Below are positions 1 through 64,000 of a stretch of 64,000 nt of DNA, piece after piece. A program made the translations under genes and the position numbers. The notes under the pieces were generated by a model, which did no database searches, was not told where the DNA came from, and saw only the letters and a list, made by a program, of their open reading frames with translations. Positions within the stretch are counted from its first letter, which is position 1, and each line of letters opens with the position of its first letter. This DNA is from Candidatus Oxydemutator sp. (lineage in GTDB: Bacteria; Pseudomonadota; Gammaproteobacteria; Poriferisulfidales; Oxydemutatoraceae), in NCBI GenBank assembly GCA_965203445.1, contig OZ241883.1, positions 384,001 through 448,000 of the forward strand. The letters are read 5' to 3'.

Positions 1-3000
1 CATACCCTCGACGTCCATGCGGAAGGTCTCGACCAGTTCGTGGTTGTAGCGGTCGCTGAAAGCGCCGTCGAGATCGAGCACCCAGGCGATGCCGCCGGTC
101 ATGCCGGCGCCGAAGTTCAGGCCGGTGGCGCCGAGCACCGCGACCACGCCGCCGGTCATGTATTCGCAGCCGTGGTCGCCGACGCCCTCGGCCACGGCGA
201 CGGCACCGGAGTTGCGCACCGCGAAACGCTCGCCGGCACGGCCCGCGGCGAACAACCTGCCGCCGGTGGCACCGTAGAGGCAGGTGTTGCCGACGATGGT
301 CGTGTCGCGCGATGCGGTCGTCGCGCTCGGCGGCGGGCGGATTACGATTTCGCCGCCGGCCATGCCCTTGCCGACGTAATCGTTGGCGTCGCCCACCAGG
401 TGCAAGTGCACGCCGCCGGCGTTCCACGCGCCGAAACTCTGCCCGGCGGTGCCTTCGAGGTGTATCGCCAGCGGCGCGTCGGCCATGCCGTGGTTGCCGT
501 GGCGCCTTGCGACCTCGCCGGAGACGCGCGCGCCTATCGAGCGGTTGACGTTGGTAATTTTGTAATGGAACTCGCCGCCGCTGCCGTTCTCGATTGCGGC
601 GCGCGCGTCGCGTACCATGCGCTCGGCGACTTCGCCCTTGTCGGCGGGCGGGTTGTCGGGCTTGCGGCAAAAGCGCGGCCGGTGCGCGGCGACGCCGGCG
701 TCGCCTAATAGCGGCGACAGATCGAGCACGCCGCGCGGCGCCGCGTGCCCGACCTCGGCTTCAGCCGCGACGCGCAGCAACTCGGTGCGCCCGATCAGCT
801 CCTCGAAGGTGCGCGCGCCCAGCGCGGCCATGTGTTCGCGCGTCTCGCGCGCGACGAACAGAAAGTAGTTCCTGACCATCTCGGCCTGGCCGATGAAATG
901 ATCGCGCCGCAGTATCTTGTCCTGGGTGGCGACGCCGGTGGCGCAGTTGTTCAGGTGGCAGATGCGCAGGTACTTGCAGCCGAGCGCGACCATCGGCGCG
1001 GTACCGAAACCGAAGCTGTCGGCGCCTAAGATCGCGGCCTTGACTATGTCCAGGCCGGTCTTCAAGCCGCCGTCGGTCTGTACGCGCACCTTGTCGCGCA
1101 GGTTGTTGGCGCGCAGCGCCTGGTGCGTTTCCGGCAGGCCCAGTTCCCACGGCGCGCCCGCGTATTTGATGCTGGTCAGCGGGCTGGCGCCGGTGCCACC
1201 GTCGTAGCCGGAAATCGTGATCAGGTCGGCGTAGGCCTTGGCGACGCCGACGGCGATGGTGCCGACGCCGGCCTCGGCCACCAATTTGACCGACACCAGC
1301 GCCCCGGGGTTGACCTGTTTCAGGTCGAAGATCAACTGCGCCAGATCCTCGATCGAGTAAATGTCGTGGTGCGGCGGCGGCGAGATCAACGCGATGCCCG
1401 GGTTGGCGTAGCGCAGCCTGGCGATCATCGCGTTGACCTTGTGCCCGGGCAGCTGGCCGCCCTCGCCGGGTTTCGCGCCTTGCGCGATCTTGATTTGCAA
1501 CACCTCGGCGTCCGTCAGGTAATGAGGCGTGACGCCGAAGCGCCCGGAGGCAACCTGCTTGATCTTCGACGCGCGCGCGGTGCCGAAACGCGCCGGGTCC
1601 TCGCCGCCCTCGCCCGAGTTCGAGCGCCCGCCGAGGCCGTTCATCGCCAGCGCCAGGGCCTCGTGCGCCTCCGGCGACAATGCGCCCAGCGACATGCCGG
1701 CGGTGTCGAAACGCCTGACGATTTCCTCGGCGGACTCGACCTCGGCGAGCGCGACCGGCTCGCAATCGTCGCGCAGGCGCAGCAGATCCCGAAACACCAT
1801 CGGCGGGCGGTTGTTGACGGCGTCGGCGAAGACACGATAGTCGTCGTAGTCGCCGCCCTGCACCGCGCGGTGCAGGCTGTGCACGACGTCGGGGTTGAAC
1901 GCGTGGTACTCGCCGTCGTGGGTGTACTTGAGCAGGCCGCCCTGTTGCAGCGGACGGCGCGCGTTCCACGCCCGCCACGCCAGCTTCAGCTGATCGTCCT
2001 TGAGGTCGGAGAAGCGCGCGCCCTGCACGCGGCTGACGGTGCCTTTGAAACACAGTTCGACGACCTCGTCGTGCAGGCCGACGATCTCGAACAACTGCGC
2101 GCCGCGGTAGCTGGCGACGGTCGAGATTCCCATCTTCGAAAGGATCTTATACAGCCCCTTGTTGACGCCGGCGCGGTACGAGACCGCGAGCGCGTCGGGC
2201 GCGAGCTCGGGGGCGATCTCGCCGCGGCGGCGCATACCGTCCAGGATCTGAAAAGCCAGGTACGGATACACCGCCGTCGCGCCGTAACCGATGAGCACCG
2301 CGAAGTGGTGCGGGTCGCGCGCGAAGCCGGTCTCGATCAGCAGGTTGGCGTCGCAGCGCAGGCCGTCGGCGATCAGGCGGTGGTGCACCGCGCCGCACGC
2401 GAGCGCGCCGTGTATCGGCAGGCGCCCGCGCGCGACGGCGCGGTCGGACAGCACCACGAGGATCACCCCGTCGTCGCGCACCGAGGCGCTGACGTCGTCG
2501 CACAGACGCCCGACGGCGGCGCGCAGATCCTCGCCCTCGTCGTAGTGCAGATCGAAGACCCGATGCGGGTAGCCTTGCTCGAGAATCCTGGCGAACTTGT
2601 ATTCGGACAGCACCGGCGAGTCTATGACCAGGCGGTCGGCGTGGTCGCCCAGTTCCTCGAACGGGTTCAGCTCGCGCCCGAGCGTCGTCTCCAGCGACAT
2701 CACGATGCGCTCGCGCAGCGGGTCAATCGGCGGGTTTGTGACCTGCGCGAACTGCTGGCGGAAATTGTCGAACGGCGAACGCACCTCGCGCGACAACACC
2801 GGCAGCGGCGTGTCGTCGCCCATCGAGCCGACCGCCTCCTGGCCGGCGCGCGCGAGCACCTTGATGACCTGGTCCTGCTCCTCGAACGAGACGCCGAACA
2901 TCTTCTCGTACATCCGCAGGCGCTTGTCCGAGAACGGTTCCGCGACGAGCGCGTCGGCGGCCGCAACAGCCGGCAGACGACGCACGCGCCGGTCGAGCCA

Positions 3001-4314
3001 GCGGCGGTACGGGTGGCGCTTTTTCAGGCGCTCGTCTATCGCCGCGGGCGCCAGCAACTCGCCGCTTGCGGTATCCACCGCGAGCATCTCGCCCGGCCTG
3101 AGGCGCCCCTTGGCTGTGACCTCGTCGGGCGCGTAATCATAGACGCCGATCTCCGAGGCCAGCGTGATGTGGCGGTCGCGCGTGATCACGTAGCGCGCCG
3201 GACGCAGGCCGTTGCGATCCATCACGCAGGCGGCGTAGCGGCCGTCGCTCAGCACGACGCCGGCGGGCCCGTCCCACGGTTCCATGTGGATCGCGTTGTA
3301 TTCGTAAAACGCCTTCAAGTCGGGGTCCATGTGGGTCACGTTCTGCCACGCCGGCGGGATCAAGAGACGCATCGCGCGAAACACGTCCATGCCGCCCATC
3401 ATCAAAACTTCGAGCATGTTGTCGAGGCTGCACGAGTCGGAACCATCCATCGAGACCAGCGGCAACAGTTGTGCAAGGTCGGGCAGGTGCGCGCTCTTGA
3501 AGATAGAAGCGCGCGCCTGCGCCCAGTTGCGGTTGCCGCCTATCGTGTTGATCTCGCCGTTGTGGGCGAGGAAGCGAAACGGCTGCGCCAGACGCCACTG
3601 CGGCCACGTGTTGGTCGAGAAACGCTGATGGAAGACACAGATCGAGGCCGCGAGCGACTCGTCGTTGAGGTCCCGGTAGAACGTCGGCAGGTTGTCCGGC
3701 ATGACCAGCCCCTTGTAGGACAGGGTGCGCGCCGACAGACTGGCGACGTAGAACACCGGGTCAATCGGCGCGCGCGCGATCTCGGCGCGCCGGCGGGCGA
3801 CGAACAGGCGGCGCTCGAAATCATCCTCGCCGGCGCCGTCGGGCGCGCCGACGAAGATCTGTTCGATGCGCGGTAGCGTCGCCAGCGCGTCGCGCCCACA
3901 CGCCGAAGGATCCACCGGCACCTCGCGCCAACCCGCCACCGTAAGGCCCTCGTCGCGCACCGCCTGCTCCAGACCGCGCCTGCCGGCGGCGGCGGCCTTC
4001 GGATGCAGGAACACCTGGCCGACCGCGAACCTCGCCGGCGGCGAAAAACCAGCCTCGCGCGCCTTGCCCCGCATGTAGTCCGACGGCATTTTCAGCAGCA
4101 GGCCGCAACCGTCGCCGGTCTTGCCGTCGGCTGCGACCGCGCCGCGATGGGTGAGCCGGCCAAGCGCGTGAATCGCGGTGCGCACCAGCCAGTGACTGGC
4201 ATGCCCGTCCATCTGCGCAATCAGGCCGAAACCGCAGCTGTCCTTCTCGAACTCGGGCCGAAGCAGGCCCCGAGACGATCCCCGAAGAGGGCTATCCACC
4301 GGTGTTTTTTGCAT
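1..4314 (-). CDS. gltB: Glutamate synthase large subunit (3' end runs off the window)
   Basis: Minus-strand translation from ATG 4314 reads MQKTPVDS...[13 protein letters not shown]...LTHRGA (Ntn Cys). It also contains [66 protein letters not shown] and [11 protein letters not shown]. It is absent from the ORF track because it is open at the edge. Confidence 0.97.
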
Positions 4315-4711
4315 AATTATAAGTAACCGCTCCCGACCGGCCAGTATAGCACCGCAACGCACCCGGGGGCGGGGGAACACCGATGGCGAACCAGGCGGCG
4401 CGCATGACAAAGACGGCTTTGTCGGCCAGCCTTCCCTTGTGGGAAAGCATGCCCTGCCCACACGTGGTGATAGAGGAGTTTTCCGTTAGAACACGCCAGA
4501 TAGATGATGAAAAATTGCGATTGGATACGTCTGAGGGCCGACGAGAAAACTCACGCAAAGGCCTGCATCCTCTCTATCCCACACCTGACGAAACCGAGTG
4601 AGCACGCTCGCGGTGTCACGCGCCTCTCCCAGAAGGAGAGGAAGAGCGCTTGTATCCTCACTTCTTCCGGAGAAACAAAAAAGAAGGGATACATCGCTCT
4701 CCCTCTGAATG

Positions 4712-4746
4712 CAAATGATAATAACTATTATTACTATTATTGTAAA
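4712..4746 (-). promoter_or_regulatory. Sigma70 promoter overlapped by a Fur-box-like AT-rich site
   Basis: The minus strand reads TTTACA-N17-TATTAT. The + strand aatgataataactattattactattat resembles the Fur consensus GATAATGATAATCATTATC, in an otherwise GC-rich region. Confidence 0.6.
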
Positions 4747-4840
4747 GCCCCGGTGTGAAATTTCTTGAACAAATTGTTTTTACAGGTTTTTTCTCCTAGT
4801 TCGCAGCGTAGCAACCGAACCAGCCCCTGCCCCAGTGCGG

Positions 4841-5932
4841 CTATAGCACGGCACGCACTTGCGACGGGTCGGTGCTTTCGCCGATATAGGCGTCGCCTAT
4901 CGCGCGCAACAATATGAAGCGGGTGGCACCTGCGATATTCTTTTTGTCGAGCGCCATGATTTCGAGCATTTTTCCGGCGTTCAGTTGCGCGGGTCTTGCG
5001 GTCGGCAGGCCGGCGCGCTCGACGAGACCCGCGATGCGCCGCACCACCTCGTCCTCGATATGACCCAGGCGCGCCGACAGGCGCGCCGCGAGCACCAGGC
5101 CGCAGCCTACCGCCTCGCCGTGCAGCCAGTCGCCGTGTCCCAGGCCGGTCTCGATCGCGTGACCGAAGGTGTGGCCCAGGTTCAGCAGCGCGCGACGGCC
5201 GCTGCGCTCGCGTTCGTCGGCGGCCACGACCGCGGCCTTGATTTCGCATGAGCGGTGGACGGCGTGCGCCAGGGCCTGCTCGTCGCGCGCGAGCAGCGCG
5301 TCCACGTTGCGCTCCAGCCAATCGAAGAAGGCGGCGTCGAGTATCAGGCCGTATTTGATGATCTCGGCGATGCCGGCGGCGTAGTGGCGCGGCGGCAGCG
5401 TGTCCAGCGTGTCGAGGTCGGACACCACGCAGCACGGTTGGTGAAACGCGCCGATCATGTTCTTGCCGAGCGCATGATTGACGCCGGTCTTGCCGCCGAC
5501 CGCCGAGTCCACCTGCGCCAGCAACGTCGTCGGCAGTTGCGCGAAGGCAACGCCGCGCTGGTAGGCGGCCGCGGCAAAGCCGGCGACGTCGCCGGTAACG
5601 CCGCCACCGAGCGCGACGACCACGGCGTCGCGGCCCAACTTGCGCTCCAACATACCGGTGCAGATGCGCTCGAAGGTCACCAGGTTCTTGTTGTGTTCGC
5701 CGAGCGCAAGCACTATCGCATCGCCAGTGAAGCCGGGCGCCGACTCGAGCGCGGCCAACACTCCCTTAAGGTACAGCGGCGCCACGGCATCGTCGCTTAC
5801 GACGACGAAGCGACGCGCGCGCGCGGGTTCGGGCAGGCACGCGCGCAGGTAGTCGCCGGCGCGCGCGAGCAAGCCGCGACCTATGTGGATCGGATAGCGC
5901 CCGCCGCTCGTTTGCAGCGTCAATGTATTCAT
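4841..5932 (-). CDS. aroB: 3-dehydroquinate synthase
   Basis: Motifs ALGGGVTGDVAGF, PTTLLAQVDSAVGGKTGVN, LNLGHTFGHAIE and HGEAV; downstream of aroK. Confidence 0.97.
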   Translation of the reverse strand: MNTLTLQTSGGRYPIHIGRGLLARAGDYLRACLPEPARARRFVVVSDDAVAPLYLKGVLAALESAPGFTGDAIVLALGEHNKNLVTFERICTGMLERKLGRDAVVVALGGGVTGDVAGFAAAAYQRGVAFAQLPTTLLAQVDSAVGGKTGVNHALGKNMIGAFHQPCCVVSDLDTLDTLPPRHYAAGIAEIIKYGLILDAAFFDWLERNVDALLARDEQALAHAVHRSCEIKAAVVAADERERSGRRALLNLGHTFGHAIETGLGHGDWLHGEAVGCGLVLAARLSARLGHIEDEVVRRIAGLVERAGLPTARPAQLNAGKMLEIMALDKKNIAGATRFILLRAIGDAYIGESTDPSQVRAVL

Positions 5933-6444
5933 GCTTCCGCGCCGACGAAGCGAGTGATTTCCTTGACCGCCTCGTCCACCGATCCGTCATTATCCACGAT
6001 ACAGTCGGCGAGCGCCTCGTACAACGGGCGGCGCTCGCGATCCAGGCGCGCCAGTTCGGCGCGCACCGCGCGTCCCGCCAACAGCGGGCGCTCGGAACCG
6101 TCGCCGACGCGCGCCGCGCGATGCTCGAGATCCGCGCGCAGCCAGACGACGGCGTTGCCTTCTTTCAACAGCCGGCGGTTTTGTTCCAGCAGCACGCAAC
6201 CGCCGCCGGTGGCGCAGACGATGCCTTCTCGGGCCGCGAGTTCAACGATGACCGCGGCCTCGCGCGCACGAAAACCGGCCTCGCCCTCGGACGCGAAGAT
6301 CGCCGCGATGTCGCGCCCGGCGGCGCGCGCGACCCGTTCGTCACTGTCATAAAAGCGCAGGCGCAAACGGCGCGCGAGCGCGGCGCCGACGCTGCTCTTG
6401 CCGGCGCCCATCGGCCCGATCAGAAAAACGTTGCGGTAGATCAT
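5929..6444 (-). CDS. aroK: Shikimate kinase
   Basis: Walker A GPMGAGKS, plus EGEAGFRARE, ATGGG and RPLL; coupled to aroB. Confidence 0.96.
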   Translation of the reverse strand: MIYRNVFLIGPMGAGKSSVGAALARRLRLRFYDSDERVARAAGRDIAAIFASEGEAGFRAREAAVIVELAAREGIVCATGGGCVLLEQNRRLLKEGNAVVWLRADLEHRAARVGDGSERPLLAGRAVRAELARLDRERRPLYEALADCIVDNDGSVDEAVKEITRFVGAEA

Positions 6445-6621
6445 CGTGTAAGCCGTGTAAGTATGGGGTGATATGGGAGTCGGCCGTGCGCGGCATTGTA
6501 TAGCCTACCCATTCGACCCGCCCGTTCGCTGCCGGAGGATGGGGCCGGAAGGGTACACCGGGGGCGGGCGTGGCGGTTCCATCGTCGGTCGGCGCGGCGC
6601 GCTTTCTGTATAATTGCCAAA

Positions 6622-9066
6622 GTGTTTTTCAAAACCCTGTTCGGATTGGCGGGCCTGCTTTTGTCGCTGCTCATACTGCTCACGGTCGCGGTCATAGGCG
6701 CCTACGCCTGGGTCGCGTCCGACCTGCCGTCCGCCGAGGCCGTGCGCAACGTCCAGCTGCAAACGCCGCTCAGGGTGCACGCGCGCGGCGGCGAAGTCAT
6801 CGCCGTATTCGGCGACAAGCGGCGCAAGCCGGTCTCGTACGAGCAGGTGCCGGAGCGCATGATCGAAGCCTTTCTCGCGGCCGAGGACGACCGCTTCTTC
6901 GAGCACCCCGGCGTGGACTACATGGGGCTGATACGCGCCGCGCTCGAGCTGATACGCACCGGCAAAAAAACACAGGGCGGCAGCACCATCACGATGCAGC
7001 TGGCGCGCAACTTCTTCCTGACGAACCAGCGCACCTACGAGAGAAAGATCAAGGAGATTTTTCTGGCGCTGCGCATCGAGCGGCTGTTCAGCAAGGAGGA
7101 AATCCTGAGCCTCTACCTGAACAAGATCTTTCTCGGCAAGCGCGCCTACGGCGTGGCCGCGGCGGCCGAGGTGTATTACGGCAAGGACGTCGCCGAACTG
7201 ACGCTGGCGCAGACCGCGATGCTCGCGGGAATGCCGAAGGCGCCGTCGGTCTCCAATCCGCTGACCAATCCCGACAAGGCGCTGGAGCGGCGCAACTACG
7301 TGCTGAAGCGGATGCACGAACTCGACAAAATCAACGTATCGGAATACGCCGAGGCGCTCGCCGCCGGCATTACCGCGACGCCGCACAGCCTGCAAGTCGA
7401 GCTGAAGGCGCCCTACGTCGCCGAGATGGTGCGCAAGGAAATGCTCGAGCGCTACGGCGAGGAGGCCTACACCGGCGGCTTTACGGTGCGCACGACGGTG
7501 GACTCCGAGTTGCAACGCCACGCCCAGGCCAGCTTGCGCAAGGGGCTGCTCGCGTACTCCAGACGCCACGGCTGGATCGGCACCGAGGGGCGCGTGGCGG
7601 TGGACGTGGCGAACGACCCGACGGCGCTTGCGCGCGAACTCAATGCGCTCGCGGTGGTCGGCGGCCTGGAACCGGGCATCGTCGTCGGCGTCGAGGGGCG
7701 AACGCTGCACGTCGCCGTCAAGAACGGCGACGTCGTGGCGCTCGATGCCGCCGGATGGCAGTGGGCGCGACCACGCCTCGCGGGCGGCCGGGTCGGCGCG
7801 CGCCCCGAAAACGCCGCGGCCGTGGCCGCCGTCGGCGACGTAGTGCGCGTCTTTGGCGACGACGAGACGCGGCGGCTTGCGCATATCCCCGAAGTCGGCG
7901 GCGCGCTGGTCGCGCTCGCGCCCGACAGCGGCGCGATCATCGCGCTCACCGGCGGCTTCGACTTCTACCACAGCAAGTTCAACCGCGCGACCCAGGCCAA
8001 GCGCCAACCCGGATCGAGTTTCAAGCCCTTCGTGTACTCGGCGGCGCTCGGCAACGGCCTCACGCCGGCGACCATCATCAAGGACACGCCGGTCGTGTTC
8101 ACCGACCCCAACAACCGCGCTTGGCGCCCGCAAAACTATAGCGGCAAATTCTACGGCCCGACGCGCCTGCGCGAGGCGCTCCAATTCTCGCGCAACCTGG
8201 TGTCGGTCAAACTGGTGGATCAGATCGGCGTCGAGCAGACGCTCGACTACGTGCGACGCTTCGGCTTTCAGCGCGCGGATCAGCCGCGCAATCTGACGCT
8301 GGCCCTGGGTTCCGGCACCGCCACCCCGCTCGAGATCGCTCGCGGCTACGCCGTTTTTGCCAACGGCGGGTTTCTCGTGAAGCCGTATCTGATAGACAAA
8401 ATCACGGTCCTAGACGAAACCGTATTCGCCGCGGAACCGTTGGCGCTTTGCACCGAAGGTTGTGCGATCTATCCGTACGACGACGCGCCTGAGGACGCCG
8501 ATGAGGGTACGCCCGAGGATGCGGACGCGGACGTGAACGACGGCACACGCACCGCGTCCATGGAAACGCCCGACGCGCAATACGCGCCGCGCGCGATTCC
8601 GTCCGACGTCGCCTATCAGATGACGAGCATGATGCGGGGCGTGATCCGCCACGGCACCGGACGCCGCGCGCGCACCCTGAGACGAGACGACGTCGCCGGC
8701 AAGACCGGCACCACGAACGAGCAGCGCGACGCCTGGTTCTCCGGCTTCAACCGCGACCTGGTCGGCACCGTCTGGGTCGGCTTCGACGACCACAAGCCGT
8801 TGGGCGAACGCGAGACCGGCGCGGTCGCCGCGCTGCCGACGTGGATAGACTTCATGCGCAAGGCGCTCGCCGACAAGCCGGAACGCCCCTACTACAAACC
8901 CCCCAACATCGTCTCCGCGCGCATAGACCCCGAAAACGGCCTGCTCGCGCACCCCGGCGACGAAAACGCCATCAGCGAAACCTTCCGCATGCGCCACCTG
9001 CCCAAAAAAATCACAAAACCGGCCAAAGAGGGAGAATCATCGGCGGAAACGGAAGGGTTGTTTTAG
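6622..9066 (+). CDS. mrcA: Penicillin-binding protein 1A
   Basis: N-terminal TM segment; transglycosylase motifs EDDRFFEHPG, GGSTITMQLARN and RKIKE; transpeptidase motifs SSFK, SRN and KTG. GTG start chosen 7 nt after TATAAT. Confidence 0.95.
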   Translation: MFFKTLFGLAGLLLSLLILLTVAVIGAYAWVASDLPSAEAVRNVQLQTPLRVHARGGEVIAVFGDKRRKPVSYEQVPERMIEAFLAAEDDRFFEHPGVDYMGLIRAALELIRTGKKTQGGSTITMQLARNFFLTNQRTYERKIKEIFLALRIERLFSKEEILSLYLNKIFLGKRAYGVAAAAEVYYGKDVAELTLAQTAMLAGMPKAPSVSNPLTNPDKALERRNYVLKRMHELDKINVSEYAEALAAGITATPHSLQVELKAPYVAEMVRKEMLERYGEEAYTGGFTVRTTVDSELQRHAQASLRKGLLAYSRRHGWIGTEGRVAVDVANDPTALARELNALAVVGGLEPGIVVGVEGRTLHVAVKNGDVVALDAAGWQWARPRLAGGRVGARPENAAAVAAVGDVVRVFGDDETRRLAHIPEVGGALVALAPDSGAIIALTGGFDFYHSKFNRATQAKRQPGSSFKPFVYSAALGNGLTPATIIKDTPVVFTDPNNRAWRPQNYSGKFYGPTRLREALQFSRNLVSVKLVDQIGVEQTLDYVRRFGFQRADQPRNLTLALGSGTATPLEIARGYAVFANGGFLVKPYLIDKITVLDETVFAAEPLALCTEGCAIYPYDDAPEDADEGTPEDADADVNDGTRTASMETPDAQYAPRAIPSDVAYQMTSMMRGVIRHGTGRRARTLRRDDVAGKTGTTNEQRDAWFSGFNRDLVGTVWVGFDDHKPLGERETGAVAALPTWIDFMRKALADKPERPYYKPPNIVSARIDPENGLLAHPGDENAISETFRMRHLPKKITKPAKEGESSAETEGLF

Positions 9067-9091
9067 GAGTCAGGGAGCCTGAGCGCGGTGG

Positions 9092-9560
9092 TGGCCTTCC
9101 CCCACAATCAGAGTCACGCGATTTGAAAGATTTTCCTATAATTTTGACCATAGGAGGTCTCGCTATGAAACACAATCGGTTCAGTGAGGAACGGATCATA
9201 TCTATCCTCAAGGAATATGAGGCGGGCGCGCGCATGGCGGATTTGTCTCGCAAGCACGGGGTCAGCGAGCAGAGTCTCTATCGCTGGAGGTCGAAGTATG
9301 AGGGGATGAGCGTAAGCGAGGCGAAGCGCTTGAGGCAGTTGGAGAGGGAGAACGCCAAGTTGAAGCACCTGCTGAAAGAGGCGAGATTAGACAAAAAGGC
9401 GCTGAAAGAGTTGTTGTCAAAAGATTGGTAACGCCCGAGGCGCATCGTGAGCATGGCTTGCAGGTGCGCCGGCGGCGGAGCAAGAAGCTGTCGCGCCCGC
9501 GCATGGTCAGGCCGGCACTGGGTGCTGCAAACCAGCGTGGGAGAATCGGGTACAATACAC
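9092..9560 (+). mobile_element. IS3-family remnant, copy 1 (left end + orfA + deleted orfB)
   Basis: TG-starting end tggccttcccccacaatcagagtcac, followed by orfA and a short OrfB-like piece GLQVRRRRSKKLSRPR with no DDE domain. Confidence 0.8.
9165..9431 (+). CDS. IS3-family transposase OrfA (HTH)
   Basis: MKHNRFSEERIISILKE...RKHGVSEQSLYRWRSKY...RLRQLERENAKLK; SD AGGAGG. Confidence 0.9.
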   Translation: MKHNRFSEERIISILKEYEAGARMADLSRKHGVSEQSLYRWRSKYEGMSVSEAKRLRQLERENAKLKHLLKEARLDKKALKELLSKDW

Positions 9561-9622
9561 CTCGCTCGGACGGGTATGTGCCGGTCCGCATAAACACCAG
9601 CATCTGACAGGAGGACACACCG

Positions 9623-9847
9623 ATGAAAAAAGCCAATGCTGCTCGCCATATGAGAGAAACACCTCTGGGATGCTACGAGGTTGACGAGGAATTGGAAGCA
9701 AAAATGAAGAGAATGGCCAAAATGAAGCTGTCAAAAGAGGAGAGGCGGGCACAGGCAATCTCCTGGGTTTATGGCAACTTGCCGATAGATTCTGAGCGGA
9801 CCATAGAGGACGTCGCCAAGTTTCTTGAGGAGCACGAAGGTTTGTGA
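9623..9847 (+). CDS. Small protein, putative Fic antitoxin (copy 1)
   Basis: 74 aa, SD AGGAGG, stop overlaps the Fic start (GTGA); helical motif RRAQAISWVYGN. Confidence 0.6.
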   Translation: MKKANAARHMRETPLGCYEVDEELEAKMKRMAKMKLSKEERRAQAISWVYGNLPIDSERTIEDVAKFLEEHEGL

Positions 9848-10452
9848 TCCTGCACCATCTCCTCGGAGGAGAGCAGCATCGCATATACGCCGACCTTTCC
9901 GACGGCAATCTTTTCAGGCAATACGGTTTTCTACAATCTGCCGTGGCCGCGGCGATAAACGTCAAACGGCCGCTGGTCTCAGCGACGCTTATCAAAGCGT
10001 TGAATTATCATGCTATCGCGTGCCTGCATCCCAATGCCGGGGAATACCGCCCCTGTCCAGTGAAGGCGGGAGACTATGAACCGCCGGAGCATTTTCACGT
10101 GCCGGAGATGATGAACGACTTTATCAATGTAGCCAACCGGAATTGGGATGCCTGTGACACACATACCCTGGCCGCGTATTGTCTCTGGCGCCTGAATTTC
10201 ATCCATCCATTTATTAACGGAAACGGCAGAACGGCGCGCGCGCTTTGTTACTTTGTCGTCTGCGTCAAGTCTGGCGGTCTGATACAGGGCGAACCAATGC
10301 TGCCAACGTTGATTCGAGAAAGGCATGAAGAATATAGAAAATTACTAAGCTCCACTGACAGAGAGGCCGAAAACGGAAATCCAGACTACTTGAATGGTTT
10401 GCGTGACTTTGTCGCCCGTCTGGTGGAACGGCAATTACGATCCGCGACCTGA
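9844..10452 (+). CDS. Fic-family protein (copy 1)
   Basis: Fic motif HPFINGNGRTAR. Confidence 0.92.
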   Translation: MILHHLLGGEQHRIYADLSDGNLFRQYGFLQSAVAAAINVKRPLVSATLIKALNYHAIACLHPNAGEYRPCPVKAGDYEPPEHFHVPEMMNDFINVANRNWDACDTHTLAAYCLWRLNFIHPFINGNGRTARALCYFVVCVKSGGLIQGEPMLPTLIRERHEEYRKLLSSTDREAENGNPDYLNGLRDFVARLVERQLRSAT

Positions 10453-10464
10453 AGGTTCGGCGGA

Positions 10465-10630
10465 TGATGCCGGCGGCATAGTCCGCTGCATGAACTCGTC
10501 GAACAACGGCACCGTGAACGCGGTATCGCCGTGCTGTGACGCCAATGTCTCGCAACAGTGAGTTTCGACCTGCCAATGCGAGGGGAAGATAGCCGGCACC
10601 AAGCGCATAGGGGCTGTTGGTCGCATCCAT
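10465..10630 (-). pseudogene. Internally deleted copy of the AAA ATPase at 28154-29344
   Basis: The 5' part MDATNSPYALGAGYLPLALAGR and the 3' part HGDTAFTVPLFDEFMQR match the two ends of the intact gene. Confidence 0.85.
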
Positions 10631-10689
10631 TTACAAGGAGTTTAACCCGGTTTATGGAAATTTCATAAACCGGGGTAAACTCCTTATAA
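10631..10689. repeat. AT-rich palindrome homologous to the unit of the 29308-29710 array
   Basis: aaggagtttaacccggtttatg...cataaaccggggtaaactcctt is a near-perfect inverted repeat. Confidence 0.85.
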
Positions 10690-10756
10690 CTCCAATAATT
10701 CCGCGTTATATCAACGCAGAATAAATCCGTCGGATCTCGCCTGTCAGATGATCAAG

Positions 10757-11225
10757 TGACCTTCCCCCACAATCAGGGCCACGCGATGGGAGAGATTTTC
10801 CTATAATTTCGACCATAGGAGGTCTCACTATGAAACACAATCGGTTCAGCGTGGAACGGATCATATCTATCCTCAAGGAATACGAGGCGGGCGCGCGCAT
10901 GGCGGATTTGTCTCGCAAGCACGGGGTCAGCGAGCAGAGTCTCTATCGCTGGAGGTCTAAGTATGGGAGGATGAGCGTAAGCGAGGCGAAGCGCTTGAGG
11001 CAGTTGGAGAGGGAGAACGCCAAGTTGAAGCACTTGCTGAAAGAGGCGAGATTAGACAAGAAAGCGCTGAAGGAGTTGTTGTCAAAAGATTGGTAACGCC
11101 CGGGGCGCGTCGTGAGCAAGGCTTGCAGGTGCGCCGGCGGCGGCGCAAGAAGCTGTCGCGCCCGCGCATGGTCAGGCCGGCACTGGGTGCTGCAAACCAG
11201 CGTGGGAGAATCGGGTACAATGCAC
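10757..11225 (+). mobile_element. IS3-family remnant, copy 2
   Basis: End tgaccttcccccacaatcagggccac, followed by orfA and the same deleted orfB. Confidence 0.8.
10830..11096 (+). CDS. IS3-family transposase OrfA (copy 2)
   Basis: 88 aa, near-identical to 9165-9431. Confidence 0.9.
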   Translation: MKHNRFSVERIISILKEYEAGARMADLSRKHGVSEQSLYRWRSKYGRMSVSEAKRLRQLERENAKLKHLLKEARLDKKALKELLSKDW

Positions 11226-11287
11226 CCCGCTCGGACGGGGATGTCCCGTCCCGCAAAAACACTGGCATCTGACAGGAGGACACACCG

Positions 11288-11524
11288 ATGAAAAAAGCCA
11301 ATGCTGCTCGCCATATGAGAATGACACCTGCGGACTCGCCTCTGGGATGCTGCGAGTATGACGAGGAATTGGAAGCAAAAATGAAGAAAATGGCCAAAAT
11401 GAAGCTGTCAAAAGAGGAGAGGCGGGCACAGGCAATCTCCTGGGTTTATGGCAACCTGCCGATAGATTCTGAGCGGACCATAGAGGACGTCGCCAAGTTT
11501 CTTGAGGAGCACGAAGGTTTGTGA
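11288..11524 (+). CDS. Small protein, putative Fic antitoxin (copy 2)
   Basis: 78-aa paralog of 9623-9847 with a 4-aa insertion. Confidence 0.6.
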   Translation: MKKANAARHMRMTPADSPLGCCEYDEELEAKMKKMAKMKLSKEERRAQAISWVYGNLPIDSERTIEDVAKFLEEHEGL

Positions 11525-12129
11525 TCCTGCACCATCTCCTCGGAGGAGAGCAGCATCGCATATACGCCGACCTTTCCGACAGCAATCTTTTAAGGCAATA
11601 CGGTTTTCTACAATCTGCCGTGGCCGCGGCGATAAACGTCAAACGGCCGCTGGTCTCAGCGACGCTTGTCAAAGCGTTGAATTATCACTCTATCGCGTGC
11701 CTGCATCCCAATGCCGGGGAATACCGCCCCTGTCCAGTGAAGGCGGGAGACTATGAACCGCCGGAGCATTTTCACGTGCCGGAGATGATGAACGACTTTA
11801 TCAACGTAGCCAACCGGAATTGGGATGCCTGTGACGCACCGTCTCTGGCCGCGTATTGTCTATGGCGCCTGAATTTCATCCATCCGTTTATTAACGGAAA
11901 CGGCAGAACGGCGCGCGCGCTTTGTTACTTTGTCGTCTGCGTCAAGTCTGGCGGTCTGATACAGGGCGAACCAATGCTGCCAACGTTGATTCGAGAAAGG
12001 CATGAAGAATATAGAGAATTACTAAGATCCACCGACAGAGAGGCCGAAAACGGAAATCCAGACTACTTGAATGGTTTGCGTGACTTTGTCGCCCGCTTGG
12101 TGGAACGGCAATTACGATCCGCGACCTGA
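11521..12129 (+). CDS. Fic-family protein (copy 2)
   Basis: HPFINGNGRTAR; about 9 aa differences from copy 1. Confidence 0.92.
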   Translation: MILHHLLGGEQHRIYADLSDSNLLRQYGFLQSAVAAAINVKRPLVSATLVKALNYHSIACLHPNAGEYRPCPVKAGDYEPPEHFHVPEMMNDFINVANRNWDACDAPSLAAYCLWRLNFIHPFINGNGRTARALCYFVVCVKSGGLIQGEPMLPTLIRERHEEYRELLRSTDREAENGNPDYLNGLRDFVARLVERQLRSAT

Positions 12130-12176
12130 AGGTTCGGCGGATGATGCCGGCGGCATAGTCCGCTTGCAGAATAAAT

Positions 12177-12245
12177 CCGGCGGACGTCGCCTGTCGGATG
12201 ATGGGCATGGTGCGGGGCGTGATCCGCTTTGGCACTGGACGGCGG
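12177..12245 (+). pseudogene. Degenerate ~70-bp relic of the mrcA transpeptidase region
   Basis: gacgtcgcctgtcggatgatgggcatggtgcggggcgtgatccgc aligns to mrcA 8605-8650 gacgtcgcctatcagatgacgagcatgatgcggggcgtgatccgc. Confidence 0.7.
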
Positions 12246-12279
12246 GAAAGGCTGAACAGGGGACCGGTTTGCGGTGCGC

Positions 12280-15075
12280 TCATGCGCGATCCGCATTCAG
12301 AAGAATATCTTTTACGTCCGACGGGCTTCTTGAAACATCTGCGCACCACTGACCGAAACGACCGTCCTCGTTGACGGCGCGCGTCCACTCCTCCAGGAAA
12401 CGGCGCTTGGTTTTGTCCTGCTCCGTTTCCCGTCCCTTGGTTTCCAGCACGAGAAACTTTCCCGATTTCATGCGCACGATAAAATCCGGCCAGTACTTTC
12501 TGACGATCCCGTTGTGGGTATAGAGAATCTCAAAACCGAGATGGTCGTTTTTCACCCATGCGTCCACCGCCGGGTTGCGATCCAGCTCAAAAGCCTCGGC
12601 GGCTTCCCAGGTGCCGTCGTATACGCAGAAGTTGACGTGCGAGCGTTGGCTGTATTCACAGGGTCTGCTTGTGTACCACGTTCTCATATCGCCGGTCGAA
12701 CGAATCGGTCTGTCGCGATCAAACACCAGCTCGGTCCCGGCCACGTTTTCAAAGCGGATCGCGTTCTGAAAATGCTGCACGACTTTGGTCGCGTTCAGCG
12801 CGATCATCAGCCGCCGGCGCAAGGCGTCGTCATGATACGCCCTCGGTTCGATCTGAATCCGGTTTGAGCGGATGAACTCGTCCGCCAGACCGATGATTTG
12901 CGCTATCAGAGTCTCCCTGCCGCCTTTCCATTCTCCCTGCATCTGCTCATAGACGGACTGCGACGCCTCGAAAACAAGCCGCTGCATCCGCAATGTGCCG
13001 GCCAGGTTCTCGATGTCCACCGTCTCGATCTTTGTGACGTCGGCCTTGCCCTCGACCGTCGGCGCCAATTCCGCCAGACGAGGAGTTTGCTCGGCCTTGA
13101 GCGTCAGCGGCGCCACTTTCGCCCAATCTACGGAAAGTCTGGGCGAGTATGAATAATCTATCCGCACCACGTTCGGCCAGGTGATCTCGAATTGCCGTTT
13201 GTCCGCCACCGGCTCTATCGCCGTCTTGGGGACGGGCGGCGGCGGCGGCAGATCATCGCTCTGCTCATGCGGCAGAAAAGTGAACGGCACCCCGAAGACA
13301 TTGACGTATTCCGGATCGAGCATGCCGTTCTCGTTGAGGTCGTAGGAAAGGCGGCGCAGGCCGCGTCCCACGACCTGCTCGCACAACAACTGGCTGGTGA
13401 ACGCGCGCAGCCCCATGATGTGCGTTACGGTCCTGGCGTCCCAGCCCTCGGACAACATACCGACGGAAATCACTTTCTGTATCCGCTCGCCCGGCTGTCC
13501 GGGTTTGCCGACGGTATCCACCTGCCGGCGCAAAAACTCCGCCGCTTTTTCCTTGGATGTGCGTTTGCGGCCCGTCACTTCGGTGCCGCCGGCGCCGGCG
13601 CCGTTTATGGGCGTCGTTTCTTCCATGGCCTCGGCGGCCGCCAGAACCTTCGAGTCGACGTGGAGAATCCGCTCCGGGACGCACAATGCGTCAATCTGTA
13701 TTTTCTTTTTCCGTAAGGCATGATTGATCCGAGCGGCCGTCTCGGTGCGGTTGGCCACCGTGATCATCACTGGCGGAGTCGGTGCTCCTTCCCGTGCCCA
13801 CAGCGCCTTCGTTTTTTGCCAATCGTGGCCGAGCAGGGTATAGGCGATTCTTACAATGTCCGGCAGCGGCGTCTCGGGCTTGGCGCCGCCGTTGAAGTCG
13901 TCCTTGACTTCGGGGTCGTTGTATATGTGGTAGAGGCGCGACTTGTAGGTCCTGGCATCCGGCAGGGCGTCGTCGCGCACGACCACGCGGGGGGTCTTGA
14001 CCAGTCCGGACTCGACGGCGTCGCTCAGGGAAAAATCGCTGACGATCCAGCCGAACAGGTCTTCCTCGGAACTCTGTTTGCCGGACGGCATGAAGGGCGT
14101 GGCCGAAAAATCGTAGCACGCCAGAATCCCGCGCGCCCGGTGTATCCGATCCAGGCCGCCCACCCAGACGGTGGCTTCCTCGACGCTGTCTTTTGCGCCT
14201 TTGTTTTTTGCCCCGGGAGGGACGCGCCAAGCGTGATGCGCCTCGTCGTTGATGACCAGAACGTTGCGCGCCCCCGCCACGTCTCCGAGCACGTCGCGCA
14301 CGTATGCCTCGTCGCTCATCACGCCGCGCTTGTCCACGCCTTTCTTTCTCCGAATCTTGTCCGCGGTTTCCCAATGGAGGGTATGCCAGTTGCAGATACG
14401 CACCTTGCCGCGACGCATTTTGTCCATCAGTTCCGACGGCACAACGTCGAACTCTTTGTAGTAGTTGTCCGCGTCGGCAGGATGGAGAACGGAAAGACGG
14501 TTTTTTACGGTCAGGCCGGGAGCGACGATAAAGATGTTTTTTGAAAAGCGCGCGTCCTGAGGCGCGGCCACCTTGTTCAGGATATGCCAGGCTATGGCCA
14601 TCGCCATGACGACGGTCTTGCCGGTGCCGGTGGCCATCTTTGCGCACAACCGCCGAAACTCGCCGCCGTCGGAAGGGACGTCAATTCCCACCTTGGCGTC
14701 GGCGGGCGCCTCGGCGAACCAGATCAGGGTTTCTATCGCCTCCAGCTGGCAGAAGAAAAACCGCGGCCCGCTGCGCTGCTCATCAGCGTTCCAGTGATCC
14801 AGCAGGCGTCTGGTGATGCCGCTGACGCCGGGATAGCCGGCCTGCCGCCACGCCTTGATGCGCTTGCGAACGTCGTCAACCAGCGGTATGGGGACGAATA
14901 CACCCGGATCGTCGGTGCCCTTGAAACGCGGCGTCGCCTTCAAATACCCGGCGGGACGCCGCCCTGCTTCCTGCGAGAAAGCCTTGGTCTCACGAGAGTG
15001 GAACCAATGCTCGCGCGGCTCCTCGTAGGGGGAGTTGAGGATGAGGGGGGATGGTTTTTCTACATTGCCGGACAT
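12280..15075 (-). CDS. Type III restriction endonuclease Res subunit (BPTD_3080-like)
   Basis: KMATGTGKT, INDEAHH and QVVGRGLR helicase motifs; C-terminal PDF...LETKG PD-(D/E)xK nuclease. Confidence 0.92.
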   Translation of the reverse strand: MSGNVEKPSPLILNSPYEEPREHWFHSRETKAFSQEAGRRPAGYLKATPRFKGTDDPGVFVPIPLVDDVRKRIKAWRQAGYPGVSGITRRLLDHWNADEQRSGPRFFFCQLEAIETLIWFAEAPADAKVGIDVPSDGGEFRRLCAKMATGTGKTVVMAMAIAWHILNKVAAPQDARFSKNIFIVAPGLTVKNRLSVLHPADADNYYKEFDVVPSELMDKMRRGKVRICNWHTLHWETADKIRRKKGVDKRGVMSDEAYVRDVLGDVAGARNVLVINDEAHHAWRVPPGAKNKGAKDSVEEATVWVGGLDRIHRARGILACYDFSATPFMPSGKQSSEEDLFGWIVSDFSLSDAVESGLVKTPRVVVRDDALPDARTYKSRLYHIYNDPEVKDDFNGGAKPETPLPDIVRIAYTLLGHDWQKTKALWAREGAPTPPVMITVANRTETAARINHALRKKKIQIDALCVPERILHVDSKVLAAAEAMEETTPINGAGAGGTEVTGRKRTSKEKAAEFLRRQVDTVGKPGQPGERIQKVISVGMLSEGWDARTVTHIMGLRAFTSQLLCEQVVGRGLRRLSYDLNENGMLDPEYVNVFGVPFTFLPHEQSDDLPPPPPVPKTAIEPVADKRQFEITWPNVVRIDYSYSPRLSVDWAKVAPLTLKAEQTPRLAELAPTVEGKADVTKIETVDIENLAGTLRMQRLVFEASQSVYEQMQGEWKGGRETLIAQIIGLADEFIRSNRIQIEPRAYHDDALRRRLMIALNATKVVQHFQNAIRFENVAGTELVFDRDRPIRSTGDMRTWYTSRPCEYSQRSHVNFCVYDGTWEAAEAFELDRNPAVDAWVKNDHLGFEILYTHNGIVRKYWPDFIVRMKSGKFLVLETKGRETEQDKTKRRFLEEWTRAVNEDGRFGQWCADVSRSPSDVKDILLNADRA

Positions 15076-15088
15076 GACGTTTCGAGTT

Positions 15089-15652
15089 TCAATTTATCAG
15101 CGTCTCAATGGCAAAGTTTGTGCCTATGAGAGTCTTGATTCTTATATTCCTATAACGCTCCGTCCCTGCCAGCCTCGTTTTGGCCCGGGTCGGTTGTTTG
15201 TCAAGATTTTTGCTGGTTTGCTTGGCTATCAGAACGTATTTTGTTGAGGGTACTTCTCGGTTGTTCCCACATTCAATCTCACAAACCGAGAAAAGATAAT
15301 CCCAGATAGGCAATGAACGCCGGAGTTGCTCTTTTCCCTCTTCTTTTCTGGTCTCATCCAGGGATGTCTTCAGTTCAACCAGTACGACGTGACATTGCGT
15401 TTGCAGCTGATACACAAGGAGATAGTCACAGCGTTTTGCGATTGACTGCTGTCCTTGCTTCAGATAAGCATCCCAGTGCCCTCTTTCTTGTAAGGGAATC
15501 GTTAAAACGGGATCAGTCACGCCTGTAACCGTAACTTCCATATCCGACTGCTCATCCTCCAGTAAAATTTGTCCTCCGCTATTTTCGTTTGCCACGTTTG
15601 TCAAACTGCTATTCAAAATCTTTTCCAGCTCCTCTACCTTCAGAAATTCCAT
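15089..15652 (-). CDS. Hypothetical protein, probable PD-(D/E)xK-fold nuclease
   Basis: KRCDYLL...VLVELKT motif; low GC; 3 bp downstream of the ABC ATPase. Confidence 0.6.
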   Translation of the reverse strand: MEFLKVEELEKILNSSLTNVANENSGGQILLEDEQSDMEVTVTGVTDPVLTIPLQERGHWDAYLKQGQQSIAKRCDYLLVYQLQTQCHVVLVELKTSLDETRKEEGKEQLRRSLPIWDYLFSVCEIECGNNREVPSTKYVLIAKQTSKNLDKQPTRAKTRLAGTERYRNIRIKTLIGTNFAIETLIN

Positions 15653-15655
15653 CCT

Positions 15656-17065
15656 CTACTCCTCACCCACCTCTTCACTGGTATCTTCCAACCGATAGGT
15701 AAGCTCATTGGACGCCTTGTTGATTGTATCAATAGTCTTGTCAAAAACCGGTATATCAACTCCAAACTTGTCAATGTCGCAAGGGGTCAAGCCGCCATTC
15801 TCAGCCACATAACAACGCAATGATTCGGGTGACAAGCAATCATCCTTACCGTATCTCAGTCTTTTGATAGCCTTTTCTTTCTCTTTGAAGGAGCTGTTCA
15901 ACATAATCAGGTTGTTGATCTCTTTGAGAATATAATCGCTGTGGGTGGTGATCAACACTTTGATTCCCTTACGGACAAAGTGGGCCAGCATACGCGCCAT
16001 CATAATCTGATTCCGAGTATCCAGATGGCTTTCCGGCTCGTCAATAATGAGTAGTTGATCTGACCTTGCCACGTGTCGCAGGTAAAAATAAAGATCCGAT
16101 AAGCCACGCGCCGAGGAAGAAGCGATGTGCAAAGGTATGTCGAAGGGATTCTTTTGGGCTTCGGATACAAAGCGAATGTCATTATCACTGCTTTTATAAC
16201 ACCCGCCCATAAGGTTTTTAATATCATCATGCAGCTTGCTGTCTTCCAGCTCACTTTTCCCCTTAACGATATTGGGTATATCGCGCGTGTAGTTAATATT
16301 ATCCCTGATGGGCAAAGCATAACGGCTCGCAGTTTCGTCTATCAGTGCGAATGGAGAAAAGCGATCACTGTCTTTTTCATCCCCCATTTTTTGCAGCCTT
16401 TCGACCAGAAGGTTTTTGGCAAGATCCAATTCTTTGTAGAACAAGGAGATGCCAAAACGCTCAGCGGAAAGAATGAATGGAAAAGGAAATTCGGCCAGCA
16501 AAAACCGCATATATGAATGTGCGAGAAGAAAGACCACATCGGATTCCTGAAAATTCCCGAGTCTTCTTATAGAAAAAGTTAGAACCTCCTCTTTGTACTC
16601 AGCAAAAACAGACATCTTATTTGAATACCTTACTTCATCCTTGTACGGGCCCTCTGGGAAATCACGGTCAAAATTGACACTGATCTTCGCATCTGCGAAG
16701 TCGCCAGCCGGTAAACTGAATACGTTGGCAATTTCTCTATCGGAAAATTGGCTTGATAATTTTGCAATCAATGCCTGCCGTTCCTTGTTGAGCCTCGCCC
16801 GGTTTACTTTGCACTTATACTGCCCATCCTCCATCAGCTTCCTGCCGACTTGTTCAATATCAATGCCTTTAGCCTCAGGGTTTCCCCCATTCCCTGCGAA
16901 ATATCTTTCAAAATCCGGCCAGCCGACCCATTCCTTTAAAAACCCATAAAGGGTGTACACCAGGTAAGTTTTACCAGTGTTATTGTGACCGGCAATTATT
17001 GTTAAATCCCCGAGCTCCAGCTCGGCTTCAGTTATCGGGCCAATATGCTCGAAACGAAATTTCAT
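15656..17065 (-). CDS. ABC-type (AAA_15/AAA_21-like) ATPase
   Basis: Walker A GHNNTGKT, Walker B/D-loop LLIIDEPESHL, H-loop TTHS. Confidence 0.88.
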   Translation of the reverse strand: MKFRFEHIGPITEAELELGDLTIIAGHNNTGKTYLVYTLYGFLKEWVGWPDFERYFAGNGGNPEAKGIDIEQVGRKLMEDGQYKCKVNRARLNKERQALIAKLSSQFSDREIANVFSLPAGDFADAKISVNFDRDFPEGPYKDEVRYSNKMSVFAEYKEEVLTFSIRRLGNFQESDVVFLLAHSYMRFLLAEFPFPFILSAERFGISLFYKELDLAKNLLVERLQKMGDEKDSDRFSPFALIDETASRYALPIRDNINYTRDIPNIVKGKSELEDSKLHDDIKNLMGGCYKSSDNDIRFVSEAQKNPFDIPLHIASSSARGLSDLYFYLRHVARSDQLLIIDEPESHLDTRNQIMMARMLAHFVRKGIKVLITTHSDYILKEINNLIMLNSSFKEKEKAIKRLRYGKDDCLSPESLRCYVAENGGLTPCDIDKFGVDIPVFDKTIDTINKASNELTYRLEDTSEEVGEE

Positions 17066-17140
17066 CCCTACACCTCCAAAACCCGCAACCTTTCAAGGCC
17101 GCGGTCGTCCACCGTTTTAACGGCCATGTGTTTGTGCTTG

Positions 17141-17215
17141 CGACCTGCCCCCTGAATCAGGGCCACAGCCATTGGAGAGAATGCCCATTGTATCAGGCCA
17201 CCCCCCACGAGAAAG
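17141..17215 (+). mobile_element. Isolated IS3-family terminal sequence
   Basis: cgacctgccccctgaatcagggccac resembles the IS ends at 9092 and 10757. Confidence 0.6.
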
Positions 17216-17218
17216 TCC

Positions 17219-17309
17219 TGGTCTCCACTGAACGACGCCAATGCGCACGCGGCTCCTCACAGGAGGAATTGAGGATGAGGTGGGTTATTTGCTCTGTATT
17301 GCCGGACAT
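17219..17309 (-). pseudogene. Relic of the 5' end of the res gene
   Basis: ATG TCC GGC AAT... matches the res start at 15075 (MSGN...LILNS..EEPR.HW); it ends at the IS3 end. Confidence 0.8.
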
Positions 17310-17394
17310 TCTGTTGGGTTTTCGGGCAAAAAAACATATTCAAAAAATGAAAATATTTATCGGCATATGTGAACGATCTCGTACGATATTCGGG

Positions 17395-20300
17395 TTAGCT
17401 ACGGGCTAGCTTGATAGCTTCCCTGAGCCTCCTCTCGATGCGCCTGCCCCTTCTGAAACCGAGGTCGCACCGCATTTCGGTCATCAACTGGTCCTCAGTC
17501 CGCAGCAGGCGGTCGGAGTTGATCCAGCGGGCGAGGGCCACCAGCTGGTCGGGGCGGTAGTTGGTGATGGCGTTGTAGCCAGCCGTTCCCTTGCAAGGCA
17601 CGCGCGGGCGCGGGCCGCGCGACGGCGCGGATGGCGGTTCGGCCACGGGCGGTGGTCCGGCCACGGGAGACGATTCGGTGGCGGGAGACGGCGCGTCGGC
17701 GTCCGCGACGGCCTTTCGCCATGCCGCCTCGGCCTTGTCCAGCTCAGCCTCGGGGTTGCGGAACCAAGCCGTCGACCAGATGCGGTGGAAGCGCCAACCC
17801 TTGTCTTCCAGCACTTGCTGGCGGAGGCGGTCGCGGTCGCGGGCCGTGGGGGTGGAGTGGTAGCTGGCGCCGTCGGCCTCGATGGCGAGCACCATGCGCC
17901 CGGGCTGGTCGGGATGGGCGCAGGCGAAATCTATGCGGTAGCCAGAGACTCCGTACTGGGCATTGACGGGGATACCGCGCCGCTCCAGCCCGTCCTTGAT
18001 GTCCAGCTCGAAGGGATTAAGCGGCTCGTCCACCACATCCGCGCCGAGGTTCTCGCCGCCGGAGGCCGCGAATTCGAGGTACTTCCGCAATAGCTCCACA
18101 CCCTTCGCGTCCGAACGCCCTGGCTCCATGTCGCGGTGGCTGAAGGAGGAGACAAGCGTGAGGTGGGAACGGGCGCGCGTGACGGCCACGTTCAACCGCC
18201 GCTCGCCACCCTCTCGATTAAGGGGGCCGAAGCTATAGGCCAGCCGCCCGTTCGCGTCCTTGTGATAGCCGACGCTGAGGATGATGGCGTCGCGCTCGTC
18301 GCCCTGCACGCGCTCGATGTTCTTCACGAAGAAGCGCTCCGCTTTCGTATCTGCGAAGAACTCATCCAGCGAAGGATCGTTCAGTTCGCCCAGGCGGTGC
18401 AGCAGGAAGTTCTCAATGTTGTTGGCATGAGGCAAGCCGAAGGCAATGACGCCCAGTGTCTCGCGCGGGCGCTCGCGGGCGTGCGCGATGACCAGATCAA
18501 CAACCTTCTCGATTTCGTCCGGGTGCGAGCGGGTACCGCGAGCACCGGGGAGCGGGCGGAAGGGGACGAGGCAGTGCTCGACGGGCGGATCGGCCAAGCT
18601 GCCGGGGAAGGTGGTCAGCCTGCCGCCGTAGATGTGGTTGTTGGAGAAAGCGATGAGACGAGCGTCGCGGCTGCGGTAGTGCCACTGGAGCATCGTGTCA
18701 CGCAGCAACGGCCCGGCGGCGTCGAGCAGGGACTCGATGTCGGCAGGGAGTGCCAGGGTGTCCTCCTCCTCGTCGCCGTCGTCCGTGGCGCCCCTGAAGA
18801 ACGGCGTGGGCGGCAGCTGGTGGCGGTCGCCCGCGATCACAGCCTGCGGCGCACGCGCGAGGCTGCCGATGGCCTTCGCCGGCCGAATCTGCGAAGCCTC
18901 GTCGAATACGACCACGTCGAACAGGTCGAGATCGGGGGGGATCATCTCGGTGGCGAGCACGGGCGACATCGTCCAACAGGGACGCAATGCGGAGAGCACG
19001 TGCGGGGCCCGCTTGAATAGCCGACGCACGCTCAGGTGGCCGCGCCGCTTGGCTGCCTCCCGCCGGATGATCTGCGTTTGATCGTGGTGTTCGTCCATCG
19101 CCTCCACGGTGGCCTCGGCGACGAGCCGCCGAATGCGCTGTGGCGTCAAAGAGAGATGCTTGCGGTCGATCTCAATGAACTTGTCACGGTGGTGGGAGTG
19201 AGCGGCGGAGTCGAAGGCAGAGAGGCGGCGGTCGGCGAACTCGAGGTCTTCGAGCACGCGCGACAGCCAGGCGTGCTCGACGGCGGCAGCGGCATGCTCC
19301 TGCGGGATGTCCTCGCCCACGCGCTCGAGGACGGTGGCGACCCCCGCCTCGCGGAACCCCGCCTCCAGTTTGCGGAGGCGAGGAAGGCTGGCGACCGCTG
19401 TCCTGCTGGAGTCGGACGCCAGCCTGTCCAACAGGGCGGCAAGGTCGTCAATGGTCCGCTCGTGAAGACCATTGTCCTTGATGATCGCACCCAGGGCGTT
19501 AAGCGCATGGACAAGCCTTTCGACGCGCTCTCGCGCGCCGTCCAGGCCAGCAGGCGTGCGCGGTTCACCGCCGTCCAAGCTCCGCCGCTGCCACTCGTCC
19601 AGTTGGTTCCCGGCGCTCCGGACCATATCGAGAGCATCGGTCGCAGAGAGCGTGGCCGGTTGCCGTGCTGTCTCCCGCAACGACCGCAGCGCCGAGCGGT
19701 ACTCTTTCGAGAAGCACCATGCCCATAGACGACCCGCGAAAGACCTGCCTGCCGGTGCCAATGTCGTGCCAAGCGCCGCATGGTCAAGGCGGTACACATC
19801 CTTGCCACGCGCGAGCATCCGCTCGACGTCCGACAGGAGCGTCAGCGCATCGCGCCACGCGGATACGGTGTCGGTGTCCGGCCGCGCGAGACCAACCTCG
19901 TCGAGTGCGATGAAGAGGGCATCGCGCGCGGTGGTGAGGTACGTGCCTGCCAGTTCGCGGACCAGTTCGAACGTCGCGCGCGCCTCGTCCGAAGTCGTGA
20001 TGGTAGTCCGGGACCATTCGGGGTGATTGGCAGCGAACGTGTGACCGTCGAGGCCAACCCATTCTCGTATCTCGCCTTCGAGCCGCCGGAACCCATCCTC
20101 ATCGAGGCCGCGAGCCGCGCTGGTGGACAGGCGCAGTTGCGTGCGCGCACCCCCGGGGATGGCGAGCAGGCGCTCTTCCACGTCGTAGAGGGACATCCCC
20201 CACGGATCGCGCCGGCAGTGGACAGCGTCGGCGTGGTCAAGCAGCGCATCGCGGTGGTTCCGCAGGTCGCCGTGCAATTCCGAGTAATCATGCGCGGGGA

Positions 20301-21450
20301 CGGTGGCAACGTGTCCGAGGGAGGCGGCGAGCGTGCGCGCGAACTCACGGCGGGAGGTGATGCCGCCGTGCATATCCATCACCAGATCGCCCAGCCCCAC
20401 GGCGTCGAGGCGCTTCGTGACAGCCTCGATAGCGGCGCGCTTCTCGGCTACGAAGAGAACGCGCTTGCCGCGGGCGATGAATGCTGCAATGAGGTTGGCA
20501 ATGGTCTGTGACTTGCCCGTGCCGGGCGGCCCCTGGATGACCAGCGACTCGCCGCCCAGTGCGCGATTGATGGCCATGTGCTGGCTGGAATCGGCATCGA
20601 GCACGAGAAACTCGTCCGCCAGCGGATCGGTATCCGGCTGGTCGGGCGCGGGATTGCAGATGCATCCCTTGAGCACCTCGTGCGCGTCCCGGTCACCCGC
20701 GATGGCGGCGATGAGGTCGTTCGCGGCAAACTGCTCGGCGTTCGCCTCCAGATCGCTCACCAGCGGCATGGTGGCGTAGGAGAACACGGCGGCGACGACG
20801 CGCCGTTCGATGGAGAATCGGGGGAGCGTAGCCCACAACTCTGCCAACTGGTGGAGCAGGGCCCAAAAGTCGTCGAGGTTCGTGGGCGACACCTCGGCCA
20901 CCGCCGCCTCGGAAGCCTCGATATTGATGCCATGCTCGCGCCGCAGGATGTGCGTAAGCACGGGGTTGAGGTGGGCGTCCCCGGAAACCATGATGGTGAA
21001 ATCGTGGCGGGCGGCGCCAGTGGCCTCGGCTTCCAGAGGCAGAAGGATGACGGGCGCGTTGGGGGCTGTCCCGTTATCAACCTCCCACTTCGCCAGTCCG
21101 ATGGCAGCGAAGAGCGTGGCGATGCCCCGCTCCTCGAGGTCTTCGCGGGCCTTGCGGTGGATGGCAGAAAAGCGGCGGCGGGCGTCGTCGAAGGCTCCGT
21201 TGTTGCCCTCGTGCGACGGGAAGAGCATCTTGAGCTTGACCTTGCTGCCCGCCAGCAGCTGGTTCAACTGCCGCGGATCGAGACCGTTGTCGTCGGCGCC
21301 GTTGTCGTCGGGTGGCGTGAGGTCGAGCGTGCTCTTCGGCAAGTCGTGGTAGTTGCGCAGGCGGTTGGGCCCCGTTGTATCCACGAGTTGCTGCTGCCAA
21401 CGCTTGGCAGCGGCGCGAACAACCTCGATTCGGTCGGCAGGTACAGGCAT
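17395..21450 (-). CDS. DUF4011 - SF1 (Upf1-like) helicase - Vsr/MTES_1575-like nuclease (Hhe-like defence protein)
   Basis: Helicase motifs QGPPGTGKSQTIAN, FDEASQ, GDRHQLPP, HYRS, VQGDERD and RLNVAVTRAR; C-terminal YRIDF...IEADGASYH...RDRLRQQVLEDKGW. Confidence 0.88.
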   Translation of the reverse strand: MPVPADRIEVVRAAAKRWQQQLVDTTGPNRLRNYHDLPKSTLDLTPPDDNGADDNGLDPRQLNQLLAGSKVKLKMLFPSHEGNNGAFDDARRRFSAIHRKAREDLEERGIATLFAAIGLAKWEVDNGTAPNAPVILLPLEAEATGAARHDFTIMVSGDAHLNPVLTHILRREHGINIEASEAAVAEVSPTNLDDFWALLHQLAELWATLPRFSIERRVVAAVFSYATMPLVSDLEANAEQFAANDLIAAIAGDRDAHEVLKGCICNPAPDQPDTDPLADEFLVLDADSSQHMAINRALGGESLVIQGPPGTGKSQTIANLIAAFIARGKRVLFVAEKRAAIEAVTKRLDAVGLGDLVMDMHGGITSRREFARTLAASLGHVATVPAHDYSELHGDLRNHRDALLDHADAVHCRRDPWGMSLYDVEERLLAIPGGARTQLRLSTSAARGLDEDGFRRLEGEIREWVGLDGHTFAANHPEWSRTTITTSDEARATFELVRELAGTYLTTARDALFIALDEVGLARPDTDTVSAWRDALTLLSDVERMLARGKDVYRLDHAALGTTLAPAGRSFAGRLWAWCFSKEYRSALRSLRETARQPATLSATDALDMVRSAGNQLDEWQRRSLDGGEPRTPAGLDGARERVERLVHALNALGAIIKDNGLHERTIDDLAALLDRLASDSSRTAVASLPRLRKLEAGFREAGVATVLERVGEDIPQEHAAAAVEHAWLSRVLEDLEFADRRLSAFDSAAHSHHRDKFIEIDRKHLSLTPQRIRRLVAEATVEAMDEHHDQTQIIRREAAKRRGHLSVRRLFKRAPHVLSALRPCWTMSPVLATEMIPPDLDLFDVVVFDEASQIRPAKAIGSLARAPQAVIAGDRHQLPPTPFFRGATDDGDEEEDTLALPADIESLLDAAGPLLRDTMLQWHYRSRDARLIAFSNNHIYGGRLTTFPGSLADPPVEHCLVPFRPLPGARGTRSHPDEIEKVVDLVIAHARERPRETLGVIAFGLPHANNIENFLLHRLGELNDPSLDEFFADTKAERFFVKNIERVQGDERDAIILSVGYHKDANGRLAYSFGPLNREGGERRLNVAVTRARSHLTLVSSFSHRDMEPGRSDAKGVELLRKYLEFAASGGENLGADVVDEPLNPFELDIKDGLERRGIPVNAQYGVSGYRIDFACAHPDQPGRMVLAIEADGASYHSTPTARDRDRLRQQVLEDKGWRFHRIWSTAWFRNPEAELDKAEAAWRKAVADADAPSPATESSPVAGPPPVAEPPSAPSRGPRPRVPCKGTAGYNAITNYRPDQLVALARWINSDRLLRTEDQLMTEMRCDLGFRRGRRIERRLREAIKLARS

Positions 21451-21536
21451 GATTATTACTGTCCACTAACTCCTTTTTCGATGCCACGCAATTTTAACAA
21501 AGCCCTCAAACTGCCTCAGAAAACAGGACTACTTCA

Positions 21537-22736
21537 CTACTTTTTCCACAATGTCACTTTGAACGCATTTTCAGTTTCTTCAAAATCCGGTTCCCTGTCA
21601 TTTTGCTCAAGCATTAACGGAATTACCTTGCGGCGTATGCCCATGCCCCGTTCTTCCAGGTAGCCGTACTCCCTGAAAATCCTCGTGCACTTCGGATTGC
21701 GTAATACTTGCTCGCCGCTTTTGATGTTTTCTACGGTCACCCCATTAGGCAGCCCGCCGGGACTGATAATCTCCAGGCGGTTGCTATAGGCAGCTATGCG
21801 TACATAGTTACTTTTTGTCCAGTCCCTGTGTATGAGGGCATTGACAATCAACTCCCTGACGGCCTCATATGGATAGTCCCAGGTTCGCCTGCGTGTCGTT
21901 TCCTGCAACTCCTCCTTGCTGATGTGTGGCCTGATAAGTGCTATCAGCCTGTCGTGCAGGGCGGGTTCAATGGCTTTGTTGCCTGAACTCTCGCCGCGAA
22001 ATTCCAGAAAAGGCGCATCCAGAATTTCATCGAGGACACTGTCGTAATCCTTATCTTCGCCCGGATACACCGTAAGGCGCACAACCGCCTGTGGCAGTCT
22101 CAATCCGGGTTGTCTGGCAAACAGTACATACGCGAAATAACTGCATGTATATGGCTCGTCCTCACCCACCAGGAAATTCCGGCTGATCAGCATTTGCCGC
22201 CAATCCGATATGGAAGAATCATCCAGGACTCTTTCAAAGTACTCGACGTAGCGGCGCCTATCCAAATCTTCCATAGAGGAACCGTGCACGGGGAAATTAT
22301 CTGTGGCCAGCAACCCCCCGGAGGCGAACAAGCGGGCCTGTTGTTCACGCCCGGCCAACCGGCAGGTGTTCCCGTAACGCACGTAAACGTCTTCACGATC
22401 ATGATGTTTGAGCACATGAGGCTTGCTGTTGCCTTGAGGGATTTGCACGACGGCGACGGATTTTCCCTCGATATCGAATATTTCGTAACCCGGCTCTATA
22501 TGCGGGTGGACGTGCCTGCCAATGACCGTATCCATCAACCATTCCTGAAGATTGCCTCGCTGGGTACCGCTGACGTGGCCATCATCCTCGACGCCTATCA
22601 GAATAGTGCCGCCGTTCATGTTGGCGAAGGCAACGATTTCTTTGGCAAATGTCTCGGCGCGCTCATTGTCACGCTTAAACTCCAATTTCGCACCCCCGCC
22701 CTGTGCAATCATTGCCAATACATCACTTTTCAGCAT
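21537..22736 (-). CDS. Schlafen/AlbA_2 domain + HATPase_c_4-like domain protein
   Basis: LEFKRD...EIVAFANMNGGTILIGVEDDG; RELIVNALIHRDW, IISPGGL and RNP. Confidence 0.85.
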   Translation of the reverse strand: MLKSDVLAMIAQGGGAKLEFKRDNERAETFAKEIVAFANMNGGTILIGVEDDGHVSGTQRGNLQEWLMDTVIGRHVHPHIEPGYEIFDIEGKSVAVVQIPQGNSKPHVLKHHDREDVYVRYGNTCRLAGREQQARLFASGGLLATDNFPVHGSSMEDLDRRRYVEYFERVLDDSSISDWRQMLISRNFLVGEDEPYTCSYFAYVLFARQPGLRLPQAVVRLTVYPGEDKDYDSVLDEILDAPFLEFRGESSGNKAIEPALHDRLIALIRPHISKEELQETTRRRTWDYPYEAVRELIVNALIHRDWTKSNYVRIAAYSNRLEIISPGGLPNGVTVENIKSGEQVLRNPKCTRIFREYGYLEERGMGIRRKVIPLMLEQNDREPDFEETENAFKVTLWKK

Positions 22737-22738
22737 TA

Positions 22739-25426
22739 TCAATAACCGTATTTGCGTCCGCGCATCTCAAAGGCCGCCTTGCCGCCTTCCAGTATCTTGG
22801 CCGCCTGCTTGCGTACTGCCGGTTTATCAATGGAACCCGCCTCCTTGACTTTCCCCTTGTCCTTTTCGCTGTGCAATACCGCGATCAATTCGGCATCACC
22901 AAAAACTGGAATATTGGCGTTGTGGGTTGCAAAAATGAACTGTCGGCCAGTCTTGAACTTTCTCAAGTCACGTACAATCCGATCGGCGATGAAGGCGTTA
23001 TCCAAGTTATCCTCCGGCTGATCAATAATCAATGGATCATCACGGTTTAATAGCAGCAGGTTCAAAATAGCAGTACATTGTTGACCAGTGGAAAGGCTGT
23101 CCAGCGGTTTATACTCCTCGCCGTCATGCGCGATATTCAATTCGATCTCAATTTTATCCTCCAATTCAATCTCTTCCAGCTCGAGTCTTTTCTTCAAATC
23201 CAGCCTTGATAATTTTTCAGCGGTACTTTTTTGCATTCCGACAGACCTGTATTCCTTCATAAAGGCCTCTACATTTCCTTTCTCTGCCCATTTTGACCAA
23301 GCCAACAGGTTCAAATCGGCTACTTCATCCAGCCATTTTATTCTGGCTTCGCCTATACCCCCAATATCGAGCAAAAAAACTTTCAGTGGTTGCAGATCGC
23401 CAAAACGTTTTACAGTAAGTCTCACTTTCCCTTTCAAGTCATTTTCATTTAAATTCTCTACGGCTTCTTGCAGAGCCCTATATCGCTCAAAGGCAGTTTG
23501 GCGATATTCTTCCATAAGATCTTCTCTTTCTTTTTTAAGAACCCCGATCAACTGCTTTTGGCGACGGTGCTCTTCTTTTTGTCTGTCTATACGTCTCAGC
23601 TCCTCGATAATGTCCGTGTATTCCTGCCCCAATTCGCTACCTGGCTTTCCTGATTGTTCCGGCAACTGGGCCTTTACCTGACGCAGATCATCTTCGATTT
23701 TCTCGACCTCGCTTTCCCATTCTTTTTCTAATGCAGCGAGTTCATTGGAAGTGTCCTCCAAGCTTTTATCCGCTTGCTCAACCATACCGTCCGTTTGTTC
23801 CTTCAGCCTCTCAAGTGCTCCTCGCATCTTTGCCAGGATAACTCTGTCGGGTAGTGCGCTGATTCTGGATTCCTGCAAGAATTCCAAGTCAAATACTTCC
23901 TCATACCTTTTCAGCCAATCCTTGACTAGCGCAACCTGCTCCTTGACACGTGCCTGGATATTTTTTTCCTTTCCGACCAGATCAACCTTTTTCAATTTCT
24001 TGCTTACACCCAGATCTTCAAAACGCTTCAATTGTTCCTGCAGCATCGGTATCCGCTGAACGGAACTATCCAGATTTTCAAACTCTTTGTCCGCCTTAAT
24101 CCATTTTTCTCTATTGTCCGCCATTCGTTTCCTGCTTTCCCGAAGACTTCCATCAAACTTATCCCTACCAGATAAAAAGCCGTTCATCAGCTCCCGCTTG
24201 GCTGTATCGTTTTCTACGATTTCCAGGATCTCATTCTGTCCCAACAATGTAACGGCAGGCAAAATTTCTTTCGAACTAAGATTAGAAACTTCGCCATTCT
24301 TGTTTTTCACGATGGCCCGTTCGCCAAAACGCCTGCTGATCGTGTAACACTGGCTCGACTGCGCCCTCGATTTGACGCTTAGGGTAATTTTTGAATCGCC
24401 CAGATTTTTTTTATAAAACTCATTGGATACCTTGCTTCCCTCCGACACGTACCGTTCCAGGACGTAGCGTATGCCTTCAATCAGAGTTGTTTTACCAGTG
24501 CCACGGCCACCGATAACGGCATTTAAATTTGGGGAGAAATAGAGTGTATTTTCCTCAAAAAATCCTTTGCCTTTGCCTTCCCATTGAATGGAACTGATAA
24601 CTGAATAAGAAGGCTCTGCAATATCATGATTCAATCGGATGCGGGATTCAGGATCGTGGAACGCCTGCCTGAAAGCCTCAAAACTGGGTTCGGTCATTTT
24701 CACTAGGCAGGATGCAGAAGTATCTGACAGTGTTTCAGGCTTATCTATATCCTTGGCATTGATAATGACGATAGGCTTTTCTCTTTTGTAATCAAGATTT
24801 TTGTTTTCTATGATTTTCCTGTATCTAGCTAAATCTTCTTTTTCCAACTGTAAGTCTTCTATACGTCCGGGAATTTGTCCGACGATTACTACTTTCTCTT
24901 TTTTCCACAAATGTACGAGGTTTCCGCCACTGCCGTCTAATCTCAATAAGCCATTCTTACCGGTCATATGTGCGGCGTACCAGAAGCCGTTTTGCTCATC
25001 TATTTTTTTAGCAATATCTTCGCAGCTTAATGAGGAAGGGTGGGTTGGTTCGCACTGAAGCTGGGCGTAGTTTGTGCCCATCAACTGGGCAAGATGCCCG
25101 TTGAGGCTATCCAAGGGAGTATCTTCAGCATAAAGACAAACCATATGAATATTCTCGGAACTGGAAATCTCAAACCCCGGAAACACGGTGAGATCTTTAT
25201 CTCGATCCCGCAAAAAGTTCCGTAGGCCTTCCGAGTCTTTAACTCCTCCGTGATCTGCAAGTCCTACAACTTTGATTTTATTCTGTTTGCATTGCCACAA
25301 TACTTCCTGGTTGTAATTTTCTGCGCTCGATTTTGGCTGTCCCCGATACTCCAGGCCGTAGGTACAGGGATTAACCTGCAATGCACACTTGTAAAAGCGT
25401 GCTCCCTGATATTCCTCGTTATTCAT
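22739..25426 (-). CDS. PHP-domain + coiled-coil ABC ATPase (TrlF/Ppl-like)
   Basis: PHP-like LADH, GFE and AAH motifs; Walker A GGRGTGKT, long coiled coil, LSTGQ, IIDQPEDNLD and ATHN; start overlaps the mod stop. Confidence 0.87.
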   Translation of the reverse strand: MNNEEYQGARFYKCALQVNPCTYGLEYRGQPKSSAENYNQEVLWQCKQNKIKVVGLADHGGVKDSEGLRNFLRDRDKDLTVFPGFEISSSENIHMVCLYAEDTPLDSLNGHLAQLMGTNYAQLQCEPTHPSSLSCEDIAKKIDEQNGFWYAAHMTGKNGLLRLDGSGGNLVHLWKKEKVVIVGQIPGRIEDLQLEKEDLARYRKIIENKNLDYKREKPIVIINAKDIDKPETLSDTSASCLVKMTEPSFEAFRQAFHDPESRIRLNHDIAEPSYSVISSIQWEGKGKGFFEENTLYFSPNLNAVIGGRGTGKTTLIEGIRYVLERYVSEGSKVSNEFYKKNLGDSKITLSVKSRAQSSQCYTISRRFGERAIVKNKNGEVSNLSSKEILPAVTLLGQNEILEIVENDTAKRELMNGFLSGRDKFDGSLRESRKRMADNREKWIKADKEFENLDSSVQRIPMLQEQLKRFEDLGVSKKLKKVDLVGKEKNIQARVKEQVALVKDWLKRYEEVFDLEFLQESRISALPDRVILAKMRGALERLKEQTDGMVEQADKSLEDTSNELAALEKEWESEVEKIEDDLRQVKAQLPEQSGKPGSELGQEYTDIIEELRRIDRQKEEHRRQKQLIGVLKKEREDLMEEYRQTAFERYRALQEAVENLNENDLKGKVRLTVKRFGDLQPLKVFLLDIGGIGEARIKWLDEVADLNLLAWSKWAEKGNVEAFMKEYRSVGMQKSTAEKLSRLDLKKRLELEEIELEDKIEIELNIAHDGEEYKPLDSLSTGQQCTAILNLLLLNRDDPLIIDQPEDNLDNAFIADRIVRDLRKFKTGRQFIFATHNANIPVFGDAELIAVLHSEKDKGKVKEAGSIDKPAVRKQAAKILEGGKAAFEMRGRKYGY

Positions 25427-28011
25427 AAGTTCACCACCCGCAGGCTTTCGACGCCGCGGTCGTCTACTATTTTTACGGCTATGCGTTTGTGCTCGCCCGG
25501 CTGGAAGGGCAGCGACGTTACGCCGTGATAGTTCTTTATCAAATCCTGATCTATTTCGGCTTTCAGGCTTTTGGCGAGTTTTGACCAGCCGTCTTTGTTG
25601 CCGGCCATCGGGAAAAACACCTGTTTCGGGTACAGGCTTCGTCCGTCATAGTCGGTGTCCAGCATCCAGACGGCTATCTGGCTCTGGTCGCCGGATTCGA
25701 GTTCGCCGGTTCTGGTGTTGAAATAATCGAAGCCGCGAACCTCCACCCGCCATTGGCCTTCGTCGGCGCCTTCGCCAATCCGGTGCGCTTCCACGTCCGG
25801 CTGGCCGACGAGCCAGAAACTGTCGCTGCCGCGCTGTTTTTTGCGCAGGTCTTCGGTTTGCAGGTCGGCGTTCATCTGCACTTTCAGCAGCGTCATGCCC
25901 GGCCAGTCGGTTTCATCAACGTCTTTCGCCGCCTCGGGGTCGAACTGGAAGGCGACGAAGATGATAATCGCGGGCTTGGGGCGCAAGGTGCCGGCTTCCT
26001 CGAGGGCGCGTTCCACCTGTCGCTGTTCCAGCGGCGCGTGTTCGGGGCCGAAGCAGATGACGACGCGCCGCGGCTGGTACGCGGTCGCGGCCTTTTCCGC
26101 CACCTTGTCGGCGCCGCTGTCGTCGGGGCGGGTCTCGGCTTCGGCGTGCAGATGCTCTCCGGGAAACGGCTCCACCCGCGAGAACATGATCCGCTGGCCG
26201 CTTTTGCCGCGGATGCCGGTCTTCAGCAGTTCATTCCGCCATTCGTCCTGGCGCAGCGTCTCGCCGGAGCGGGCGATGGAGTCGGCAGTCTCTTGCTTCT
26301 CCCTCTCGGAGAGGGTTGGGGTCGGGGGCGCCTTTTCTACCATCTCTGCAATGGATTTGACCATCGGCGCCGGCACCGCTTCCACGGTGAAGGGACCGGT
26401 TACGCGGGCCTTTTTGGTGTCGCGCAGCGGCTGGTCGTAGAGGGTTTCGGTGGCCGGTGGTTCGTTATTGGCGATGCTTTTTAACGTGATATGTGGAACC
26501 GTCTTGTACTTGAAACCACTGCCCACGCCTTCGTCGGGATAAGCCAGTTGGTAGTAGTCAAATACCGCAGCTATCAACCGCTGCTTGGCAAGCGTCAGTG
26601 CCACACGGGAGGTATCGCAGGTAATCCAGCGCCGGCCCCATTGCTCGGCGACATGGGCGGTGGTGCCGCTGCCGCAGGTCGGGTCAAAGACTAAATCGCC
26701 GGGGTCAGTGGTCATCAACATGCAGCGTTGGATGACTTTATTGGAGGTCTGTACAGCATAAAGCATATCAGTCGCTCCATGCGTATCGTCCCATATGTTA
26801 TGCAGAGACTGAACGGGGAAATCATCATAGTACTGGACAAAACAAGGCAAGGCTCCTGGTGCCATAACCCTCTTTTTAGAAATTAGATTTTCCATCCCCT
26901 TCCGATGAGTGCGCCAACTTTTCTTACCACACTTGATTAGTTGTCCATCAAGTTTAAAATCGTACATACAAGTTGGCGTATAACCAGAGGAAGACAGGGC
27001 AGACGTGAAGAAAGGCCGACCATCTCGAGGCAAAAGATTAGGGTTATTCTTTTCCTCACGGGTCATCTTTCGACGTTCCCCATTATTCAACTCGACCCAT
27101 GTATATCCAGTGTTTTGTCCTATTGGCTTTTTCTCAAAAAGGTTTCTGAATTTCGCTTTCTTACCATCTTTCGCATACCAAACCAAGTAGTCGGATATTC
27201 CAGGCAGACCAGAGCTTCCAAGAGGAAGAGTTTTCTTAAAAGTAATCAAACTCACAAAATTCTCCGTCCTAAACACCTCATCCATCAGATTCCGCACCAA
27301 ATGCACGTTCTCATCCGAAATCTGCACAAAGCACGATCCGCTTTCATGCAGCAACTCCCGCGCCAGCAGCAGGCGGTCGCGCATGTAAGTCAAGTACGAA
27401 TGGATCCCCAACTCCCAGGTATCCCGGAACGCGCGGATCATCTCCGGTTCGGCGGTCAGGTCCTCGTCCTTGCCGTCCTTCACGTCGCGCTGGTTGACGA
27501 ACGGCTGAAAATTGCTGCCGTAGCGAATCCCGTAAGGCGGGTCCATATAAACGCACTGCACCTTGCCCGCCATGCCCTCTTTCTCCAGCAGCGAGTTCAT
27601 CACCAGCAGGCTGTCGCCGGCGACCAGACGATTGCTCCAGCCGTGCCGGTGCCGGTAAAACTCGACCGCCTCGCGCAGCGGCGGGTTCTGCTCGGCGGAC
27701 GAGAACAAAGGCTGCTGCGGCATGCCGCCGTTGCCGTTCGCTTTGCGCACCGCCTCGATAATCGTGCGCGCCTCGATGCGCTCGTGCACGTGCAGCGAGA
27801 CCGTCGGCACCTCGAAGGAAGTATGCTCGGCTTTGCCCGCCCATTGCAGCGCCGGATCAATGTGCTGATCGTAGGTCCAGGTCTTGTTCCGGCCCGCGTC
27901 CGCGTCCGTATCCGGCGTGACCAGTCCCACCGGCGGATTGTTGACGCGCGCCTTGTCCGCGTGGGCGTAGCTTTCTATCGGCTTTTTCCGGTTTGCCTTT
28001 TTTCTGGGCAT
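25423..28011 (-). CDS. Type III R-M DNA methyltransferase (Mod)
   Basis: DPPY precedes DPTCGSGTT (beta-class order) with a low-GC target-recognition domain between them; alternative start at 28059. Confidence 0.92.
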   Translation of the reverse strand: MPRKKANRKKPIESYAHADKARVNNPPVGLVTPDTDADAGRNKTWTYDQHIDPALQWAGKAEHTSFEVPTVSLHVHERIEARTIIEAVRKANGNGGMPQQPLFSSAEQNPPLREAVEFYRHRHGWSNRLVAGDSLLVMNSLLEKEGMAGKVQCVYMDPPYGIRYGSNFQPFVNQRDVKDGKDEDLTAEPEMIRAFRDTWELGIHSYLTYMRDRLLLARELLHESGSCFVQISDENVHLVRNLMDEVFRTENFVSLITFKKTLPLGSSGLPGISDYLVWYAKDGKKAKFRNLFEKKPIGQNTGYTWVELNNGERRKMTREEKNNPNLLPRDGRPFFTSALSSSGYTPTCMYDFKLDGQLIKCGKKSWRTHRKGMENLISKKRVMAPGALPCFVQYYDDFPVQSLHNIWDDTHGATDMLYAVQTSNKVIQRCMLMTTDPGDLVFDPTCGSGTTAHVAEQWGRRWITCDTSRVALTLAKQRLIAAVFDYYQLAYPDEGVGSGFKYKTVPHITLKSIANNEPPATETLYDQPLRDTKKARVTGPFTVEAVPAPMVKSIAEMVEKAPPTPTLSEREKQETADSIARSGETLRQDEWRNELLKTGIRGKSGQRIMFSRVEPFPGEHLHAEAETRPDDSGADKVAEKAATAYQPRRVVICFGPEHAPLEQRQVERALEEAGTLRPKPAIIIFVAFQFDPEAAKDVDETDWPGMTLLKVQMNADLQTEDLRKKQRGSDSFWLVGQPDVEAHRIGEGADEGQWRVEVRGFDYFNTRTGELESGDQSQIAVWMLDTDYDGRSLYPKQVFFPMAGNKDGWSKLAKSLKAEIDQDLIKNYHGVTSLPFQPGEHKRIAVKIVDDRGVESLRVVNL
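26299..26328. repeat. REP-like CCCTCTCC/GGAGAGGG element inside the mod coding sequence
   Basis: ctccctctcggagagggttggggtcggggg encodes PTPTLSERE in frame; same family as the repeats at 35399 and 40008. Confidence 0.6.
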
Positions 28012-28070
28012 CTGGCTTTTGCGGGGTTGCTGTGGCAGTTCCCCGAAGGGCGCACTCACTTATTGTAACC

Positions 28071-28165
28071 GCTATCGCGTGCCTGCATCCCACTGCCGGG
28101 GAATACCGCCCCTGCCTGGTGAGGGCGGAAAGCTATGAACCGCCGGAGCATTTTCACGTGCCGGA
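28071..28165 (+). pseudogene. Third, fragmentary Fic copy
   Basis: AIACLHPTAGEYRPCLVRAESYEPPEHFHVPE matches the Fic genes at 9844 and 11521. Confidence 0.88.
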
Positions 28166-29344
28166 ACTTGCCGGCGGCATAGCCCGCTGCATGAACTCGT
28201 CGAACAGCGGCACCGTGAACGCGGTATCGCCGTGTTTCGGACTGTAGATCATGCCTTTCGCTATGAGGCTGCCGCGACGCGGTGCGACGGCTCGAACGTC
28301 TTTGTTCATTCGAGCGGCGATTTCTCTGGATTTGTGAGGACCAGACCCTAGTTCCGCCATCGCTCTAAGGTATTCTCTCTCACGCGGAGTGCAGCGGTCG
28401 TAACGGACGCGAAAGAACCCCACGTCCAGCCGGTCCAAGGCATGGACGGTGGCGGTCTCGACGTCCGACAGCGTGATGGTTTCCCCCTTTGCGACCAGCC
28501 AGGATTGAGAACCCCACTCCTGGAGAAAATAAGGGTAGCCCTGCGTCTGCGACAGGATTTCCCGCAAAGCGGGCGCCTCAAAAGACACCCCCTCGCGTTC
28601 GGCGGGATCCTGTATCGCATAACGCGCCGCCTCGTCGTCCAGTTTTCCGATCTCTGAAAACTCGAACAATCGTTCCGCATAGGACTTGGCCTTGCCAACG
28701 TCTCTGATCAGTTGCGGCAGCCCGGCCCCGATGACGGTGACGGGCCGCTGCTTCTGCTGGCATTTGTGCAAAGCCGTAATCAATGCCTCCAACTGACTTT
28801 CCTTCACGTACTGAAGCTCGTCAATGAAAATGGCGATGGCGGTTTTTTTCTCCTTCGCCGCCTCGCCGATGGCGCAGAGTAGATCGGGCAGGTCCGTTTC
28901 GAGCTTGCCCGTGTTGGCAATGCCGGAACCACCGTCGATCTCGAGACGCACCGTTACGTCTTTGTATTTCACTCGCACACTGTTGAGGAAGTCGGCAAAA
29001 GCATGCCACGCTTTCATCACGTAGCCTCTTGCCTTCTCGTACGGATCCAGCGCGGTAAGGGTCTTGCGCAATTCCGGAACCAGCAGCGAGGGCAAAGAGT
29101 ATTTTTCCAGCATCTCCAGTTGCAGGCAGACAATACCGCGGGTTTGCGCATCTTCGGCAATGCGGTTCAGGAGCACGGTTTTACCGACACCTCGGAGCCC
29201 GATATAGAGAATACCGTTCACGTGGCGCCCGGCGAGAAGCCGCTTTGAGTTGACGATGGCGGTTTCCAGCAGCGAAGCTCGGCCCGCCAATGCAGGGGGA
29301 GTACGGCCGGCACTGGGCACATAGGGGTTTTTAACTGCATCCAT
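28154..29344 (-). CDS. AAA (AAA_16-like) ATPase with probable C-terminal winged HTH
   Basis: NPYVPSAG, GLRGVGKT, IFIDELQ and GYPYFLQ; C-terminal SREIAARM...RGSLIAKGMIY. Confidence 0.85.
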   Translation of the reverse strand: MDAVKNPYVPSAGRTPPALAGRASLLETAIVNSKRLLAGRHVNGILYIGLRGVGKTVLLNRIAEDAQTRGIVCLQLEMLEKYSLPSLLVPELRKTLTALDPYEKARGYVMKAWHAFADFLNSVRVKYKDVTVRLEIDGGSGIANTGKLETDLPDLLCAIGEAAKEKKTAIAIFIDELQYVKESQLEALITALHKCQQKQRPVTVIGAGLPQLIRDVGKAKSYAERLFEFSEIGKLDDEAARYAIQDPAEREGVSFEAPALREILSQTQGYPYFLQEWGSQSWLVAKGETITLSDVETATVHALDRLDVGFFRVRYDRCTPREREYLRAMAELGSGPHKSREIAARMNKDVRAVAPRRGSLIAKGMIYSPKHGDTAFTVPLFDEFMQRAMPPASSGT

Positions 29345-29710
29345 TTATAAGAATTTTACCCTGTTTTATGAGATCTTGATAAACTGGGGTAAAAATTTTA
29401 TAAATAGCTGGCGCCAAGCGCATAGGGGCTGTTGGCCACGTCCATTTATAAGAAGTTTATCCTGTTTTATGGGATTTTGATAAAATGGGGTAAAAAATTT
29501 ATAAACAGCTGGCGCCAAGCGCATAGGGGCTGTTGGCCACGTCCATTTATAAGAATTTTACCCTGCTTTATGAGATTTTGATAAAATGGGGTAAAAAATT
29601 TATAAATAGGCGGCGCCAAGCGCATAGGGGCTGTTGGCCGCGTCCATTTATAAGAAGTTTATCCTGGTTTATGGGATTTTGATAAACTGGGGTAAAAATT
29701 TTATAAATAG
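29308..29710. repeat. Four tandem 101-bp units, each with a ~60-bp AT-rich palindrome and the first codons of the AAA ATPase
   Basis: ccatttataagaa recurs at 29341, 29442, 29543 and 29644. Confidence 0.93.
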
Positions 29711-29727
29711 AATTATTCCGCGTTATA

Positions 29728-30795
29728 TCAGCGTGCGCCGGCGTGCACCGCGTCCACCAGCACCGCTACTTTGGCCGGGTCGGTCTGCTTGAGGACGCCG
29801 TGCCCCAGGTTGAACACGTGGCCGGGAGCGGCGCCGAACTCTTCGAGGATGCGGCGGGTCTCGGCGCGGATGACTTTTTCCGAGGCGAGCAGCGCGGTCG
29901 GGTCGAGGTTGCCCTGGAGCGCAACCGTCGCACCGACGCGGCGTCTGGCGTCGCCCAAGTGCATGCTCCAGTCGAGGCCGAGTGCGTCGCAGCCGGCGGC
30001 GGCCATGTCTTCCAGCCACGCGCCGCCGCCCTTCGTGAACAGGATGACCGGCGCGTCGCGGCGGCTTTTCAGCTTCGCAATCGCGCGGCGCGCCGGCGCC
30101 AGCGAAAAGCGCCGGTAGCGGTCGCCCGACAGCACGCCGCCCCAGGTGTCGAAAATCATCACGCAATCGGCGCCGGCTGCTATCTGCGCGTCGAGATACG
30201 CGGCCACCGATTCGGCCAGCACCTCCAGCAGCCGTTCGAGCAACGCCGGGCGGTCGAACATCATTTGTTTTATCACCCGGAAGTCGCGCGACGCGCGGCC
30301 CTCGACCATGTAGGCGGCGAGCGTCCACGGGCTGCCCGCAAAACCGATCAGCGGCACGCGCCCGGCGAGCGCGCGACGCAACAGGCGGACGGCCTCCATC
30401 ACGTAGGCCAGGTCTTCGTCGGGGGCCGGCGCGCGCAGTGCGTTTATGTGCGCCTCGTCGCGCACCGGGCGCGCGAAATACGGGCCTTCGTTTTCCCGAA
30501 AGCCCAACCCCAGCCCCATCGCATCGGGGATCGTCAGGATGTCCGAAAACACTATCGCGGCGTCGAGCGGATAGCGTTCGACGGGTTGCAGGCTGACCTC
30601 GCAGGCCAGTTCCGGCGTCTTGCACAACGTCAGAAAATCGCCGGCGCGTTCGCGCGCGCGACGGTACTCGGGCAGATAGCGCCCGGCCTGGCGCATCAAC
30701 CAGACGGGCGTGGCGTCCACCGGCTGGCGGCGCAGCGCGCGCAGCAGGCGGTCGTTGTCCGGCGGGGCGTTGTCCGGCGGGGCAGTTCCCGGCAT
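29728..30795 (-). CDS. hemE: Uroporphyrinogen decarboxylase
   Basis: [33 protein letters not shown] and FNLGHG. Confidence 0.97.
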
Positions 30796-30800
30796 ACGCT

Positions 30801-32273
<1,473 letters not shown>

Positions 32274-32353
32274 TCATACAGGAAGGCGGGTTTTGCAGAC
32301 GCGCGGGCGGGTTTGGCGCGCCGACGGCCGAGGCGGCGGTGCCGCGCGGCGTA

Positions 32354-32797
32354 TCAGGAAGCGGATAGCCGCCGTTTGACTTCGCGGCTGACCTGGGCCA
32401 GGTCGGCGCGGCCCTGCGCCATCTCCTTGACGGCGCCCATGACGCGCCCCATCGCGCGCATATCCGACGCGCCGGCCTGCTCGACGGCGCGGTCTATCAG
32501 GCGCGCCAGCTCGTCGCCGGACAGCGGTTCGGGCAGATAACTCCGGATGACCTCAAGCTCGAATTGCTCGCGCGCGCGCAAGTCCTCGCGTTGCGCGTCG
32601 GCGAACTGCCCCATCGCCTCGTTTCTCTGTTTGGCCATCTTTTGCAGCACCGCGACGACGCCGGCGTCGTCCAGCGCGGCGCGCTTGTCAATCTCGACGC
32701 GCTTTATGTCCGACAGCATCAGCCGCAGCACCGAAAGGCGGCGCTTGTCGCCGGCCTTCAGCGCGGCCTTCATGTCGTCCGCGATGCGCGACTTCAT
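32354..32797 (-). CDS. GatB/YqeY domain protein
   Basis: DDMKAALKAGDK...KMAKQR...YLPEPLS...MGRVMG; follows rpsU. Confidence 0.92.
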   Translation of the reverse strand: MKSRIADDMKAALKAGDKRRLSVLRLMLSDIKRVEIDKRAALDDAGVVAVLQKMAKQRNEAMGQFADAQREDLRAREQFELEVIRSYLPEPLSGDELARLIDRAVEQAGASDMRAMGRVMGAVKEMAQGRADLAQVSREVKRRLSAS

Positions 32798-32808
32798 CGC
32801 CGCATGAA

Positions 32809-33030
32809 TCAGTAGCGGCGGTGCTGGCGGTGCTGGCGCCCGTTCATGGCACGGCGACGCTGGTGGCGCTTGATGGCGGCTATGGCCTTGCGCTTACGGG
32901 CCGCCGTCGGCTTCTCGTAATGCTCGCGCTTGCGCACCTCGGCCATGATCCCGGCCTTTTCGCAGACGCGACGAAACCGCCGCAACGCGACGTCGAACGG
33001 TTCGCTTTCCTTGACTCGAATGCTAGGCAT
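32809..33030 (-). CDS. rpsU: 30S ribosomal protein S21
   Basis: [27 protein letters not shown]...REHYEKPT. Confidence 0.96.
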
Positions 33031-33085
33031 ACAATGTTGCTCCGGTAAAAGGAGCGCTATTATACTGGCGGGGGAAGAGTTTTCA

Positions 33086-33230
33086 ATTCCGAGAGGGTGG
33101 TTCGGGTTCCCTTGCCTCAGGTGCGGCGTTGCCGCCGGGTTTTTGAACTGGGCTCCCACTTTCGCGGGATGGTAAAGATTCACTGATTCGCCGACAAAAC
33201 AAGGCTTTCCCGAAATCTGTATCTTGGAGA
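33086..33230. ncRNA. Candidate structured RNA (family unassigned)
   Basis: Long-range complementarity (tccgaga/tcttgga, ttcggg/cccgaa, ccttg/caagg) and two GNRA-capped hairpins on the minus strand. Confidence 0.35.
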
Positions 33231-33287
33231 CGCATACATGCGGGATAACACCCAAAACAAGACACCCATGGCGGAGGGTGGGCGCGC

Positions 33288-34112
33288 GTGAACGCAACGG
33301 CGGTTGACCGCTATGCGCTCGTCGGTTGCCCGGTCGGGCACAGCCTGTCGCCCGGGATACACGCGCGTTTCGCGGAGCAGACCGGCGAGGCCGTCGCCTA
33401 CGAGCTGCTCGAGGCGCCGCGCGACGGCTTTGCCGCGGCGCTTGCGCGCTTCGTTGCCGACGGCGGCAGGGGGTTGAACGTCACGCTGCCGTTCAAGGAG
33501 GAGGCGCATCGGCTGGCGAGTGCCGCCAGCGCGCGCGCGCGCGCGGCGGGTGCGGTCAACACGCTGGTGGTGCGCGCAAACGGCGACCTCTACGGCGACA
33601 ACACCGACGGCGCGGGCCTGCTGCGCGACCTGCACGCCAACTGCGGTTTGGAAACGAGCGGCCGCGACGTTCTCGTGCTCGGCGCCGGCGGCGCCGCGCG
33701 CGGCATCATCCTGCCGTTGCTCGAAAGCGGCGTCGCGTCGCTCGTGATCGCAAACCGCACCGTCGAACGCGCGCGTTCGCTCGAACGCCTGTTCGGCTCC
33801 GCCGGCGCCGTTGCCGCGTGCGCACCCGGCGATCTCGACGGCCGCCGCTTTCACGGCATCGTCAACGCGACTTCGGCCAGCCTTGCGGGCGAGGTGCCGC
33901 CGCTGCCCGAATCGGTCGAGGCGAAATGGGGCTACGACCTCGCCTACACCGAAGACGGCGCGACCGCCTTCGTCCGCTGGCTCGAAAAAAAAGGCGTCCG
34001 ACGGGCCTTTGACGGCTTCGGCATGTTGGTGGAGCAAGCCGCCGAATCTTTCTACCTGTGGCGCGGCGTGCGCCCGCAGACGGCGCCGGTAATCCGCGAG
34101 TTGCGCGGCTGA
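33288..34112 (+). CDS. aroE: Shikimate dehydrogenase
   Basis: [36 protein letters not shown] and MLVEQAA. Confidence 0.96.
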
Positions 34113-34309
34113 AGAACCACCCATCACGTACACGACAATGTAATTGCCGCCGCCCCAAAGCGCACAACGCTTTCTCATCCGATGGCAGGCGGCGCGCCCC
34201 TCGCACCTTTCTACAATTTGTCCGGCCTGCCGGCAAGACAATATCAACTTATAAAATACGCACCAGGGGGGCGCGGCCCTCTTTTGCGTCTTGTCGGTCG
34301 GAGCACGTG

Positions 34310-34843
34310 TTACGCACCCGCCGCGTGTCGGTTTTTCAGTTCCACGTAGTGGCGCGCGGAGAAAAGCAGGAATTCTCTCTCCTCGTCGTTCAGTTCGCGG
34401 ATTTTTCTCACCGGGCTGCCCATCCACAGAAAGCCGCCCTCGATTTCTTTGGCGGTCGGAACCAGGCTATGCGCGGCTATCATCGCGCCGTCGCCGACCA
34501 CGGCGCCGTCCAACACCGTCGAACCCATACCGATCAGGCAGCCGTCGCCAAGCGTACACGCGTGGACGACGGCGTTGTGGCCTATGGTGACGCGGTCGCC
34601 CACGTGCAGCGGATAGCCGCCCGGCGCGAAACGGCTGGCACCGGTCACGTGGAGCACGGTCCCGTCTTGCACGTTGGTGCCGTCGCCGATGCGGATGGCC
34701 GCGACGTCGCCGCGCGCAACGCTCATCGGCCATAGCGAGCTGTCGGCGCCGATGACGACGTCACCCACGACCAGCGCGGTGTCATCTACAAAGGCCGTCG
34801 GGTGGATACGCGGCGTCTTGCCGCCTAATTCTCGGACGTTCAT
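34310..34843 (-). CDS. Gamma carbonic anhydrase family protein (YrdA-like)
   Basis: Hexapeptide repeats, RGDV, NVQDGTVLH and TIGHNAVVHAC. Confidence 0.93.
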   Translation of the reverse strand: MNVRELGGKTPRIHPTAFVDDTALVVGDVVIGADSSLWPMSVARGDVAAIRIGDGTNVQDGTVLHVTGASRFAPGGYPLHVGDRVTIGHNAVVHACTLGDGCLIGMGSTVLDGAVVGDGAMIAAHSLVPTAKEIEGGFLWMGSPVRKIRELNDEEREFLLFSARHYVELKNRHAAGA

Positions 34844-35007
34844 CGCGGACGCGGCAGTATAGCAAAAGCGGTTTTCGGCCTTAACAGTGTGATACCCGAC
34901 GCGGAATCATCGCCCGCCGCCACGGTGACGGCGGGCGCGGGCGCGGGCATTGCGTTCGCGGCGACGTCGTGACGCAAGATTAATTTTTTAATTGAGGGAG
35001 TAGAAAA

Positions 35008-35382
35008 ATGGGACAGAACAATACGATGAATCTGTCGTCTTCGATGGATACGGCGTCTGCGACTCTAGCCGCGCGGTGCTACGGCGATCCGGATTTTGCC
35101 AGGCGCCTGCGTGAGGATCCGAAGGCGGTGATCGAGGAGACGTGCGGCAAGAAATTGCCGGAATCTCTTGTGATCGAAGTTCACGAAAACGACGGCAGGA
35201 CGTGGCACGTGCCGGTTCCCCGAGGTGGGGACACCGACAAGCTGTCCGATGAGCAGTTGAAGGACGTCAGCGGGGGCTTCGAGATTGTCGTGGCGGCGCT
35301 GGTAGCCACCTCGATAGCGGTGGGCACGACCGTTGTCGGCGCGGTTGCCGCCGGGATGGTCCCGAGTCGGAATCAGGACTGA
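35008..35382 (+). CDS. NHLP-leader RiPP (proteusin-type) precursor peptide
   Basis: Nitrile-hydratase-like leader DPDFARRLREDPKAVIEE...IEVHEN...LSDEQLKDVSGG, then a hydrophobic 34-aa core; SD GGAG. Confidence 0.88.
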   Translation: MGQNNTMNLSSSMDTASATLAARCYGDPDFARRLREDPKAVIEETCGKKLPESLVIEVHENDGRTWHVPVPRGGDTDKLSDEQLKDVSGGFEIVVAALVATSIAVGTTVVGAVAAGMVPSRNQD

Positions 35383-35398
35383 CGAGGTTTTCGGCCCG

Positions 35399-35504
35399 CC
35401 CTCTCCTAGAGGGAGAGGGCTGCATTACGGGCCTGCGGACAACTTTCCCCAGAGGGAGAGGGTTTGGGTGGGGTTCCTTCCGCCACCCTCTCCCAGAGGG
35501 AGAA
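35399..35504. repeat. Cluster of REP-like palindromes (CCCTCTCC-N-GGGAGAGGG)
   Basis: Three hairpin copies; the spacer ttacggg(c/t)ctgcggacaactt is shared with 40008-40110. Confidence 0.75.
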
Positions 35505-35695
35505 GTTTGATTATTCTCCTTTATTCAGAGGTCTCCGAAAAACACGGGGCGGTTCATCCTGCCGTCTAATTCTGAATGCCCATCGCGGGCACGGCGACGT
35601 AACAAAAGCGGTTTTCGGCCGTCGTTCGTCGGCCAAACGGGGCGTTTCGTCGCCGCGGCGCGAGTGCGTGGTCTTGCGTGCGCCGACAATGGGGC

Positions 35696-36643
35696 ATGGC
35701 TTATCGCGGAACTCATGGCGGAACTCGTCGCGGGGCAGGCCCGCCGCGCGGCTTTACGTTGGTGGAGATGCTGTCGGCGCTGACGCTGTCCGCACTGCTG
35801 ATCACTGCGCTGTTGACGTTGCAGCAAAACGCCGGGTTGGCGCACGTCGCCGCCGAGGAGCGCGCCGCCGCGACCCAGAAGCTGATCGTGTTGCGCCGCG
35901 AACTCGCCGACGCCGTCAGCGGCGTGATCCCGTCTTGCGCGAAAAAGAAAGATCGTTTCAACTTGATCACGGCCCCGCGCTTCTGGTTGCGGCCGTTCGA
36001 GGGCACGGTGCGGGTCTATGCCGGGAGTGAAACACCGACGGACATGAAAAAAACCGGCGCGCGTCCCGGCGAGCGCCGCGCGGACAGCGACTTCCTGGTG
36101 ATACGCGGCGCGGTGCTGCCGGCCGTCGCGGTCACCAGCCATACCGCGACGGGTTCCTTTCGCGTCTCGGACGCGGCCGGCTTCAAGCGCGGCGACGTCG
36201 CGCTGGTCTGCGGCGAACAGGCGAGCGTGCTGTTTCAGATCGCTGGCATCGGCGGGAGTTCGCTGCGCTATTCGGGCGGCGGCATGGCGCCCGGCAATTT
36301 CGCGTTCGGCGGCGGTGCCGTCGCCACGCGCTACACGGCGTCTGTCTTCTACGTCGGCGTCGGCAAGTCCGGCGACGGCTTTTCGCTGTACCGGCGTCGG
36401 CTCCCCGACGAGAACAGCGAGGCCAAACGGCGCTCGACGCTGTTGAACGCCGAGGAAATCGTCACCGGCATAAGGCGAATCGCCGCGCACGTCATCGTGC
36501 GCGACGGCGACCGCTTCCGCTATGCCAAGAGCGACTCTGGCGCCGGCGAACCCTTCGCAATCGAGATCGAGGCCGTGATCGCCGCGCGCGCCGGCTCAGC
36601 CGACGACGCCGGCGAGCGTCATGCGTTCACGATCGCGCTGTAG
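35696..36643 (+). CDS. PilW-like minor type IV pilin
   Basis: Prepilin cleavage site RG|FTLVEML; position before the PilX-like and PilE-like genes. Confidence 0.7.
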   Translation: MAYRGTHGGTRRGAGPPRGFTLVEMLSALTLSALLITALLTLQQNAGLAHVAAEERAAATQKLIVLRRELADAVSGVIPSCAKKKDRFNLITAPRFWLRPFEGTVRVYAGSETPTDMKKTGARPGERRADSDFLVIRGAVLPAVAVTSHTATGSFRVSDAAGFKRGDVALVCGEQASVLFQIAGIGGSSLRYSGGGMAPGNFAFGGGAVATRYTASVFYVGVGKSGDGFSLYRRRLPDENSEAKRRSTLLNAEEIVTGIRRIAAHVIVRDGDRFRYAKSDSGAGEPFAIEIEAVIAARAGSADDAGERHAFTIAL

Positions 36644-37142
36644 CGCGGGTGCGCGCCACGCGTGCGCCGGCAGCGTCCTGCCGCTGGTGCTGGTGATGCT
36701 GTCGCTGGCGGCGCTGATGACCAGCGCCGGTCTCGAGCGTTCCGCCGACCGCTCGCTGCTGGCAAGCGCCGCGACCGAGCGCGACCGCCTGCGCGAAACC
36801 GCGTGGGCGGCGTTGGCGGCAGGCGTGCGCGACGCCAAGACCCGCACCTGTGCGGCCGATTTTCAAGCCGATAAGGACGGACGCTACGCCGAGGCGCGCG
36901 TCGCCCGTTGGGGCAAGGACTATCCGTGGGCGGCCGCCACCGACGCGCACCTGGGCGAAGACGGCGTTATCGCCGGCTTTATCATCGAACGACTGGCGCA
37001 CGACGATGACGACGGGCGCTGCCGCCTGCTGGTCACCGCCGGGGTGCGCGCCGCCGGCGGCGACCGCCTGTTCGGGCAGGCGCTGCTGTCGCCGTCGCGG
37101 GCGGCGCCGGACGCCGTGCGCATATTCGTCCCGGTTCGATGA
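36621..37142 (+). CDS. PilX-like minor pilin
   Basis: G|SVLPLVLVMLSLAALM hydrophobic N-terminus lacking E5; FIIERL and VTAG near the C-terminus. Confidence 0.62.
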   Translation: MRSRSRCSAGARHACAGSVLPLVLVMLSLAALMTSAGLERSADRSLLASAATERDRLRETAWAALAAGVRDAKTRTCAADFQADKDGRYAEARVARWGKDYPWAAATDAHLGEDGVIAGFIIERLAHDDDDGRCRLLVTAGVRAAGGDRLFGQALLSPSRAAPDAVRIFVPVR

Positions 37143-37555
37143 GACGCCGGCGCGCGCACGACCGACGGCGACACGCGCGCGGTTTCACGCTGGTCGAGCT
37201 GATGGTGACCATCGCCATCGTCGCGTTGCTCCTGACGACGGCGATGCCGGCCTACCGCGCGTACAGCGAGAAACTGATGATAGTGGACGGGCGCAACCAC
37301 CTGGTCGAGCTGATGTATCTGCAACACAAATACTTCGCCGAAAAAGCGACCTACACCGTTGATCCGGTCAAACACCTGGGCGTGGAGGACACGCTGTCGG
37401 ACAAAGGCCACTACCGCGTGACCGCCGCCGCCTGCGGCGGCGGCATCGCCGAATGCGTGCGCCTGTCGGCGGCGCCGGCGGCCGAGGACTCGGGCTTGCA
37501 GACGCTGACGCTCGACTCGCGCGGCGCGCGCACGCCGCGGAAATTATGGCGTTGA
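37139..37555 (+). CDS. PilE-like type IV pilin
   Basis: RG|FTLVELMVTIAIVALL...AMPAY and TLTLDSRG. Confidence 0.82.
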   Translation: MRRRRAHDRRRHARGFTLVELMVTIAIVALLLTTAMPAYRAYSEKLMIVDGRNHLVELMYLQHKYFAEKATYTVDPVKHLGVEDTLSDKGHYRVTAAACGGGIAECVRLSAAPAAEDSGLQTLTLDSRGARTPRKLWR

Positions 37556-39964
37556 CGCGCGCCTGGATTTTTTGTTCGCGGGTGCGCGCCGTTTCGCCGT
37601 GCTCTTCTTCTTGGCGCGGGCTTTTTTGGCCGCCGCTTTTTTGGCCGGCGTTCCCTTCGCCGACCTTTTGCGCGCCGGCGCGTCCTTTATCAGCTGCCTG
37701 CATTCTGCGAGCGTCAACTCCGACGGTTGCCTGTCCTTCGGCACGCTCGCGTTTTGCGAACCGTCGGTAACGTACGGCCCGTAGCGGCCGTTCAACACGC
37801 GCACACCGGCTTCGGGAAACTCCCGGATCAGCCTCTTCGCGTCGGCCAGCTTTTTCTCCTCGACCAGTTCGAGCGCGCGCGCCGCGCTGATCTCGTACGG
37901 ATCGTCCTCCCGGATCGAGACGTAGCGGTCGCCGTACTTGACGTACGGCCCATAGCGCCCGATGCCGACCAACATCGGCTCCCCCTGCGGCGTATGTCCG
38001 AGGTCGCGCGGCAGCTTGAACAGCTCGAGCGCCTCTTCGAGCGTAATGGTCTCCGTTTGCTGGCCCTTGCGCAGGCTCGCAAAGCGCGGCTTCTCGTCGT
38101 CCTCGGCGGTGCCGATCTGGACGAACGGGCCGTAGCGGCCGTGGCGCACGACAATCGGCTTGCCGGTCTTCGGGTCGTCGCCTAGCACGCGCGCCTGCGA
38201 CGCCTCCTGCTTGGTGATCGCCGCCTTATCCTCGACGCGCCGCTTGAACGGGCGCCAGAAATCGTCCAGCACCGGTACCCATTCCTTTTCGCCGCGCGAC
38301 ACCGCGTCGAGCGCGTCCTCGAGGCGCGCGGTGAAACCGTAATCCACGTATTGGTCGAAATGGTCGGTCAGAAAACGGTTGACGAGGCGCCCGGTCGGCG
38401 TCGGGTGAAAGCGCCGGTTGTCGAGCACCGCGTAGTTGCGGCTTTGCAGCGTCGAGATGATGCTGGCGTAGGTCGAGGGGCGGCCGATGCCGTATTCCTC
38501 GAGCGTCTTGATCAGCGTCGCCTCGTTGTAGCGCGGCGGCGGTTCGGTGAAATGCTGCTCCGGGATGACCTCGCGCAAGTCGACCGTGTCCCCTTCCGCC
38601 AACGCCGGCAGTTTGCTCTCCTTGTCCGCGCCCGCTTTTGTGCTCTCCTCCCGGGCGTCGTCCGTGCCCTCGGTATAGACCAGCATGAAGCCGGGATCGC
38701 GCATGGTCGAGCCGGTGGCGCGGAACGTGCAGCCTTTGCCGCACGCGAAGTCCACCGATACCACGTCGAACGTCGCCGGTATCATCTGGCAGGCGACCGC
38801 GCGCTTCCAGATCAGGTCGTAGAGCTTGAGCTGGTCGCCGCTCAGGTGCGCGCGCACGTCGCGCGGCGCGCGCGCCGCCGACGTCGGACGGATGGCCTCG
38901 TGCGCCTCCTGCGCGTTCTTGGATTTGGTCTTATAGACGTTCGGCTTCGGCGGCAGCTGGGCGTCGCCGAAGCGCGCCGCGATATAGGCGCGCAAGTCCT
39001 CGAGCGCCTCGCGCGCGAGCGTAACCGAGTCGGTGCGCATGTAGGTGATCAGGCCGACCGGGCCGGAACCGAGATCCACGCCTTCGTACAGTTGCTGCGC
39101 GACGCGCATCGTGTGCGACGAACGAAAGCGCAGCTTGCGCGCGGCCTCCTGTTGCAGCGTCGAGGTGATGAACGGCGGCGGCGGACGGCGCTTGCGCTGT
39201 TTCTTCACGCAGCGCGTGACCGGAATCGAGTCGCCGGTGTTTTCGTCTATCTGCCGGCACAGACGCTTCGCGTGTTTCTCGTCGGCGACGTCGAACTGCT
39301 CTAGTTTGCGTCCGTCGGCCTCGATCAGTTTGGCGGCGAAGGCGATGCCGTCCTTCGCAAGGCGCGCCTCTATAGTCCAGTATTCGCGCGCTTCAAACGC
39401 CTCGATTTCCTCCTCGCGCTCGACCAGCAGGCGCAACGCCGGACTCTGCACGCGCCCCGCCGACAGGCCGCTGCCGCCGATCTTGCGCCACAGCAGCGGC
39501 GACAGGTTGAAGCCGACCAGGTAGTCGAGCGCGCGCCGCGCCTGTTGCGCGTTGACCAGGACGTCCGACACCACGCGCGGATGGGCGATTGCGTCGCGCA
39601 CCGCGCGCTTCGTGATCTCGTGGAACACCACGCGGTACACTTTCTTGTTCTTGAGCGCGTTCTGCTGGCGCAGGATTTCGCACAGATGCCACGAGATGGC
39701 CTCGCCTTCGCGGTCGGGGTCGGTCGCCAGATACAGCGCGTCGGCCTTCTTCAGGTGTCGTATTATGTTCTTTACGTGTTTCTCGTTGCGCTCGATGATC
39801 TCGTACTTCATCTCGAAGTTGTTTTCGGTGTCCACCGCGCCCTCTTTCGGCACCAGATCGCGGACGTGACCGTACGAGGCCATGATCTCGAAGTCCGGCC
39901 CAAGGTACTTCTTCAGCGTCCGCGACTTCGCGGGCGACTCGACAATTAACAGGTTGCTGCTCAT
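37544..39964 (-). CDS. topA: DNA topoisomerase I
   Basis: IVESPAK, ATDPDREGEAI, SAGRVQS and ITYMRTDS; C-terminal GRYGP repeats and a Lys/Ala-rich tail. Confidence 0.97.
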   Translation of the reverse strand: MSSNLLIVESPAKSRTLKKYLGPDFEIMASYGHVRDLVPKEGAVDTENNFEMKYEIIERNEKHVKNIIRHLKKADALYLATDPDREGEAISWHLCEILRQQNALKNKKVYRVVFHEITKRAVRDAIAHPRVVSDVLVNAQQARRALDYLVGFNLSPLLWRKIGGSGLSAGRVQSPALRLLVEREEEIEAFEAREYWTIEARLAKDGIAFAAKLIEADGRKLEQFDVADEKHAKRLCRQIDENTGDSIPVTRCVKKQRKRRPPPPFITSTLQQEAARKLRFRSSHTMRVAQQLYEGVDLGSGPVGLITYMRTDSVTLAREALEDLRAYIAARFGDAQLPPKPNVYKTKSKNAQEAHEAIRPTSAARAPRDVRAHLSGDQLKLYDLIWKRAVACQMIPATFDVVSVDFACGKGCTFRATGSTMRDPGFMLVYTEGTDDAREESTKAGADKESKLPALAEGDTVDLREVIPEQHFTEPPPRYNEATLIKTLEEYGIGRPSTYASIISTLQSRNYAVLDNRRFHPTPTGRLVNRFLTDHFDQYVDYGFTARLEDALDAVSRGEKEWVPVLDDFWRPFKRRVEDKAAITKQEASQARVLGDDPKTGKPIVVRHGRYGPFVQIGTAEDDEKPRFASLRKGQQTETITLEEALELFKLPRDLGHTPQGEPMLVGIGRYGPYVKYGDRYVSIREDDPYEISAARALELVEEKKLADAKRLIREFPEAGVRVLNGRYGPYVTDGSQNASVPKDRQPSELTLAECRQLIKDAPARKRSAKGTPAKKAAAKKARAKKKSTAKRRAPANKKSRRASTP

Positions 39965-40007
39965 CGGGTTTTCTCGAAAGGGAAGCGATTATATACATAA
40001 ACCGCCC

Positions 40008-40110
40008 ACCCTCTCCTAGGGGGAGAGGGTTACATTTTAGCCCACCCTCCCCTAGAGGGGAGGGTTACGTTACGGGTCTGCGGACAACTTCTCCCGGAGG
40101 GAGAAGGTCG
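40008..40110. repeat. Cluster of REP-like palindromes
   Basis: ccctctcctagggggagaggg, ccctcccctagaggggaggg and ctcccggagggag. Confidence 0.75.
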
Positions 40111-40168
40111 GACAGATAGTGGGAGGGGGGTTGAACAACGTTGCGCGCGGCGTTAGACTGCGCACTTT

Positions 40169-40432
40169 ATGGCCAACTCGACTTCGGCGCGCAAAAGCGC
40201 AAGGCAGGCGGAGAAACGCAGGTTGCATAACGCGGGTTTGCGCACGCGCCTGCGCACCCATGTCAAGAACGTCGCCAAGGCGGTCGTCGCCGGCGATGCC
40301 GAGGGCGCGCGCGCCGCCTACGAAAAGGCGGTGCCGATCATTGATTCCAGCGTCAACAAAAATCTGATTCACAAGAACAAGGCGGCGCGGCACAAAAGCC
40401 GCTTGAACCGCCTGCTGCGGCAGGCAAACTGA
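40169..40432 (+). CDS. rpsT: 30S ribosomal protein S20
   Basis: [21 protein letters not shown]...[13 protein letters not shown]. Confidence 0.97.
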
Positions 40433-40610
40433 CCGCCGGGAACGGGGCGCCGGCGCCCGACTTGCGCTCGACCGAACTCCCCCGGCTTCCTGCACCCGTT
40501 GTTCCCGTCGTACCTTCCCCACTCCCTGCCCGAACGGGTAGCGCGGCAATCGGCGCCGATAAAGCGCCGCGAGCAGCGCTGGGCCCTAGGCATCGAATAT
40601 AATCCCGCCG

Positions 40611-41738
40611 ATGAAGCACGCGGACGCCAAGCGCTGGGTCGTCAAGGTCGGCAGTTCGCTTGTGACCGACGACGGTTGCGGTCTCAACCTGGATTTGATC
40701 GGCGACTGGGCGGCCCAGATCGCGCGGCTGGTGCGCGGCGGGCGGCAGGTCGCGCTGGTGTCTTCGGGCTCGATCGCGGCCGGCATGCACGAGCTTGGCC
40801 GGCGCGACAGACCGCAGACGCTGCACGCCCTGCAGGCCGCGGCCGCGGTCGGTCAGATGGGGCTGATGCAGGGCTACCGGCAGGCTTTCGCCGGCCACGG
40901 CGTGACCACCGCGCAGGTGCTGCTGACGCACGAGGATTTCCGAGACCGCCAACGCTATCTGAACGCGCGCGCGGCGCTGACCGCGCTGCTCGAATTGGGC
41001 GCGGCGCCGGTCATCAACGAAAACGACACCGTCTCCACCGACGAGATCCAGCTCGGCGACAACGACACGCTGGCGGCGCAGGTCGCAAACCTGCTCGACG
41101 CCGGCCTGTTGCTGATTCTGACCAACCGGGAGGGTCTCCTCGAACGCGATCCGGCGCGCGACGCCGACGCCCGGCTGATACACGTCGCGGACACGAACGA
41201 CGCGCGGCTCGACCGGGCGGCGGGTCCCAGCAGCGGCGAACTGGGGCGCGGCGGCATGATCACCAAGGTGGCGGCGGCTCGGTGCGCGGCGCTGTCCGGC
41301 GCCTCGACCGTGATCGCGTCGGGGCGCGAACCGGACGTGATCGAACGCATCGCGTCGGGCGAGCGCATCGGCACGCTGATACAGGCCGCCGGCCAGCCGC
41401 TCGCGCTCAGAAAGCGCTGGATCATGAACCTCAAGCCGCGCGGCGCACTGACGTTGGACGACGGCGCCTGTAAGGCGCTGCGCGAACTCGGCAAAAGCCT
41501 GCTGCCGGTCGGCGTCGCCGCGCTCGACGGCGACTTCCGGCGCGGCGACGCGGTCACGTGCCGCACCGCCGCCGGGCGGCCGGTCGCGCGCGGCCTCGCC
41601 AACTACGCCGCCGACGAGGCGCGCCTGATCATCGGCAAGGGCGGCGCCGAGGTAAAGGCGATCATGGGCGCGCGCTACGAGGCGGAGCTGATCCACCGCG
41701 ACAATCTCGCGCTGGAAGGCGCGGCCGACGCGAGGTAA
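40611..41738 (+). CDS. proB: Glutamate 5-kinase
   Basis: VVKVGSS, VSSG, AAVGQ, INENDTV, GDNDTL and GGMITK; C-terminal PUA domain. Confidence 0.96.
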   Translation: MKHADAKRWVVKVGSSLVTDDGCGLNLDLIGDWAAQIARLVRGGRQVALVSSGSIAAGMHELGRRDRPQTLHALQAAAAVGQMGLMQGYRQAFAGHGVTTAQVLLTHEDFRDRQRYLNARAALTALLELGAAPVINENDTVSTDEIQLGDNDTLAAQVANLLDAGLLLILTNREGLLERDPARDADARLIHVADTNDARLDRAAGPSSGELGRGGMITKVAAARCAALSGASTVIASGREPDVIERIASGERIGTLIQAAGQPLALRKRWIMNLKPRGALTLDDGACKALRELGKSLLPVGVAALDGDFRRGDAVTCRTAAGRPVARGLANYAADEARLIIGKGGAEVKAIMGARYEAELIHRDNLALEGAADAR

Positions 41739-41836
41739 CCCCGAGGCGAGACGGGAGGCGCAGAGGGTGCGGCACGACCCGGCGCCAGCGACCGCCTCGG
41801 GCGCCCCCTCCTGTATAATGCGCGGTCGCCGTTTCA

Positions 41837-43921
41837 ATGCGCCCCCAACAGCTTTTTCCGCGTCGCGCCCGCCTGCTGCCGGCGACGGCGTGGCTTTTGG
41901 CCGGCGTCTGCTGGCAGCCTGTTCACGCCGACGAGGACTTGTGCCGGAAGGAGGCTGCGGGCGGCGGTGACGGAGACGTGAAGATAAGCACGGAGCGACT
42001 GGCGACGCGCGCCGACGGGTTGTCCGCGTTTCGCGGCAACGTACAGGTCGAGCGCGGCGGCGATCGGCTGCGCGCCGACCGCGTGATACACAATCCCAGG
42101 ACGCAGCGGGTCAAGGCGCGGGGCGACGTGCGCTACTCGAGTTGCGGCGATCCCGACCCGGTGTGGTTCATCGCCGCCGACGAATTGACGTTGGACGGCA
42201 AAGAGGGCACCGGCGTGGCCAAAAACGCCTGGCTCCACGTCGCCGACGTGCCGGTCTTCTACCTGCCGCGCTACTACTTCTCGAAAAAGCGCAGGAGCGG
42301 ACTGCTGACGCCGCGCATCGCCCGCTCCGGCGACTCTGGCGGGCAGTTCGCGCAGCCGCTCTACCTGAACCTCGCGCCGAACCACGACGCCTTGATCACG
42401 CCGCATTACTACTCGAGGCGGGGCGCCCAGCTCAACGCCAGGTACCGCTATCTCTACCGGCTCGACCGCGGGCGCGCCGAGGCAGCCTGGCTGGACGACG
42501 GCGACTACGACGACGAACGTTACCACTGGGACTTTGAGCACCGCGCCGAGATAGACGATTTCTTCTCGCTCGACGCGCGCTGGCAGCGGGTGTCGGACGA
42601 GGAATACCTCGAGGATCTGCCCGCCGGTTTCGATATTTTCAGCGAATCCTATCTTCGCAGCCACCTGGAGAGCAATCTGCATTGGCGCGGTTTTCGCTTT
42701 CGCTTCATGGCCGAGGCGCTGCAACGCGCCGACGACGACGCGGCATACAGCGACCGCCCGTACGAGACGCAGCCGGCTTTCTCGGTTGCCGCGAATTTCA
42801 ACCCGCGCGGTTCGCGCCTGCACCTTGATCTGCACGCCGAGGCCGTGCGCTTCGGCCACCGCTACGACTACGTGCGCGACGACGCCGCTCCCGACGGTCT
42901 GAATCTTCGGCGCGGCAGGCGTTACCACGGCAGCCTGGCGATGCGCTGGGACTACCGCCGTCCCGGTTTTTACTTCACGCCGGCGCTGACCCTGAACCAC
43001 ACGCACTACGCTACCCGCCGCGAGCGGACGCGGCGCCGTTCGCTGCCGATCTACAGCGCGCGCGCCGGCCTCACGTTCGCCAAGGATAGCTTCGCCGGGC
43101 GTTACCGCCACACCATCGAACCGGAAATTTTCTATGTGAACGCGGCGCGCCGCAAGCAGGACGAAATTCCGCTGTACGACACCTGCGAGTCCGAGTTTCT
43201 CTTCAGCCGCCTGTTCGATGAAAATCGTTTCAACGGTATAGACCGAATCGGCGACGCCGACCGCGCGACGCTGGCGCTGACGTCGCGCCTGCTGCGTCGC
43301 GCCGACGGCGCCGAGACCGTGCGCGCGAGCCTGGGCCGCACGTATCACTTCCGCGACCGCAAGGTGGTGCTCGGCGCCGACTGCCGCGTCGCCGCGGCCG
43401 GCGCCGTGCGGCGCGCCGCGCGTTCCGACTGGGCCGGCGAGTTCGCGCTGAACGTCAATGACCGAGTGCGCCTCACGTCGTCGCTGGTCTGGGACGCCTC
43501 GGACGGCGACACCGCCAAGTACGGCTCGACGTTGTCGTTTCGCGGCGGGCGCAAGCGCGACCGCATCGTCAACCTGTTTCACCGCTACCGCGACGACGAC
43601 TACGAGCAGGCCGGCGCCAGCTTCCACGCACCGTTGGGCAAACGCCTGAGCCTGTTTGCGAGCGCGGCGCGCGATCTTCGCAACGACGCCGCGCTGCACG
43701 CCTTCGGCGGCCTCGAGTACCGCAGCTGCTGCTGGAGCGTGCGCCTGGCCGCGCAGCGGCGACTCAAGGACGTCAACAACGCGAGCGGCGACGTCGGCGG
43801 CGGTGGTCTTGATTACGACACCTTCGTCGGTATTCAGTTCAGCCTGCGCGGCCTGGGCGACGTCGGCGACAGCCTGGGGGAGCTGCTCGAACGCAGGGTG
43901 CCCGGTTACGATGCGCATTGA
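41837..43921 (+). CDS. lptD: LPS assembly protein LptD
   Basis: PVFYLP, RRSGLL, YLNLAPNHD, VSDEEYLED, NRFNGIDRIGDA and YRSCCW; upstream of surA. Confidence 0.93.
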   Translation: MRPQQLFPRRARLLPATAWLLAGVCWQPVHADEDLCRKEAAGGGDGDVKISTERLATRADGLSAFRGNVQVERGGDRLRADRVIHNPRTQRVKARGDVRYSSCGDPDPVWFIAADELTLDGKEGTGVAKNAWLHVADVPVFYLPRYYFSKKRRSGLLTPRIARSGDSGGQFAQPLYLNLAPNHDALITPHYYSRRGAQLNARYRYLYRLDRGRAEAAWLDDGDYDDERYHWDFEHRAEIDDFFSLDARWQRVSDEEYLEDLPAGFDIFSESYLRSHLESNLHWRGFRFRFMAEALQRADDDAAYSDRPYETQPAFSVAANFNPRGSRLHLDLHAEAVRFGHRYDYVRDDAAPDGLNLRRGRRYHGSLAMRWDYRRPGFYFTPALTLNHTHYATRRERTRRRSLPIYSARAGLTFAKDSFAGRYRHTIEPEIFYVNAARRKQDEIPLYDTCESEFLFSRLFDENRFNGIDRIGDADRATLALTSRLLRRADGAETVRASLGRTYHFRDRKVVLGADCRVAAAGAVRRAARSDWAGEFALNVNDRVRLTSSLVWDASDGDTAKYGSTLSFRGGRKRDRIVNLFHRYRDDDYEQAGASFHAPLGKRLSLFASAARDLRNDAALHAFGGLEYRSCCWSVRLAAQRRLKDVNNASGDVGGGGLDYDTFVGIQFSLRGLGDVGDSLGELLERRVPGYDAH

Positions 43922-45221
43922 CCGTTTGCCGTTGATGACGCGAGCGCTGCGGGCGGCGTTCGCCGTCGCGCTCGCGGCCTACCCCGCGTACGCGCCAGCG
44001 GCGCCCGCCGCCGGCCAGACGCTCGACCGTATCGCCGCGGTCGTGGACGACGAGATTATCACCGTCCGTGAGCTGGACGACGCCGTGGGGCATCTGCGGC
44101 GGACGTTGCGCGAGCGGCGCGCCGAGATCCCCGAACAAAAGGTGCTGGCGGCGCAGGCGTTGCAGGAGTTGATCGTCAGAAAATTGCAGTTGCAGGAGGC
44201 GGCGCGGCGCGGCGTCGTCGTGACCGAACCGCAACTGGACCAGGCGATGGAGAACCTGGGCAAACGCAACCGCATGACGCTCGCCGAACTGAAGGAGCAG
44301 GTGGAGAAGGAAGGCGGCAGTTACGCCCGGTTGCGCGAAGACCTGCGCCGGCAGATGATCATCGCGCAACTGCGCCAGCGCGAGGTGACCGACAAGATCG
44401 AGGTCACCGAGCGGGAGATCCAGGAGTTTCTGGCGGCGCGCAACGTCGAATTCGAGTATCGTTTTGCGCGCGTGGCGCTGGCTCTGCCGGAGACCGAGGC
44501 CGGCCTCGAGCAGGCGCGCGCGTGGTTCAGGTCGCTGCGCGACGCGGCCGCGGACGGCGACTTCGGGGAGGCGGCGCGCGCCTCGGCGAGGCGCGCGCCG
44601 GAGGGGCTTAACGCGCGCTTCAAGGACCTGGGATGGCGTTACGCCGAGGAATTGCCGCGACCGCTTGCGAACAGGGCGGCGCGCATGAAGGTCGGCGCGT
44701 TTTCGCCGCTCATCAAAACCGGCAAGGCGCTGTACCTGTTTCGGCTCGAAGGCAAGCGCGACGCCGGGCAGCCCGAGGCGACGGAGATGCAGTACCACGC
44801 GCGCCACATCCTGATGCCGACCAACGCGATGGACACCGACGCCGTGGTGCGCGGCAAACTCGCGCGCATCAAGAAACGCATAGAGGACGGCGGGGATTTC
44901 TCCAAATACGCGAAGAAGTACTCGCAGGATCCCGGCAGCAGCTTCAAGGGCGGCGACCTGGGCTGGGTGTCGCCGAAGAGCATGGCGCCGGCGTTCGCCG
45001 GGAAGCTGCAAAGCAGCGCGAAGAACGAGATTGCCGGCCCGTTCAAGAGCTCCTTCGGGTGGCACTTGTTGCAGGTGCTGGGCGTGCGCGAGCACGACGT
45101 GGGCAGCGAGACGTGGCGCCGCCAGGCCGTCGCCGAAATCCGCAGGAAAAAATCTGACGAAGAAATCCGCTCGTGGCTGCTGCGCCTGCGTGAACGGCGC
45201 TACGTGGATATACGGCTGTAG
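43911..45221 (+). CDS. surA: Periplasmic chaperone/PPIase SurA
   Basis: Signal peptide, DRIAAVVDDEII and parvulin motifs ARHIL, YSQDPGS, GGDLGW and FGWH. Confidence 0.93.
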   Translation: MRIDRLPLMTRALRAAFAVALAAYPAYAPAAPAAGQTLDRIAAVVDDEIITVRELDDAVGHLRRTLRERRAEIPEQKVLAAQALQELIVRKLQLQEAARRGVVVTEPQLDQAMENLGKRNRMTLAELKEQVEKEGGSYARLREDLRRQMIIAQLRQREVTDKIEVTEREIQEFLAARNVEFEYRFARVALALPETEAGLEQARAWFRSLRDAAADGDFGEAARASARRAPEGLNARFKDLGWRYAEELPRPLANRAARMKVGAFSPLIKTGKALYLFRLEGKRDAGQPEATEMQYHARHILMPTNAMDTDAVVRGKLARIKKRIEDGGDFSKYAKKYSQDPGSSFKGGDLGWVSPKSMAPAFAGKLQSSAKNEIAGPFKSSFGWHLLQVLGVREHDVGSETWRRQAVAEIRRKKSDEEIRSWLLRLRERRYVDIRL

Positions 45222-45244
45222 GCCGCGTCCGGACGCAGGGCGGC

Positions 45245-46225
45245 GTGAACACCATCATCGTGACCTCCGGCGAGCCGGCCGGAATCGGGCCCGACGTCGC
45301 GGTCGCACTGGCGCACGTCGCGTTCGACGCCGGCGTCGTCGTGATCGGCGACGGTGATCTGCTCGCAAGCCGCGCCGCGCAAACCGGCGCCGAAGTCTCG
45401 TTCGAGCCGTTCGCGCCGGGCGCGACGCGCGGGCACGCCGGACACGGGCGGCTTGCGGTGCTCCACGTTCCGTTGAAGGCGCCGGTCGTCGCCGGGCGGC
45501 TCGATCCGCGCAACTCGGCCTACGTGCTCGAACTGCTCGACCGTGCGCTCGCCGGTTGTCTGGAGCGGCGCTTTCAGGCGCTGGTGACGTGCCCGGTGCA
45601 CAAGGCCGCGATCGCGCGTTCGGGCGTCGCCTTCAGCGGCCACACCGAATACCTGGCGGCGGCCGCGGGCGGGCGCGGCGTGATGCTGCTCGAGACCGGC
45701 GCAATGCGCGTCGCGTTGGCGACGACGCACCTGCCGTTGCGCGCGGTGGCGGACACGTTGACGCGGGCCGGCGTCGAGACGACGTTGTCCGTCGTGCACG
45801 ACGACCTGCGCGAACGTTTCGGCGTGGCGTCCCCACGCATCGCCGTGTGCGGACTCAATCCCCACGCCGGCGAGCAGGGCTGTCTCGGAAGCGAGGAACG
45901 GGAAATCATAGCGCCGGCCATACAGCGTATGCGGGCGCAAGGGATGCGCGTCGAAGGGCCGTTACCCGCCGACACCGTGTTCGTCGCCGGGCGTCTGCGA
46001 CGATACGACGTCGTCGTCGCGATGTACCACGACCAGGGGCTGCCGGTCGTCAAGCACGCGGGTTTCGGCGAGGCCGTCAACGTGACCCTCGGCCTGCCTT
46101 TCGTGCGCACCTCGGTGGATCACGGCACGGCGCTGGAACTCGCGGGCAGCGGGCGCGCGTCGGCCTCGAGCCTGGTGGCCGCGGTGCGACGGGCGGCGGA
46201 GTTGTGCGCGCCGCGGGAGCCTTAG
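45245..46225 (+). CDS. pdxA: 4-hydroxythreonine-4-phosphate dehydrogenase
   Basis: GEPAGIGPD, GHTEYL, GLNPHAGE, MYHDQGL and RTSVDHGTA. Confidence 0.97.
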   Translation: MNTIIVTSGEPAGIGPDVAVALAHVAFDAGVVVIGDGDLLASRAAQTGAEVSFEPFAPGATRGHAGHGRLAVLHVPLKAPVVAGRLDPRNSAYVLELLDRALAGCLERRFQALVTCPVHKAAIARSGVAFSGHTEYLAAAAGGRGVMLLETGAMRVALATTHLPLRAVADTLTRAGVETTLSVVHDDLRERFGVASPRIAVCGLNPHAGEQGCLGSEEREIIAPAIQRMRAQGMRVEGPLPADTVFVAGRLRRYDVVVAMYHDQGLPVVKHAGFGEAVNVTLGLPFVRTSVDHGTALELAGSGRASASSLVAAVRRAAELCAPREP

Positions 46226-46235
46226 GGTTACGGGT

Positions 46236-47000
46236 ATGCGCAAACGTTTCGGACAGCATTTCCTGCGCGACCAGGCGGTCGTCGCGCGCATCATGGAGAG
46301 CGTCGCGCCGGCGCCCGGCGACAACCTGATCGAAATCGGCCCCGGCCGAGGCGCGTTGACGCGGCCTTTGCTCGAGCGCGCCCGGCGGCTCGCGGTGATC
46401 GAGATAGACCGCGACCTTGCGCGCGGCCTCGAGGCGTGGAGCGCGCCCGGCGGGCGCCTGCGCGTGCATTGCGAAGACGCGCTGCAATTCGACTTCGCGC
46501 GCGCCGGCGGCGCCCTCAGGGTCGTCGGCAATCTTCCCTACAACGTATCCACGCCGCTGCTGTTTCGGCTGGTGCGCTTCCACGAGCAGGTCCGCGACCT
46601 GCACTTCATGTTGCAGCGCGAAGTGGTCGCGCGGCTGGCGGCGCGCCCGGGCGACGCCGCCTATTCGCGGCTCAGCGTCGTCAGTGCCTGCTGTTTCGAC
46701 GTGCGCCCGTTGTTCGACGTGCCGCCCGGGGCGTTCGCGCCTAGGCCCGCGGTCGTGTCCAGTTTCGTGCGCCTGCTGCCGAAACCCGCGCCGCCGCCCG
46801 CCGTCCGGGAACGCCTCGATTCGCTGGTCAAACTGGCGTTTTCACGGCGTCGCAAAACCGTCGCCAACGCACTGGCGACGCTGTTTGACCGGGAGGCGTT
46901 GGAGCGGCTTGGGATAAATCCGGGCCAGCGCCCGGAAACCCTGCGTGTTGACCAGTTTATGAAAATGTTGGGAACTATATACAAAAATGCACCATCGTAA
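46236..47000 (+). CDS. rsmA: 16S rRNA dimethyladenosine transferase (last codons supplied by the inserted element)
   Basis: RKRFGQHFL, EIGPGRGALT, GNLPYNVST and MLQREV. Confidence 0.96.
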   Translation: MRKRFGQHFLRDQAVVARIMESVAPAPGDNLIEIGPGRGALTRPLLERARRLAVIEIDRDLARGLEAWSAPGGRLRVHCEDALQFDFARAGGALRVVGNLPYNVSTPLLFRLVRFHEQVRDLHFMLQREVVARLAARPGDAAYSRLSVVSACCFDVRPLFDVPPGAFAPRPAVVSSFVRLLPKPAPPPAVRERLDSLVKLAFSRRRKTVANALATLFDREALERLGINPGQRPETLRVDQFMKMLGTIYKNAPS

Positions 47001-48296
47001 TGGTGATCAATGTATAGTGTGCCGTCTTGACGAGTTTATGAAAGTTTATCGAACAATCCGATACAGGTTACATGCCGGCACGCAGGCCAAAGCCCGCAAG
47101 TTGGCGGGCACGGCAGGGGCGTGCCGTTATGTGTGGAACCATTTCGTGGGGAAGTTGCGGGATGAGTATGCCGAGGAAGGCGAGTGCGATTACCGGTTTT
47201 ATTCGCTTGGTAAGCGGTTCACGGCTTTGCGAAGGGATGGCGATACGTGGTTGCAGGAGTATTCCATGCCGATAGTGCGCCAGGCATTGAAACCGATAGA
47301 AACCGCATATCGGCGGTTCTCTAAGAAGGAAGGAGGCCTGCCACGTTTCCATGCCAAGTATGTCCGCCCGGATAGCTTCCCGTTATGTGCCGGTGCATTC
47401 CGTATGCGTGGGCGCTACCTGTACATCGCCGAGATAGGCGAGGTGCTACTGCTTGGCCACAACCCATACCCGGATGGCGTGCCAAAGTCCGGCACGGTCA
47501 AGCGGGAATGCGGCAAGTGGTATGCGTATATCACATACGAAGTGGAGCAGACCGAAGTGTCGAAAGCAGAGTACTCTGTAGGAATAGATCGAAACGTCGG
47601 CCAGGTAACGTTGTCCGACGGGACGATGTATCGTATCCCGGATACGGCAAGGCCTGAGCGGCGCGTCAGGCGTTATCAGAGGATGATGGCGAGGCGTCAG
47701 GGGCCGAACCGCAAGAAGGGGATCAAGGCGTCGAACCGATGGCTACGCGCACAGTTGCTACACCAGAGGGCGCAGGCCACGTTGCGCCACGCCAGACGGA
47801 ATTGGTGCCATGGCGTATCGAGGGAAGTGGCCGACGGGTATTCTCTTGTCCATCTGGAGAAGTTGAACATCAAAGGAATGTCAGCCGGTGCCAAGGGCAC
47901 CAAAGAGAATCCAGGCAGGAACGTCCGGGCGAAGGCAGGCTTGAATCGAGTGATACTCGCCACCTGCTGGGGCAAGTTCCATCAGTGCCTGGATTACAAG
48001 ACGAATACGAACTACGTGAATCCCGCATACACAAGCCAGACGTGCAATGAGTGCGGGCATGTAGATAAGAACGGTAGAAGGTCGCAATCAGTATTTATTT
48101 GTACCGCCTGCGGTCATCGGGACAATGTGGACTGGAATTCTGCCCTTTGTATAAAGGGCAGAGGAGACGCCGCGATGAGTATGAAGGCCTCCGGGAATGG
48201 GGCTGCTGGACGTGGAGGATACGGGGTTAGCCGGCCCGTGAAGCGTCAAATTGATACAGAACGCCACCCGGTGGTGCATTTTTGTATATAATTCCC
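46970..48296 (+). mobile_element. 1327-bp TIR-bounded non-autonomous element carrying tnpB (IS1595-family-like ends)
   Basis: TIRs 46970-46997 and 48269-48296 match at 26/28 positions; the direct repeat AAAATGTT lies at 46962-46969 and 48297-48304; no transposase inside. Confidence 0.9.
47038..48291 (+). CDS. tnpB: RNA-guided endonuclease TnpB family protein
   Basis: N-terminal YRL...AGACRYVWN, RuvC-I VGIDRN, RuvC-II HLEKL, zinc finger CNEC...CTAC and RuvC-III NVDWN. Confidence 0.94.
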   Translation: MKVYRTIRYRLHAGTQAKARKLAGTAGACRYVWNHFVGKLRDEYAEEGECDYRFYSLGKRFTALRRDGDTWLQEYSMPIVRQALKPIETAYRRFSKKEGGLPRFHAKYVRPDSFPLCAGAFRMRGRYLYIAEIGEVLLLGHNPYPDGVPKSGTVKRECGKWYAYITYEVEQTEVSKAEYSVGIDRNVGQVTLSDGTMYRIPDTARPERRVRRYQRMMARRQGPNRKKGIKASNRWLRAQLLHQRAQATLRHARRNWCHGVSREVADGYSLVHLEKLNIKGMSAGAKGTKENPGRNVRAKAGLNRVILATCWGKFHQCLDYKTNTNYVNPAYTSQTCNECGHVDKNGRRSQSVFICTACGHRDNVDWNSALCIKGRGDAAMSMKASGNGAAGRGGYGVSRPVKRQIDTERHPVVHFCI

Positions 48297-48316
48297 AAAA
48301 TGTTAAACAATGACGG
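48186..48316 (+). ncRNA. Predicted TnpB omega/reRNA (scaffold + flank-derived guide)
   Basis: Hairpin GGCCTC-[CGGGAAT]-GGGGCT, GACGTGGAG...GAAGCGTC stem and terminal hairpin ATACAGAA-CGCCAC/GTGGTG-TTTTGTAT; loop GGGAAT is complementary to the terminal ATTCCC. Confidence 0.6.
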
Positions 48317-48339
48317 CGATCAACTCCGGGAGGTTTGAC

Positions 48340-48720
48340 ATGCCAGACAAACTCTACGACATCAACGTGAGCGTGGAAACGCAGTTCCTCGAGGAACAGT
48401 CCGATCTGCTCAAGGATCGCTACGTTTTCGCGTACACCATCACCATTCTGAACGAGGGCAAGGTTCCGGCGCAACTGATCTCCCGCCACTGGATCATCAC
48501 CGACTCGAACCAGAAAATTCAGGAGGTGTCCGGCGAGGGCGTCGTCGGCGAGCAGCCCTATCTGCGTCCCGGAGTGAGTTTCCGCTACACCAGCGGCGCG
48601 GTCCTGGAGACGCCGTTCGGCACGATGCGCGGCAGCTACCAGATGCTCGCCGAAGACGGCACCGAATTCGAGGCCGAGATCGAAGAGTTTCAGCTGACCG
48701 CGCCGCACACCCTGCACTGA
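48340..48720 (+). CDS. apaG: ApaG protein
   Basis: YVFAYTITI, QLISRHWIITD, GEGVVGEQP and YTSG; SD GGAGG. Confidence 0.96.
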   Translation: MPDKLYDINVSVETQFLEEQSDLLKDRYVFAYTITILNEGKVPAQLISRHWIITDSNQKIQEVSGEGVVGEQPYLRPGVSFRYTSGAVLETPFGTMRGSYQMLAEDGTEFEAEIEEFQLTAPHTLH

Positions 48721-48786
48721 TTCTGCCAGCGCGCGACGAGACGCCGTCACGATACCCGTGATCAGCGCCATGAGCGCCGCCCGCCG

Positions 48787-49617
48787 ATGAGCCTCTACGC
48801 GGTCGGCGACGTGCAAGGCTGTTACGGCGACTTGCGGCGCCTGCTCGATAAAATCCGCTTCGATCCGGCGTCCGACGAGTTGTGGTTCGCCGGCGATCTC
48901 GTCAACCGAGGGCCGCAATCGTTAGAAACGCTGCGCTTTGTAAAAAGCCTCGGCGCGGCGGCACGTTGCGTGCTCGGCAACCACGAGTTTCACCTGTTGC
49001 GGCTGGCGACCGGCGTCGCCGGCAGCGACGACCCCGGCTTGCGCGCGGTGCTCGCCGCAGCCGACGCGGACGAGTTGATCGAATGGGTCGCAAGCCGCCC
49101 GCTGCTGCACGTGGATCGAAGGCGCGAACTGATTCTGGTGCACGCCGGTTTGTTGCCGCAGTGGGACGTCGAGACCGCGGCGGCGCTCGCGGCCGAAGTG
49201 GAGGCGGCGTTGCGCGGCGACGGTGATGACCGCGCGCGGCGTCGCCGGCAATTTCTGGCGACTGTGTACGGCGACCGCCCCGATCGTTGGGACGCGGCGC
49301 TCGAAGGCGCCGACCGCTCGCGCGTGATCGTCAACGCGCTGACGCGGTTGCGGTTTTGCGGCGCGGACGGGCGCATGGATCTGGAGCAGACCGGGCCGCC
49401 CGGTTCGCAGCCGCATGGTCTGCATCCGTGGTACGAATTGCCGCACCGCCACGGCGATTGCACCGTCGTGTTCGGCCATTGGGCGGCGCTGGGTTTTCGG
49501 CGGATGCCCGGTTGCGTTGCGCTCGATTCCGGCTGCGTATGGCGCGGGCGTCTGACCGCGTTTCGGCTCGAGCCCGGGCGCCGGGAGGCGTTCAGCGTGG
49601 GTTGCGGCGAGCACTGA
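48787..49617 (+). CDS. apaH: Symmetrical bis(5'-nucleosyl)-tetraphosphatase
   Basis: GDVQGC, GDLVNRGP, LGNHE, VHAG, FGHWAAL and LDSGCVW. Confidence 0.96.
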   Translation: MSLYAVGDVQGCYGDLRRLLDKIRFDPASDELWFAGDLVNRGPQSLETLRFVKSLGAAARCVLGNHEFHLLRLATGVAGSDDPGLRAVLAAADADELIEWVASRPLLHVDRRRELILVHAGLLPQWDVETAAALAAEVEAALRGDGDDRARRRRQFLATVYGDRPDRWDAALEGADRSRVIVNALTRLRFCGADGRMDLEQTGPPGSQPHGLHPWYELPHRHGDCTVVFGHWAALGFRRMPGCVALDSGCVWRGRLTAFRLEPGRREAFSVGCGEH

Positions 49618-50149
49618 CCGCGGGCTTGTCGCCGCCGTTTCCGGTCACGGCGCCGCGTGCGCGCGGCGCGACTCTCGAAAGCACGCTGAAGCGCATGCCG
49701 TAGGCGTTGCGCTCGTCCGCCGGATGACGGCCCTGCTCGCGCGTCCGCCATTCGCGCTCGTCGAGTTCGGGGAACAGCACGTCGCCGTCGAGTTCGGCCT
49801 CGAGCAGCGTGCGGTAAATCGTGTCGGCAAACGGCAGCAACAGGCGGTAGATCTCGGCGCCGCCGATTACGAAGAAACGCGCACCGCCGACTAGCCGTTC
49901 GAGCCTTTCCGGATTCGCCGCCGTTTCAAAGCCCGCGCCCGCGAGCTCGCCGCGGCTCATGACGATGTTCCTGCGCCCGGGCAGCGCGCGGCGCCCGAGC
50001 GCGTCGAACGTGCGGCGTCCCATGACGACGGGGTGCCCCATCGTGGTCTCCCGGAAACGCCGCAAATCCGCGGGCAGATGCCACGGCATGCGGTTGCCCG
50101 CGCCGATGACGCGGTTGCGCGCGTGGCACACGATCAGCGACGCGTTCAT
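49592..50149 (-). CDS. folA: Dihydrofolate reductase
   Basis: [37 protein letters not shown] and GDVLFP. Confidence 0.95.
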
Positions 50150-50940
50150 ACTGCGACCGGCGCCGCGATGTGGGGATGCGCGTTATAGTCGAGCAGGGTG
50201 ACGTCCTCGAAACGAAAGTCGAACAGATCGGTTACCGCCGCGTTCAGCCGCACGCGCGGCGGCGGCAACGGTTCTCTCGTCAGTTGTTCGCGCGCCTGGT
50301 CGAGGTGGTTGCGGTACAGATGCGCGTCGCCGATCGAGTGGATCAGTTCGCCGCGCGCGAGTTCGCACACGTGGGCGACCATCGCCGTCAGCAGCGCATA
50401 GGACGCGACGTTGAACGGCACCCCCAGGAAGACGTCGGCGCTGCGCTGGTAGAACTGGCACGACAGGCGGTTGCCGGCGACGTAGAACTGGATCAGCACG
50501 TGGCACGGCGCCAGCCTCATGCGCCCCAACTCGCCGGGGTTCCACGCGCTGACGAGCAGTCTGCGCGAGTCGGGGTCTCGCCTGATCGCCTCGACGACGC
50601 CGCGCATTTGATCCACGCGGCCGCCGTCGGCGGCGCGCCACCCGCGCCACTGTGCGCCGTAGAGCGGGCCGACGTCGCCGTGCTCGTCGGCCCATTCGTC
50701 CCATATCGAGACGCCGTTGTCTTTCAGATAGGCGACGTTGGTGTCGCCCTTCAGAAACCACAGCAGCTCGTGGACGACCGATTTGAAATGGATCTTTTTC
50801 GTCGTCAGCAGCGGGAAACCCGCGCTCAGGTCGTAGCGCGACTGCCAGCCGAACAGCGACAGTGTGCCGGTGCCGGTGCGGTCTTCCTTGCGCACGCCGC
50901 GCGCAAGAATTTCCTCCAGCAGTCTGAGGTACGGACGCAT
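50146..50940 (-). CDS. thyA: Thymidylate synthase
   Basis: [26 protein letters not shown] and [14 protein letters not shown]; 264 aa. Confidence 0.97.
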
Positions 50941-50999
50941 TACGCGAATTATAAAACGCCCCGCCGCCCCCGTCATTCCCGCGAAACGCCAATGTCAGC

Positions 51000-51163
51000 C
51001 CAAAGCACAAACGTCCTAATCGGACACAATGTGGTGGCTAAGGCGATAACCAGGCGGCGCTGCGGTTCAGGCCGCAGACTGGCGCCGGATCACCCGTGGA
51101 GACGTTGGCGGGGAAACCATCAAAGCGCTAAGCGCTGCCGCCAATAGGACATCTGTGCTTTGG
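51000..51163. mobile_element. MITE-like element (164 bp)
   Basis: Ends ccaaagcacaaacgtccta and taggacatctgtgctttgg are inverted (17/19); a second partial copy lies at 61328-61412. Confidence 0.7.
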
Positions 51164-51219
51164 TTCGACATAATTCCCACAAGCCTCGTCGCCGGATCCG
51201 ATGGTGTACAATCATCGGG

Positions 51220-52335
51220 ATGAGGCCCCCCGTTCCCGCCCGTTACTACGAACCCCAAGCACTTGAACCACGCAACCGTCGCGACGGTATCAGCGCGATG
51301 TTGCGCGTGCGCAACGGCGCGCAGTTTTTGCGTCTCGGTCTTGAGTCGTGTATAGACGTTTTCGACGAGATCGTCGCGGTGCACCATCAATGTAGTGACG
51401 ACACGCCGCAAATTCTGCATGAATACGCGGCGGCGTACCCGGGCCGGTTCAAGGTGTACGAATATCCGCATGAGGTTTTTCCCCCGAATACCCAGGAGCA
51501 CACCGAGCAAGGGCCCGAATCGCCGCACACAATCGCCGCGTTGTGCAATTACGCGCTGTCGAAGACGACGCGGCGCTTTGCCGTCAAACATGATGCCGAC
51601 CATTTGTATTGGCCGCGTTTCGCGAAAATTGCCGATTTTGTTCGCAGCGGCCGCGCCGGCGGCCGCAGCGTGTTAGTCCCGGGCGTCAATCTGGCGCGTA
51701 CGCGCGCGGGCGCTATCGGCGTATACCGGCCGCGCCCGATTTGTGGCAACGGCGACTACCTGTTTTTCCCGGTATCGCGGGGTACTTATTACGAGCATCA
51801 AGCCTCCTATGAACTGTTGTTTCAGTCGCGGCCGCTTCCACATGTATTCGCCGGTTTCGGGTTCTGGCATTTGAAGTTTCTACAGCGGCACTACGGGGTG
51901 CATCAGCACCTGTGGCGTTACAAGCCCAATGATTTTACGAAAAAGAATAGGGGCTACGACGAGCCGGTGCCTGACAAATGCCCGGCGCCGGATGGCCGCG
52001 ACTTGTGGCGTGGCTTCATTACCCACTATGAACGTAACCTCGAAGTCATTTCGTTGGAGAAATTCATCGCCTTGTTTGGCGGTAAGAGCAGCCCGTTCTT
52101 AAGCGAGAGCCAAGTGCGATTTCCGCGACGGGGGGACTGGAGGCAGGTGCGCAGATATTTCGCACATCTGATGATGCCGCTTATAGCGTTTTCGATATCG
52201 CCTCGTGTCGGTATCTACCGCAAGAATCTTTCGCCATCCTTATTGCGTATGATGTCGCCCTATTTGCTGGCGCGTTCGGTGAAGCGGGACCTGCGCGGAG
52301 TTCCCCTGCCCGTGGAAAGCGACTTGGCGGCGTAG
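51220..52335 (+). CDS. GT-A fold glycosyltransferase (CgtA/GT2-like)
   Basis: ISAMLRVRNG, FDEIVAV...CSDDT and NYAL...KHDADH (DxD); lower GC. Confidence 0.72.
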   Translation: MRPPVPARYYEPQALEPRNRRDGISAMLRVRNGAQFLRLGLESCIDVFDEIVAVHHQCSDDTPQILHEYAAAYPGRFKVYEYPHEVFPPNTQEHTEQGPESPHTIAALCNYALSKTTRRFAVKHDADHLYWPRFAKIADFVRSGRAGGRSVLVPGVNLARTRAGAIGVYRPRPICGNGDYLFFPVSRGTYYEHQASYELLFQSRPLPHVFAGFGFWHLKFLQRHYGVHQHLWRYKPNDFTKKNRGYDEPVPDKCPAPDGRDLWRGFITHYERNLEVISLEKFIALFGGKSSPFLSESQVRFPRRGDWRQVRRYFAHLMMPLIAFSISPRVGIYRKNLSPSLLRMMSPYLLARSVKRDLRGVPLPVESDLAA

Positions 52336-52475
52336 TGGCCGTCTCGGTTTTGTTCGTGTGCTCGCGTAACCCCTGCCGTTCGGCGGCCGCGCACGGCGTG
52401 TGATGATCAGCCAATCCTTATTCCCTACTCGACCTGGTTTGTCACGTTGCGTATACAATTCCCAAGGGCTGGATT

Positions 52476-53417
52476 ATGCCGATGAACGACTTGCTGCCCG
52501 AGGCGCAGGCGGCCCTCGAACGTCTCGACGCCGTCCGCGAGGCGCCGTCCCTGCTCCCCTGTTGCGTGCGCCGCGAGACGGTGTTTTCGGCGCAAGTCGA
52601 GGGGGCGCGGTTCTCGCTGGCGGATCTTCTGCGAGGCGAAATTGCGGAAACCGGTCGCGTGCCGGATGACGTGTCTGAGAGCCTCGCGCACGTCGGCGCG
52701 CTGGAACACGGCCTTAAGCGGCTGCGCGAGGGCGCGCCGCTCGACGCACCCTTGTTGCGCGAAGTGGGCGCGAGACTCCCGCCGCCGCAACCGACACAAC
52801 CGCGCCTGGCGAGCCTGGAACCCCTGTTGCGCGACGCGGCGACGCCCGCGCTGACCACGGCGGCGCTGGTGCACGCGCGGTTCGCAGCCGACCGCTCGTT
52901 CCAGCGCGGCGACCATCGCATCGCGCGCCTGCTGGTCACGTTGATTCTGCATCGCGACCAACCGCCGCGCCGTCCGCTGTTGTGCCTGAGCCTGCACTTC
53001 AAGCGCAACCGCCGCCGCTATCACGAATTGCTCGACGGCGCGGGCAGCGACGCCGGACGGGAGGATTGGCTCGCGTTCTTTTTCACCGGCGTGTGCGACG
53101 TGGCCGGCGAGACCGAGGCGCGGGCGCAAAAACTGGCGAGTCTGATCGGGCGCGACCGCGCCCACGTCAATTCAGCCGGCGTGCCCCGCTCGGTGAACAC
53201 CGCGCATGCCGAGTTTTGCAGGCGTCCCATCAGCACTACCAGAGCGCTCGCCAACGCCATCGGCTCCTCCTACCCGACCGCGCAAAGGGCGCTGCAACGC
53301 CTCTACGAACAGGGCATGGTACACCCGCTGGACGAGGAACAACGCAACCGCCGCGCTTTCGTCTATACCGAATACCTGAAACTGCTGAATGAAGATACGG
53401 CCAAGCCCGGCACGTAA
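52476..53417 (+). CDS. Degenerate Fic-family protein with C-terminal HTH
   Basis: Inhibitory SAQVEG motif present; the catalytic motif reads RSFQRGDHRIAR instead of HPFxDGNGRxxR; C-terminal SYPTAQRALQRL...RAFVY. Confidence 0.75.
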   Translation: MPMNDLLPEAQAALERLDAVREAPSLLPCCVRRETVFSAQVEGARFSLADLLRGEIAETGRVPDDVSESLAHVGALEHGLKRLREGAPLDAPLLREVGARLPPPQPTQPRLASLEPLLRDAATPALTTAALVHARFAADRSFQRGDHRIARLLVTLILHRDQPPRRPLLCLSLHFKRNRRRYHELLDGAGSDAGREDWLAFFFTGVCDVAGETEARAQKLASLIGRDRAHVNSAGVPRSVNTAHAEFCRRPISTTRALANAIGSSYPTAQRALQRLYEQGMVHPLDEEQRNRRAFVYTEYLKLLNEDTAKPGT

Positions 53418-53539
53418 TTACGTGGCGCCGCCGTTCGCCGGAGTCGGTGCCCGGCGTCCGCCGGAGAGCGCCACGTGGCGGGAATTGCGGATACAGTGCC
53501 GCGAATCCGATCGGTCGGAGAAACCGTGGTTCCGACCTC

Positions 53540-54406
53540 TTAACGAACCGCGCGCGGCGCCGGCTTGCGCTCTTTCTTTGCGCGTGAACGGGGCAGTTTG
53601 CGAGACAATGGCGCGTGTGTATGGTGCTCGTCCGCCCGCATACCGAACGCGATCAAAGCGACGCCGGCGACGGCGAGCGGCAGCGACAGCATCTGCCCCA
53701 TCGTCAGCCAGCCCCACGCGATATAGCCTATGTGCGCGTCGGGTTCACGAACGAACTCGACCGCAAAGCGCATACCCGCGTAGAGCAGCGCGAACGTGCC
53801 GCTTACCGCGCCGGCGCGGCGCGGACGCGACGAGTAGAACCACAGGATTGCGAACAGCACGACGCCCTCCAGCAGAAATTCGTACAGTTGCGAGGGATGG
53901 CGCGCGACGTCGCCCGCGGCCGGAAAGACCATTGCCCACGGCAGGTCGGTGGCACGCCCCCACAATTCGCCGTTGATGAAGTTGCCGATGCGCCCGGCAC
54001 CCAGGCCGACAGGCACCAGCGGCGCGGCGAAATCGGCGGCCTGCAAAAATCCCAGGCCGCGCGCGCGCGCGAACACCGACAGCGCGACGAGCGCGCCCAG
54101 CAGGCCGCCGTGAAAACTCATGCCGCCCTCCCAGACGCGAAACAGCATCAACGGGTCGTGCACGAAAGCAGAGAAGTTGTAAAACAGCACGTAGCCGGCG
54201 CGCCCGCCGACGATGATGCCGATGACGCCGTAGAACAGCAGGTCGGCGACCTGCGACTCCTCGATCTTTTGCCACGCGAGGCGCGCGCGGCGCACACCGA
54301 GAAAATAAAAGGCGGCGAAGCCCAGCAGGTACATCAGGCCGTACCAGCGCACCTGCAACGGGCCGAAGGAAATCGCCACGGGATCGAACTCGGGAAAGGT
54401 CAGCAC
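53540..54406 (-). CDS. lgt: Prolipoprotein diacylglyceryl transferase
   Basis: DPVAISFGPLQVRWYGLMY, GGMSFHGG, GRIGNFINGELWG, HPSQLYE and EFVREPD. Confidence 0.97.
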   Translation of the reverse strand: MLTFPEFDPVAISFGPLQVRWYGLMYLLGFAAFYFLGVRRARLAWQKIEESQVADLLFYGVIGIIVGGRAGYVLFYNFSAFVHDPLMLFRVWEGGMSFHGGLLGALVALSVFARARGLGFLQAADFAAPLVPVGLGAGRIGNFINGELWGRATDLPWAMVFPAAGDVARHPSQLYEFLLEGVVLFAILWFYSSRPRRAGAVSGTFALLYAGMRFAVEFVREPDAHIGYIAWGWLTMGQMLSLPLAVAGVALIAFGMRADEHHTHAPLSRKLPRSRAKKERKPAPRAVR

Positions 54407-54442
54407 GCGGTTATGGTAACCGACGCCGCGTAAAATGCGGCA

Positions 54443-56545
54443 ATGTCGGGTAACATAGCGCGCGCGATGAGCGCAAGACAAAACCGCCTGGCGGACGAGA
54501 CCAGCCCGTATCTGCGACAGCACGCCGACAACCCGGTGGACTGGTTTCCGTGGGGCGACGAGGCGCTGGCCAAGGCGCGCGCCGAGGACAAGCCGGTGCT
54601 GTTGTCGGTCGGTTATTCGGCTTGCCACTGGTGCCACGTGATGGCGCACGAGTCGTTCGAGGACGCGCGCACCGCGGCCTTGATGAACGAGTTGTTCGTC
54701 AACGTAAAGGTGGACCGGGAGGAGCGCCCCGACCTCGACAAGATCTACCAGACCGCGCAGGTGCTGCTGACGCAGCGCAGCGGCGGCTGGCCGCTGACGA
54801 TGTTTCTGACGCCCGACGACCAGGCGCCTTTCTTCGGCGGCACCTACTTTCCGAAAGAGCGGCGCCACGGTATGCCTCCCTTCATGGAGGTGCTGCGTCT
54901 GGTCCATGATTACTACCGCGAGCGACGCGACGAGATACGCGGCCAGGCCGACGCGGTGCGCGGTGCGCTCGCGGCGATATACGACGGCGACGCGGCGGCG
55001 TCCGCACCGTCGCCGCGCCTGCCGGACGACGCCGCGCGCGCGCTCGAAAGCGCGTTCGATTCGCGCCACGGCGGCTTCGGAGGCGCGCCGAAGTTCCCGC
55101 AGTGCGCCTGTCTCGAGTTTCTGCTCGACCATTGGGCACGCAACAAGACCGCCGGCACCGACGATCCGCGCAGCGCGCACGTCGCGTTGTTCACGCTGGA
55201 GCGCATGAGCGGCGGCGGCGTCTATGACCAGCTCGGCGGCGGTTTCTACCGCTACTCGGTGGACGAGCGCTGGGCGATTCCGCACTTCGAGAAGATGCTC
55301 TACGACAACGGCCCGTTGCTCGGGTTGCTGGCACGGGCGTGGAGCGTCGGCGGCGGCGCCGGCTTCGGCGACAAGGCGCGCGAGACCGCACGCTGGGTCA
55401 TGCGCGAGATGCAGTCGCCCGAAGGCGGTTATTACTCGACGTTGGACGCGGATTCGCCGCAGGGCGAGGGCGCGTATTACCTATGGGACAAGGCCGAGGT
55501 CGAGCGTCTGCTGGGGCCGGACTACGCCGCTTTTGAATACCGCTTCGGATTGGACGCGCCGGCGAACTTTGAAGGGCGCTGGCATCTGGCCGAACACCAC
55601 GACGTCGCTCAGACCGCGGCCCACGTCGAACGCGCGCCCGACGACGTGCGCCGCGTACTTGAGCGCGCGCGGCAAAAACTTTTCGAGCACCGGTGCGCGC
55701 GCACGCCGCCGGGGCGCGACGAGAAGATCCTTGCGTCGTGGAACGCGCTGATGATCAAGGGCATGGCGCAGGCCGCGTGGCTGCTCGACGAGCCGGATTA
55801 CGCGGCCTCGGCGCGGCGCGCGTTGGCGTTCATCCGCGGCGCCATGTGGCGGGACGGGCGCCTGCTTGCGGCGTACAAGGACGGCACCGCGCGTCTCAAC
55901 GCCTATGTCGACGATTACGCTTTTCTCGTGGACGCGATCCTGTATCTGAACCAGGCGTCCTGGGACGACGGGGATTTCGACTTCGCCGTGCGCCTCGCCG
56001 ACCTGTTGCTCGATCACTACGAGGACCGCGACCGCGGCGGTTTTTATTTCACGTCGCACGATCACGAGAACCTGCTCGAGCGCCCGCGCGTGCTGGCCGA
56101 CGAGGCGACGCCGTCGGGTTACGGCACGGCCGCGCTCGCGCTCGGGCGCCTCGGCGGGATACTCGGCGACGAAAGATACCTGCGCGCGGCGGCGCGCGCG
56201 CTGGAGCGGGCGGCCGCCGCCATGCAACGCGCCCCCGAACAGCACGCGACGTTGTTGAGGGCCTACGCCGAGCAACGCGAACCGCCGGAGATCGTCATCA
56301 TCCGAGGCGCGGGCGAAACCTTGCGGCGGTGGTCGCGCGAGGCCGCACGGCATTGCCACCCGGCGCGCTTGTGTTTCGCGCTCCCGGCACGGACGCGGGG
56401 CCTGCCGCGGGCCCTTGCCGACAAGCGCGCCGCCGGCGCCGCGATCGCGTACCCGTGCCGGGGCACGGCGTGCGCCGAACCGTTGCGCGACCTCGGCGCT
56501 TTCGCGGATTACCTGAAGGCGACCGCCGTGCGCCTCGACGCGTGA
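54443..56545 (+). CDS. Thioredoxin-domain protein, YyaL/SSP411 (DUF255) family
   Basis: [37 protein letters not shown] and [10 protein letters not shown]. Confidence 0.93.
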
Positions 56546-56560
56546 ACGCGTGACGGGCGC

Positions 56561-57313
56561 ATGAAGAATTTGCGTTGCGCAACCAGGATATTGCTGGCCG
56601 GTTCGCACGTGCTGCTCGCGTTGATCTTGTCGTTCTTCCTGCTGCCGGCAAAGCCGGAAAGCGGCGTCAGCCGCTTTCAGCAAAACGTGATATCGTGGCT
56701 GATGCGCCGCTGCCTCAGGTTGTTGTGCGTGCGCGTCGAGGTGCGCGGACAGCCGCGCGAGGGCACCCGGCTGATCGTCTCGAACCACGTCTCGTGGCTC
56801 GACGTTCTGTTGATAGGCAGCGTGTGCCCGGTGTGTTTCCTGTCGAAGGCCGAAGTCAGACGCTGGTTTGTCTTCGGCCGTCTGGCGGTGCGTTTCGGCA
56901 CCATATTCATCGAGCGCGGCAGCGGTGCCGGCGGCGCGCTCGACGCAATCGGCGCGCGTCTGTCGCGCGGCGTCGCGGTCGCGGTGTTTCCCGAGGGCAC
57001 CACCACCGACGGCACTTCGGTGCGACCTTTTTATCCGCGCATGTTGGCGGCCGCGATCGACACCGGCGTTCTCGTGCAACCGGTAGTGTTGTGCTACCCC
57101 ACGGGCGACGGCGGCGTCAGCGCGCTGGTGCCGTTCACCCGCGACCAGACGCTGTTTCAGCACATCCTGTCGCTGCTGAAGGAGAAGTCCATCGCCGCCG
57201 TCGTCAGCTTCACGCCGCCGATAGACCCGCGCGGTGTCGACCGCCGTCAGTTGGCCGCGCGCGCGCGCGACGCCATCGTCGCCGAACTGAAAAACGTCGC
57301 CGCCGCGGCCTGA
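56561..57313 (+). CDS. Lysophospholipid acyltransferase (PlsC family)
   Basis: SNHVSWLD (HxxxxD), FIER and FPEGTT. Confidence 0.9.
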   Translation: MKNLRCATRILLAGSHVLLALILSFFLLPAKPESGVSRFQQNVISWLMRRCLRLLCVRVEVRGQPREGTRLIVSNHVSWLDVLLIGSVCPVCFLSKAEVRRWFVFGRLAVRFGTIFIERGSGAGGALDAIGARLSRGVAVAVFPEGTTTDGTSVRPFYPRMLAAAIDTGVLVQPVVLCYPTGDGGVSALVPFTRDQTLFQHILSLLKEKSIAAVVSFTPPIDPRGVDRRQLAARARDAIVAELKNVAAAA

Positions 57314-57349
57314 GGTGCTGTGCTATCATGGCGCGGCCTGTGCCGCGAT

Positions 57350-57426
57350 CGGAGTGTAGCTCAGCCTGGTAGAGCACTGCCTTCGGGAGGCAGGGGCCGG
57401 AGGTTCAAATCCTCTCACTCCGACCA
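57350..57426 (+). tRNA. tRNA-Pro (CGG)
   Basis: Cloverleaf CGGAGTG...CACTCCG-ACCA, anticodon arm ctgcc-ttCGGga-ggcag, T-loop GGTTCAAATCC. Confidence 0.97.
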
Positions 57427-57505
57427 CGCGTGAACGATGAGGAAAAACGCACGGGCCGCGGGCCGAACCGGTTCACAACGGGCGATTCGACGGTTTGCGC
57501 TGAAA

Positions 57506-58180
57506 TTGAAAGAGACGAAAGTCACATTCATCCTGGTCTGCGCCGTGGCGTTGTGCGCCGCGACCGGCGTCGCTTCGGCGTGTTCGCGCGCCGACGTCGA
57601 CTACTATCTTGAAAAAGGCTACACCCGCGAGCAGGTCGCCGCGATTTGCGACGAGGGGCGCGCGCCGGGCGGACTGCGCAAGCGCGACTACGAAACGTAC
57701 GACGACGCCCGCGAGGAGGAGATCCGCGACGACGTCCGCGGACGCGGACGCGACGGGAACATCGCGTTCCTGCAATCGGCGGTGAGCGCCTGGGACGTGA
57801 AGGCCACGCCGCGCCACCTCACTTACACCAGAAAGCTTTGTCTCGGCGCGGGTGGCGGCCGCGAGGTGACGGCGCGTATCAAGATCTGTCCGGAAGTGCG
57901 CTACCGCGTGTATTTCGCGGGCCTGAAGGTGCACGGTCACCAGCGCGAGTTCGTCCCGCCCGGCACGCGCGAGATCGAGGTCGAGGGCAAGGTCAAGCGC
58001 AAACTGCTGCACGACTTCGACGAGTATCCGCCCGCGACCCGCCGGCAGTTGCTCGGTTCCTACCGCGCGCGCACGCGCCAGGGCGGCACCGCGATTCCGA
58101 TTCGCAAAGACTACCCGATGCAGCGGGTGTACCAGATTCTGCGCGCCTATGCCAACCGCGCTGCGCACGCCGCGTCCTGA
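57506..58180 (+). CDS. Hypothetical exported protein
   Basis: Signal-peptide-like N-terminus (VTFILVCAVALCAATGVASA), host-like codon usage; start uncertain. Confidence 0.65.
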   Translation: MKETKVTFILVCAVALCAATGVASACSRADVDYYLEKGYTREQVAAICDEGRAPGGLRKRDYETYDDAREEEIRDDVRGRGRDGNIAFLQSAVSAWDVKATPRHLTYTRKLCLGAGGGREVTARIKICPEVRYRVYFAGLKVHGHQREFVPPGTREIEVEGKVKRKLLHDFDEYPPATRRQLLGSYRARTRQGGTAIPIRKDYPMQRVYQILRAYANRAAHAAS

Positions 58181-58206
58181 GTTCCGGCCGTGAGGGTGCC
58201 AGGGCG

Positions 58207-59739
58207 CTAGGGCGCTCGGTTCACGATAACCGACGGCGCCTCCATCTCCTCGGGGATCGCAAGCCCCATCAGCTCGAGCACCGTCGGCGCGATGCTGCTG
58301 ATGCTGCAACCGCTGGCCAGTTGGTTCGGCGCGCCGTCACCGGCGACGATCAGGCACGGCACCGGGTTGTTGGTGTGCTGCGTGTTCGGCTGCTTGGTGG
58401 CGGTGTCCAGCATTTCGTCGCAGTTGCCGTGGTCGGCGGTGATCAGCGTCGTCCAGCCGTGCGCGAGCGCGTCCTCGACGATGCGCCCGACTTCGCGGTC
58501 GACCGTTTCCACGGCCTTGATAATCGGTTCCGGCGTCGCGGTGTGCCCGACCATGTCGGCGTTGGCGAAGTTGACGACGGCGAAGGCGTGCTCCTTCTTG
58601 CGCAGCGCGGCTATCGTCGCGTCGGCGACTTCCTTGGCGCTCATCTCCGGCTGGACGTCATAAGTCGCAACGTTCGGCGACTTGATCAACGCGCGGTCTT
58701 CGCCCGGCAAGGGCTGCTCGACGCCGCCGTTGAAGAAAAACGTCACGTGCGGGTATTTCTCGGTCTCGGCGCAGTGAAACTGTCTCAGGCCGGCGTCGCT
58801 GATGATGCGCGCGAGCGTCGTCTTCGGGCGGATCGGGGAGAACGCGATCAGACACGGGAAGCTTTGGTCTATCTCGGTCATCGTCGCGACGTTGGCGAGC
58901 GCCGCGCCGCCGCGGTCGAACTTGTCGAAGTCGGCGATGGCCAGCGCCTTGATCAGCTGGCGCGGGCGGTCGTTGCGAAAGTTGAACAGGATGACGTTCT
59001 CGCCGGCCAGCGGCCGTGCGTGCGGCAGCACCGTCGGTTCGATAAACTCGTCGCTGACGCCGGCTTCGTAGGCCGCACTGATTGCGGCCGCGGCATCGTC
59101 GGCGCGCGCGCCGTCGGCCGTGGCCAGCGCGCGCCACGCTTTTTCGGTGCGCTCCCAGCGGTTGTCGCGGTCCATCGCGTAATAGCGCCCCGTCACCGTG
59201 GCGATGACGCCGCCGGCGCGTTCGAGCGGGTCTTGCAGCTCAGCGACAAATTTGTGCGCGCAGCGCGGCAGCGTATCGCGTCCGTCGGTGATCAAGTGCA
59301 CCACCGGCCGACACTCGAGGTCGCGCGCCAGTCGGATCAGCGCCAGCAGGTGACGCAGATGGGAGTGCACACCGCCGTCCGAAACCAGGCCGAGCAGGTG
59401 AATCGGGCGGTTCGCCCCTTTCGCCTTCTTGATCATGAAGGCCAGCGACGGATTGTCGAAGAATTCGCCGCTCTCGATGGCCTCGTTGATGCGCACCAGG
59501 TCCTGCGGAATCACGCAGCCGCAACCCATCGTGATGTGGCCGACCTCGGAGTTGCCGATCTGTCCCGGCGGCAGGCCGACCGCCGGGCCCGACGCCTCGA
59601 GCAGGGTATGGGGATAGTCGGCGAACAGGCGGTCGAGGTGGGGCGTGTCGGCCAGGTAAATCGCGTTGTTGGTCTTGGCGGGGCTGATGCCGAAGCCGTC
59701 TATGATGATCAGCAGCGTTCTGTTGACGGCGGGCGGCAT
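58207..59739 (-). CDS. gpmI: 2,3-bisphosphoglycerate-independent phosphoglycerate mutase
   Basis: IIDGFG, GNSEVGH, SDGGVHSH, DGRD, AETEKYPHVTFFFNGG, DMVGH and TADHGN. Confidence 0.97.
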   Translation of the reverse strand: MPPAVNRTLLIIIDGFGISPAKTNNAIYLADTPHLDRLFADYPHTLLEASGPAVGLPPGQIGNSEVGHITMGCGCVIPQDLVRINEAIESGEFFDNPSLAFMIKKAKGANRPIHLLGLVSDGGVHSHLRHLLALIRLARDLECRPVVHLITDGRDTLPRCAHKFVAELQDPLERAGGVIATVTGRYYAMDRDNRWERTEKAWRALATADGARADDAAAAISAAYEAGVSDEFIEPTVLPHARPLAGENVILFNFRNDRPRQLIKALAIADFDKFDRGGAALANVATMTEIDQSFPCLIAFSPIRPKTTLARIISDAGLRQFHCAETEKYPHVTFFFNGGVEQPLPGEDRALIKSPNVATYDVQPEMSAKEVADATIAALRKKEHAFAVVNFANADMVGHTATPEPIIKAVETVDREVGRIVEDALAHGWTTLITADHGNCDEMLDTATKQPNTQHTNNPVPCLIVAGDGAPNQLASGCSISSIAPTVLELMGLAIPEEMEAPSVIVNRAP

Positions 59740-59788
59740 GGAGCGGCTAATGTATAGCAGACGCGGACGCGGTTCAAGCGGGTGCGGC

Positions 59789-60592
59789 CTAGCGTTCGTC
59801 TTCGCCGGGTGTCGTCGCCGGCGACGCGCCCTCGGCGCGTTCGTCGCCGCCGCGTTCGACCAGGCGCGCGAGCACCAGGCCCAGCTCGAACAGCAACCAG
59901 ATCGGCACCGCCAACAGCACTTGCGATATGACGTCCGGCGGCGTCAGCGCCATGCCGAGCACGAACGCACCGACGATGATGTACGGGCGCTTGCGCGCCA
60001 GCCCCTCGACCGTCGTCGAGCCGGCCTTGACCAGCACCAACGTCACCACCGGCACCTCGAAAGCGGCGCCGAACGCGAAGAATATCTTGACGACGAAATC
60101 GAGGTAGCGGCCGATGTCGGTCATCACGGTCACGCCCTGCGGCGCGACGCCGGTAAAAAACGCGAACATCAGCGGGAAGGCGACGAAATAGGCGAACGCC
60201 ATGCCGACGTAGAACAACAACGTGCTAGAGAGCAACAACGGCATTGCGATGCGTTTCTCGTTGCGGTAGAGACCGGGTGCCACGAACCCCCACAGTTGAT
60301 AGAAGATCAGCGGTATGGCGATGACCAGCGCCAGCAGCATCGTCATCTTGAACGGCGTCAGAAAGGGCGAGGCGACCTCGATTGCGACCATCGAGCTGCC
60401 TTGCGGCAGATACTCGATCAGCGGCGCCGAAAGATAGTTGTATATCGGGTTGGCGAACGGGAACAGCACGAGAAAAATCGCGCCGGTGCCGATGAAGATC
60501 TTGAGCAGCCGCTGGCGCAGCTCGACCAAGTGCGAGACGATCGGGCGCTCGCCGTCAGTCTCTGCCGAGCGGCCGGTCTTCCGATCGGACAT
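59789..60592 (-). CDS. tatC: Twin-arginine translocase subunit TatC
   Basis: SHLVELRQRL, YQLWGFVAPGLY, FEVP and TPPDVISQ. Confidence 0.96.
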   Translation of the reverse strand: MSDRKTGRSAETDGERPIVSHLVELRQRLLKIFIGTGAIFLVLFPFANPIYNYLSAPLIEYLPQGSSMVAIEVASPFLTPFKMTMLLALVIAIPLIFYQLWGFVAPGLYRNEKRIAMPLLLSSTLLFYVGMAFAYFVAFPLMFAFFTGVAPQGVTVMTDIGRYLDFVVKIFFAFGAAFEVPVVTLVLVKAGSTTVEGLARKRPYIIVGAFVLGMALTPPDVISQVLLAVPIWLLFELGLVLARLVERGGDERAEGASPATTPGEDER

Positions 60593-61001
60593 CCTGGGTG
60601 TTCGGGGTTTCCCTTGTGTCCGGAGTTTCGTCACGCGGCGCGGCGCGTTCGCTGGCGGCGGGCGCGGCGGCGGGCGCGGTGCCGGACGTTTCGTCGGGCG
60701 AGTAGCGCCCGCTTTCGATCTGCTCCTCGATGGATTGCACCAGCGGATCGGTGTTGCGCAGATCGCGGTTGATCCGCCGTTGCGCGTCGCCTAGCACGTC
60801 GTGCGTGTCGTTCATGATCTTTTTCAGGTCGCCGGCGCGCGTCTCGTTCATGAAGTCGGCCCTGAACTGGTTGGCGATGCCGCGCACGCGCCCCAACCAT
60901 TGCCCGAGGGTCGCGGCCAGCGCCGGCAGGCGCTCGGGGCCGACGACCAGCAACGCGACGAACAGGATCAGCGCGAGCTCCCAGAAACCGAAGTCAGCCA
61001 T
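60555..61001 (-). CDS. tatB: Twin-arginine translocase subunit TatB
   Basis: MADFGFWELALILFVALLVVGPERLP. Confidence 0.93.
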   Translation of the reverse strand: MADFGFWELALILFVALLVVGPERLPALAATLGQWLGRVRGIANQFRADFMNETRAGDLKKIMNDTHDVLGDAQRRINRDLRNTDPLVQSIEEQIESGRYSPDETSGTAPAAAPAASERAAPRDETPDTRETPNTQDVRSEDRPLGRD

Positions 61002-61010
61002 CGCCGCGCC

Positions 61011-61208
61011 CTACTCCTTCTTGTCGGCCGCCTGCTCGTCGGTTACCCGCTGCTGCTTGTCTGCGGCGCCGTCTTCCTCGCCCATGGACTTCTTGAAACT
61101 CTTGATCGCGCTGCCCAGGTCGGAACCAAGACTTCTCAGCTTCTTGGTGCCGAACAGCAGCACGACGATCACCAAAATCAAGAGTATTTGCAGGGGACCC
61201 CAACTCAT
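61011..61208 (-). CDS. tatA: Twin-arginine translocase subunit TatA
   Basis: [34 protein letters not shown]. Confidence 0.95.
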
Positions 61209-61302
61209 AGTTTTGCTCCGTACAGGATGGCGCGCGGGCGCGAACCGAATTATTGTAGCACTTTTCGTCTTCCAGGGGGGTGCTTGACCATTTTGTGTCA
61301 AA

Positions 61303-61412
61303 CCAGAACACAAACGTCCTACCGTTTCCAAAGCACAGATGTCCTATTGCCGGCGGCGCTTAGCGCTTTCAGGGTCTTCCCGCCAGCGCGTCCCCACGGG
61401 TGATCCTGCGCC
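61303..61412. mobile_element. Partial inverted copy of the 51000-51163 MITE plus an extra terminal motif
   Basis: 61328-61412 is the reverse complement of ~51081-51163; an additional ccagaacacaaacgtccta lies at 61303. Confidence 0.7.
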
Positions 61413-61647
61413 CTTCACCGGCATAGACCCGATCTCGATTGCCGAAGTCCAAAAACTCATGCTACACTTAAAAGCCAAAGGAATCGGACTGCTGATAACC
61501 GATCACAACGTCCGCGAAACACTGAAAATCTGCGACCGCGGATACATCTTCCATCACGGCGAGATCATCGCACAAGGAACGCCGCGCGAAATTCTCGCCC
61601 ACCAGACGGTGCGCAAGGTGTACCTGGGATCGCAATTCAAAATCTGA
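61411..61647 (+). pseudogene. lptB: 3' fragment of the LPS export ATPase lptB
   Basis: PFTGIDPISI...GIGLLITDHNVRETL...VRKVYLG; everything up to Walker B is missing. Confidence 0.85.
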
Positions 61648-61658
61648 CCGAGAGGCAC

Positions 61659-62657
61659 ATGAACACACTGCTGATCACGGGCGGCGCGGGCTTCGTAGGC
61701 CACGCCGTCATCGAACATTTTCTGAAAACCACCGACTGGAACGTCGTTTCGCTCGACCGCCTCGACTATTCCGGCAACCTCAACCGCCTGAGCGAGGTCA
61801 TCGGCGACGATCCCGACTATAAGCGGCGCCTGCGGGTGGTGTGGCACGACCTCAAGGCCGAGATCAACCCCACCGTCGCCTCTCATATCGGCAAAGCCGA
61901 CTACATCTTTCACGTGGCCGCGGCCTCGCACGTGGATCGCAGCATCGAGGATCCGCTGTCTTTTGCGATGGACAACGTCGTCGGCACCGTCAATCTGCTG
62001 AACTTCGCCCGCCACTATCAATCCGACAAGCTGAAGCTACTCATTTATTTCAGCACCGACGAAGTCTTCGGGCCGGCGCCGCCGGGGGTGCACTATCGTG
62101 AAAACGACCGCTACGACTGCGGCAATCCCTATTCGGCCTCCAAGGCCGGCGCCGAGGAGTTTGCGCTGGCGTTCGAGAACACCTACCAGATACCGGTCAT
62201 CGTGACCCACACGATGAACGTGTTCGGCGTCCGCCAGCACCCGGAGAAGTATATTCCCAAGGTCATCCGCCACGTTCTCGACGGCGAGAGCATCCCGATC
62301 CACGCCGACGAAACCCGCACCATTCCGGGTTCGCGCCACTACATCAGCACCGCGGACGTGGCGCTCGCGCTCGAGTTTCTGGTGGCCAACCACACGCTGC
62401 GCGAGAAATACAACGTCGTCGGCAAAGAGGAGATAGACAATCTGCAACTGGCGCTGAAGATCGCCGACTGCGTCGGCAAGCCGTTGCAATACGAGCTGGT
62501 GGATTTCCACTCGTCGCGTCCGGGGCACGATCTGCGCTACGCGTTGAGCGGCGACAAGATGAAGCGTCTGGGTTGGGAGCCGAGAGGAATCGAGCAGCGG
62601 CTGGATGAGACCGTGCAGTGGTATCTGCGACACCGGCAGAAATGGCTGTATGGATAA
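61659..62657 (+). CDS. NDP-sugar 4,6-dehydratase (RmlB-like extended SDR)
   Basis: ITGGAGFVG, AAASHVDRSI, STDEVFG, YSASK and RPGHDLRYAL. Confidence 0.9.
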   Translation: MNTLLITGGAGFVGHAVIEHFLKTTDWNVVSLDRLDYSGNLNRLSEVIGDDPDYKRRLRVVWHDLKAEINPTVASHIGKADYIFHVAAASHVDRSIEDPLSFAMDNVVGTVNLLNFARHYQSDKLKLLIYFSTDEVFGPAPPGVHYRENDRYDCGNPYSASKAGAEEFALAFENTYQIPVIVTHTMNVFGVRQHPEKYIPKVIRHVLDGESIPIHADETRTIPGSRHYISTADVALALEFLVANHTLREKYNVVGKEEIDNLQLALKIADCVGKPLQYELVDFHSSRPGHDLRYALSGDKMKRLGWEPRGIEQRLDETVQWYLRHRQKWLYG

Positions 62658-63873
62658 ACCCCCTTTCATTCTCCGCCTGACGAGGCGCTTGCGGCATGAA
62701 ATCAGTCAGATGCGCAAGGCCGCCACCGACGCATGCACGACGATGTACTACGAATTCGGGATCGAAAAGTATCCGGTTCTCGCCCGCGCCGCCCAAAAAA
62801 TCATCTCGCCAGTGCCCCGCACCTACACCGATACTTACATCCACGAAGAGCCAACCGCCGATTACATCGGCGCACCCACCGTCTCCCACCACCATGACGC
62901 ATACATCGTCGCCACCTACCCGGTGGACGCGCACGTGCAAAAAAGCAACCTCACTTTCCTATATTTTCACCCCCGGCACATGGCATGTTCGTACTATTCT
63001 TCTTTCGCGGAAATGCACACTTTTTACTACACTCCGTTCGAGGACTACATTTATACGTGCGCCACCATACGCAACGCGATATTGTACGATTACGACACGT
63101 TGCTGGAAAGAAACTATTCGTTCGACACGGAGAACGGCGAGATTTACATTTTTTGGATGCAGCTTCCCCGCTTCATCAAGAAGATGGCTGCAAAAAACCC
63201 GCGTTTGCGGGAAAAACTTTTTGTATGGAACATGGAACAATTGAGCATTCCCAGATACCAAATAGACGCCCGCCGCCAGTACACCGCCTCGAACTATCCC
63301 AAAGTCTTGACCCACTCCCCGTCCAACCTGCGGTTTTTGCCGCCTGGATCCATAGTTCTCCCGTACCGCCGCGATCCGCGGGAGGTGGCGAAACTACAAG
63401 CTTGCTCGGCGGGTGCCTTCGAGTACGACGTGGCCTTCGTCGGCGATGCCAACGAGCGTAGAGGCAACGTGCTGCGCGCCCTCGAGGCAAGAGGCATCAA
63501 AATTATTCACCTGACGAACACCTATGGAGACGCGCGTGATGAACTCATCGGCAAGGCGAAAATCCTTCTGAACGTTCAGTGGAGCAAAGCCCACGCAATT
63601 TATCCGCACCAGCGTTGCGACCGCTGGATGTTCGCCGGCAAACTGATCGTCTCGAATGAATGCCTCGATCAGGATCAACTCGACGTGCACGCCAACGTCG
63701 TATTCGCCCCGCATGACCGACTGGTGGACAAGGTCGAAGAAATGCTCGCGGACTTCGACCGCTTTCAGCACGAATACACGAACAACGACCTCGAGAAAAT
63801 CGCGCGCGAAAGAGACATGTACTGGCATTGCTTCGTCGAGAATGCACAATTCAGTAATCTGCCGACGAATTAG
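62650..63873 (+). CDS. Hypothetical protein, probable GT-B glycosyltransferase-like
   Basis: YDVAFVG...RR...YGDARDELIGKAKILLNV...RCDRW...LIVS; coupled to the dehydratase; lower GC. Confidence 0.55.
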   Translation: MDKPPFILRLTRRLRHEISQMRKAATDACTTMYYEFGIEKYPVLARAAQKIISPVPRTYTDTYIHEEPTADYIGAPTVSHHHDAYIVATYPVDAHVQKSNLTFLYFHPRHMACSYYSSFAEMHTFYYTPFEDYIYTCATIRNAILYDYDTLLERNYSFDTENGEIYIFWMQLPRFIKKMAAKNPRLREKLFVWNMEQLSIPRYQIDARRQYTASNYPKVLTHSPSNLRFLPPGSIVLPYRRDPREVAKLQACSAGAFEYDVAFVGDANERRGNVLRALEARGIKIIHLTNTYGDARDELIGKAKILLNVQWSKAHAIYPHQRCDRWMFAGKLIVSNECLDQDQLDVHANVVFAPHDRLVDKVEEMLADFDRFQHEYTNNDLEKIARERDMYWHCFVENAQFSNLPTN

Positions 63874-64000
63874 CGACCATATCGGCAATGAAATCTCAGC
63901 AATTCGCCGACGGAAACTACGAGGTGTATCAGTGTTAGCGGCGATCGAGGCAACCAGGCTACGGGTGTCGAAAAGCACCGAGGCAAAGAAGAAATCGCTG

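Follow-up and report, generated by a model that had tools for sequence, protein, structure and literature searches.

A tnpB cassette with IS1595-type ends in Candidatus Oxydemutator, probably mobilized in trans by an IS1595-family transposase

Cas12 descends from TnpB, which is itself a compact enzyme for genome editing. To our knowledge, what TnpB does in nature is understood for the peel-and-paste elements IS605 and IS607 alone, which leave no scar on excision and are restored by a homing cut. TnpBs are also found in cut-and-paste settings: the accessible text of Altae-Tran et al. 2023 (PNAS, PMC10691335) reports prokaryotic TnpBs with DDE transposases and inverted terminal repeats (branches DDE-1 to DDE-6), as well as solo TnpBs that share those ends and were inferred to be moved in trans. 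In a 2026 review (PMC13565253), the DDE partners named in the sections available are ISL2, IS630 and IS1031, and the reason why a cut-and-paste DDE element keeps TnpB is treated there as still open. It may be observed, as those sections also do, that cut-and-paste excision itself leaves a double-strand break, so that the gain from a homing nuclease is uncertain (PMC13565253). As for the IS1595 family of DDE elements, it typically makes 8-bp duplications, according to the available text of PMC8101967, and transporter insertion sequences with passenger genes are known in it, according to that of the TnCentral preprint (bioRxiv 10.1101/2021.05.26.445724).

Here we describe a tnpB locus in a 64,000-nt stretch (the window) of contig OZ241883.1 from Candidatus Oxydemutator sp., with the features collected in Table 1. 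We read it as a transposase-less member of the IS1595 family, carrying tnpB and a guide-RNA scaffold as cargo and moved in trans, and we give this reading a probability of about 0.8. Like the DDE-associated TnpBs in the accessible text of PMC10691335, it has tnpB within DDE-type inverted repeats, with at most 250 bp between the 3' end of the gene and the transposon terminus; the partner named there is IS630, whereas here it is IS1595. With the IS1595 transporter elements, as presented in the available text of PMC8101967 and bioRxiv 10.1101/2021.05.26.445724, it shares the GG ends, the 8-bp duplication and the carriage of passenger genes, but the cargo here is a putative RNA-guided nuclease, with an RNA scaffold predicted to use the right inverted repeat structurally.

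Compared with the IS200/IS605 family (IS1341 group), the same TnpB domains are present, as are a subterminal right-end hairpin and a guide-RNA-like scaffold overlapping the tnpB 3' end and reaching just to the element boundary. The window element has inverted repeats and a target duplication, however, whereas the family has neither, according to the sections of PMC13565253 cited above, and it differs further in lacking a left-end hairpin and a conserved 4-5-nt target, while its genome has no Y1 transposase. Fanzor1 and Fanzor2* of eukaryotic and viral cut-and-paste transposons (Bao and Jurka 2013, PMC3627910; Yoon et al. 2023, PMC10711439) are, in the accessible text of these papers, likewise non-autonomous, with inverted repeats and duplications and the nuclease as only cargo, and in both cases the inverted repeat is predicted to lie within the guide-RNA scaffold (PMC10711439); the window element, in contrast, is bacterial, and its TnpB has an ordinary size and the usual RuvC layout. 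For Fanzor1, the text available also places the duplication in the scaffold and predicts no pseudoknot (PMC10711439), whereas here a pseudoknot-like pairing would use the transposon tip and so leave the duplication as the start of the guide. A sequence-only reading of the window had presented the element as a bacterial parallel to Fanzor; taken as a claim to be the first, this was overstated, because DDE-associated TnpBs with inverted ends already appear in the accessible text of Altae-Tran et al. 2023 (PMC10691335).

Table 1. Positions in the window of the element, its parts and the flanking genes
Feature	Position	Strand	Basis or remark
rsmA (16S rRNA dimethyltransferase), interrupted target gene	46236..47000	+	Pfam RrnaAD, 203.7 bits; ORF listing
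Target-site duplication AAAATGTT, 8 bp, left copy	46962..46969	.	sequence; single copy in empty alleles
Left terminal inverted repeat GGGAACTATATACAAAAATGCACCATCG, 28 nt	46970..46997	+	sequence, repeat search, match to ends of the IS1595 element of G001
tnpB, 417 aa, intact	47038..48291	+	RuvC D/E/D and CxxC…CxxC zinc finger; family-conserved MKV start
Guide-RNA (omega RNA)-like structured region	48127..48296	+	RNAalifold on 23 copies
GGGAAU loop motif	48199..48204	+	predicted pseudoknot with AUUCCC, 48291-48296 (last six nt of the element)
Terminal hairpin AUAC-arm-loop-arm'-GUAU	48254..48287	+	per-sequence folds
Right terminal inverted repeat CGGTGGTGCATTTTTGTATATAATTCCC, 28 nt	48269..48296	-	sequence and repeat search
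Target-site duplication AAAATGTT, right copy	48297..48304	.	sequence; putative first guide bases if RNA reads through
apaG, downstream neighbour	48340..48720	+	Pfam ApaG domain, 124.5 bits

From the sequence of the window, the element proper was placed at 46970-48296 (1327 bp). The sequence-only reading had noted tnpB alone between 28-nt inverted ends with a perfect 8-bp duplication, and this was confirmed: the left and right repeats are complementary at 26 of 28 positions, and AAAATGTT stands on both sides. The first 12 nt of the left repeat, GGGAAYTATATA, form the tip that is common to the whole family. The span originally given, 46962-48304, takes in both copies of the duplication, and a repeat finder listed the pair as 36 nt at 89% because it extends into the duplication. 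When the whole window was searched with 25 nt of the repeat, allowing up to 3 mismatches, two sites only were returned, both of them element ends, and two matches did not arise in any of 100 dinucleotide-shuffled versions. Both insertion junctions were spanned by contigs from two studies. Three DNA contig runs confirmed both junctions and contained no clean empty-site joint; one long skip, from 46738 to 48418 in the X2 contig run, does not lie at the element ends.

The insertion stands between rsmA and apaG, parting the two genes, and it replaced about the last 10 codons of rsmA (…MLNNDGDQLREV became …MLGTIYKNAPS), the tail having been reconstructed from sequence and then set against empty alleles. 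An empty rsmA-apaG allele with a single AAAATGGT had been suggested as something to look for, and it was found in all three of the same-genus genomes. For apaG, the start (MPDKLYD) was picked by comparison with relatives.

Within the element, tnpB is the sole long ORF, and its TAA stop codon falls within the right inverted repeat; an alternative in-frame ATG at 46987 would give a TnpB of 434 aa. The protein scored above the Pfam cut-offs for HTH_OrfB_IS605, OrfB_IS605 and Cas12f1-like_TNB, reached 184.8 bits against NCBIfam guided_TnpB (cut-off 100) and matched ISDra2 TnpB chains over its full length (E = 7e-15). It thus has the HTH, OrfB_IS605 (RuvC) and zinc-ribbon layout, with D-E-D residues, of a TnpB / OMEGA nuclease. 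All three RuvC acidic motifs and the zinc finger, seen initially in the one sequence, are conserved in an alignment of 11 genomic copies, where D184 (GIDRN), E274 (HLEKLN) and D362 and D365 (HRDNxDxN) are invariant, as are the zinc-finger residues C336, C339 and C358, with C355 nearly so. The closest annotated TnpBs of a plasmid collection are at most 34% identical and of ordinary IS200/IS605 type, and are uninformative on the sister groups of this clade.

Further copies bounded by inverted repeats and with 8-bp duplications of their own, which the sequence-only reading had anticipated, were found both in this genome and in others. The genome holds 13 full-length relatives, all with the same 12-nt tips, and their duplications agree at 8/8 positions in eight copies, 7/8 in two, 6/8 in two and 4/8 in one. 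Two of these copies, c10 and c11, differ at 1 position in 1371 nt and occupy separate sites, a near-identity that, judged from the sequences, points to recent movement. The window copy is single in its own genome, its closest sister being 81% identical at the DNA level. For other genomes, a repeat pair was obtained at 35 of 59 full-length loci in the first pass (none at the remaining 24), and among these 35 the duplication was 8/8 in 14, 7/8 in 6 and below 6/8 in 14. Five further 8/8 duplications were obtained once the longer Arenicellales elements had been handled, and relatives yielded 11 more sites at 7/8 or better, one of which required a one-base shift of the left end. Relatives with such ends were found in many other uncultured-bacterium genome assemblies. 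The only candidate for a composite element, with transposase and tnpB in one end pair (L053), was rejected, as an IS1595 transposase element and a tnpB element adjoin there, their inner ends truncated and without a duplication in common.

One IS1595-family transposase gene is present in the genome (PF12762, 151 bits; NF033547, 205.9 bits with a cut-off of 75), and its product has a Zn_ribbon_IS1595 domain. The element that carries it (2616 bp) has the same tips as the TnpB family and a perfect duplication, ATCAGAAA, but its inner end type differs from that of the window copy and corresponds to the type of copies c4, c5 and c12. In G001, a genome of the same genus, the IS1595 element (L128:276-2809, 2534 bp, duplication CTTCTTTA) has the ends of the window copy, with 25 of 25 nt identical to the right repeat; an IS1595-family transposase sharing these ends, as had been postulated, was thereby found. 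Simple IS1595 elements of relatives (1.27-1.41 kb) share their end types with other TnpB subfamilies and are each flanked by an 8-bp duplication, and autonomous partners carry a methyltransferase-HNH passenger. All 12 relatives that have the TnpB clade matched PF12762, versus 8 of the 19 that lack it, a weak count since the relatives are kin, and in 2 of the 12 TnpB-positive relatives the IS1595 transposase was present only as fragments.

The window element itself has the GG-starting terminal inverted repeats and the 8-bp duplication of the IS1595 family and encodes tnpB only, with no DDE_Tnp_IS1595 transposase with N-terminal zinc ribbon inside it. Since its transposase comes from separate elements that share its ends, the window element is a dependant and not an autonomous IS1595 member. 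No transposase of the matching end type was found in its own genome, and the window copy may therefore now be immobile. Annotated relatives of the transposase are named just "IS1595 family transposase", and GGGAATTAT fits what we take to be the ISNwi1 end consensus of ISfinder, ggnnatTAT, although the ISNwi1 placement offered by the sequence-only reading is tentative; the primary paper on the family is reportedly that of Siguier, Gagnevin and Chandler from 2009. The core of the sequence-only reading, a non-autonomous cut-and-paste element with IS1595-type ends and tnpB as cargo, moved in trans, thus held, given the copies with duplications, the transposases with shared ends and the empty site. 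Mobility by an IS1595-family transposase acting in trans is well supported.

The omega-RNA-like region overlaps the 3' end of tnpB and stops exactly at the element end. The RNAalifold structure from 23 copies has 30 pairs, 13 of them with compensatory changes. Paired cells amounted to 96.1%, compared with 86.2% in shuffles (0 of 500 reached the observed value) and at most 47% when partners were slid, although the alignment tested was also the source of the structure, a bias in its favour. The single-sequence fold of the window copy (z = -1.24) was not exceptional and is uninformative alone. The GGGAAU/AUUCCC pairing, corresponding to columns 73-78 with 222-227 of alignment A5, was intact in 98.2% of cells, with AU 27, UG 4, CG 3 and UA 1 at pair 77/223 and UA 35 and CG 1 at pair 78/222, and the predicted pseudoknot would lie directly upstream of the presumed guide. 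The terminal hairpin, which was seen in about 28 of 34 per-sequence folds (read by eye), has the inner half of the right inverted repeat as its 3' arm, and helix 7 has two-sided changes at all 5 pairs. A scan of 46800-48500 against Rfam, at E up to 1, gave no family match. These predictions support a model in which the terminal ~165 nt form a conserved RNA structure that incorporates the right inverted repeat. With both the tip and the inner half of this repeat built into the RNA, the scaffold would end exactly at the transposon boundary, as canonical TnpB guide RNAs do. The TnpB cargo would, we infer, have RNA-guided activity.

A logo of 36 insertion sites showed an A/T-rich octamer only, with no conserved 4-5-nt target. 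G stood directly 5' of the duplication at 24 of 36 sites, versus 7 of 36 for the complementary C after it, and with 11 added sites (read by eye) the 5' position was a purine at 40 of 47 and never C. This 5' G or purine was considered as a TnpB target-adjacent motif (TAM) and rejected, as it comes near to a roughly symmetric transposase preference at the 47 sites. No conserved TAM-like motif was found beside the 36 + 11 insertion sites, which share only the A/T-rich octamer with a purine before it.

The sequence-only reading had itself named the scenario that would count against it, namely a canonical IS605/IS1341-type tnpB element nested in an older miniature inverted-repeat element, in which case movement would be by single-strand peel-and-paste, and the repeats and duplication would belong to the host element only. 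The left end argues against this, since a repeat of ~24 nt adjoins the ATG in many relatives and an IS605-type left-end hairpin cannot fit, although the right end, with its subterminal hairpin 9 nt from the terminus, does resemble that of IS200/IS605. The histories of the tnpB core and of the end modules disagree, as repeated nesting might yield; yet no conserved 4-5-nt target was found at any inner boundary, and the duplications sit at the outer, not the inner, ends in every subfamily. Two distant solo TnpBs (34-37% identity, the only two such outgroups examined) have no inverted repeats, which would also suit nesting. Profile searches of the complete genome, however, gave no match to Y1 (PF01797), which control genomes did match, and none to the IS607 transposase (NF033518), while near-identical copies occupy separate sites in that same genome. 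IS605-type nesting as the mode of movement is therefore largely refuted, and we consider this scenario very improbable.

Even in a cassette moved by IS1595, tnpB could be a functionless hitch-hiker without benefit to the element, much as passenger genes ride in the transporter elements of this family. The insertion sites without a TAM signal and the break already made by excision are consistent with this, but constraint on the gene makes it improbable: dN/dS is 0.14-0.17 for the window tnpB versus its sister copies and 0.12-0.17 between subfamilies, and 13 of 14 ORFs are intact, with the catalytic residues invariant. The RNA also speaks against a mere passenger, as its predicted fold is kept by compensatory changes and covaries with the transposon tip, and short derivatives retain the RNA module. 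Alternatively, TnpB and its RNA might act on the transposon or on the occupied junction and not on empty sites, either as an aid to excision or second-strand cutting or in regulation of the transposase. The transposon tip is indeed the sole constant sequence 5' of the presumed guide, and the left inner repeat shares its sequence with the 5' arm of the terminal hairpin. We nevertheless see only a small chance of this, because autonomous IS1595 elements with the same ends have no tnpB, and TnpB is thus unneeded for movement. A guide inside the element (hairpin 5' arm against the repeats) was likewise judged unlikely, as arms of just 5-12 nt would make a short guide, and the G-U pairs used in the stem suggest an RNA fold rather than DNA recognition.

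For the preferred reading, an IS1595-type cassette moved in trans, the following course can be proposed. An IS1595-family DDE transposase from elsewhere would bind both inverted ends, and the cassette would be excised and then inserted into an A/T-rich octamer, which would be duplicated. Read-through into the flank would supply a guide beginning with the duplicated octamer, and TnpB would cut unoccupied copies of the same site, by which the element would be retained or spread. That such flank-guided cutting of empty sites favours retention or spread is a tentative proposal, which we place a little below even odds. A more far-reaching version appears doubtful to us as a whole: the right repeat would double as guide-RNA structure, the tip serving as the pseudoknot strand and the inner half as the last stem; end modules would be swapped among tnpB cores, the cassette following whichever IS1595 transposase is present; short derivatives would spread the RNA module without the gene; and an octamer-first guide, with a loose A/T-rich or purine motif set by transposase preference, would drive a non-autonomous DDE element through empty-site cutting.

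In the accessible text of PMC10691335, association was called only where a DDE gene lay within 1000 bp of tnpB, and as that pipeline thus requires such a gene, the present solo clade would mostly fail it. IS1595 appears in the available part of its SI only within a profile list. The clade could be one of the DDE branches of Altae-Tran 2023. A link between IS1595 and TnpB was not found in the literature by title or abstract, and the supplementary data files of PMC10691335 may bear on novelty. The IS1595 partner family and the building of the transposon end into the guide RNA appear to be undescribed; the general design has been known since 2023.

Surveys that look no further than 1 kb from tnpB for a transposase gene miss clades that are wholly non-autonomous. 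The TnpB family described here offers a small and defined test case, a cassette of 1.2-1.4 kb with matching transposases that can be named, along with many natural insertion sites with empty alleles. In the guide-RNA model, the binding site of the transposase and the fold of the RNA are predicted to lie on the same nucleotides. If this is true, the clade may show a guide-RNA nuclease module re-fitted to a cut-and-paste transposon.

The sequence-only reading had described a tnpB bounded by inverted repeats and an 8-bp duplication, and this structure held: the repeats match at 26/28 positions, AAAATGTT stands on both sides, and both element junctions are spanned by contigs from two studies. When the window was searched with the 25-nt repeat, allowing up to three mismatches, only these two sites were returned, and two sites were obtained in no shuffle. 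The element was inserted at the 3' end of rsmA, where it replaces the last ~10 codons and parts the gene from apaG. In three same-genus genomes (G001-G003) the two genes are adjacent and the insertion point reads …TTTATGAAAATGGTAAAC…, with a single copy of the octamer carrying one mismatch, so that the anticipated empty allele was recovered. The element in the window was acquired by insertion, with duplication of its target.

Features of the tnpB element in the window and of the resident IS1595 transposase element
Feature	Position	Size	Remarks
tnpB element	46970-48296	1327 bp	left end GGGAACTATATACAAAAATGCACCATCG; right end, near-complement, CGGTGGTGCATTTTTGTATATAATTCCC
duplication AAAATGTT	46962-46969 and 48297-48304		flanks of the element
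tnpB	47038-48291	417 aa	sole long ORF inside the element
resident IS1595 transposase element	G000:C1:1978350-1980965 (L026:501-3116)	2616 bp	in the window's own genome

A likeness was also observed between the 26 nt of rsmA that adjoin the insertion and the segment of the element that spans the tnpB start and the bases immediately before it (46944-46978 and 47023-47057, CGTGTTGACCAGTTTATGAAAATG vs CGTCTTGACGAGTTTATGAAAGTT, 27/35 over the repeat). The TTGAC…ATGAAA portion of this likeness is family-wide, with a related version in sister copies c1 and c7. The likeness may be a chance one superimposed on the family motif, or it may hint that homology helped to choose the site.

All three Pfam TnpB domains were found in the encoded protein, which passes the NCBIfam guided_TnpB model and falls below the curated cut-offs of the NCBIfam models for IS200/IS605-type and IS607-type TnpB. 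The RuvC residues D184, E274, D362, and D365, together with the zinc-finger cysteines, are conserved in an alignment of 11 genomic copies. According to the available text of PMC13565253, IS200/IS605 and IS607 elements have neither inverted repeats nor duplications, whereas both are present here.

The 2.38-Mb single-contig genome holds 13 full-length copies of the element, with 64 to 81% DNA identity to the window copy, plus one copy with an internal deletion and two derivatives reduced to 163 and 180 bp. The further copies that the earlier reading had proposed to look for are all bounded by a common 12-nt tip, GGGAATTAT(A/G)TA, at both ends, and the 13 have duplications of their own that match at 8/8 positions in eight cases, 7/8 in two, 6/8 in two, and 4/8 in one. 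The tnpB ORF is intact in 13 of 14 genomic copies (406 to 426 aa), and dN/dS between tnpB subfamilies is 0.12 to 0.17. Copies c10 and c11 differ at 1 position in 1371 nt and occupy separate sites with separate duplications, while c4 and c5 are 97.3% identical. Three solo matches to the tip with the inner repeat type of the window copy, at 731639, 1233365, and 145507 of G000:C1, stand without a partner end in the vicinity and may mark elements since lost. Within the window, matches to the 12-nt tip at ~51178 and ~52463 (2 and 1 mismatches, respectively) may be due to chance.

The inference that the element is mobile is well supported. Neither a Y1 (PF01797) nor an IS607-type (NF033518) transposase was matched in the window's genome, and control genomes matched both models. 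Exactly one IS1595-family transposase is present (PF12762, 151 bits; NF033547, 205.9 bits against a cut-off of 75; Zn_ribbon_IS1595). Its element has the tips of the tnpB family, 26/28 inverted repeats, a perfect duplication, ATCAGAAA, and, as passenger, an N6-adenine DNA methyltransferase with a fused HNH nuclease domain. Its inner repeat (…ACTTAAATCTACA) is the type of copies c4, c5, c12, and c13, and the window copy differs. The window type (…ACAAAAATGCACCA) is carried by the IS1595 element of G001 (2534 bp, encoding transposase and methyltransferase, duplication CTTCTTTA), to whose end the right repeat of the window is identical over 25 nt. The end types of other tnpB subfamilies occur on simple IS1595 elements of 1.27 to 1.41 kb with 8-bp duplications in other relatives, and also on the elements that neighbor tnpB loci in L041, L069, and L088. 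In a sample of 31 related genomes, PF12762 was matched in 12/12 genomes with the tnpB clade (two by fragments only) vs 8/19 without it, a weak statistic because the genomes are kin.

Some arrangements of transposase genes were seen in passing. The pairing of transposase and methyltransferase is common to the resident element, the G001 element (L128), and L041. At L053:2724-5238, a tnpB element lies directly against the element of an IS1595-family transposase (296 aa, ~30% identity to the resident one); each has lost part of its inner end, they share no duplication, and a deletion may have fused them. An Arenicellales tnpB element (L051:1630-5240, 3611 bp, duplication ATAAATAG) has a 525-aa DDE_5/DDE_Tnp_1 transposase gene nested in its 5' region.

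Scanning one genome per species yielded 76 loci, in assemblies of uncultured bacteria titled Gammaproteobacteria, Arenicellales, Candidatus Porisulfidus, Candidatus Oxydemutatoraceae, Thiotrichales, Chromatiales, and Opitutales. A first automatic pass found a repeat pair in 35 of 59 full-length loci, with duplications that were perfect in 14, 7/8 in 6, 6/8 in 1, and lower in 14. Many of the 24 pairless loci represent a longer Arenicellales form (1.8 to 1.9 kb, tip GGGACTTATATAC), which added five perfect duplications, and relatives of the window's genome added 11 sites at 7/8 or better, one once its left end had been moved by one base. Of 300 genomes sampled evenly from the class, 3 contained the clade, including the window's own; around distant solo TnpBs (34 to 37% identity) in two further sampled genomes, inverted repeats were not found. 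In the protein database, at least 120 clusters have an identity of 48% or higher, and their names go no further than "transposase". Horizontal spread is suggested by two clade members, ~54% identical, in an assembly from another phylum (L042 and L043, titled Opitutales); L043 has degenerate inverted ends and, read by eye, a AAAGGCAG duplication. Two genomes of one genus share the same tnpB element at the same site (L133 and L134, identical flanks, duplication AATGAGTG), an insertion either older than their split or inherited with the region.

At 36 sites with duplications of 7/8 or better, the octamer is 72 to 100% A/T vs ~50% in the flanks, and the base just 5' of it, on the tnpB-start side, is G in 24, A in 5, T in 7, and C in none. 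When 11 more sites, inspected by eye, are added, the counts become G 28, A 12, T 7, and C 0 (purine in 40/47). The mirrored position after the octamer is under less constraint, and no conserved 4- to 5-nt motif was found at the insertion sites.

The right end overlaps a putative guide-RNA module. Folded jointly, the 3'-terminal ~165 nt of 23 diverse copies give a 30-pair consensus in which 13 pairs show compensatory changes; 96.1% of its cells are paired vs 86.2% in shuffles, a value reached by 0/500 shuffles and biased in favor of the structure, which was derived from the same alignment; a slid-partner control paired at most 47% of cells. A conserved CGTCAAATGG is followed by a hairpin, AUAC-arm-loop-arm'-GUAU, and by nine nt (AUAAUUCCC) to the element end. 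By eye, this hairpin was recognized in ~28/34 individual folds. Its 3' arm coincides with the inner half of the right inverted repeat, and the arms differ wholly in sequence between subfamilies with pairing kept. The final six nt, AUUCCC, are the complement of the transposon tip and can pair with GGGAAU, a loop segment of a conserved hairpin further upstream (98.2% of cells paired in 37 sequences). Loop changes match tip changes (A-U to C-G in 3, to U-A in 1, to U-G in 4; at the neighboring pair, U-A to C-G in 1), and since they turn the encoded Asn into Ile or Thr, it is not the protein sequence that is constrained. A repeated DNA motif would explain the U-G cases less well than RNA pairing does. 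The pairing resembles the pseudoknot of TnpB guide RNAs reported by Yoon et al. (PMC10711439), in which loop and tail likewise pair immediately before the guide. With tip and inner half of the right end within the predicted fold, the scaffold would end at the element boundary, and in a read-through transcript the duplicated octamer and the flank would serve as guide. Rfam gave no match to this region, and the fold of the window copy itself is unremarkable (z = -1.24).

A 216-bp element at two sites in G018 (L169 and L170, duplications AAAGAAAA, 8/8, and 7/8) and a 262-bp element in G006 (L161) keep the ends and the last 105 to 150 nt, which form the RNA module, without tnpB. Together with L173 of G001, these short elements span 216 to 368 bp, share the family's ends and guide-RNA-like 3' module, and could be guide-RNA-only satellites.

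At the left end, the tnpB ATG is directly adjoined by a ~24-nt repeat in many relatives, and an IS605-type left end is absent. Cores and ends are discordant. In one genome, L066 and L070 encode 93% identical TnpBs between unrelated inner repeats, while L069 and L077, and likewise L069 and L070, have 13/14 inner-repeat positions in common at a TnpB identity of only 56 to 57%. From the ATG to …CGTCAAACGG, L066 and L070 align almost identically, and beyond these two sharp breakpoints they show no relationship. Gene conversion of cores within a genome (concerted evolution), stopping where homology stops, fits this pattern, and so does an exchange of end modules.

The IS1595 family usually makes 8-bp duplications and encodes a zinc-finger and DDE transposase (PMC8101967, available text), and passenger-carrying "transporter IS" are known in it (TnCentral preprint, available text). 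The element had been proposed as a bacterial parallel to Fanzor-carrying DDE transposons; it is not the first of its kind, and the available text of PMC10691335 already reports DDE-linked prokaryotic TnpBs, whose six DDE branches all have inverted terminal repeats, and solo TnpBs with near-identical ends, for which movement in trans is inferred. The partner family named there is IS630, the association rule requires a DDE gene within 1000 bp, and IS1595 appears in that text only within an SI profile list; the available text of PMC13565253 names ISL2, IS630, and IS1031. Going by titles or abstracts, no paper tying TnpB to IS1595 ends was found. The IS1595 partner of TnpB seems new, as do the entirely non-autonomous life style of this tnpB clade, the discordance between cores and ends, and a right inverted repeat that would serve, as a whole, as guide-RNA structure.

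What the first reader, a model, noticed from the sequence alone, without database searches (positions are those of the whole stretch)
48186..48316. Predicted omega-RNA appears co-adapted to the TIR and would target the empty donor site
Seen: hairpin GGCCTC-[CGGGAAT]-GGGGCT (48186-48204) displays GGGAAT, exactly complementary to the last six bases of the element (ATTCCC, 48291-48296). A GACGTGGAG...GAAGCGTC stem follows, then a terminal hairpin whose 3' arm is the TIR itself. The tnpB stop codon also lies in the TIR. Known: TnpB reRNAs overlap the gene's 3' end, close with a loop-to-terminus pseudoknot and take their guide from the flank. Inference: the guide is AAAATGTTAAACAATG..., and the TAM lies in the left flank (...GTTTATG). 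Only the empty allele has both TAM and a full match, so TnpB could drive homing or retention after excision. This argues it is a working part of the element, not passive cargo.
Basis: partly seen in the sequence, partly recalled or inferred. Interest (0 to 1): 0.85.

Follow-up and report, generated by a model that had tools for sequence, protein, structure and literature searches.

The report
TnpB guide RNA inside IS1595 repeat
A small mobile element, probably moved by an IS1595-type transposase encoded elsewhere in the genome, carries the RNA-guided nuclease TnpB, and part of its guide-RNA scaffold is folded from the element's own terminal repeat; the fold is well supported, but cutting of the empty site is untested.

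Summary
Window 46970-48296 is a 1327-bp element with 24-nt terminal inverted repeats (TIRs) and an 8-bp target duplication. It sits in the 3' end of ksgA, and 3 of 3 same-genus genomes have the site empty. It encodes only TnpB. The same TIRs bound the genome's single IS1595-family transposase gene, so this is most likely a non-autonomous IS1595-type element.

Across 76 relatives the pseudoknot is 97.7% paired. Two of its six pairs show compensatory changes, and G·U wobbles argue for RNA pairing rather than DNA identity. The tail shows lower dS than the gene body and relaxed dN/dS, consistent with RNA-level constraint.

The geometry (guide = flank, TAM position = left flank) holds, but no 4-5-nt TAM is conserved. 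There is only an orientation-specific G just 5' of the duplication (22 of 32). No RNA data exist, so homing on the empty site is unproven.

TnpBs with DDE transposases and inverted repeats are already published (2023). This is a new member with an informative TIR/omega-RNA overlap.

The parts
46962..46969 (.). Left copy of the 8-bp target-site duplication (AAAATGTT).
   Evidence: Identical 8-mer at 48297-48304. Same-genus genomes carry one copy, AAAATGGT, in an uninterrupted site.
46970..46993 (+). Left terminal inverted repeat, 24 nt.
   Evidence: 23 of 24 complementary to 48273-48296. The same start motif bounds about 15 tnpB elements and the IS1595 transposase element of this genome.
47038..48291 (+). 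tnpB, 417 aa. The RuvC D-E-D residues and the zinc finger are intact.
   Evidence: Pfam HTH_OrfB_IS605, OrfB_IS605 and Cas12f1-like_TNB. NCBIfam guided_TnpB 184.8 bits against a cut-off of 100. D184, E274 and D365 are invariant in 11 copies. dN/dS of the gene body is 0.07-0.21.
48186..48204 (+). Hairpin P1 (6-bp stem, 7-nt loop). Loop bases 48193-48198 form the 5' strand of the pseudoknot.
   Evidence: 93.2% of cells paired, and 3 of 6 pairs have changes on both sides. A rival partner for its 3' arm was proposed by RNAalifold.
48209..48247 (+). Stem P2 (GACG 48209-48212 with CGUC 48244-48247), enclosing the variable stem-loop P3 (about 48220-48225 with 48235-48240).
   Evidence: P2 is paired in 75 of 76 sequences, with CACG/CGTG in 8 and CGCG/CGCG in 3. 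P3 pairs show changes on both sides. Both stems appear in the single-sequence minimum-energy fold.
48253..48286 (+). Terminal hairpin P4. Its 3' arm is the inner part of the right TIR.
   Evidence: A hairpin is predicted here in relatives despite unrelated sequences: 61 of 76 have z below -1.5 and the median z is -2.9.
48273..48296 (+). Right terminal inverted repeat. It contains the tnpB stop codon (48289-48291) and the pseudoknot 3' strand (48291-48296).
48297..48316 (+). Predicted guide segment: the right duplication copy (48297-48304) plus 12 nt of flank.
   Evidence: Inferred, because the scaffold ends at the element's last base. The 16- and 20-nt strings are unique in the genome at up to 2 mismatches. 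No RNA evidence.
46957..46961 (+). Position where a TAM would lie in the empty allele (TTATG).
   Evidence: Geometry only. Across 32 insertions only position -1 is biased (G 22 of 32), and C is absent at -1 and -2.
46236..47000 (+). ksgA/rsmA reading frame. Its last codons are replaced by TIR-encoded ones.
   Evidence: The ORF runs into the element. The native 3' end is seen in relatives.

Best explanation
Window 46970-48296 is a non-autonomous IS1595-family element that carries tnpB and its omega-RNA instead of a transposase.

- Mobilisation. An IS1595-type DDE transposase supplied in trans recognises the 24-nt TIRs and inserts the element into AT-rich sites with an 8-bp duplication. The genome's only such gene lies between the same TIRs at L025:1001-3616. 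The TIR match, the duplications and the empty site are shown; mobilisation in trans is inferred.
- The RNA. The 3' 111 nt of the tnpB transcript fold into the omega-RNA scaffold: hairpin P1, stem P2 enclosing a variable P3, a terminal hairpin P4 whose 3' arm is the TIR, and a 6-bp pseudoknot between the P1 loop and the last six bases of the TIR. The fold is shown by covariation; the RNA itself has not been observed.
- Dual constraint. The TIR is therefore constrained twice, as a presumed transposase site (inferred) and as RNA, and loop and terminus change together.
- Guide and target (inferred). The guide is read-through into the right flank, that is the duplication plus the next 8-12 nt. The TnpB-RNA complex would match only a site lacking the element, with the TAM position 5' of the single 8-mer. 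The right junction is preceded by ...TTCCC, and the left junction matches for only 8 nt.
- Role (inferred, and the weakest step). Cleavage of empty alleles followed by homologous repair would copy the element back.

My odds: scaffold and pseudoknot as described 0.8; guide taken from the flank 0.7; homing or retention on empty alleles 0.35. The overall confidence of 0.7 refers to the core claim: an IS1595-type non-autonomous tnpB element whose omega-RNA scaffold is built into the right TIR and takes its guide from the flank.
For: Element and partner:
- TIR 23 of 24 and an 8-bp duplication.
- Empty site in 3 of 3 same-genus genomes.
- Of 76 tnpB loci examined, 57 yielded a left-end candidate, and 32 of those have a duplication matching at 7 of 8 or better (25 at 8 of 8).
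- There is one PF12762 gene in the genome. It lies between matching TIRs with its own duplication, and it scores DDE_Tnp_IS1595 1.3e-43, a Zn ribbon, and NF033547 205.9 bits.
- 5 of 5 other genomes carrying these tnpB elements also have PF12762 genes, several bounded by the same TIRs.
- IS1595-family traits (8-bp duplications, Zn finger plus DDE domain) are as described in PMC8101967 (passages read).

RNA:
- Pseudoknot 97.7% paired, with AU, UG, CG and UA types at one pair and UA and CG at another.
- RNAalifold, which cannot draw pseudoknots, chose this helix as its outer helix.
- P2 is paired in 75 of 76 sequences with compensatory variants.
- The whole structure has 11 of 22 pairs with changes on both sides and a covariation score of 0.243 against 0.128 (0 of 500 shuffles).
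- The terminal hairpin is conserved in shape but not in sequence.
- In copies E01 and E04 the left TIR has C where the right TIR has T, and the loop follows the right end. In E10 the right end and the loop changed together.
- Tail codons have dS 0.14-1.2 against 0.5-4 in the gene body (excluding the near-identical pair E05/E06), and dN/dS 0.26-1.6 against 0.07-0.21.
- In ISDra2 omega-RNA a 116-nt scaffold closes with a pseudoknot between -6..-2 and about -104 (PMC10097598, passages read). Here -6..-1 pair with bases about 98 nt upstream in a 111-nt scaffold.

Protein: 13 of 13 full-length copies have open frames of 406-426 aa, and the D-E-D residues are invariant.

Guide: unique in the genome.
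Against: - No RNA run is available, so RNA ends, processing and binding are unobserved.
- Single-sequence folding energy is no better than shuffles.
- 8 of 76 sequences have one non-pairing position in the pseudoknot, and 6 of those 8 have apparently intact tnpB.
- Compensatory events are few once relatedness is considered. I count about two independent double changes (copy E10 and the Arenicellales-type clade); the rest are one-sided or wobble changes.
- RNAalifold offers a rival partner (columns 90-93) for the 3' arm of P1, and the Arenicellales-type clade has a G-A mismatch in P1.
- No 4-5-nt TAM is conserved 5' of the duplication.
- A 2026 review argues that cut-and-paste DDE excision already leaves a break, so a homing nuclease may add little (PMC13565253, passages read).
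- Mobilisation in trans is inferred from shared ends only.
Confidence: 0.7

Rival explanations
1. The omega-RNA and TnpB are functional, but their role is not homing on the empty donor site. With no fixed TAM next to IS1595 insertion sites, most copies could not cut their own empty allele. TnpB would then be a hitch-hiking selfish cargo. It might drive spread between genome or plasmid copies only when a permissive flank happens to be present, or serve the element in another way, for example copy-number or transposase control.
For: No conserved 4-5-nt motif 5' of the duplication in 32 insertions. The autonomous partner carries a methylase-HNH gene instead of tnpB, so the family swaps cargo. The review notes the rarity and doubtful benefit of OMEGA systems in DDE elements (PMC13565253).
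Against: TnpB is under strong purifying selection (dN/dS 0.07-0.21), and 13 of 13 full-length copies are intact. That is hard to explain for useless cargo. The flank bias at -1 (G 22 of 32, C 0 of 32) is orientation-specific, as a TAM-linked effect would be.
Confidence: 0.25
2. There is no functional loop-terminus pseudoknot. The conservation reflects overlapping DNA and protein constraints, namely the transposase-binding TIR, a TIR-like internal site and a translated C-terminal tail. The complementarity arises because the loop copies the TIR end.
For: The reading frame is open through the whole region in all 13 full-length copies. The tail motif resembles the tail of a distant solved homologue (9j09_A alignment). 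Watson-Crick covariation alone cannot tell RNA pairing from an inverted DNA copy. Folding energies are unremarkable.
Against: G·U combinations, which break DNA identity but keep RNA pairing, occur in 13 rows at pair 12-193 and 7 rows at pair 10-195. The loop follows the right end and not the left end where the two differ (copies E01, E04, E10). The tail has depressed dS and dN/dS up to 1.6, the opposite of protein-level constraint. P2, P3 and P4 also covary.
Confidence: 0.08
3. The mature RNA ends upstream of the TIR, near 48249-48252 after the conserved CGUCAAAUGG block. The variable 5' arm of the terminal hairpin would then act as the guide and direct TnpB to the element's own TIRs.
For: Sequence conservation of the scaffold drops after that block. 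The following 20-45 nt differ between subfamilies and are complementary to the TIR.
Against: That segment varies in length (about 29-80 nt), unlike a guide. The loop-terminus covariation requires the terminus to be in the RNA. Self-targeting of both ends would destroy the element, yet copies are intact and numerous.
Confidence: 0.05

Closest known systems
ISDra2 TnpB with its omega-RNA (IS200/IS605 family; structures 8bf8, 8exa, 8h1j)
   Same: Same protein family (phmmer E 6.6e-15 over residues 17-395; guided_TnpB). The RNA overlaps the 3' end of tnpB. The scaffold is about 111-116 nt. A pseudoknot joins the bases just 5' of the guide to a site about 100 nt upstream (PMC10097598). The guide is taken from the right flank.
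   Different: The ends here are 24-nt inverted repeats with an 8-bp duplication, and the partner is a DDE transposase rather than a Y1 TnpA. The PMC13565253 passage states that IS200/IS605 elements have neither TIRs nor duplications. The transposase does not place a fixed TAM next to the element. The last stem and the pseudoknot strand are made of the TIR.
DDE-transposase-associated TnpB branches (Altae-Tran et al. 2023, PNAS, PMC10691335)
   Same: Inverted terminal repeats, the TnpB 3' end close to the transposon end, and solo TnpBs bounded by ends nearly identical to those of transposase-bearing elements and taken to be mobilised in trans (passages read).
   Different: The main text names IS630, and a later review names ISL2, IS630 and IS1031. 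In the loci I examined tnpB and the transposase never share an element. The co-variation between TIR and omega-RNA was not among the passages I read.
Fanzor elements of eukaryotes (SpuFz1 and ghost elements; PMC10432273)
   Same: A TnpB-like nuclease alone between transposon inverted repeats, with many short repeat-only relatives (passages read). This genome also holds short elements with the same TIRs.
   Different: Eukaryotic hosts and a larger protein. IS1595 and its eukaryotic relative Merlin are not mentioned as hosts in Bao and Jurka 2013 (0 occurrences each).
IS1595-family insertion sequences
   Same: 8-bp duplications, TIRs starting with GG, and a transposase with a Zn ribbon plus a DDE_Tnp_IS1595 domain (PMC8101967).
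   Different: The element in the window has no transposase; its only gene is tnpB, with an RNA overlapping the TIR.

Membership tests
TnpB / omega-RNA (OMEGA) system | TnpB protein with N-terminal HTH, RuvC D-E-D and a zinc finger | tested here: met
   Pfam; NCBIfam guided_TnpB 184.8 bits against a cut-off of 100; D184, E274 and D365 invariant in 11 copies.
TnpB / omega-RNA (OMEGA) system | Conserved structured RNA overlapping the 3' end of tnpB and reaching the element end | tested here: met
   Covariation in P1, P2, P3 and the pseudoknot; conserved terminal hairpin; depressed dS in the tail. Rfam has no matching family.
TnpB / omega-RNA (OMEGA) system | Pseudoknot formed by the bases immediately 5' of the guide | tested here: met
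   Columns 8-13 with 192-197 are 97.7% paired, with 2 pairs changed on both sides. Precedent in PMC10097598.
TnpB / omega-RNA (OMEGA) system | A defined TAM 5' of the target that coincides with the transposon's insertion motif | tested here: inconclusive
   In 32 insertions only position -1 is biased (G 22, A 5, T 5, C 0) and position -2 lacks C. No 4-5-nt motif.
TnpB / omega-RNA (OMEGA) system | The RNA is expressed, bound by TnpB and guides DNA cleavage | not testable with these tools
   No RNA run listed.
IS200/IS605 family (including tnpB-only IS1341-type) | No terminal inverted repeats, no target duplication, asymmetric hairpin ends | tested here: not met
   24-nt TIR and 8-bp duplication. 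Family definition from passages in PMC13565253 and PMC3627910.
IS1595 family (mode of mobilisation) | 8-bp target duplication and TIRs beginning with GG | tested here: met
   family traits in PMC8101967.
IS1595 family (mode of mobilisation) | Encodes a Zn-ribbon plus DDE_Tnp_IS1595 transposase | tested here: not met
   The element has no such gene. A partner with matching TIRs exists at L025:1001-3616, so I read the element as non-autonomous.
DDE-associated TnpB branches DDE-1 to DDE-6 (Altae-Tran 2023) | Placement of the protein in one of the six named branches | not testable with these tools
   The branch sequences are in supplements, which were closed. The main text gives no IS1595 mention.

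The most novel reading that the evidence does not exclude
The orientation-specific flank bias (G at -1 in 22 of 32 insertions, no C at -1 or -2, and no mirror-image bias after the duplication) is the footprint of TnpB at work. IS1595 inserts without regard to a TAM, and copies that happen to land behind a very short permissive TAM are kept by RNA-guided homing. This would be a natural TnpB with a near-minimal TAM, and the first population-level trace of OMEGA-driven retention in a cut-and-paste DDE transposon. The element's own ...CCC terminus would serve as the self-protecting anti-TAM.
Probability: 0.2. Interest if true: 0.75.

Novelty: new member of a known kind. Interest (0 to 1): 0.5.

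Why it matters
What a homing nuclease does for a DDE transposon that already breaks its donor site is an open question; the 2026 review I read discusses it. This genome offers a compact natural system to test it. It has one IS1595 transposase and 13 intact, diverged tnpB elements with defined ends, duplications and guides, and related genomes show the empty site.

The overlap of TIR and omega-RNA shows how a guide-RNA scaffold can be re-fitted onto a different transposon end. It also predicts compensatory mutations that can be tested directly. If the TAM proves very short, the protein would also interest people who build compact genome editors.

Tried and rejected
- Rfam, E-value threshold, window 46800-48500: 3 weak chance matches and no omega-RNA family.
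- Public runs: no RNA holder listed.
- Logan contigs of three DNA runs laid on 46500-48800 cover both filled junctions. They show no clean joint across 46969/48305. The one long skip (46738 to 48418, side 29) does not match the element's ends, so no empty allele was seen.
- Single-sequence folding: not more stable than shuffles.
- Metagenome scan with the TnpB alignment: only 4 loci. Three, at 41-42% identity, keep the TIR type, the hairpin loop and a 5-bp version of the pseudoknot.
- Hypothesis that insertion is guided by similarity between the target and the element. It was prompted by the 27 of 35 repeat between the ksgA end and the tnpB start, which exceeds the maximum of 25 reached in 200 shuffles. 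Tested on 32 insertions against swapped pairs: only this copy stands out, and the other ranks scatter from 1 to 32. I reject it as a general rule and leave it unexplained for this copy.
- Search for an extra gene in the long left ends of Arenicellales-type elements: only short, unconvincing ORFs.
- Rows dropped before the pair counts. Of 91 candidates (15 own copies plus 76 loci), 13 loci had no hairpin or anchor match by my patterns: L046, L069, L073, L079, L081, L087, L092, L094, L095, L096, L098, L100 and L101. L046 and L087 show the usual loop and terminus by eye but failed my pattern. Two more, L036 and L099, had no recognisable terminus. That leaves 76.
- In alignment A2 the Arenicellales-type rows are misaligned between columns 20 and 95. 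This inflates 'not paired' for P2 and P3, so P2 was recounted by anchored patterns. My patterns and in the P2 part failed, and one search replaced them.
- Left ends: 19 of 76 gave no candidate. Some candidates with 3 mismatches and poor duplications may be wrong picks.
- I did not build a control set of tnpB-less IS1595 insertions for the flank bias.
- I did not read supplements, which were closed. Those of PMC10691335 may already list this family.
Full report
**1. The observation**

- The hairpin arms are at 48186-48191 and 48199-48204, and the loop is at 48192-48198.
- Loop bases 48193-48198 are complementary to the last six bases of the element (48291-48296).
- GACG (48209-48212) faces CGTC (48244-48247).
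- The tnpB frame stays open to a TAA at 48289-48291, inside the right inverted repeat.

On this one sequence the evidence is thin. I expect such a 6-mer complement about 0.03 times by chance. Predicted folding energies equal those of shuffles, with z = -0.69 for 197 nt and z = +0.08 for 111 nt. The minimum-energy fold of the 111 nt does contain the GACG/CGUC stem, an inner stem and the terminal hairpin.

**2. What the element is**

Window 46970-48296 (1327 bp) has 24-nt terminal inverted repeats matching at 23 of 24 positions. It is flanked by a perfect 8-bp direct repeat at 46962-46969 and 48297-48304. G+C falls from about 0.70 in the flanks to about 0.48-0.64 inside.

The element interrupts the last codons of ksgA, just upstream of apaG. 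In 3 of 3 same-genus genomes the site is continuous and carries a single copy of the 8-mer, matching at 7 of 8. This is a true insertion with a target-site duplication.

Its only gene is tnpB (Pfam; NCBIfam guided_TnpB at 184.8 bits). The nearest solved structure is 9j09_A at E 4.7e-25, and ISDra2 TnpB scores E 6.6e-15.

The 2.38-Mb genome holds 13 full-length copies in all, counting this one, plus deleted ones. The other copies are 64-81% identical in DNA to this one. All 13 have open frames of 406-426 aa that stop 5-19 nt from the element end. Of 14 own copies with both ends identified, 8 have a perfect 8-bp duplication, 2 match at 7 of 8, 2 at 6 of 8 and 2 at 4 of 8 or less. The duplicated 8-mers are AT-rich in a genome of 63.6% G+C.

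Ends and duplications of this kind do not fit IS200/IS605 or IS607, which have neither (passages in PMC13565253, and PMC3627910). They do fit the IS1595 family (PMC8101967). The genome's single DDE_Tnp_IS1595 gene lies in a 2.6-kb element (L025:1001-3616). That element has the same repeat start, its own 8-bp duplication and a methylase-HNH passenger gene.

Five of five other genomes that carry these tnpB elements also have IS1595 transposase genes. Several of these are bounded by the same repeats and by 8-bp duplications. In none of the loci I examined do tnpB and the transposase share one element. I therefore read the window's element as a non-autonomous IS1595-type element mobilised in trans. 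That last step is an inference from the shared ends.

**3. The RNA**

I collected 15 own copies and 76 loci from other genomes (47-58% protein identity). I aligned 76 regions running from the hairpin to the terminus (alignment A2). The 15 rows that were dropped are listed under Tried and rejected.

Pseudoknot (73 distinct rows):
- The loop-terminus helix is paired in 97.7% of cells.
- Pair 12-193 reads AU 50, UG 13, CG 4, UA 1, other 5.
- Pair 13-192 reads UA 70, CG 1, UG 1, other 1.
- Pair 10-195 reads GC 65, GU 7, other 1.
- The covariation score for hairpin plus pseudoknot is 0.211 against a shuffled mean of 0.099 (0 of 500 shuffles reach it). Every slid register scores 0.099 or less.

RNAalifold cannot draw pseudoknots, yet it picked this long-range helix as the outer helix of its consensus.

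Two facts argue for RNA pairing rather than an internal DNA copy of the repeat end.
- G·U combinations are frequent.
- Where the left and right ends differ, the loop follows the right end. This holds in E01 and E04, and in E10 the terminus and the loop changed together.

The other helices:
- The hairpin stem is 93.2% paired, with 3 of 6 pairs changed on both sides.
- The GACG/CGUC stem is paired in 75 of 76 sequences. Compensatory CACG/CGTG occurs in 8 and CGCG/CGCG in 3.
- An inner stem-loop covaries strongly.
- The segment between the conserved CGUCAAAUGG block and the terminus forms a hairpin whose 3' arm is the repeat. Its sequence differs between subfamilies. In 61 of 76 sequences z is below -1.5, and the median z is -2.9.
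- For the whole structure, 11 of 22 pairs change on both sides and the score is 0.243 against 0.128 (0 of 500 shuffles).

Codon analysis agrees with an RNA-level constraint.
- The gene body has dN/dS of 0.07-0.21 and dS of 0.5-4 (excluding the near-identical pair E05/E06).
- The tail that overlaps the RNA has dS of only 0.14-1.2 and dN/dS of 0.26-1.6. The constraint there acts on nucleotides, not on the protein.

The architecture matches the solved ISDra2 omega-RNA. That RNA has a 116-nt scaffold closed by a pseudoknot between positions -6..-2 and about -104 (PMC10097598). Here the scaffold is 111 nt, and -6..-1 pair with bases about 98 nt upstream.

Caveats:
- Relatedness inflates the cell counts. 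I see about two independent double changes (copy E10 and the Arenicellales-type clade) plus several one-sided or wobble changes.
- 8 of 76 sequences carry one mismatch in the pseudoknot, 6 of them with an apparently intact gene.
- RNAalifold suggests another partner for the 3' arm of the hairpin. It is supported by one clade that MAFFT misaligned there, and contradicted by L063 and L075.

**4. Guide, TAM and function**

The pseudoknot strand is the very end of the repeat, so the scaffold must run to base 48296. The guide must then be transcribed from the flank, that is the 8-bp duplication followed by unique sequence. The 16- and 20-nt strings occur nowhere else in the genome at up to 2 mismatches. 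By direct reading, the left junction shares only the 8 duplicated bases plus 2 of the next 12.

An allele without the element is the only sequence that would combine the full match with the upstream flank.

The proposed TAM, however, is not a conserved motif. In 32 insertions with duplications matching at 7 of 8 or better:
- Position -1 reads G 22, A 5, T 5, C 0.
- Position -2 has no C.
- Position -3 is A in 16.
- The first base after the right duplication is A in 16 and C in only 6, so the bias is not the mirror image expected of a symmetric transposase preference.
- The four Arenicellales-type insertions have AT at -2/-1.

This asymmetry may reflect a very short TAM, or selection for retention. 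The repeat's own ...CCC end carries exactly the bases never seen at -1 and -2. I could not test any of this.

No RNA run exists for this organism (see Tried and rejected). Whether IS1595 excision leaves a sealed donor at all is unknown to me. I put the homing role at about 0.35.

**5. Comparison and novelty**

TnpB genes linked to DDE transposases have been published. The features reported are inverted terminal repeats, the TnpB 3' end near the transposon end, and solo copies sharing ends with transposase-bearing elements (Altae-Tran et al. 2023, PMC10691335, passages read). A 2026 review lists ISL2, IS630 and IS1031 as the DDE families involved.

- A full-text search for TnpB with IS1595 returned 9 papers, none about this by title or abstract (listing only).
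- 'IS1595' does not occur in the main text of the 2023 paper.
- Its supplements were closed, so this family may already be one of its six branches.

I therefore file the finding as a new member of a known kind. Two things are added here. One is the IS1595 assignment with the transposase in trans. The other is the demonstration that the terminal repeat doubles as omega-RNA stem and pseudoknot strand, with co-variation.

**6. Distribution**

Relatives of the protein at E of 1e-30 or better were found in 7 of 21 genomes of the same order, counting the window's own. This genome has by far the most copies (15 matches). That pattern fits a lineage-specific burst of an active element.

Noticed in passing
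window 46944-46978 and 47023-47057: The ksgA 3' end and left junction resemble the region around the tnpB start codon at 27 of 35 positions, including 19 of the first 21. This exceeds the maximum of 25 reached in 200 dinucleotide shuffles. The ksgA sequence is native, since relatives without the element have it. No such similarity exists for the other 31 insertions tested, so it is unexplained and may be coincidence.
   Followed up: yes
window 48139-48162: A perfect 10-bp hairpin with a 4-nt loop lies inside the tnpB 3' coding region, upstream of the scaffold. It is the only element in the centroid fold. Other copies with the same insertion (E10-E15) do not share it.
   Followed up: partly
L025:1001-3616 (own genome, outside the window): The autonomous IS1595-family element has the same repeats and its own 8-bp duplication. 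It carries a 435-aa N6/N4 DNA methylase fused to an HNH nuclease domain as a passenger. One of its ends also has a hairpin that uses the repeat.
   Followed up: partly
own genome, outside the window: G000:C1:113341-113503; L016 (G000:C1:757576-757755); L023 (G000:C1:1233365): Short repeat-only derivatives of about 160-180 bp, and a solo repeat end nearly identical to the window's repeat. They resemble the 'ghost' elements described for Fanzor.
   Followed up: no
window 46236-47000: The insertion replaces the last roughly 12 codons of ksgA/rsmA with 9 repeat-encoded codons, and it separates ksgA from apaG. Whether the methyltransferase is still functional, or whether apaG is now read through from tnpB, was not examined.
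   Followed up: no
flanks of 32 insertions (own copies and L026-L097): There is an orientation-specific target bias. The base 5' of the left duplication is G in 22 of 32 and never C. The base after the right duplication is A in 16 of 32. This is not a palindromic preference.
   Followed up: partly
L050, L051, L065, L097 (Arenicellales-type elements): These relatives are 1.8-1.9 kb long, with about 600-700 bp between the left repeat and tnpB. In L051, the one locus where I listed ORFs, that stretch holds no convincing ORF. Their repeat start and terminus differ from the window's type, and their loop co-varies with the terminus.
   Followed up: partly
L082:2125 and 3760: A second partial copy of the scaffold's 3' half sits inside the 5' part of a tnpB locus, which suggests a nested or rearranged insertion.
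   Followed up: no
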